Source: Chrysomallon squamiferum
Taxonomy: Eukaryota; Animalia; Mollusca
Direction: 5' to 3'
Assembly: GCA_012295275.1 (NCBI GenBank)
Contig: CM022679.1
Span: 4,898,001 to 4,962,000, forward strand
DNA length: 64,000 nucleotides
Shown here: positions 1-64,000 of the stretch, one piece after another
Position numbering within the stretch: position 1 is the stretch's first letter
Layout: each line of letters begins with the position of its first letter
Translations under genes and position numbers: made by a program
Notes under the pieces: model-generated
Databases searched by the model: none
Told to the model about the DNA's origin: nothing
The model's input: the letters and a program-made list of their open reading frames with translations, nothing else

Positions 1-942
1 ACTCAAATTATTATTTGACAATTTTATGAAATGCTGAAACAAATGCTGTCATTATCAATTGGCATCAAAATTAAAGCATCAGAATATTTCAAAATTACTT
101 TTTACTTTCAAATAACACACTCCTGAGAATATACAAACTTGTAAGGATATATAAACTATATTAGAAATTTAATTAGCAAGCACTGTGTAGGATTAGTGTG
201 TTGGAGAGATATGTTGTAAGAAAGAAAGTTAAATGATGTCTTATTAATACTTCTAAACTTTCTAAAAATATTTGCTTACACTTCAAGGGGAACTTGCCGC
301 ATTGTGTATCTGCTGGTCATCATTTAACTGGATCTGTTTTTTCCATCAGGAAAATCTGTATTTTCATCAGTTAGTGTACGTTTAACAAACTGCCACTCAT
401 CAAAAATAATTCGTATGAATTAAAAACTGTCTGTTATCACTTAATCGTGCTGTGACTAAGATGAAATATTTTGTCAACAAGTCGGCATGTCGGGGATTTC
501 ATTCATGCATGGATATAAATTTGTACAACTAAAATAATGTCTGTCAATGTTCATAGAATTTCGATTAATGCAGTGTAGGTATATGCATTAACCGCAGATA
601 CCTGACCTTACAGTACGTTCACTGAGCACTTTCAGTTTAATAGTCACTCAAATATATCAATGCAAACAAACATGGAGGAAAAGTTCCAATCCCACAATGC
701 AGCAAGTTGACCCAATACGAGTGCGCACTGACAACCTCTAACTGACCCGGTTCCAAAGTAGGACAGTTGCTTGGAAACATATAAACAGTGATCGATCGCT
801 TTAAAATTCAGCTATTTAAATACAATTACGTTTTAGATCAAGCATTTTCACTTAAAAGTGAAACCATGCAAAATTGGGTGACGCCGCGAGAGAATATTTT
901 ATGCGTCTTTTGTTAACGTGAATCAGCAAGATTAAAATATAG

Positions 943-994
<52 letters not shown>

Positions 995-2480
995 CAATAA
1001 TATTAATAATCCACAAACTAAAAAATAAAAACACTCAAAATTTTTCCTTTCTGTCATTTAAAAATATATAATCGTAAAACTGACACATGCGTTTATTTAA
1101 TTCTATTATTTCGCTTTTATTATAACTCGTCTATAGTTATTAACAGGTTTACGATGCGCATAAAACCCGAGACAGATGTTTATGAAAATGATAACCACCC
1201 CTCTACAATAAACAACAACAAAAAAAACAACAACAAAAAAACTTACTGCATGTTAACAAGGAAATTATGAGTGTTTGTATTCATAATTCACCTAGTGATA
1301 TCATGTCAGGTTATAAGTTAAATCTTGTGCTGCATATTGTAATTTTTATTTTACATTGTATTTATTTACTGCTTTCTATGAATATGAAAACATACGCACA
1401 TACACACACAGACAGATACATATTTTAAACCATAAAGTTTATTTATTTAATTTAATTTAATTTAATTTAATTTAATTTAATTTAATTTAATTTTATTTTA
1501 TTTTATTTATCTTTTATTTTATTTTATTTTATTTATATATACTTTTAACAGTTATATTTATATTTATTATTATTTTAATGGGAAAACAAAGCTGGCAGAC
1601 CCATGTTATAACATAAAACAGTTAACGATGTTCGTCACTTATCTTGATAATGATATTTCATTTGAATTCAGTTTCTAATATGTAATTAATTGTTAATGAC
1701 TTAAAAATGACGACAATAAATAAAATTCCTTTTGAGGAAATAAACTGGAATATGTATATTACTTTTTAATGACCCTAAATGAACAAAACAAAACATTGAT
1801 AATATAACTGTATAAAAAATATAATACACATGAACTTTAGTACATTTCTGCAATTTATTTGGTTTATTTATTTATTTATTTATTTATTTAGTTAGTTAGT
1901 TAGTTAGTTGGTTAGTCCGTTCGTTCATTAGTTAGTTACTTAATTAGTTAATTAGTTGGTTGGTTACTAATATACTTATTTAATGCTTGACATTTTATAT
2001 TTTTAAAAATTAATTTTATTAGCATTTTTATTCTTTTCAATTTTATTATCATTATTCCTCGAACATTATTTTTTTTTCTCTCGCATGAAGTTAATGGTAA
2101 TCATCCTTGTATAGTGTCCTAAAACAAATAACTTCTGTTCTTCATTATTTCATTTCTTCTTTGTCGTCGTCTTTTAAATAAATAAAATAAATAATAGCAT
2201 AAAATAAAAGAAAAGAAAAGAAAAGAAACTTTAAAAATAAATAAATTATAAATATAGAGAGAAAGACAATACATATCAATAATTATATTTTATTTTATTT
2301 TATTTTATCTTATTTTTATTATTTACCAACATATTTATTAATTAGATGTAGAGGTAACGAAGGAAAGGTGTGTTGTTTAAAAAAAAAATTCTTTCCTGTA
2401 AATAAATGTCTCTAAAACTGGTGAATCGTTTACCCAGTATGTTGTCCATTTAAGTCAATGACGTAATCTCCTCGGTTATT

Positions 2481-2515
<35 letters not shown>

Positions 2516-3118
2516 TTAGTCTGTTATTATATTCTACTTACTACATGTCGATATTGATTATGTTTATTATTTATATTATTTATATTATTATTATTATTAT
2601 TATAATTTTTATTTCTTTATTTATTTATTTATTTAATCATTTTTAGTTTTTTGTTTATTTATTTATTTTGTTTTGTTTATTATTTTTATTTATTTACTTA
2701 AATTTTTGCCTTCTTCAGTTTGGTCTTTTTATTCTGTTTCCCCTCCAGTGTTTTCTTGTTTTTTATTGTTATAACTTTCTTAGTACTAAATATTATTTAT
2801 TTTATTCTATTTATTTATTTGCTTCTGTAGTATAATTTTATATTATTATATTATTGTTATAAATATGTTAGTACTTATAATTATTTAATTTAACTTATTT
2901 CCTTATTTTATGTATCTTAATTTTTATTACTATCATAAATATATTATTTCTTTTTATAACTATTATTATTACTAATTGTTAATTATTTTATTTTATTTGC
3001 CTATAATTATTTTTCATCATCATAGCTGTATTATTTATTATTAAAAATTAGATTATTTATTAATCTTTATTTTTTTGTTATTTAACTATGATTACGAAAG
3101 CAATTGTATGAAGAGACA

Positions 3119-3151
3119 CTTTCTTAAGATTTGATGGCCCTGAAAAGGGCC
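3119..3151 (-). terminator. Histone-type 3' stem-loop + HDE (A1)
   Basis: Minus strand reads AAAAAC-GGCCCTTTTCAGGGCC-ATCAAATCTT-AAGAAAG; 6-bp stem, 4-nt loop; resembles sea urchin HDE CAAGAAAGA in sequence and spacing. Confidence 0.85.
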
Positions 3152-3535
3152 GTTTTTTGGGGGGAGATTGTTTTTATTTTCTTGTTTCATTTGGTCACTG
3201 GATTCCATCCTGTCATCGTTGAGGGCTGCAGAATGCTTGAGTCGTCTTCGCTTTTGATTGCAGAAGATCCTCCCTTCGGCCACGTTCTGGAAAGTTCGGG
3301 GTGTCCCGACCTCTAACCGTAGTAATGAACCTCGGAGCGGATCATCAACAATCAGTTTTGAAGACGATTTCCAACCAAACACAGCACCAAGATGCAGGAT
3401 GCAGGATCCAGTGAACAAAGAAACACTCCTTGAGATTAGCTGTTTAATCAGCGTCTTGTTTTTCCACATCCCGGATATAAATCAACGGGGTAGTGGATGT
3501 TCAATTGTTTTATAAAAAGAACCCTCAGGCTTACG
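3131..3535 (-). ncRNA. Unit A1: putative ~400-nt structured RNA with histone-type 3' end (5' end estimated from TATA)
   Basis: TATATAA at 3562-3556; stem-loop GGCCCT-TTTC-AGGGCC at 3151-3136; AAGAAAG 10 nt further on; long rod-like self-complementarity 3195-3414; no histone ORF. Confidence 0.6.
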
Positions 3536-3555
3536 TCATTCCATCTTTGTCGTCC

Positions 3556-3648
3556 TTATATAGACAGAAAACGGACGTAAAAGAAGTCACCTTGATGTTA
3601 GCAATGGCGTCGACAACAAGGAGTTGTGTTTTTTTCGTTGAAACTTTA
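3556..3648 (-). promoter_or_regulatory. Unit A1 promoter: TATA box, GGTGAC motif, shared upstream A/B box
   Basis: TATATAA 3556-3562; AGGTGACTTCT ~3582-3592; plus-strand GGAGTTGTGTTTTT..GAAACTTTA 3620-3648 also found upstream of B units. Confidence 0.6.
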
Positions 3649-5279
3649 ACGCGTTAAAATCTTCTGTAACATTATCATTCTCTAATATGTGTATAAAAGT
3701 ATTTTTGATGTGATTCCTTTTAAGAATACAATATAAAAATATTTCTATAATCATGATAATGTCGAAACTTTCTTGATATTATTCAAAGAAAGATAAAATA
3801 ATATCGAATTTATAGTGGTTTTCTTTGTTTTTATTCTGTTTAATATAAACAGTTTACTTCTGACAGTGTTTTCTAGTTATTTAGTTACGACTAAGTAATA
3901 AACAGTATAAAATGTGAATTGTTCAATGAGTATTTTGATTTAAAAATAATAATTAAATATTAAAGAAGAACGAGTAATATGATGTAAATTATTTGTTGGT
4001 AAACAGTCGTCATTATTTACTTTTTTTTTTTTTGTTGTATTATATTCAAAACCTGAAAGATTAGTTAATGTAATACACATATATATGTACATACAACTAT
4101 GCATACCTAAACAGAACTTCATACATACTCTGTGTATATTTCTCATTTTACAACAACAACAACAAACTAATTTTTTTAAATTGCTATCTTTATTGTTTAG
4201 ATTTCTTCCTGGTTAAAAACTACATACACTGCTTAGCATTAACAAACACCACGGTCTGTCAGATTATATTATAAATCCTCTTTTGAACCCAGTGAACCAT
4301 AACCAGTGATTTCAAAGTTCAAAATGCAAATATCCATACATACATGCATGCATGCATGCATACATAATACACACACATACATACATACATACATACATAC
4401 ATACTTAAAGTAATTCGTAAGAGATAGACAGGAGCTAATCAGAGTGTGTAAACTTTCTAAATGTTGCCAGCCAGTAACAGAATATAATTACTCCACCACT
4501 TGTGTGATTTGCATGAATAACAATATATTTATGTACACTGGATCATACTACAGTATCAGTAAAATATGATTTCTGCTTAAAAAGACTGTATACTCAACAA
4601 GGACTAATACAAAATATGTAATTATAAACAAATTCATTTATTTATTTTGAATAAATTTAATTAACAAACTAGCTGTTAACGAAAGCTAAGGAACCTAAAG
4701 TACCATCTAATGAGGAATTAAAAAAAATTAAAAAAAAAAAAAAAAAAAAAAAATAAAAATAGTCAAAGTTACAGTCCCACACCCACTAACAATTTCTGTC
4801 AACTACACTGATAAATGTAATTAATATATATATATTTTTTTTTTCTAAGTTGTTTTGTTTTATATCAAAATACTCCACAAACCAATAATTGAGGTAAACT
4901 GGATTTAATATTCTCTGTATTTCTTGCTCTGTAAACAATATATATATATATGTTTATATATATTGAATATTTATATGTATGTATGTATGCCACAATTAAT
5001 TATAGTTCCACTATTTTCCTTGCAGACTTCTATCTTTAAAAATAAACTTATTAAATATAAACAGAGATATTCCATGAATCATCTCTAGATATCTAATAAA
5101 ACAAAAGGAAAATTTAAATAAATAAATAAATAAAAAAATGCATTTTATATAATCATTTTATTATACAGATTTTTAATTTCCATTACAAATTAAGTTCGCA
5201 AAATTTTACATTGTTCATCACGATATTATATTTAATTTTCATGAATGCCGCACACTTTCAGAGACTTCCATACAGAATG

Positions 5280-5324
<45 letters not shown>

Positions 5325-5794
5325 GTAATATCAGATAATAGATAATTGATGAGCTTGGATTTTTAAAAATAAAAAAAAATAAAATAAAGTGACAGTATAA
5401 ATATACACAAAACTGTTTTCTAACAGTATATTTTTATTAAACGTATGCAAGTACTGTACATAGATGTTTGTTATTTTTCTACTGTTTTATTTTATTTTTA
5501 CACTCACTGTTTAGCAGTACTGATGATCCTTTTGATATTTATTGTGTTTAGCATACGGAAATGCTGGACAGACTTAAAAACAAAAAATGTCTCATGAATG
5601 TCATGGCTTTAGTTTTATATAATTTACCACGCTGACAATATTTTACCCATTTTCAGTTTATATTAGTTACCAGAGTGACAACAGTGTCAGCAGTTTCAAT
5701 TTACTTTAGTACCATATTGAGAATGTTGTACCTTTCACTTTTTATTGTAACATTTGAAATATTTCTCAAACTAACAGTTGTTGTTCCTAAATTA

Positions 5795-5846
<52 letters not shown>

Positions 5847-6664
5847 TATTTTGAAAATTACTAGTGTGAAAAACGAACATTTCCAAAACAGAAGTGAATT
5901 CTGCTTCAACTTAGCGCAATTAATACTAAAAATAGAAATTTTTAACCAAAACTAGAAGCAAGGAGAATAATTATGGAAAAGGAAGTATATTAGATTCGTC
6001 TCCCTTGGACTACAATTGGTGTGTCACGATAATAATAATAATTATAATAATATATTTTCATATTATATTTTCTTTTCTTGTATTAAATATTATTTACTGC
6101 ATGTTGATACTGAGGATGTATATTATTTTTTAACGGAAATAATTTAAACAACTACCAACATCATGGATAAAAATTTAAATTTAATTATTTTACATTATAA
6201 GAAAAAAAAAAACATGTTTTGGGGGTTTTATGAAAAAGATTCTTTTTATTAAAATCATTCATATTTACTTATCATATAACAGATATATAAAATAAAATAC
6301 ACACATTAAAGGGCGTTAGCAAATTTATGCTATTTATTTTCTTCGTTTATTTTTAATAATCATTTTGTGATTATGGTCTTGTTCAATTTTTTTCTTAGAA
6401 CGACTTATTATCAATTTTATTTTGTTAATTTTATAATTAATGCTGTATAAATTATTTATTATATATTTATTATAGTTAATATTGTTACTTATTTATATAT
6501 GTATAATAATTATGTTATTATTAGGTATTATTAGTACGAATTATCATTCATTTTATTTTATTTTATTTGTTTGTTTATGTAGCATAATTAATTTTATTAT
6601 CATAAACAGATTATTATTCTTTTTATTTTATTTTATTATTTAACAGCAATTGTATGAAAATACG

Positions 6665-6697
6665 CTTTCTTAAGGTTTGGTGGCCCTGAAAAGGGCC
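6665..6697 (-). terminator. Histone-type 3' stem-loop + HDE (B1)
   Basis: AACAAC-GGCCCTTTTCAGGGCC-ACCAAACCTT-AAGAAAG, with canonical ACCA after the stem. Confidence 0.9.
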
Positions 6698-7150
6698 GTT
6701 GTTGTTGTTACCCATCCTTTCGAGGGGTTTCTTAGACCGGGCTCTTCATCCGCTAGTGTTGGAATTTGATAGCACACATAGAATTACATTTTCGCAATTC
6801 TTTTGTGGGGTTCGTTAGGTTGGCCTCTTCATCCGTCAGTGTTGGAATTTGACAGATCACATAGAATTACATTTTCGCAATTCTTTTGTGGGTTTCTCAG
6901 TTTGGCCTCTTCGGCCGCCATTATTTGATTTTCAGGCATTCACAGAATTACATTTTCGCAATTCTTCGAGGGGCTTCTGAGATTGGCTCTTCAGCCGCCA
7001 GTATTGGACTTTGAGAGCACACACAGAATTACATTTTCGCAATTCTTCGAGGGCTTTCTCATTTTGAAGACTCCGCCAGTATCTGACTTTGAGAGCTCAC
7101 ATAGAACTTCATTTTAACAATTCCTCTGAAAGGCTGCTTCCCGGAGTATA
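6677..7150 (-). ncRNA. Unit B1: putative repeat-array RNA (4 full + 1 degenerate ~80-nt units) with histone-type 3' end
   Basis: TATATATAAA 7183-7174; hairpin AGAATTGCG-AAAA-TGTAATTCT at 6780, 6863, 6944, 7025; stem-loop 6697-6682; ATG-initiated frames I traced stop within ~25 codons. Confidence 0.6.
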
Positions 7151-7173
7151 TTGCCTTGCTGACCGTTCTCGTC

Positions 7174-7299
7174 TTTATATATACGCCGATGATGTCACCA
7201 TAGAAACACAGACACGTGACGTGATTAGAAAACAAACGGAAGCCGTTCTCGTGACCTCTCCATCCCTGATGGAGTTGTGTTTTTGTCTTCGAAACTTTA
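7174..7299 (-). promoter_or_regulatory. Unit B1 promoter
   Basis: TATA 7174-7183; GGTGACATC 7191-7199; CACGTGACGT ~7214; shared box GGAGTTGTGTTTTT..GAAACTTTA 7271-7299. Confidence 0.6.
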
Positions 7300-8331
7300 C
7301 AGTTTTAGAATGTGGTACCGTAATAATACTATATGTCAGATATATGTGTATATTTGTTATATGTTTCTGTTTTCAGTATTTATATTTTTATCCGCATGAT
7401 GTCAATATTTCCTTGACGCCAATTAAAAAAACACCAGGTTGAAACAAAATTTATAACTGACTGCATATTTAATATAGATTTTAAAATCAATGGGTTTTTT
7501 TTTAGCAATGTTTTATGATGCCGTATATATCATTAAAGAATCCAGAATATGAAATGTACATACCTTTTGTGCATATATTGATACTGTCAATAGGAAAACA
7601 AATAAACAAAGCACACACTAGCACAACCACTTGACAGTTGCATTAAGCTAATGAATTTGTGACGTAATCATTCAAAACCTTACTCAGTCTGTATCATTTA
7701 CTACAAAATTTAGTTTACCATGTGATGAAAAAAATAAGAAACTAGATCCAAAAGTAACTTTTTAATACTTTTGTTTTAAATAATTTATTATTATTGTTGT
7801 TGTTACTATTATTATTTAAACTGGTTATTTCTAATTCATCAAGATATCAACAGACAAGTTTTTTAAGTGAAGTGTTTTTTTATTTGAAGTGTGCAGACTA
7901 ATTGGAAGAATATTTTCTTTGACATAAGTAATTATTAACTGATAAATGATGATAATATTACAATTACTTCTCAATACATTAAAAACTATTTGTATTCTTA
8001 TGTTTTATATGAATTTTTAAATTTGTTTCTTTTTTTAATTTGGTCTTGTTCAATTTTTTTTCTTAGAACGACTTATTATCAATTTTATTTTGTTAATTTT
8101 ATAATTAATGTTGTATAATTATTTATTATATATTTATTATAGTTAATATTGTTACTTATTTATATATGTATGATAATTATGTTATTATTAGGTATTATTA
8201 GTACGAATTATCATTCATTTTATTTTATTTTATTTGTTTGTTTATGTAGCATAATTAATTTTATTATCACAAACAGATTATTATTCTTTTTATTTTATTT
8301 TATTATTTAACAGCAATTGTATGAAAATACG

Positions 8332-8364
8332 CTTTCTTAAGGTTTGGTGGCCCTGAAAAGGGCC
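8332..8364 (-). terminator. Histone-type 3' stem-loop + HDE (B2)
   Basis: Identical to the B1 signal. Confidence 0.9.
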
Positions 8365-8885
8365 GTTGTTGTTGTTACCCATCCTTTCGACGGGTTTCTT
8401 AGACCGGGCTCTTCATCCGCCAGTGTTGGAATTTGATAGCACACACAGAATTACATTTTCGCAATTCTTTTGTGGGGTTCGTTAGGTTGGCCTCTTCATC
8501 CGCCTGTATTGGAATTTGACAGCTCACATAGAACATTTTCGCAATTCTTTCGAGGGGTTTCTGAGATTGGCCTCTTCAGCCGCCAGTGTTGGACTTTGAG
8601 AGCCCAAACAGAATTACATTTTCGCAATTCTTTCCTCTGGTTCCTTAGGTTGGCCCTTCAGCCGCCAGTATTGGACTTTGAGAGCACACACAGAATTACA
8701 TTTTCGCAATTCTTTGAGGGGCTTCTCAGTTTGTCCTCTTCATCCGCCAGTGTTGGAATTTCAGAGCACACACAGAATTACATTTTCGCAATTCTTTGAG
8801 GGGCTTCTCAGTTTGTCCTCTTCATCCGCCAGTATCTGACTTTGAGAGGACACAGAGAACTTCATTTTAACTATTCTTCTGAAAG
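8344..8885 (-). ncRNA. Unit B2: repeat-array RNA (5 + 1 degenerate units) with histone-type 3' end
   Basis: TATA 8914-8905; hairpins at 8447, 8530 (3-nt deletion), 8610, 8692, 8774; stem-loop 8364-8349. Confidence 0.55.
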
Positions 8886-9689
8886 GCTGCTTCCCGTTCT
8901 TGTCTTTATATATACGCCGATGATGTCACCATAGAAACACAGACACGTGACGTGATTAGTAAACAAACGGCAAACGTTCTCGTGACGTCGCCATCCCTGA
9001 TGGAGTTGTGTTTTTGTCTTTGAAACTTTACCGTTTTAGAATGTGGTACCGTAATAATACTTTATGTCAGATATATGTGTATATTTGTTATATGTTTCTG
9101 TTTTCGGTATTTATATTTTTATCCGCATAATGTCAATATTTTCCTTGACGCCAATTAAAAAACACCAGGTTGAAACAAAATTTATAACTGACTGCATATT
9201 TAATATGGATTTTAAAATCAATGTTTTTTTTTTTTTTAGCAATGTTTTATGATGCCGTATATATCATTAAATATCTGGAATATGAAATGTACATACCTTT
9301 TTGTGCATATATTCATACTGTAAATAGAAAAACAAATAAACAAAGCACACACTAGCACAACCACTTGACGGTTGCATTAAGCTAATGAATTTGTGACGTA
9401 ATCATTCAAAACAGTGATACGCTTTCTTAACCTTACTCAATCTGTATCATTTACTACAAAATTTAGTTTTACATGTGATGAAAAAAATAGGAAACAAATA
9501 GATCCAGAAGTAAAGTTTTACTACTTTTGTTATAAATAATTAATTAGTTATAATTATTATTATTATTATTACTTTATAACAATACTAATAACAACAATCA
9601 TCATCATCATTATTATCATTATTAATGATGCTAATACTAATGTTGTTACTACATTACGGCTATTACAACTGAAATAAGATGAACAGAAA

Positions 9690-9725
9690 CGCTCATTCTG
9701 AAGACATGTCGCCCTAAAAAGGGCG
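9690..9725 (-). terminator. Variant histone-type stem-loop + purine-rich element (C1)
   Basis: AAAA-CGCCCTTTTTAGGGCG-ACATGTCTTC-AGAATGAGCG; the base pair at the stem base is C-G instead of G-C. Confidence 0.7.
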
Positions 9726-9925
9726 TTTTCGTCTCCTTCCTGACACCTGACATCTTTAGAACTTGCGACAGGACGTTCTATTTGGTCTGTCTGGGTTTCC
9801 TCTTTATAGCGGTTTTCTTGCCAACACTCGCCTGCACTAGCTCCCTAGTAGGTATCAAGCTCGACAGATAACAGTCTGATGAACTTCCAGGACTGACGAT
9901 TCGGCTTTCGTTGTCACAATAATTT
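9705..9925 (-). ncRNA. Unit C1: putative ~215-nt structured RNA with variant histone-type 3' end
   Basis: TATAAA 9952-9947; CGCCCT-TTTT-AGGGCG 9725-9710 followed by ACA; no ATG until ~25 nt before the stem-loop. Confidence 0.5.
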
Positions 9926-10405
9926 AAAATGCCAAAAGTCGTGCACTTTATACCCTCGTACCGGACCTGAAAGAAGTGACACCTTTATTTACATTTTCAA
10001 CATTGTTGTTTTGTACGTGCTACGGATACATTTTTATCTCTAATTTTGTTTTTATATTATATTTTTATATTCTAAAACGATTTATATTCTTGTTTTATAT
10101 GAATTTTTAAATTTGTTTCTTTCTTCAATTTTATCTTGTTGAATGTTTTCTTAGAACTAATTTTTTTTTTATAATTAATGTTGTATAATTATTTACTCTA
10201 TATTTATTATAATTATTATTATTACTTATTTATATATGTATTATAATTTATTACCATGATAATTATGTTTATTATTAGCTACTATTAGTACTAATTATTT
10301 TTTATTTATTTTATTTATTTCTTTACGTATGTGGTATAATTATTTTTATTATCATAACCATATTATTTATTTATTATTATTAAACAGCAATTGTATGGAA
10401 ACACG

Positions 10406-10438
10406 CTTTCTTAAGATTTGGTGGCCCTGAAAAGGGCC
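10406..10438 (-). terminator. Histone-type 3' stem-loop + HDE (A2)
   Basis: GGCCCTTTTCAGGGCC-ACCAAATCTT-AAGAAAG. Confidence 0.9.
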
Positions 10439-10832
10439 GGGGTTTTGGGGTGGGGATATTTTTATTTTATTTATTTTTTGTTTCATTTGGTCACTGGATT
10501 CCATCCTGTCATCGTTGAGGGCTGCAGAATGCTTGAGTCGTCTTCGCTTTTGATTGCAGAAGATCCTCCCTTCGGCCACGTTCTGGAAAGTTCGGGGTGT
10601 CCCGACCTCTAACCGTAGTAATGAACCTCGGAGCGGATCATCAACAATCAGTTTTGAAGACGATTTCCAACCAAACACAGCACCAAGATGCAGGATGCAG
10701 GATCCAGTGAACAAAGAAACACTCCTTGAGATTAGCTGTTTAATCAGCGTCTTGTTTTTCCACATCCCGGATATAAATCAACGGGGTAGTGGATGTTCAA
10801 TTGTTTTATAAAAAGAACCCTCAGGCTTACGT
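10418..10832 (-). ncRNA. Unit A2: second copy of the type A RNA
   Basis: 10481-10837 reads identical to 3185-3541; TATATAA 10859-10853; stem-loop 10438-10423. Confidence 0.6.
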
Positions 10833-11678
10833 CATTCTCTGTTTTGTCGTTCTTATATAGACAGAAAGCGGACGTAAAAGAAGTCACCTTCACGTTAGCA
10901 ATGGCGTCGACAACAAGGAGTTGTGTTTTTTTCTTTGAAACGTTTTCGCGTTAAAATCTTCTGTAACATTATCATTCTCTCATATGTGTATAAAAGTATT
11001 TTTGATGTGATTCCTTTTAAGAATACAATATAAATATATTTCTATAATCATGATAATGCCGAAACTTTCTTGATATTGTTCAAAGAAAGGTAAAATAATA
11101 CAGAATTTACAGGGGTTTTCTTTGTTTTTATTCTGTTTAATACAAACAGTTTACTTCTGACAGTGTTTTTAAGTTACTTAATTACAACTAAGTAATAAAG
11201 AATATAAAATGTGCAAAATTCAAAGCATGTATTCTTTTAAAAATATCAATTTATAATTAAAGTAAAACAAAAAGAAGAACAAAAGTAGCAGGTGTGTTTG
11301 TTAAAAATGTTCACGGTTTCGTAATCCTTGTAAATGCAGAGAATATAGCGTCTGACGTAATATCTATTTCGGGGGGGATTGCAGGGGATTAGGGGATGCG
11401 TTCCTTGAATAACCTCAGCCCATTACTAATAAATTATTATTATTATTATTATTTCTTATTATTTCTTATTATTGATTTATTTATTGTTGTTGTATTTATT
11501 TATTTCCTTGTTTATATACCTGTTTATTGTTTTATTTATATATGTAAAATTGTTTATTTATTTATTAAGAAATAATTAATTTATAGTAAAATAATTAAGC
11601 AAATAGTAATATATGAATGATGCTAATACTAATGTTACTACATTACCGCTATTACAACTGAAATAAGATGAACAGAAA

Positions 11679-11714
11679 CACTCATTCTGAAGACATGTCG
11701 CCCTAAAAAGGGCG
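11679..11714 (-). terminator. Variant histone-type stem-loop + purine-rich element (C2)
   Basis: CGCCCTTTTTAGGGCG-ACATGTCTTC-AGAATGAGTG. Confidence 0.7.
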
Positions 11715-11914
11715 TTTTCGTCTCCTTCCTGACATCTGACATCTTTAGAACTTGCGACAGGACGTTCTATTTGGTCTGTCTGGGTTTCCTCTTTATAGCG
11801 GTTTTCTTGCCAACACTCGTCTGCACTAGCTCCCTAGCAGGTATCAAGCTCGACAGATAACAGTCTGATGAACTTCCAGGACTGACAATTCGGCTTTCGT
11901 TGTCACAATAATTT
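11694..11914 (-). ncRNA. Unit C2: second copy of the type C RNA
   Basis: Near-identical to C1 (about five substitutions between TATA and stem-loop); TATAAA 11941-11936; stem-loop 11714-11699. Confidence 0.5.
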
Positions 11915-12316
11915 AATATGCCAAAAGTCGTGCACTTTATACCCTCGTACCGGACCTGAAAGAAGTGACACCTTTATTTACATTTTCAACATTGTTGTTT
12001 TGTACGTGCTACGGAGACATTTTTATCTCTAATTTTTTTTTCTGTCTTTTAATAACTTTTATTTTTTTACATATTTTCATTTTGTCAGATAATAAGTTTT
12101 GACAGTGTAATTCAGGACAATAGGGAACAAACTGTATTGGCTGTTGATAGAAATATATAAAAAATATCTCAGAGACGTTGTTACATAAATCAAGTCCATA
12201 GCTACCAGACGGAACTGAAATAAACCATTTACTGAGGATAGGTCATAGATGACTCATCAAAAAATAAATAATAATAATAATAAAAAATAAATAAATAAAT
12301 AAAAAATAAATAAATA

Positions 12317-12361
<45 letters not shown>

Positions 12362-12461
12362 GATAAAATTAAAATAAAATGAAAAAAAATAAAAAAAATG
12401 AAAAAAAGACACGCCTGAAGATGTTTTAATTTAAAACAACAGAAAACAATATCATGAAAGA

Positions 12462-12495
<34 letters not shown>

Positions 12496-13569
12496 ACTCT
12501 TCTAGATTTTCTTGACTATACCCAATCCATTACGAAACAAATATAAATAATTATAATTATACCAACAAGTGCATAATTTTATACAAAAAAAAATAAAAAA
12601 AAAAAATTAAAAACTCCTACTAAGTAAATCTGGTGGAGTCTTTTCCCATATTGCCTGAGAAAAAGAAAAGAAATTTGACCACAAAAACAAATAAAAGGAC
12701 ACAGAGCTACTAGCCATTTCGGACAGTTGAGACATCTGCACGTGGTTCTCTTCGCAGATTTACGTACACCACCAGTAACTAGCATTGTCGTTGAAGCAAC
12801 TGCGTTGACCATTCATTGTTTCGGGTAACCTAATATTCAAACCGAATGATGTTAAGTATTAGAAATATCCATGTCACCATTAAAGCCGGAATCACGACCT
12901 CTGCACGTGAACAATGCATTTTTTTTTTTTTTTTTTTTTTTACCCACTGACGAACAATTTGAATAGGAATCAATTTCGGAGATACGTTTTATTTTTTTTT
13001 TTTTTTTTTAAATCGTGACTGTGGACATGTAATTGCGTTGTTATGGCAGTAAATATTTTTGAAACGTCAGCGAACGAAAGCCTCTCCGAGTCAGATGCTT
13101 TGTGCCAGTAAACTGGTAGGTCGGTTCTTTGGGGGAAATCCGCGGTAAAAACTATTGACCGCGATGGTGTGTCCCCTCCCGTCACCCGCTTCCACCAGCT
13201 CCAGTAATAAATAAAAAGAATAAAATAAAATAAAATAAAATAAAATGAAATAAAATGAAATGAAACAACAACAACAATAACAACAATCCTTCACATTTAA
13301 TAAATGATAACATGCAGTATTGATGCAAAAAGTCTGCAACAACAATATGTATTGTTATAACCAGTGTCGGTATTTAATTATTTAATCGATTACCTGATCT
13401 GCGCGTTTGCGAAATAATAGTCTATACTTTCTAGCTGTCATATTTACAGAATCAAGTTAACTGGGTTTATTCTTTGCTTCAAGCACATTAAGTGAAAAAA
13501 AATAAAAAAATAAAAAAGATTAACTTGAGAACGTATCTTTTATATTCTTTTTTCTTTATTCAAATTTTC

Positions 13570-13605
<36 letters not shown>

Positions 13606-16058
13606 CATATGCGGAAATTTAGATTGATGATTACAAAATAAATATTTAAATAAATAAATAAATATAATAATAATAATAATAACATTAATAATAATAAATA
13701 TAATATAATAATAATAATTATATAGAAAATTAAAATAAATAAAAATAAATTAACAAATAAATGAACAAATAATTGTAAACAGCAACAACGACGACAACAA
13801 CAACAACAAAACTACAACAATAATAATAATAACAACGACAACAGTAGCAACACAAACACTACAGATATTAAACTAATACTTAGGTAATTATTTTCTTAAC
13901 AATCAAGGTAGCTGATTAAAGGAAGAATTATCAAAGCTGTCATATTCCTGTCATTAAATAATTTTTTTTATTTTTTTATTTATTTTTTTTTTTTTTTACT
14001 ATAGACGTCATATTTAATCGATAACAGTTAATGTTCTAGATGGGTTTTTTTTGTTGTTTTTTCTTTCTTTCTTTCTTTCTTTTATCATTACTTATATTTC
14101 CCTCTTTGTCCAAATTGCACCACATAACAATATTCTTATATTTCCTTTCCGTATGTCGTCATGCTTGTCTCTTTGTCTGTCTGTCTGGTTGCTTTTATGT
14201 ATGTATGCTTATGTCTCCGTATACAAGTATACCCATTATTATTTATAAGTGAATGCATGAATAAATTAAGTAAATAAGTAAAGAAGAAAGAAAGAAAGAA
14301 AAGAAAGAAAAGGAGATTCGAAATAGACTAACAAAACACAAAAGTAAACAGTTAAAGAATGGATGAATGAATGGATGGATGAAATGATGAATAAACGAAT
14401 GAATGAATGGATGAATGAACGAATGAACGAACGAATGAATGAACGGATGAATGAACGAATGAATGAACGAAAGAAATGATTAATATATGAATGAATGAAC
14501 GAATGGATGAATGAATGAACATGCGAATGAACGAATGAATGAAAGAAAGAATGGATTAATGAATAAATGAATGAATGGATGAATGAATGAAAAATGAACG
14601 GATGAATTAAAAAAAGAAAGAATGAATAAATGAACGTCGTAGTCAAGATACGATACAGGAATTGTGAAAAAAAAAAAAATTAATAAAATCGAAAAGCTGA
14701 ACACAAAAAGTAACGAATTTGAGCATTACAACATACGACTTTTAATTAATTAAAAGACAGAGTAAAAGCAAATATTTGACATTCTGTTAGTAGTTATCAA
14801 TAACTGATAAACGTTTATTGAAAATCTAAAAAAAAAAAAAAAAAAATCAATATCTACCGATAGCCTCAGGCCGTTACGGTTTCTTTGGCTTATAAAAATT
14901 TTGGTTAGTCCAGTTGTAGATCTCTTCATTTCTCTATAAATCAAACTGTCTATTTTATTTTATTTTATTTATTTATTTATTTAATTATTTATTTATTTTA
15001 TTATTATTTTTTGAATCAGATGGACGGAATGGGAACTTAGATCGAGTCGCCTGATCTTACATGATGTCAGCGCCTGTTAAAACACAAATAGTTGCAGCAG
15101 ACTCACCTTCAGTGACAGAACAAAACTCGAACATTCTAGAAGTACTGAAATGACCCTTCCTTATCGACAGAACGCAGACTATTTAACTACAAATTTGATG
15201 AGAGCAAAACGATGTCTGCTCGTCGTAACAATCGCGAAAATGCAGCGTCATCGAAATAGACAAAGGAGATTTTGAGAGAGAAGGGGAAATAGCTGTCTCT
15301 AACTTTACTGTTAGGAAAGATTGGTTCGCGATAACACTTAAAATATTTGCGTAGAATACACACACGCAAACAAACACTCACATATATGAATGCATTAGAT
15401 TATAATAGTTCATACTTTATTATTAACAAAGATGCTAAAAAAATAAACACATATACACACGTACACGTGAATATGTAGATGTATATTTGTACATATATGT
15501 ATGTATGTATGTATGTATATGTGTATGTGATGTGTGTGCGTGTATGTATGTGTGTGCATGTATGCATGTGTATTAATGTTTGTTATATATCAGTGTATGT
15601 ACAGCCATTATTTATTGTTAGGAAAATAGTGTGCAGTTTAAAACTAAAATACTCACCTGAAATATACAATTTACAATAACACTGACCTGTCAGAGAACAC
15701 AACAAATGTCAAAGATTTGTCGCAAAATCGACTGTATTTTTGTTACTGGCTTGTTATAAAGCAAACACATAAATAACACATCGGGTTTTGAAACACATAA
15801 ATGTTACATGTAACTTAATAAGCGAGTTAAACATCTGTTTTTATTTACTATTTTTTAACGTAATTATATTTACTATTTTTTAACGTAATTATATTACGTT
15901 GTATATTTTCAAGTAATTCTTGTTGGTTGTGATCTTATTATTATTAGTAGTAGCAGTATTAGTATATTAGAATTAGTATTTATGAAATGGTTTGATACAA
16001 GTATCTTTAGACATATTATTTATTTTTGGACTGTGCATTTTTTTTTTTTTTTTATCAG

Positions 16059-16216
16059 ATGACCAATCACGACTTCACAAATCACCGCTGACGAGACTCG
16101 AACGTATGACACCCATTCACCGCACTCCAGAGGCGGACAACGTTACCATTCGGCCATCAAGACAACCTTGTATGTACGTGTGTATGTATGTATGTATGTA
16201 TGTATGCATGTATGTA

Positions 16217-16247
<31 letters not shown>

Positions 16248-16746
16248 ATGTATGTATGTATGTATTAATGTGTGTATGTATGTATGTATGTAGGTATGTA
16301 TTAATGTTTGTTTGTATGTATATATGTATGTATGTATGTATGTATATGATGTATGTATGCATGTATGTATGTATGTATGTATGTATATGTATGTATGAAT
16401 GTATGTATGTATTTATGTATGTATGAATGTATGTATGTATGTATGTATGAATGTATGTATGCATGCATGTCTGTATGTATGTATGTATATGTATGTATGT
16501 ATGTATGTATATATATATATATGTATGTATGAATGTATGTATGTATGAATGTATGTATGTATGTATGTATGTGTGTATGTATGTAAGTATAATCTCATTG
16601 AAACGTGAAATGTTTTGATGATTTCATCTAAGCGCACTATAATCACTTTTATTTTATTTTATTTTTCTCTTTCTGTTTCCAGGTAGAAGATTACTGTGTA
16701 TTGTGCTGTGTATTGACTCGATGTGGTCCAGTGAGGATGGACACTG
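16059..16746 (+). other. Two candidate spliced exons (16059-16169; 16683 onward) of an unidentified transcript
   Basis: Polypyrimidine+CAG acceptors, GTATGT donor, 111-nt phase 1-1 exon; joined frame DQSRLHKSPLTRLERMTPIHRTPEADNVTIRPSRQPCRRLLCIVLCIDSMWSSEDGH*; no recognisable homology. Confidence 0.3.
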
Positions 16747-17439
16747 ACTGCTTTTTGTTGTTTGTTGTTTGCGAAGCAGAAACTAGGCTGCGTCTCTTGT
16801 CAACGAACGCGTTTTACAGAAACTGAAAGACTGACGCATTTTGACACACAGAGATCCATAAACACACACACAGTGCACACACACATTTACGTCATGTCTG
16901 TATTCAAATAGACATGTACATGCATTCATACATACATACATACATACATACATACATACATACATACATACATACATACATACATACATACGTTCATATA
17001 CGTAAATAAGCGTTGGGGGTACAAAGATAAAAGAGTTTTAGATTTCCAAGAAATTCTAATCTATTTTACAAGAATATTTCGTTAATTTCTAAGTAGTTGG
17101 TTTGTTTACTTTTGTCTGTATTTTGTTGGGTTTGTTTGTTTGTTTTTGTTATTGTTGTTGCTTTTTGTTGTTGCTTGTTGTTTGTTATTTATGGGGTTTT
17201 TTTGTTGTCTTATATATATATATATATATATTGGGGATTAATAAAGGGAAAATAAAAAATAGAACGAAAAACCAGCAACACGATAGAAGAAAAATTGAAA
17301 AAGATGAAAGAACAACAACAACAACAATAACAACAACAACAACAACAACAACAACAATAATAATAATAATAATGATAATAATGATGATGATGATAATAGT
17401 AATAATAATAATAATGATGATGATGATGATAATAATAAT

Positions 17440-18006
17440 AAATGAAAGAAAAACAAGTACAGAAATTGTTGTGTGGTGGCGTTGGCTTGTATTATAAAAC
17501 TTTGATTTCTTTATTTTATTTTCTGTGTGATGCGACTCACACCTGACTCAGTCTCCCGTAGCTACACTATTGGTCTAAGGTAAAAAATCAATTCAAGTGT
17601 AACAGTCACCTGACAATGTAGATGTGAATTAATTAATGCGTTTACGAGTAGTCTATTATTTTAGCGTGTTGAGCAGCGTTCGGAAGGAAAATAATGTTAG
17701 CAGTGTTGTGTCTCATTCCTACCCTTGTCTCTTTTTGTGAAGGTAGGTCATCTGTTTTATATGTAAAGTTTCAAGATTTTTAATTTTTAAAAAATATATA
17801 TATATATTTTTTTTTTTAGTTTAAGATATTGAAATTTTCAGTTTCTTGTATTGTCATTATACACTGATATCATCAACAACGAAATTTTGATTCTTGTAGC
17901 TTGTATTTTAAAGTTTTGTCATTTTTTTTTTTTTTTCTCTCGTTAAGATATTTTATAATTTCTTTTTATGGTTTTGTTCTTCTTCTTCCTCTTTTTCATA
18001 TTATTA

Positions 18007-18062
<56 letters not shown>

Positions 18063-18666
18063 AAAGAGTGTTGCTTGCCTTTACCTTTTTTCTTATCTGC
18101 CATTATTTAAGGGTTTTTTTCTATTTTTTTTTTTTTTTTTTTTTAAACGGTTATACCTTCTTCTTTTTATTCAACAACATTTACTTAAAACGTATTCTTT
18201 TTGTTATTTAAAAACAAACAAACCAAAAAAAAAACACAGTTAAAATACAGGGCTAATAGTCCCTATTATAATGCTATAGAAATTATTATAAAACTAAGTC
18301 GGATAACGCAGAAATAAATGTAGAAAAAAAAAAAAAAAAAAAAAAAACGCGAGACTGGTCTGTATTATGTTAATCTTATTTGATTTGCGACTCAGTTAAA
18401 ACACAATTCTAACATTTTACTTATTCGTCAAACTTGCTGAAAACATCATAATCAGATTCAAAAGAAACAATTTTCTGCCGTTTTGGACGTGATCGTTCTA
18501 AGCCGTTCATGAATACGTTTGTTTAAAAAAATATACAATTAATTTTCATGTTGTTGTTGGTTTTGTTTTCGATTTTTCATTTTCTTTATATATATATATA
18601 TATATTTATTTTATGTTGTTGTTGTTTTTGCCAGTTATTTTTTGTTTTACTGTGTTAATTATAGCA

Positions 18667-18697
<31 letters not shown>

Positions 18698-19122
18698 TTT
18701 GTTCAGAAGTCTTCATACAGTTTTAGCTTTGTTAAATATAACTTGCTGGTGTAACAGTGTGCTGTTCTGTCTGTATGATGGTGTATATAAAAGATCCTTT
18801 GATGCTTAGGGCACAGCTGATTTGTTTTATCTTTATAACAGGGACGTTTAGCAATATATCGAATAATAAATAAGAGGTAATAAATAAATAAATAAAATAT
18901 TTATTATTATTATTATTATTTTATTATTATTATTATTATTTTACACTTATCTTTACTATGTAGCATTGATACTTAACTGCCATAACGTTTTACGTTTAAT
19001 ATCCCGTTCCAAACAAAAACACGAATAGCACGTTCTCTGGTAGTTTTTTCTTTTTTTTTCTTATTAAAAACTTTCTTAATTACGTCTGAATAAATAGGCA
19101 TTATTAATAATAACGCTAACAA

Positions 19123-19169
<47 letters not shown>

Positions 19170-19330
19170 TGATGATGATGATGATGACGATGATGATGAT
19201 AATAATAAATGAAAGAAAAACAGGTACACAAATGATTGTGTGGTGGCGTTGGCTTGTATTATAAAACTTTGATTTCTTTATTTTATTTTCTGTGTCACAC
19301 CTGACTCAGTCTCCCGTAGCTACACTATTG
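17440..19330 (+). repeat. Direct duplication of ~130 bp (17440-17572 and ~19208-19330)
   Basis: AAATGAAAGAAAAACA...CACACCTGACTCAGTCTCCCGTAGCTACACTATTG twice, each preceded by (AAT)n(GAT)n. Confidence 0.85.
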
Positions 19331-19332
19331 AT

Positions 19333-19950
<618 letters not shown>

Positions 19951-20186
19951 TTGTTTTCAGTGACCTATCATCAATTAATACAATATTTGAAATCCCCATT
20001 TTATCACTTCAGAACTGAAATCCACGCAAGTCTTAATTTGTTTAATTATTATTTTATCTTTGTTTTGTATTTTAAAGGAAGATGGGGAAAACACTAAAAC
20101 TGTGAACATATGATTATCGATTATTGTTAACTATTTAATAAATTATTATTATTTTTGTTATTATTATTATTATTTTATTATTATTA

Positions 20187-20219
<33 letters not shown>

Positions 20220-20934
20220 GACTGATCTTGTTGATATTTATTTTATTTAATTCACACACACATATTGTTGTGTTTTATTTTGTTATTAGAGAAGGCTGGA
20301 TTACATGACATCGATACTTTGTTAAAAATCAATTTTACATTACCATACATCATCGCAGTGCCAGCTGATTAGTATTGATTAAAATTTAATGATAAATGAT
20401 GATGATTTAAAAAATATATATATATATATATATAATATAATATTTTTTTTATTTTTTTATTTTTTATTTTCTTATGTTATGTAAATTCAATTACAGCAGG
20501 GTAATATTTTGTGTAGCTATATCGTTTGTTCATTTTATTTTATTTTATTTTTATTTTTATTTATTTATGTTATTTATTTATATATATATATATAATAGGT
20601 AATACATATTTCATGAATACAACATTTAGTGAACACAGAATGTAATAAAAACATTCCCTAACAGTGACAAAATAAAATAAAAAATCTAATTTACGTCACA
20701 TGTGTGTGCACGCACGCCCAGAATCAAAAGTCTTCATCATTATAAACTGTCTTATTTATTGACTTTATCTTCAGTTGCGACAGGTTGTTAAACCATTTAC
20801 CACACACGTTTACATTAAAACAAGCTGTTACAACAACTCACTGCTACATAACAGTAATGTTGTCACATAAAGCAGAAACTGTCGAATATAAAAAAAAGTA
20901 TGTTTTTCGCAGACGTTATTTCAGCCATCCTTGT

Positions 20935-21602
20935 TCATTATTTTAGTACTAAATGCACACATTCTGTTCTCCTAGTCATTATTTCAGTCCCTTTGTACAT
21001 TTGTAGTCATTATTTCAGTCAGCCATGTACAGCTTATGTGCATCTATATGTTCTGTATTCGTAGTCAATATTTTTGTCACCCATGCACTCCGTCTGTACT
21101 AGTACTGACTATTTCAGTCACCCATATACAGGTTCTATACTTCTAATCTTTATTTCAGTTACCTGCGTACATCTTCTGTACCTTTGAGTAATTACGTCAA
21201 CCTTCTGAATGTCTAGTCAGTTCTGTTCCGATGTGCACTTGTCATCATTAGTATCTGCCTTCCATTGATACATACTGAACTGAACTTCATTTACACTGAT
21301 GCCTTAGTCTGCGGCGCATGAGGATACAATCATTCAACAATTTAATATAACTGTTAACAGTTATAACAACATGGCGGCTTTACGATAATGTGCATAATAA
21401 TAAAATATATACAGCATATCAGTATATCAGAAAATTTGAAGAAAAAAATCGTGATTAGATTACAGAAAATAGAAAGTTTTCTAAGCACACCGGTTTTTTT
21501 AGTGTTAAATAATTCATAAAACTTACGAATGCTTGGTTCACATTGACAGAAAAATGGTAGGTAACGGTTCCTTTGATTCTCAGAATATTTATATATATAT
21601 AT

Positions 21603-21660
<58 letters not shown>

Positions 21661-22320
21661 TGAAACTTATCTCGGATGTCAGTTATTACACAATGGACAT
21701 TATTCTATTTTCCAGTGGTGTTTTTTCCATCTTCCCATTTCAGTAGGAAGATTATGATTTGAAAGTCTAAACCGTAACAATAGGCATCAATTTATTGTCT
21801 CTGCAAGATTGAAATATGTCTCAAATGCGACATAAATTTTTCAAGTAATTTATAAATATGAAACTTTGGACGAATTATCAGTGACAGAGTACCAATGTCG
21901 TAAATACTCATCTATAAGCTTTGTGTTAATGTTATTCACACATAAACCTTCAGTAAATGAGTCGTTAACCAGACAGTCTCTGTACAATATGTATACGTTT
22001 AATTATGTTTGAATATCAGTATACGAAGTATAACCCAACACAGTCATTAGTTCAGTCACCTACGTAGAGCTTATGTACTTCTAGTCATTATTTCAGTCAC
22101 TCGTGTAAAACTGGTGTACTTCTAGTCATTATTTCAGTCACTCGTGTAAAACTGGTATACTTCTAGTCATTATTTCAGTCACTCGTGTAAAACTGGTATA
22201 CTTCTAGTCATTATTTCAGTCACTCGTGTAAAACTGGTATACTTCTAGTCATTATTTCAGTCTCTCGTAAAACTGGTATTTCTAGTCATTATTTCAGTCT
22301 CTCTCTGATGTACTTTTAGT
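20935..22320. repeat. 41-bp minisatellite: homogeneous array 22075-22300, degenerate copies ~20935-21250
   Basis: Unit TACTTCTAGTCATTATTTCAGTCACTCGTGTAAAACTGGTR; CTAG at 22081 and 22122. Confidence 0.9.
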
Positions 22321-22332
22321 GTTTACTTCAGT

Positions 22333-22399
<67 letters not shown>

Positions 22400-22730
22400 A
22401 TTAAAAGAGGGGTGTTATTATTCCTGGCAAACAACTTCAAATGGTATATTCTGTATTGCTGGTCACTGTACGGAATAAAAGAGAAAATCTATACGAATTA
22501 ATTATTTTCCTCTTTGAATCCTTAACTTATTGTTCTTTTTTGTATGCTAACTGGTCAGTCAACTGAAACCGTTTCTGAATAAACGTGTTATAAAAATTTA
22601 TGTTTGGGGAAATACTTTTTTTATAATAATATTATTATTGATATATTATTCAGGACTGTTCATTAATACCAAATCAATATATATATATATATCCATTTAC
22701 ATATACATGTCATACAAACATATATACATT

Positions 22731-22766
<36 letters not shown>

Positions 22767-24169
22767 AATACATATATACATTCATACATACATATATACA
22801 TATATATATATATAGTGTATATGTGTATATATATATATTAGAAAACTAAAAAAAATAAATATATATATATATGGTGTGTGTGTGTGTGTGTGGTTATATG
22901 TGTGTGTCTATGTATACAACTACACTATATGTGTATATGGGTAGGTTGGTATGTATGCGTGTATGCGTGCGTATGTTTGTGTATAGGTGCATATGTATGT
23001 ATTTTTGTTATTTACATACACCGTGCATGTATATATTTATATCTACGTACACTCTAAGTGTATGTATGTTTTCAATGGTTAATTCACCACACACACACAA
23101 CACAAAAAACAACAACAAGTATTTAAAACATTTATTTAGATGCTAAAACGCCATCCATCGTTTCCAGTGTAGTGTGTTGGCAGGCAGATGCAGTGGTTTG
23201 TCACCTTGATTGAAAGTCTGTTTTGGTTTCCAGTGATTCTGAGTTGCCTGGTGATACAAAAACTTTTGTCACAGGACGAAAACCACTTTTTGCCATACGT
23301 ATCAGCCAGAGAGAACTGAAACCAAGTGGATTATAATTAACCGCTAAACAGACTCAAAAACTCTTCTTCATCGACTTAAGCACGTAACTCAGACAGTGAT
23401 TTTTTTTTTTTTTTTTTTTTTGCTCTCTTTCTTTTCAAAATTCCCAACATCCGCTAGCATCTCCACAAACAAAATTGAATGCCTGCAGATCAGATTTGGA
23501 AATTGTTGTTCATTCAGTTGTGCTTTTCTTAAAACCCGTCAAATGTGAATTAGGAAAAGAGGTCTTCAGTCCTGGATGGATCAGATTGTTCGTTCCAACC
23601 AGTAGCTCGTCTACTTTTCACTGATTTTCATGTTTACTTCCTACGTATAACGTATAGTTAAACTTATAGTTATTCTCTATTACTCTTGCTTTCTTGTTCT
23701 TTCTTTTCTTTTCTTTTTAAATTTATAGTTTTGCTTAAGCGTAATAAATGTTAATAATAATTAAAAAAACCACCTAGTTAACTGAAACATATCACTGGAA
23801 TGGATGGATAATTAATTATTTAAAATAAAACTCTTATTTCTAATGCTTTCTTTTGTGTCTTCTGAAATGTATTCTTTTTACTGTATTCGATATATATCGT
23901 TTTTCAGTGGCATATGATGCATTCGCAAAGTGATCTTTATCTCTCTCTGCTTCTACCTCTTTATTTTGTATCCAGGAAGTGATAAAACAGTATCACTATA
24001 TATAATATATAAAATACAATATGTCTCTAATAATTTAAACGATATTATATCCATTGAAAACGATGTAATTGATACCGGTTCAATTACGACTTTTTTTTTT
24101 TTTTTAAAACAACAACTTTTTTTCCCTTTTATTCTTATATATTTATTTATTTATTTATTATTATTGTTG

Positions 24170-24213
<44 letters not shown>

Positions 24214-24587
24214 TATTCTAACCTTATTTTTATTTAGATATTACTAATGTTAATATGAATTTTTTATTATTAACTTTATTATATTCTGATTGTATTCTGT
24301 TCTTTTGTTCATTATTATTATTTTCACCAACTGTTATTGTTATTTCTACATTTATTCTTTACTATTATTTTAATTTTTTGTATTATTTTTGATTATAACT
24401 TTATCATGTTTACACAGAATTTTGTTATTGATTTTATTATTTCGGTCATACTTTTTAGTTTGTGTATAGTTACTGTTGTTAGCAACGTTTGTTGCTGTGG
24501 TTGTTGTTATATTCGCTGATATTAATTACACTGCTTAAATAATCAGCTTTATTCAGGGCGAGAACAATAACAGTACCTGTAATATCA

Positions 24588-24621
<34 letters not shown>

Positions 24622-26617
24622 CAACAACAACAATAATAATAATAATAATAATAATAACAATAATAATAACAACAATAATAATAATAATAACAATAATAAT
24701 AACAATAATAATAACAACAACAATAATAGTAATAACAATAATAATAACAATAATAATAATAATGATGATGATGATGATGATGATGATGATACTACTACCT
24801 ACAGGCAAGGGCCTGCCTACTCTGTATTTTCCACCATTACTACTACTACTTTAACCAAAAATGAAACCACTACCATCACTATCACCACCACCACTGCTAC
24901 CAATACTACTGCAACTTCTACAACAACAACAACAATTAGTACTACTACTACTACTACTACTACTATTACTGCTTCTACTACTACTACTAATACGTTTAAT
25001 TAGGTATACGTTTTGCCCATCATGAATATCAAAAAAAAAAAAAATAATAATAAATTTCAAATTTTTTTAGTCTTTTTTTGAGTCCACAACATATACTAAT
25101 AATTGCGTGTGTATATAAATGTATGTATGTATGTATCCATGAATGTCTAAATGTGTATGTGTATTTAATAGGGCCTATATTGTAAGTATATATATATATA
25201 TATATGTTTGTGCTATTATATGTACTATATTATCAAACTGACTGCATGTACTGTATATTACACTATAAAATAACAATGTATTAAATTACATAAAAATTAC
25301 GCCATCGATAGTACTACATTTTAATACGACATATAACTGCTAGTGCATTACAATGATATCACTTACTGTCCCATAATGCATACCTTTGTAACACAATATA
25401 CGTTATGTTATACTAAACCGAAATAGGCCATACTATACTACGTATTATCTATAAATCTCCAAACCATTCAACATTTTAAATTCTCTTTGACTTTAAACAA
25501 TTCCCTGATATCACCATTGGGATGATGTTGATGTTGATGTTGATGTTGATGTTGATGGTGGTGATGGTGGTGGTGGTACTGTACGGGAGAGGGGGGTTAC
25601 TTAAGAGTGAGTTCTAACGAGAAATAATGAATAAGGGATCCGTTAAAAGTTACGTGAAAACGTGTAACTTTAAAATCGTGTTACGGTAAAATACGGGATC
25701 ACAGACAACGAGGATTAAAACGCGACATCCTTTCTTTTCTTTGTGGCGTTGATTAAACTGGCTTAAGCCCCGTTCTTACCGAGCTGAATCTGACACGCTT
25801 GTCAGTGAACAGCCGCGGTGGTTACTACAGTGGGTTAATTAATTGAATGTCGCTCGTTACGCGGAATTATTCTAGTCTTCCACTGAAATGAAGCGAGTTT
25901 TAAATCTGGATGTTGTGCTCAGCACCCGAATCTGAAGTCAGATTTTTTTATATTTCATATACGGGGTGGACACTTGAATTCTTCTCAGTGTATGTTTGTT
26001 CGTATGTGTGTATGTATGTATGTATGTGTGTATGTGTGTATGTATGTGTGTATGTATGTATATATGTATGTATGTATGTATGTATTTTTTGCGATTATGT
26101 GAATGCATATGTGAATATGTATATATATATATATATTTTTGTGTATATTGTGGGTGTGTGTATTTATACATACGTACACACATATATGTGTGTGTGTATG
26201 TTTGTATGTATGTATGCACACATGTATGTATCAAGTATACATGTATCTGTAAATGTATGTATTTATGATGTACGTACGTGCATATGTCAGAATACGTGTG
26301 TAACTAAGTGAGAATGTTTATGTTTGTATAATGTATGTATTATGTATGTGTGCACATGCATGGCTTAACATGGCAACATCTACACAGGGCTTCGTTAATC
26401 CTATTGACCACTGTATTGTAACATAATGACATTATGATTATCACTGTTAAAACAACACTCCACATTTCGTTGTGCTCAGTGGAGCGTGTCTGATTTCGAT
26501 GTACATTTTGAACACGGTCACTGACCGTCATCACGTATTCCATTCACCTCCGTTGTTATGGTGACAACTGTATACAGAACGAATGAAAGGATAAATAAAT
26601 GAATTATGCACATGTAT

Positions 26618-26707
<90 letters not shown>

Positions 26708-27394
26708 GGTGTGTATATATTTATAACAGCGTGAAATACTTTTATATTATCTTTTATTTTTTTTCTTTGCTTTTGAACTAATTCTGGGGAATGTAGCTAG
26801 GGAGCAAGGTAAGGTACTTTTTGATCTAAAGAATAACCAAGTCAGGCTGGAATTACCTTTCAGTGGGAACTGATTTTATCATCTATTCTACTCAGCCCTT
26901 TTATTAAACTGTTTTAAATCGATTACGTAACCACCTCAGTGGATATTTCTTTGTTATGTGTTTAACTGCTACTATTTCTTTGTGAAGTAAAAGCTTACGA
27001 AGCTTCTGCCATGTTTGTTATGTTATTAATTTGCTAATCGTGTTGGTAGATGGGATTATACATTATTCTGTTAATTATCACCTTGGCTGGTTTTAATCAA
27101 TTCTTATTTATGATTATTGCTTATACTTAATACACTACATTTTTCTAATGACATTACTTATCGGATTATAAACTGTGTGTTTCTGTTTTTGTCACAATAA
27201 GCATATTGATATATGTTCGTTTATTTAAACATTTATACATACATACATACATACATCATACATACATATATATATTCATATATACATACATATATACATA
27301 CAAACATATGTATATACACATATACATACATACATATGTATACATTTTTGTATATCCGCACACATACATAAATACATACATACATACATACATA

Positions 27395-27428
<34 letters not shown>

Positions 27429-27879
27429 CATACATACATACGTGCATACATTGATACATACATACATACATACATTACGTCTATGTTTCTGCGTATACGA
27501 GTCCCTCTGTCTGTTTGTATGTGTAAAACGTGTGTAATTTTTCCGTCATCGATTGAAGCAAACCTTGCACGTTTTATTTTAAACTGTTACTTCTTACTTA
27601 CAAAGCAAATCGATAGAATCATTTACATCAGCAGAACTCTCGGATCCTCTCAAGCGTGATTAATTCAGTTTATTGTCTGACACAAAGCTTTGTTTCGTTA
27701 AGAAGGATAATTAATTGCCGTAACGTTTTTCATCCGTGGTTGGCAAACTTTAACGTTTTATACTTTATTAGTACAACGAGTTGAATTCGATGAACCGAAC
27801 CCGTTTTTAATCACTAAAAACTACACTAGTTAATGTGAGGTTTATCATGCCACGTCAGTATATGGGTTAAATTTGTAAT

Positions 27880-28410
27880 CATGCAAAGAATAATTCCTGT
27901 GAGTTTTATCATCCACGTTAGGCGTACTCTAACCTTCATTAATTCGGTCTATGGCTTAACTTTTGTCTCATGCATACAATAATTCCTGTGAGTTCTATCA
28001 CCCACGTTAGGCGTGCTCTGACCTTTATTAATTCAATTTGTGGCTGAGCTGATTTCAAACGTGCATCAAATTGCTATGATGTGTATGTTTCATGTTAGGC
28101 GTACCTTAATCTTGATATTTTCAATATGCTGTTTGATTTGGATGTGTATGGCTCATAACTGGTGTCCTCCAACCTTCACTAATTTAATCAAAGGTTTCAA
28201 TTTGTTCAATATACACATTCCTACCATAACCTTCACTAGTTCAACTGTATTATGACGTGCATCTTGCACGGAATGCGTACTTTAGTCTTGATTAATTTAG
28301 CTTATTACTTGAACGGGTTCTAACCTTTGACTGGTAAACGGAATAATTTGCTGTGAAATGTATTGTCCATGTTAGGCTTGCTCTAGCCATTGATTAATTC
28401 ACCTTGATTA
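27880..28410. repeat. Degenerate ~89-bp tandem repeat
   Basis: AATAATTCCTGTGAGTT at ~27889 and ~27978; GTTAGGCGT..ACCTT..TAATT recurs. Confidence 0.65.
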
Positions 28411-28444
28411 AGAAAAAATGCTGAGGTATGTGAATAATTAATAT

Positions 28445-28830
28445 ATATAATAAATAGTACTGTTTTGTGTAAATAACTGACATTATAATAAATAGTAGTT
28501 TTGTGTAAATAATTGACATTATAATAAATAGTACTGTTTTATGTGAATAAATGACATTTTAATAAACAGTTTTATGTTAATAACTGATATTTTAATAAAC
28601 AATTTTATGTTAATAACTGACATTTTAATAAATAGTAGTTTTATGTTAATAACTGACATTATTATAAATAGTACTGTTTTATGTGAATAACTGACATTTT
28701 AATAAAGAGTTTTATGTTAATAACTGATATTTTAATAAACAGTTTTATGTTAATAACTGACATTTTAATAAATAGTAGTTTTATGTTAATAACTGACATT
28801 ATAATAAATAATGCTGTCATATGTGAATAC
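28445..28830. repeat. AT-rich minisatellite (~30-40 bp units)
   Basis: Repeated AATAACTGACATTTTAATAAA..GTTTTATGT. Confidence 0.85.
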
Positions 28831-29398
28831 TAATTAATGAACAAAAGACGTCATGCATGACATCTGATTAGTTCAATCTGTGGACGACTGAGCTGCTACT
28901 ATTACTATTATAAACATTTATGAGTACTTTGGTCGCTATATTTCCATAATAAATAGTAACAACGACAACAACAACACGATAACAAAAATCAATAAAAAAT
29001 CAAGTAATATATAAATAATTTAAAAAAAAAAAAAAAAAAAAAAAATAAAGCGATCGAAGCAATGATGCGGAAACGTTTTTTAACAGGTGTCATGATGTCC
29101 GCAATTTATTGGATTCCGTTGTCAATGACAACGAGTGTAATTTGAAACGGCGTTTTGTGATATGAAAATACATTCAAAATATTCACCGAAGCACTAAAAA
29201 TTGAGCGCTGTCTTATTTATAATTTAACGTGTTCTGTTTTCGTAAGCTCTATAACGGTGACAATTAATTAACAAGGAGAATTTTGTAATGTAGTTAGTAA
29301 CTGTTTGTTCACTTTGTAAGTTTGACAGGAAATAATTACATAGGTAAACCTCCTTATCTGTCTGTCTGTCTGTATGTCTGTCTTCTCTCTCTCTCTCG

Positions 29399-29466
<68 letters not shown>

Positions 29467-29589
29467 GTTTCTTTTTCACTGTCTCCCCTTCTGTCTATTT
29501 CTTCTTCTACATCTGTCTCTCTTTCTGTCTGTCTGTCTCTCTTTCTCATTGCTTTTTTTGTGATTATTTCTCTCTCTCTCTCTCTCTCA

Positions 29590-29626
<37 letters not shown>

Positions 29627-29995
29627 TTGTGTGTGCATCATAACCCATCTCTATGTTGTTTTTATTTTTCTGTATTTTTTTCTATCCATCAACACTCGCA
29701 ATGTTAAGTTTTTTCTTTTCTCTCTTAACAGTTATCTTTTTCTTCACCACGCCTCTTCATTTATTCCTTGTCCCCACAGTCTCTTCAGCAAACCTTCTTC
29801 TGTCGTGATTTTTCTCGTTCTGACAGTCAGTCCTGTACGCCCACAGACAGACAATTAAATAATACAATTAGAAATTAAAAAAAATATATATATATATATA
29901 TTAAATAGATTATGTATGTTAAGGCTCTGGTAATCTTGTCATTGCCAAGTCACTAGTTGATTACTACGTGTGTGTGATAGGAACAAAAGAACATA

Positions 29996-30026
<31 letters not shown>

Positions 30027-30534
30027 ATACATAAATAAATAAATAAATAAATAAATAAATACATAAATAAATAACCATTGGTACTGTTACCCACGAAACC
30101 ACACATCAACGCCTGAGCAGCAGCATCTGAAATAGGAGCAAGATTTGGAATGGAAAAATTGTCTGAGTGTCGTTAAACAGAGCCGAGATCGTCTACATAT
30201 TTGTTGACTTATTTCAGTGTCGCGCCTCGTTCCCGACAAAAAGAATCGTGACAAACAATCGTTGTGAATATTAACAGATCTCTGCTTCGCAAACGGAAGT
30301 GGACGCTGTGATCTGGTAATTGTAAATTTGGAATCTGATATGTTAACGGAACATCGATTTGCATCAGCGAATTTGTATCTTGGAAACAGCAAAACATGAT
30401 TTCGTCATAACAAAACACAACTGAATTTGTGTGTTAGGACTCGGATTTACTATTTTATTTCTTTTATTAATTAATATTAATTTGTTGTTGTTGTTTTTTT
30501 CTTCTTCTTCTTCTTCTTCGATTTTTCTTCTCCC

Positions 30535-30575
<41 letters not shown>

Positions 30576-31539
30576 GTAGTAGTAGTAGTAATAGTAGCAG
30601 CAGTTGTTGTTGGTATTTGTTGTAGTATTTTTAAAATTAAATACAAGCTGAACCTTTCCATTACACGTAATCCCGAATTAGTCCAAATCCGAGCTGTAGA
30701 GTTGGGTTATGCTTTTCCAATAGTTTAGTGCAAACAAACACACTTTATGTGATGCACAAAACTGTTGAAATTATTATTCAAAAGTACTAGTCTATCAAAT
30801 AAAAATGGACTTCGTGCTTTGGCTTGAATACAATTTCCAGACATGGACACGATTCTTACAGTGGGGTTGCAGAGGTCTGGTGATGCCCGGGGACAACTCC
30901 TTGATTGTATGCCCCAAAGACTCAAGTATAAAGGTCTAGTATATTGAGAAATATTATGATAAAGGAAGATATTTTGAATTTGTAGTCACTGATGAAACAT
31001 AAAACAAACACTTTATTCGATTTAAATATAAATCAACCAAATTGATTAAGTTCTTTTCTCTGATTGGATGCTCCCCCCTATTTGGATACCCGGACCCACC
31101 GCCCTTCGCTCACCCCCGCTTCCTGCTCGCCACGGTATTCCTAGACTATCTCAGAAATATGGGAGAAATGACGCTCGTGCTGTAAACGTTTTCACATAAT
31201 TTTAACACACTGACAGAAACACAAGCGCAACACACATACAGACTGACATACATATATATATATACACACACACACACATATACATACATACTATATACAT
31301 GCAAACATACATACATATGTACGAATCTGTTTTTACATTATTTGTGTGATTAAAATAAATATGAATGTATATAATTAATAAAAACAATCGTCCATAACTA
31401 ATCGATAAATTATTTTCTTTTTCGCTTTTTACTAAATTTAATGTTAAATTAATTAGAATCTTTCCAATATTATTATTATTATCATCATCATTATCATCAT
31501 CATCATTATTACTATTATTATTATTTATTATTATTATTA

Positions 31540-31580
<41 letters not shown>

Positions 31581-32662
31581 AATCCTCTTTTATTATCTTC
31601 GAATTTATTAACTCCTCGAGGCTATCTTAATAGATCGATCTATTATTTAATTAACGTTCTGTTTAAATTCCCGTTATAACCAGTGCTCTTTGACTGAGAT
31701 ATCAAACTTTTGTGTGTGTGCGTCTTTATATTTACATCAGTCGTCGAGAAAAGACAACTAATGTGGCTGCAGCAGGTTTCTCCTTTGTCTATTTTGTTAC
31801 CAAGTCAAAAGCCCTGAGATTTTTAGAGATCAGAATATGAAATCGTAAATGAAAAGTCGTCAAAAAAGCGTTCATTCCTTGTCAATTATTCATTCTCCTG
31901 CATTACAGGTTTGAATGGAACCGAAATCAATTTTTCTCTCAAAGAGGTTAACAATAACTTTTCTCCACAATAAACGTTAATGCGTAGGAAAAACAAAAGT
32001 AAAACCAGACAACAACAACAACAACAAGAAAAAAGAAAGAAAAAAAAAAACAAAAAAAATCTATAATTTTCAACAAGACAATCGTTAATCTCTTCGGTAG
32101 ATATATAAAAAAATAAGTCAAACGTTAAGTAATGAACTGTAAACTATTTATGTGTTGTACATAGTTACCTCAGATGATGTCATCATCAGTATTGTAATTA
32201 CATCAATACTCACATAGCTACCACAAACTCAGCAATAAACATCAAACAACAGCAAGTGTGCAGCTATGACATTTATATTTTTATATATCTGTCTGTCTGT
32301 CTGTCTGTATGTATCTCTGTCTGTCTGTATCTATCTGTCTGTCTCGCTGCCTGTCTGTTTATTTTATTTTATTTTATTTTATTCCATCTAATTTAACCTG
32401 TCATAATGTGGTTTATGTTTTACTTCTTCCACACGAGTTACACCTTTTCCCAAGAACAATAACGAATCCTTTATAATTACTCGTGGAGAGCACACACACC
32501 TAATAAATCAGTGCACATCACATACATACCCACATACACCCACACACATACAGAAACACCCTCACATCTACACGTGTACATACATACATACATACATACA
32601 TACATAAATACATACATAAATATATATATATATATATATATATAAATACATACATACACAAT

Positions 32663-32786
<124 letters not shown>

Positions 32787-33117
32787 CTGTATCTATGTGT
32801 GCATATTGTTGTTATTTATTCTTCAGCAGGTATTTACCGTTAATAAAGATGTTTACATGATAATAAAATAATAATAAAAAAATAAAAAACTGAAACTGAA
32901 ACTGAAAGAACAACACAAACACAAAAAAAAAATCGAAAAAAGAATTGTCTGTGTCCTCAGAGTGAGAGATTGAAGGATCGATTCCAAACAATAGTCAGTT
33001 GTTTTACTGTGTAACAGTTCATACCTTGTTTTTTTTTTTTTTTTTTTTTTTTTTTATTTTTTTATTTTTTTCATGATAAATAAAACTTTATGGACATCAA
33101 TGTAACATACTTATAAT

Positions 33118-33160
<43 letters not shown>

Positions 33161-33476
33161 TAAAAGATAATAATAATAAAAAAAAAAAAAATTCATGTTT
33201 TTTTTTTTCACATATGCATCTGTTTATTTACCTGTGTATATTTCTTTTCACTCGTTCGCTTTTGATTAATTCTTCCATTTGATGACTGATTCATTTATTT
33301 TATTTAATTAATTAAATTAATTAATTAATTATTTTATTTTACATATTCATTTATGTTCATTCATTCCTTCGTTCTGTTCATTATTTATTCAGTCATCTTA
33401 TTTTTATCCATCCGTCTCTTCGTTCCTTCATTCGTCTTACTCATTAATTCATTTTATTTATTTATCTATGAAAAAG

Positions 33477-38623
<5,147 letters not shown>

Positions 38624-39235
38624 CGACAAGAAATGTACCAAATAAATTACAATCTATAGTATAATTGATTACACTTATCAACAATCATATACATCAAGAC
38701 TATAAAACAATAACGATTATTTAATTTTTTAATAACGTACACATGCACATACGCACCGACTGACATACACACACACACACACACACACCCATCACTCACC
38801 AACATCATATACTAATGCCCTGATCATATTAATAATGTATTTGTTTGCAAACAAATATTCACTGTTAATATATATCTCTATAAGAGAGATAGAAAGTTTA
38901 TGGATGCTATCTTCAGGAGAGTGCAGTTTCCAGTCAGAATTAGTGTGTGTAAGACCATCAGAAAACTTTAAGATTTCAACATTGTGGTTTCTCGGAAAAC
39001 CTTTTGGATTTTGGAATTTCGGAAAAAATATCATCACACTGTACTAATGATTGAAGTTGATATTCTGCATCATTTCGGATATTTTATTATTACCAGCGAA
39101 ACACGGTTTCATTGTATCTATGAGTTTGAAAATGCATTTCTTATCTTCACAAACACACACGCGCGCACACACATTATTTGAACAGCATCGAAAATTATTT
39201 TGCTTTAACTTTTATTTATTATTATTATTATTATA

Positions 39236-39271
<36 letters not shown>

Positions 39272-39742
39272 TTTTAATATTTATTATTATTATTTTAACA
39301 TTTATAGATTGTTCAAGTTCTTAAGATAACATCATCTGAAAAGATAATGTCATTTTATCATTTTATCTAATACTAAGCTTTCTCGATATGATTATACATT
39401 CTTAACAGCATAATGTATCATGAATGAATTATTATAAAGCATGCAAGAATATATATGTTATTAATGATACCAGCTGGTTAATGTTCAGTAATATTAAATA
39501 CAGTATACTCGAGTATAAAAAAAACATTATAGTAAATTATGCATATTACAAACAACAACAGCAACAAATAAAAAACTAGATTTTATGATACTGATAGCAT
39601 CCAAGATCACAAAAATAATAAATTATGTTAGCAGCAAGAGTATACAAACTGACATGTTGCCATAATATGGCAATAATTTAAGTTGTTAAAACTATATTAA
39701 TGTATAAACTATGACGTATAGGACAGATGGAACGTGTGACAG

Positions 39743-39806
<64 letters not shown>

Positions 39807-41493
39807 AGAGAGAGGTTTTTATCTTTAGGCCTAGTATTTCAGACGGAGGTTATTATGGGCGGGATCTGCTATATTATTAACTTTAAAATTACGAGATTTT
39901 TGTAAACTGATCCATATATATATTTTGTTTTTGTTTTGGTGCACGTACGTATGGATATTTATAATGTATTATTTTCTCGCTAAAATATTCCTTCAGAGTA
40001 TCCTCGACCTGGGCAATGACACTAAAATGTAATAAATATGAATCAGACTATAATCATGACGTATCCACTAAAACGGATGTCAGAAATTATCAGCTTTTTC
40101 TGAGGGACACGAAGGAGAGTTTTCGAAGGGAAATTACTCATTGCCCTGTTTTGACCAGTGATCTGTAATATTTAGCAGACAGGCGTTCACCGACTGGACA
40201 TCCTGCCCCACCCTACTCTGAGTAACGAAATATTTAATACAATATTGACCGTAGCTATAAGCAAACAAAATAATATATACACGAAAGTTTCAGGCTTCAG
40301 TGACCTTTGACCCCAGCCCTTTCTAACTGTTGAGTTAGTGTATTTAGCGATGCTTTTGTTTATGATAAGTAATATAAATAATGTTTCCCTTTTATTCACG
40401 ATCGTTTGTTTTTTTCCCTAAAGTAATTTTTTTTTCTTACTTATTTTCTCTCTGTTTCGCTATTTATTATTTATTGTTGTTGTTGTTGTTGTTACTCATG
40501 ATGTTAAGGTATAAACGTTTTCAGATATGCAGCTTACCTTATATGTAGTCACATTCACATATGTATACTAACTGTTTTTGTTTTGTAATTATTGTTTATT
40601 TTATTTATTTATTTATTATTGTTATTATTATCATCATTATTATTATGTTGTTGTTGTTGTTGTTGTCATTCTTGTTGCTATGGGTATGGGAACTATTTAT
40701 TTTATTTATTTCATTCTATTGTGCTACTGTATTTTGGTTTGTTTATTAAATATGTATAATAAAGTTATCATATTATACTGGGCTCAGTGTTGCTGTGTTT
40801 GTGTTAGGGTTAGGTGTAATAAGTGTAATAAGAATTAAAATAAAGATGTAAAAGAAAAAAAAGAAAAAGAAAAAAGAGAAAGATATTCACAATTAATTCA
40901 AGTTTTTAATTATTAGTAGTCATTTGAATATATATATATATATTAACATCATCCATGCATCCTCAATTGTTATATTACTACGAAAGACTGATAATTTTAA
41001 AACAAAAAAAGTAAATCAGCTGAACGTAGAGAAATATTTTAGTACATTAGTTCCTATCGCAGAGGGAAACTTTAAATCAAGTAATATACAATAAATATAA
41101 AATGGAGTGAAAGAATAAACAAACAAATCGGGTTATGCACTATTTACAAAAGTTATATTCAGGTCAGACAGTGGTTGTTGATTCTCTGACGTCAGTCTGT
41201 CACGTACTTTCCGTAATTATCGTTTAAATAAATAAATAAATACTTAAACGCAGTCTTTCACACAAACAACACAAACATAGACACACATCTCTCTCTCTCT
41301 CTCTCTCTCTCTCCAATGAAAGTATTTGTCACATATCAAAATAAAGGTGAAGCAAAATGTGAAAAGAGAGATAACTCTGAAAAGAATAATAGGCCTACTT
41401 TTTCTTCTAAGTAGTTAAGAAAAACACCCAACTAATCTCATCTACTAAAATTTTTTTTTTTTTTTTATTTTTTTTTTTTTTTTTTTATTATTC

Positions 41494-41528
<35 letters not shown>

Positions 41529-41801
41529 CCATACGGGGATGAAATTAGTACTTCCGTAAATAATGTAAAGCCATTTAAAAATACTCCTAGTTGCTATCTT
41601 TATTCTATTTTATTTCCAGCTAGAGCTTCAAAACTCAGGTATGAAAAGCTATAAATGGTATCGATTTTCCAGGATATCGAAATGTGCATATAAAAAAATT
41701 CCTTGCTTCAAATTGGCAGTCTCAGAAGAGGTATTTGTTTTCCCGTTCCAACAAGAGAACTACGAGTGGTGTGTTAAATAGATATAAAATTATATCGATA
41801 C

Positions 41802-41902
<101 letters not shown>

Positions 41903-42510
41903 GTAGGCCTACAATTTAGCAAGAGCAGTTTTCCTCCGCATATTATAATCATATCACATCTGTCAGCTAGTAATGTAAATAATTAAAGAAAAACAAATTC
42001 AGATGCCGCTGAACATTCAGACAATTAACTATTCATTTAACTACGGAAATTAAACTGAAGAAAACAGTCGTTCACAACCCTGATCGTTTTTAGCAACCCA
42101 ACGATACGAGAAAAAAAAAATTTTTGCAAGGACGACGGATTTGAGTAAACTGGTTTTTAGTCCATTTTTTAAAAAATATTAAATCGTCTAAAAGACTAAA
42201 TCAAAAGGAATAAAGATAACTTGTTGTAGTTTATTTAAAAGATGTAACATCTTAAAACAGTACAATTTCATAAGGCCGTAAAACTAACATGATTTTTATG
42301 TAAGACATGTTTATACATCAACGTGACAAAACTTCTATAATTTTGATTTGGAAGACACAAAAGAAAAAAGAGACAAAAAAAACAAAAACATATACAAACA
42401 TATGCCAAAACAAAAACACAAATAAAGCAATACAAAAATAAAAATAAATAAATAAAACAGAGAGAGTTTACGCTAATTTTCACTTTGGAAAGGTCAAGGT
42501 AAATAATCAG

Positions 42511-42570
<60 letters not shown>

Positions 42571-43282
42571 TGGTATGTGGCCTTGTAACAACAATTTCAA
42601 TATCTACTCTAATTTGCATATGTGGCCTTACTGTATGCATCAATAAATTATTATAACAAGAATGAAATGGAAAATATTTCTAAGATACCACACTGAAATT
42701 AGTAGTATCTTTTAATATCAACAACAACAATAATAATTTAATATACTGTAATAATAATTACTGTATGCATCAGATAAATTATTATTATAACGAGGACAAT
42801 GAAAAAAGCATTAAAATAGTATAGTTGTCATTTGTTAAACACCACACTGAAAAATAATATTACTAATATCTTTTAAGCACCACCACAATGAAACAACAAC
42901 TATACTACAACTACCTGCTGCTTCTACTATTAGTTAAACTATACTACTGCTGCTACATAACTGTAACTGTAATAGGAGAAACAGTGTTGTAGTAGTAGCA
43001 GCAGTCGTAGTAGTAGTAGTAGTCGTAGTTGTAGTAATAGTCGTAGTATATTTCTTTGGCATGAAACAAAGGAAGCGTCTGTATTTTCATAACGTAGATT
43101 TCAAAACACACTCAATAATTGCCGATTGTTGATTCTTGAATGTTGACATTGTGACAAATATAAAAATAAATAAATAAATAAATAAATCATAAAGATATAA
43201 GTAAAAATTCAAAAGGTATACGTAAATATTCAAAATATATAAATAAATATTCAAAATAAATAATGATAATAATAACAATAAC

Positions 43283-43338
<56 letters not shown>

Positions 43339-43639
43339 TGACAACAACAACAACAACAACAACAGTAATACAAGACCTAAAGTACGTTACAAATATTGAA
43401 CATTTAGTACCCTCGATAGTTAGAAGTCTAAACCACATTACTTCACTTACAAAATTCCAGCAATTGAAAATGAAAATTAGTTTTTCAAATAAAGTCACTT
43501 TTGACTGAATTTAAAACATGAAATACTGAATTCCGAGTATTTGAGAAAAAACAGTAATCTAAGTAGTAAATACTCGATATTGCACCATTAATGATTGAAA
43601 TTTGGTCTCCTGTGCACCTTGAACAACTGTTTCTAAAAC

Positions 43640-43786
43640 ACTGATTATAGACTAGAATACAGTCTTGCAACAATGTTTTCAATAACATTCACATGAAAAA
43701 ATAAATAAATAACATAAACATTTTAAAAAATATAAATAAAAATTAAAAAACTTTGATCATCTACATCAGATATACGACTCGCTAAT

Positions 43787-43842
<56 letters not shown>

Positions 43843-43995
43843 AAATAAATAAATAAATAAATAATAAAACATTGATTATAGACTAGAATGGCGTCTAGCA
43901 ACAAGGTTTTCATTAACATTCATATAAAAAAAAAATAATAAAAAAAAAAAAAAAATTTGATCATCTACATCCGATATACGACTTGCTGATAAAAT
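43640..43995. repeat. ~230-bp diverged tandem duplication with a partial third copy at ~35780-35820
   Basis: TGATTATAGACTAGAAT.. and TTTGATCATCTACATC.GATATACGACT each occur twice; related TTTGATCGTCTTCATCTGATATACGACCCGCTAAT at ~35781. Confidence 0.75.
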
Positions 43996-44030
43996 AATGA
44001 AATAAATAAACAAACAAATAAATAAACAAA

Positions 44031-44070
<40 letters not shown>

Positions 44071-44831
44071 GAAATAAACAACAACTGAAAATAGAAAAAC
44101 AAAACAACACTGTTTAAAGGTTAAAAACAGTAGAAGAAAATACGTGCACAAAAACAAAAGCACCATCTGGTGGGTGGTAAATTGGAAAGACAAAAATTTC
44201 AAAACGTTTTACTCCAAAAGGAATCGGTTGTCATCAACCAGTAACTTTCTATCCCATATATTCCTTAATGTGCAGCATAGCAGTGCATGCTTATTCATAC
44301 CACAAAACGCTTAATATTATAACACTTTAAACATTTCGTACTTAGAAAAACAAAACAAAAAAAAACGTTCTTACTACCGTATACGTGTTTTGGAAATTCC
44401 CTAAAAAAAAATGATCGAACTTCAGGGCTGATACATTTTTGAGGAAAAAAAGAAGAAACAAAACGAACAAAAAGAAAAAAAAAAAAAAAGGAAAAGTTAT
44501 AAATTTGGATTACATCAAACAAACAAAAAAGCTACTGAAATTCACATTCAGTATTAAAAAAAACCTATTCCGTGACTTCGCTTTTCTCAAAATATCATTT
44601 CTGTGTCTGTTGCTAAGTTACTGATTATGTTTAATCAACTGAATTTAGTCCAGGAATTACTGAACAAAGCTGTTTCCCAAATCATGAGAGAAATTTCACA
44701 TCTAATCGTTAGGCTAATCGTTATTAAATTATTATTTATTTATTCAAGGCAAGGAGGGGTAGAGGAGGGGAGGGAGGGGATTATTTAAATAAAGAAAGAA
44801 ATAAATAGAGAGAAAGAGAGAGAAAGAGAAA

Positions 44832-44866
<35 letters not shown>

Positions 44867-44977
44867 ACCTAAAATTCGAACAGTAACGAATGCTTGAAAT
44901 TTTCCCCTTAAAAAAAAAAAAAAAAAAAAAAAAATCCCAACTGAAACCGATTCCTTTTAATGCATGCTATGCTTCAA

Positions 44978-50970
<5,993 letters not shown>

Positions 50971-51260
50971 CCTGGTGGCTACTTCACGTGTATTTCAGAC
51001 GTAAGCGCCTCACGCAGCCGTGAGCCTGAATACGACATATTACGACCGACAGCAGATCTATTCGACGTGGCATCGCCACCGCGCCATGTACTTCCGAGTT
51101 TACGCTAATCACATTATGGTCACGTGACCTGCCGTTTGAATTCCAGCCGGTTTTTTGTGCGACTGCGGTTAAATGCGTATTCAATGGACTTTCGTTGCTT
51201 TCGTTATTAACTGTATTTAGAGAAATCGGTTAACGATGAACTAGTCGTGCGGGCTTGTCG
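50971..51260 (-). promoter_or_regulatory. CpG-rich CDR2 5' region with palindromic E-box GGTCACGTGACC (51118-51129) and ETS-like ACTTCCG (~51090)
   Basis: Local CpG enrichment upstream of the ATG; motifs read directly. Confidence 0.55.
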
Positions 51261-51672
51261 ATGATCAAACTCCTATAAATTACTAATAATCGTTTAATAA
51301 ATCTGAAACAGACCTGGTATTCTTCATTATTATGATATATATAATTTCTCTGGACTTGTAAATCGAATGCTTTTATTTACAAACATAATGGCCTAACCGC
51401 TGTTAAATATTTATTTAAAAAAAAAAAAAAAATGAAATAATTAATTTTCATTCATCATTCATTTTGTTTGTATATTTCTAGTATAAATAGGTAATGAATA
51501 TTTTATTTATGCTATATATTTGTTCGTAAACTGAAACGCACGTGCTGATCGGAAATGATCACATGATAGCTTTTCGTAAAATGAAAAACGTCACGAAAAT
51601 GCCAATACTTAACTTCGGTTACTTGCCTTGCTTTGACATGCTAATCAATTTTTCTATTATTGCTAATCAGAA

Positions 51673-51709
<37 letters not shown>

Positions 51710-52578
51710 GGAAGACTGAAAAGCAATTTACTGGTGTTCCACTAAAAAATTAAATGTTAAATATCCAACTGTTCAGTAACATCACTATGAAGCAAATAAA
51801 TCTCAATATACTGACATTTGACCAAAATGAAAAAGCTTAAGCTTAAATTTCGTATTGTTTAACTTGTTAATAAGTTTGATTTTTAAATTTTTTTCTTTAT
51901 ATGTTCAAAATAATGCAGGAAGTGTTTGTGGACATATTTTAAGATCTGTAATAACAAAAATTTAAATATTCCAATATAAAAATTGAGAAATAAATATTTT
52001 ACTTCTAACATATTATACTAATAATGGTATAAAGAAACAACTAATTACATTTTACAATATCACTGAAGATTGCAGTATGATTTGGTTCTGAAATAAAAGA
52101 AGAACAACAATAACATTAATATTAATAAAATAAACAACATCAAAGAATAAATGTGCTACTATAAAAATATTTATTTTCATTTATGTGGTTTTACCTCTTG
52201 ATTTAAAGTCAAAGAAAAGAACTTCAATAATAATAATAAAAACAATATTGCAATACAATTTGCATCATGAAATGAAAACACTTTTGTAAATACATGATTT
52301 CAATTTCATTACAAAGTTTTTGTCATTTAGTAAGCAGCTTGCTTAAGAAAGCAGTTAGGAAGATCTAATTACAATGAAATGGACAGATCTAAACAGACAT
52401 TAATGAATGTACAAATATCATATAACAGAATAAATGCAAATAAAAAGACTCAACCCAGAGATGAGAATAAACAAAAATTACTTTTCATTTAAAACTTGAA
52501 GAATATAATTTTATAAAGATTATGAAGTGAGAAATCTTAAAACAATAACATAAAATAAAATAAAATAAAATAAAATAA

Positions 52579-52636
<58 letters not shown>

Positions 52637-54158
52637 TATGGCTGTATAAATTCATCACAAATCATGCTCATTTTTTGCTTTTACATCAATTACACATAAC
52701 GAAATGAATTAATTAATTTCTATTTGCTTTTCTTTTTTTAAATCACTCAACATTTACATGACATTCAATAGGTCAGTTTATGTACAATTAGCTGTGGGTT
52801 TTAAAAAACATCATTCATTACTTAAATCATTTTTAGAAAACATTTTAAAAACATTTTAAAAAAATGATACACGTTTTGTGTGAATCACAATCCAATCATG
52901 ACTGTGAAATGAAAAAAACATTTAAAAAACTGACAATTAAATTATAATTTTAAACATGGTTTTGTTAACTTACTAAATTAAGTTTTTTTAAAATAATAAA
53001 TGAATTCATTAACCATCATGTTGTTCTTTCAAATTCTTCAGCTATCACAGATAATTCATGAGTTAAATTGGAAAAATGTTCAGAAACACTCTGGAAAATG
53101 TCTTGGCCACATAAATACCGTATCTTATGACACCACCAGAAAGAAAAAAAAGATTTTTGAAACAAACAATAACAGACAAAAAAAACCCCAAAACAATGAA
53201 TTTATAAAGCTAGATATTTTAATATTTTAATAAATATTTAATAGCAATTAGGCCTTTATGTATGCTTTTGAAGAAAGTTACTAAAACCAAAATAAAAAAA
53301 TCAGAATATATTCATCTAAACATATCTTTGTAACCATACAAGCTGTCTAAATGGAAGAGCTTATCAAAATAAAGCTTATGACACAAGAAATATGAATATA
53401 TGCAGCATTCCCAAAATGTGATTTAACTGCTGATTTGATATGCTGTCATTTCTACTATATATCACACTACTTTACATATAACTGTGTCCTGTAAGTATGA
53501 GTATATGTCAATATAGATATACATCTATATTTGTATATGTCACATGATACTATGTGTGTGTGTTTGTACAGATGCATAAATGTGTTCATATGTGTGTCTG
53601 TCTTAATAGGCTTTTATATATTTGTGTGCATATTTATATGTGCTTTATGCAAATATATCTACATGTACATGTGCATACCTATGTGTGTGCATGTATGTGT
53701 CTTTGTGTGCCTCTTTATAACAGCAAAAACTGTTTGTACATTTACAAACAACAATTAATTATTTTCCCATTGATATGTATCACAACTCAACAGTTTAAAA
53801 AAGCAGTTTTAAAATACGGAATGTCATCTGAACACTGTATACATAGCATGATATCTAAAAAAAGAAAAAATCTATATATATATATTTATAAAAGTATTAA
53901 ACAATGTTGTAAAAAAATTTTTAAATCTTTTGGCACGTTTACATTTTCCTTTGTTCTTTTGCCTGGTAAATAAGTAGATGTTTTTAACTATTTATTGTTT
54001 CCCTGGTGTCAAAAGCATGTAAATATTTATATTTCTTACACAAAAATAAAGATGATCCATCACATTGAACCAGGTCTTAAGTCACATTATGTGATATCAA
54101 ATATATTTAAAGATCATTTCAGGTCTTTGGAAAAAAAAGTAATAACAACAATAATAAC

Positions 54159-54196
<38 letters not shown>

Positions 54197-55235
54197 AAAA
54201 TAAAAAAACAAATAAAAATTATTTTGTCTTGTTTTTCTTTTGTTTTTTTAAAAATAACTTAAAAAGAAATAAAAACAGCTTGCTATCTTGTAATATTATA
54301 CATATTACATACATAAAAACATACAGACACACATAAAATGACTTTCCTTTAAGGAGAATAATTATATAAAACATAGAACACTCAATATCAATCAAGATGA
54401 ACATTAAAAAATACAAAAAATGCACAAAATACAAAAAAAAAAAAAAATAATAATTGTGCTTACTGAAATGGAAAAAACAACTCCAAAAACCAACAGTCAC
54501 ATGGTAAATCTAAAGACAAATGTTTATTGTTACATAATTTAGTCTTTTAAGTATGACTAGAGTGGTTTACAGAAAATAATATATTTTTTTTGTTATAATT
54601 TTGTTTTATTTTTCTTTCTATCAGTTTTTGCATCGTGTCATAAATGATTCAAATTAAAAAAAAAAAAAAAAAATCTTAAGAACTGCCTCTTTACATAATG
54701 ATGTTTTATATTCTATACTGATTTTTTAAAATCAAGAATACACTAAATTTCTCTTAAAAAAACTATAATTTTAGAATTAAAAAAAATTAAATTACTAATT
54801 ATTATTTTTGCATATTCTCTGCATTCAGATTTATTTAATATGACAGTGATGATAAAGATATAGAATAAAAATACTCTTAAAACAATACTATAATAATAAA
54901 AATATTGCACATTAACAAAAATTAAAGACCTTGATATCGTTGGCAGCCTCAAACACACAATTCAAACACTATTAAGCATAAAAGGCATACTTATGCTGAG
55001 TTTTAAAACTGCTCTTTCACAGTTCATCCAATCAGGAAGAAGACAAGACTGGTTCACTTAATCCAATGAACAAGAAGAAATTCCAACCAGTGACATAAAG
55101 TCACAACAACACAGACTGTTCAATCAGAGAAGACTATGAAAAAACTTTCCAGTTAACTGTTGTGAACAGTCAGCAGTTATCATTGACTGTTAATCTGGTT
55201 TTGATTTATTTTTTTGTTTTCCTTAAATTAGACTT

Positions 55236-63759
<8,524 letters not shown>

Positions 63760-64000
63760 TTATGTTAATAAGTGAAAGAAATTCTTACAAAATTCATAAT
63801 AATTCTTGTAAACATAAAAAGATTCTAGTCAAAAGGATTTTATATAAGCGAATTTGCAAATAGTGCACTGCTTGAATAGATCGTTCTGTAAATTCTAGAT
63901 ATATTAAAAAATAGATGTGACAAAACATTATGTTTAAAAATTGTTGAAACAATTAACATCCTACCAAAAACGTTATTTAATTTTTTTTTTTTTTTTTTAA

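What the first reader, a model, noticed from the sequence alone, without database searches (positions are those of the whole stretch)
3119..12035. Cluster of six non-histone genes carrying histone-mRNA 3'-end signals (stem-loop + HDE)
Seen: six minus-strand units (A1, B1, B2, C1, A2, C2). Each has a TATA box, a 200-550 nt body that is GC-richer than the flanks, a 6-bp-stem/4-nt-loop hairpin (GGCCCT-TTTC-AGGGCC at 3136, 6682, 8349, 10423; CGCCCT-TTTT-AGGGCG at 9710, 11699) and a purine element exactly 10 nt downstream (AAGAAAG in A and B). No body encodes a histone or an Arg/Lys-rich protamine-like protein. Established: in animals this bipartite signal is bound by SLBP and U7 snRNP and is regarded as specific to replication-dependent histone mRNAs. 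Inference: a family of Pol II, non-polyadenylated, SLBP/U7-processed structured RNAs laid out like a tandem histone cluster, possibly S-phase, oocyte or germline regulated. I know of no described equivalent.
Basis: partly seen in the sequence, partly recalled or inferred. Interest (0 to 1): 0.95.

Follow-up and report, generated by a model that had tools for sequence, protein, structure and literature searches.

The report
Non-coding RNAs with histone mRNA ends
Six small genes in a snail genome end in the RNA hairpin and downstream signal thought to be reserved for histone messages but encode no histone, so they likely make tail-less non-coding RNAs, two kinds of them predicted to fold into hairpins, through the histone message pathway.

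Summary
Observation confirmed. Six histone-type hairpins lie at the stated places, the only six in 64 kb, each behind a TATA box and a GC-rich body. Four (A, B) have a clear downstream element; C is weaker. No histone or transposase remnant was found. The host is a gastropod near Gigantopelta.

New here: the A body folds into a 243-nt rod (z -7.4). It is 360/360 identical between copies while the promoter flank differs by 9%. B is five or six 80-83-nt hairpin repeats. Sequencing contigs show further family members, including ~100-nt TATA-to-hairpin minigenes. RNA-library contigs from one study cover B (2 of 2 runs) and A (1 of 2), without strand or ends.

Best reading (0.6): non-coding RNA genes built on a shared promoter and histone 3' cassette, likely cut by SLBP/U7. 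Processing and function are unshown. Rivals: mobile-element debris, or a read-through protein from A. The scan has already noted non-histone genes with such ends in other genomes (unchecked notes, mostly coding or transposon-borne). I found no such class in print.

The parts
3131..3532 (-). A1 predicted transcript (TATA 3555-3562; start inferred about 30 nt downstream; end inferred 5 nt after the stem)
   Evidence: 360/360 identical to A2 over the main body
3183..3425 (-). A1 long imperfect hairpin (same sequence as in A2)
   Evidence: identity with A2; fold of A2
3119..3151 (-). A1 histone-type stem-loop (3136-3151) and downstream element (3119-3125)
   Evidence: Histone3 33.6 bits
6677..7153 (-). 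B1 predicted transcript (TATA 7176-7183); five 81-83-nt repeats, the first degenerate, each with an 8-bp hairpin
   Evidence: RNA contigs at 6811-7027
6665..6697 (-). B1 stem-loop (6682-6697) and downstream element (6665-6671)
   Evidence: Histone3 37.5 bits
8344..8884 (-). B2 predicted transcript (TATA 8907-8914); six 80-83-nt repeats, the first degenerate
   Evidence: RNA contigs at 8447-8792
8332..8364 (-). B2 stem-loop (8349-8364) and downstream element (8332-8338)
   Evidence: Histone3 37.5 bits
9705..9922 (-). C1 predicted transcript (TATA 9945-9952); no folding signal beyond the terminal hairpin
9692..9725 (-). C1 variant stem-loop (9710-9725, C-G bottom pair) and purine tract (9692-9699)
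   Evidence: not listed by Rfam at E<=5
10418..10829 (-). A2 predicted transcript (TATA 10852-10859); 5' segment 10754-10829 shared with short paralogues, 315-nt extra segment 10439-10753
   Evidence: RNA contig 10543-10783
10479..10721 (-). A2 long imperfect hairpin, 243 nt, 89 predicted pairs
   Evidence: (z -7.4, 0 of 100 shuffles)
10406..10438 (-). A2 stem-loop (10423-10438) and downstream element (10406-10412)
   Evidence: Histone3 32.8 bits
10367..10765 (-). A2 open frame of 132 codons (A1: 3092-3469, 125 codons) that runs through the stem-loop; no stop inside the predicted transcript; no homologue
11694..11911 (-). C2 predicted transcript (TATA 11934-11941)
   Evidence: 193 of 197 identical to C1
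11681..11714 (-). C2 variant stem-loop (11699-11714) and purine tract (11681-11688)
   Evidence: Histone3 21.3 bits, E 0.039

Best explanation
The six units carry a TATA box, a non-histone body and a histone-type stem-loop with a downstream purine element, and are likely non-coding RNA genes whose transcripts would be bound by SLBP and cut by U7/CPSF73 just after the hairpin to give tail-less RNAs. Shown by sequence: a shared cassette (related promoters, and for A and B one 3' end with about 300 nt of shared downstream flank) surrounds three unrelated bodies, and local duplication spread it. Shown by contigs: more members exist, down to about 100 nt between TATA box and hairpin. Inferred from known biochemistry (0.7): Pol II makes the RNA, SLBP binds the hairpin, U7 pairs with the purine element and cleavage falls about 5 nt after the stem, so abundance would follow SLBP (S phase or oocytes). 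Inferred (0.55): the product acts as RNA, at least for A, whose sequence is held invariant. Most likely role (0.25, a guess from anatomy): protein-binding RNAs, with A a long double-stranded ligand, B a multivalent hairpin array, and the minigenes bare stem-loop carriers that would compete for SLBP.
For: Hairpins, spacing and TATA boxes as in the observation check. The terminal hairpin is predicted to form inside all six full transcripts (pair probabilities 0.65-1.0). A and B promoters align above 200 of 200 shuffles, A and C above 195 of 200; the three bodies do not align with each other. A1 vs A2: body 360/360, upstream 348/383, Fisher p 4e-11; the same stretch has 0 differences in a 284-nt DNA contig of X1, a 184-nt one of X5 and a 241-nt RNA contig of X7. 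A folds at z -7.4; B1 folds on the predicted strand only (z -3.8 vs 0.0). No ATG frame longer than 10 codons stops inside the A or C transcripts, and B1 and B2 share no long frame. Three X1 contigs and one X7 contig follow the A 5' segment and then run straight into a histone-type hairpin. RNA-library contigs cover B at depth 37-158 in both RNA runs and A at depth 61 in X7. Cleavage is directed by stem-loop and HDE (PMC7026596, passages).
Against: RNA data are contigs from two runs of one study: no strand, start or end. RNA-library contigs also cover promoter DNA (7270-7385 depth 6; 9001-9235 depth 14; 8906-9029 in a depth-35 contig of a B paralogue; 10911-10957 depth 6-12), and the short-A contig starts near the TATA box and runs 190 nt past the aligned part, hairpin included, so DNA carry-over or read-through is present. 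A is absent from X9's listed body pieces and C has no listed RNA piece. No covariation in the B hairpin (0 of 7 pairs; 148 of 500 shuffles as high). A's arms show no G-U bias (3 vs 4) and also fold on the other strand (z -5.8). B and C bodies are not better conserved than their flanks. C has no folding signal (z -1.4). A's invariance could be gene conversion among many copies. A keeps a long open frame (see rival). AATAAA hexamers lie both before (A) and 44-64 nt after (A, B) the stem. No mollusc U7 was available to test pairing.
Confidence: 0.6

Rival explanations
1. The units are gene-less derivatives or cargo of a mobile element whose autonomous partner ends its genes in histone-type hairpins. 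They are transcribed because they inherited the promoter and have no host function.
For: A looks multi-copy: its contig has depth 767 against 57 for a B1-specific piece in X1, and 417 against 60 in X5 (depth is only a rough guide). Related flanks around unrelated bodies, and central tandem repeats as in B, are described for oyster Helentron HINEs (PMC7492417, passages). The extra segment of A1 is flanked by a 6-nt direct repeat. Unchecked scan notes report transposase genes and a gene-less repeat with such hairpins.
Against: No terminal inverted repeats above control at any of 6 units or the cluster (30-232 of 300 controls as high). No subterminal repeat shared by both copies of a type and no HINE-type microsatellite. 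Homology runs about 300 nt past the hairpin in A and B. No Helitron-type end on the transcribed strand. No transposase family among 143 stop-free stretches from window 1-21000. Divergence in A is not uniform.
Confidence: 0.17
2. A is an orphan protein gene: read-through to a downstream poly(A) site gives a 125-132-aa protein, and cleavage at the hairpin would remove the stop codon and act as an off switch. B, C and the minigenes are decayed or rearranged members of small protein families with histone-type ends.
For: The frame starts at the first ATG after the inferred start and stays open for 113+ codons; 26 of 5000 shuffles do as well. The length difference between A1 and A2 (306 vs 315 nt) and the short paralogue keep the frame through the hairpin (about 1 in 9 by chance). 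AATAAA follows at +47 and +64. Two X1 contigs leave the A 5' segment at an ATG (only 30 nt seen). L008 shows a 74-aa non-histone ORF 57 nt before the same end in another organism.
Against: No relative in 5.8 billion proteins of 68-219 aa, in 1.84 billion representatives, in viral contigs or Pfam. Zero silent changes in 360 nt where the flank differs by 9% points to a constraint on the nucleotides. The C-termini of A1 and A2 differ. No similarity to the L008 family (best E 0.10).
Confidence: 0.15
3. They are old histone pseudogenes (orphons) whose coding parts decayed or were replaced and which no longer matter.
For: The 3' ends match genuine invertebrate histone ends. Codons for the first five residues of H3 lie about 70 nt upstream of the C TATA box (0.03 expected per shuffled window, but chosen after looking).
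Against: tblastn and nhmmer with H2A, H2B, H3 and H4 from fetched loci find nothing (best E 0.28 and 0.76); the control detects 117 of 120 copies at 40% divergence and 29 of 120 at 50%, and is optimistic because the mutated genes were in the models. No linker-histone family in Pfam scans; no H1 sequence was on hand. Signals are intact and A is invariant.
Confidence: 0.05
4. A is a small-RNA precursor (hairpin-RNA or giant-microRNA type) that uses the histone end to time its production. This is a specific version of the best explanation.
For: A 243-nt imperfect rod is in the size range of Drosophila hpRNAs and long microRNA hairpins (PMC12553114, passages).
Against: A survey of 32 molluscs found no endo-siRNA pathway (PMC12479628, passages), and molluscs appear to lack highly extended microRNA hairpins. 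No Rfam microRNA family matches the bodies at E<=5. It would not explain B, C or the minigenes.
Confidence: 0.1

Closest known systems
Metazoan replication-dependent histone genes (Rfam RF00032 stem-loop, HDE, SLBP, U7 snRNP, CPSF73)
   Same: TATA box, short compact unit, 6-bp/4-nt hairpin with A/C-rich flanks, purine element 10 nt downstream, clustered multi-copy layout.
   Different: No histone coding sequence; bodies appear non-coding, are structured (A, B) and unrelated to each other. SLBP CLIP in HeLa found only histone mRNAs (PMC4604434, passages).
Histone pseudogenes and orphons
   Same: Histone-type 3' end without a working histone ORF.
   Different: No detectable histone homology; signals intact; A invariant and found in an RNA library.
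Helentron non-autonomous elements (HINEs) of oyster (PMC7492417)
   Same: Shared flanks around unrelated bodies, central tandem repeats (B), a 3' palindrome, many copies.
   Different: No subterminal repeats or microsatellite; homology continues about 300 nt past the hairpin; hairpin and downstream element follow the histone consensus; TATA promoter.
Drosophila hairpin RNAs and giant microRNA hairpins (PMC12553114)
   Same: Long imperfect fold-back of similar size (A only).
   Different: Histone-type end; small-RNA output untested; molluscs reportedly lack the siRNA pathway (PMC12479628).
Non-histone coding genes with histone-type ends (L008 here; unchecked scan notes on other genomes)
   Same: TATA box, non-histone body, stem-loop plus AAGAAAG.
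   Different: Those have an ORF that stops shortly before the hairpin; these have none, and no sequence similarity to L008.

Membership tests
Replication-dependent histone genes | Encodes a histone | tested here: not met
   H1 tested only through Pfam
Replication-dependent histone genes | Conserved 16-nt stem-loop at the 3' end | tested here: met
   2 of 6 above the Rfam gathering score, 2 just under, C2 weak, C1 not listed
Replication-dependent histone genes | Purine-rich HDE at a fixed distance after the stem | tested here: met
   4 of 4 A/B units at 10 nt; C has a divergent tract
Replication-dependent histone genes | HDE pairs with the species' U7 snRNA | not testable with these tools
   no genome held; no mollusc U7 mentioned in PMC5054213 (0 occurrences)
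Replication-dependent histone genes | Mature RNA ends about 5 nt after the stem without poly(A); SLBP-bound; S-phase expression | not testable with these tools
   only contigs were available
Replication-dependent histone genes | Intronless Pol II unit with TATA box | tested here: inconclusive
   TATA in 6 of 6; one unspliced 241-nt RNA contig in A; start sites inferred
Histone pseudogenes / orphons | Body homologous to a histone coding sequence | tested here: not met
   with sensitivity control
Helentron HINE | 11-12-bp subterminal inverted repeats | tested here: not met
   none in 4 of 6 units, only AT-rich matches not shared between copies in A2 and B2
Helentron HINE | Microsatellite in the left flank; palindrome within about 60 bp of the right end | tested here: not met
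   features from PMC7492417 passages
Helentron HINE | Central tandem repeats | tested here: met
   B only
TIR DNA transposon / MITE | Terminal inverted repeats, target-site duplication, transposase | tested here: not met
   edges taken from pairwise homology in this window only
hpRNA / giant microRNA precursor | Long imperfect hairpin | tested here: met
   A only
hpRNA / giant microRNA precursor | Dicer-type small RNAs from the arms | not testable with these tools
   no small-RNA run was offered

The most novel reading that the evidence does not exclude
Snails run a whole class of non-coding Pol II genes through the histone 3'-end pathway: a multi-copy family on one promoter-plus-stem-loop cassette, from ~100-nt bare stem-loop RNAs to a strictly conserved 240-nt RNA rod and hairpin arrays. 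They would be the first non-coding SLBP/U7 substrates, with levels tied to DNA replication or oogenesis and able to buffer SLBP.
Probability: 0.4. Interest if true: 0.92.

Novelty: new variant of a known kind. Interest (0 to 1): 0.75.

Why it matters
The stem-loop/HDE/SLBP/U7 system is described as serving histone mRNAs only (PMC4604434 abstract and passages; PMC5054213 passages), on evidence from a few model animals. If these units are processed as predicted, the pathway is a general route to tail-less, cell-cycle-timed RNAs, and such RNAs would be missed by poly(A) sequencing and by gene annotation. The prediction is cheap to test: six exact 3' ends are given.

Tried and rejected
No whole genome is held, so the genome-wide Histone3 scan, the U7 search and the snail's own histone genes could not be examined. 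No relative of the units was found in metagenome contigs, prokaryote genomes (one search gave 11 bacterial 20-mer matches, taken as chance and not followed), viral contigs, phages or earlier scan windows (nothing). The 17 viral-contig hairpin matches held no labelled histone ORF and were not used. RNA boundaries: X7's A contig stops at 10783 and 10543 where DNA contigs go on, bins with DNA depth above 1600 (10791-10847, 10867-10904) have RNA depth 0-4, and B depth falls off near the predicted starts. This fits a bounded transcript and argues against pure DNA carry-over, but uncovered parts of contigs from one study are not evidence of ends, so I do not count it. An intron in A (a donor-like site at the start, an acceptor-like site in the loop, read by eye) was rejected because an RNA contig runs unspliced through it. 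The idea that each B repeat is a decayed copy of the 3' end failed (247 of 500 shuffles as good). B hairpin covariation was absent. A 7-mer in the B repeats reminded me of the miR-8/miR-200 seed (recalled, no call); Rfam gives no such hit and it is not in a precursor-like hairpin. No tRNA or other Rfam family in the bodies. The bacterial promoter scan is not relevant. The atlas search only supported the CDR2 label.
Full report
Observation. The six hairpins are at the stated coordinates, all on the minus strand, and are the only ones in the window (0 of 100 shuffles had any). Rfam Histone3 gives 37.5 bits for B1 and B2, 33.6 and 32.8 for A1 and A2 (gathering score 34), 21.3 for C2, and does not list C1. 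AAGAAAG begins 10 nt after the stem in the four A/B units; in histone-linked metagenome loci the spacer is 11-12 nt. Each unit has a TATA box about 250-570 nt upstream of its end, and bodies are 44-47% GC against 14-28% in flanks. The terminal hairpin is predicted to form within each full transcript.

Host and setting. A CDR2-like ORF at 45-46 kb is 78% identical to the Gigantopelta aegis protein, then 56% to Haliotis, so the host is a gastropod close to Gigantopelta. A CLC channel exon lies at 60 kb. No histone gene is detectable in the window.

What the bodies are not. Core histones taken from metagenome loci (19 distinct coding sequences: H2A 4, H2B 2, H3 7, H4 6) find nothing in the units by tblastn (best E 0.28) or nhmmer (best E 0.76). 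The control recovers 120 of 120 copies at 30% divergence, 117 of 120 at 40% and 29 of 120 at 50%. Of 143 stop-free stretches (92 overlapping five of the units, 51 from elsewhere in 1-21000, including C2's longer frames), none reached a Pfam cut-off and none hit a histone or transposase family. No other Rfam family matches the bodies.

Anatomy. The three bodies do not align with one another, but A and B promoters do (above 200 of 200 shuffles), A and C weakly (5 of 200 as high), B and C not (70 of 200); A and B also share the 3' end and about 300 nt beyond it. So one cassette holds different bodies. A folds into a 243-nt rod with 89 pairs (z -7.4); its arms are an old inverted repeat (71 complementary positions, 23 mismatches, 15 gap columns) without G-U bias. 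A1 and A2 are identical over 360 nt from the inferred start to about 35-45 nt before the stem, while the upstream flank differs at 35 of 383 positions (p 4e-11). B is an array of 80-83-nt repeats with a conserved 8-bp hairpin, folding better on the predicted strand, with no covariation among 11 repeats; tandem repetition itself inflates its z-score. C shows no structure. B and C bodies are no better conserved than their flanks.

Coding potential. C has no ATG frame over 10 codons that stops before the end; B1 and B2 have different short frames. A has a frame from its first ATG that stays open through the hairpin (125 and 132 codons; 26 of 5000 shuffles match it), with indels that keep the frame. 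It has no homologue. If the RNA is cut at the hairpin this frame has no stop codon. I keep it as a rival at 0.15.

Sequencing runs. Eleven runs were listed, nine holding part of the stretch, from three studies; two are RNA, both from study P2, all kept as contigs. I laid X1, X5, X7, X9 and X1, X7, X9; the best DNA holders may be the window's own source. In DNA, the A body is one difference-free contig at depth 767 (X1) and 417 (X5), about 13 and 7 times a B1-specific piece, a rough sign of many identical copies. Three X1 contigs and one X7 contig follow the A 5' segment to about 10750 and then enter a histone-type hairpin with different flanks, which implies genes of about 100 nt; five X1 contigs keep the A promoter but continue into about 150 nt unlike A; a B paralogue with a shorter array is in X1, X5 and X7. 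In RNA libraries, contigs cover B at depth 37-158 in both runs and A at depth 61 in X7 only; C has no listed piece. Lower-depth contigs also cover promoter DNA, so some DNA carry-over or read-through is present. Strand and ends are not shown. Tables were cut by the tool (982 pieces and 360 loose ends not shown).

Elsewhere. A metagenome scan for the hairpin plus AAGAAAG gave 15 distinct loci: 10 with a core histone ORF directly upstream, 1 with no upstream sequence, and 4 without a labelled histone ORF. Of these, L008 has a TATA box and a 74-aa ORF ending 57 nt before the hairpin with three close relatives and no Pfam domain; L010 has three tandem hairpins with the same flank; L011 and L013 were not resolved. 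The scan's earlier notes report similar ends on non-histone coding genes, transposase genes and one gene-less repeat in other genomes; I did not check them.

Mobile-element test. No terminal inverted repeats above control, no shared subterminal repeats, no HINE microsatellite, no Helitron end on the transcribed strand. This covers only the copies in this window.

Mechanism. That SLBP binds the stem-loop, U7 pairs with the HDE and CPSF73 cuts between them is from PMC7026596 (passages). That cleavage falls about 5 nt after the stem, and that the second stem pair and loop uridines matter most for SLBP, is recalled and comes from no call; C keeps those positions. Applying this to the six units is inference. 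The proposed roles are guesses from anatomy.

Literature. Ten searches of open PubMed Central and bioRxiv listed no paper describing non-coding or non-histone genes with this end. I read passages found by term in PMC4604434 (SLBP CLIP in HeLa recovered histone mRNAs; one non-histone stem-loop match, not expressed), PMC13525598, PMC5054213, PMC5011920, PMC12553114, PMC12479628, PMC7026596 and PMC7492417; all other papers were seen only as listings. No supplements were read, and older subscription papers on mollusc histone genes are outside the library, so absence from print is not established.

Verdict. The signal is real and the bodies are not histones. The best reading is a family of non-coding genes using the histone 3'-end route (0.6). 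The key step, processing, is untested. Interest 0.75.

Noticed in passing
window 44978-47903, minus strand: CDR2-like gene; large exon 78% identical to Gigantopelta aegis.
   Followed up: partly
window 55587-60662, minus strand: Exons of a CLC chloride channel gene (PF00654, E 2e-11 for 60342-60662).
   Followed up: no
window 10006-10020 and 11995-12009, minus strand: Fifteen bases upstream of the C TATA box read as the first five residues of histone H3; 0.03 expected per shuffled window but chosen after looking.
   Followed up: partly
L008 227-542 and L010 1516-1699: Two contigs of one metagenome data set: a 74-aa non-histone ORF ending in a histone stem-loop plus AAGAAAG, and three tandem copies of the same 3' end.
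   Followed up: partly
L011 29-62 and L013 308-341: Histone stem-loop plus AAGAAAG with no labelled histone ORF in 900 nt upstream; L011 has a tandem duplication before the hairpin.
   Followed up: partly
L020 267-284 and L026 2000-2017: Two viral-collection contigs share an identical hairpin resembling a histone stem-loop with no long ORF upstream.
   Followed up: partly
window 15050-17560, minus strand: Several short stretches bounded by splice-like sites, read by eye; possibly non-coding or UTR exons of a gene upstream of the cluster.
   Followed up: no
window 10783 and 10871 (loose ends in run X1): Other genes with the A-type promoter continue into unlike bodies of 137-151 nt or more; two begin with an ATG at the point of departure.
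   Followed up: no
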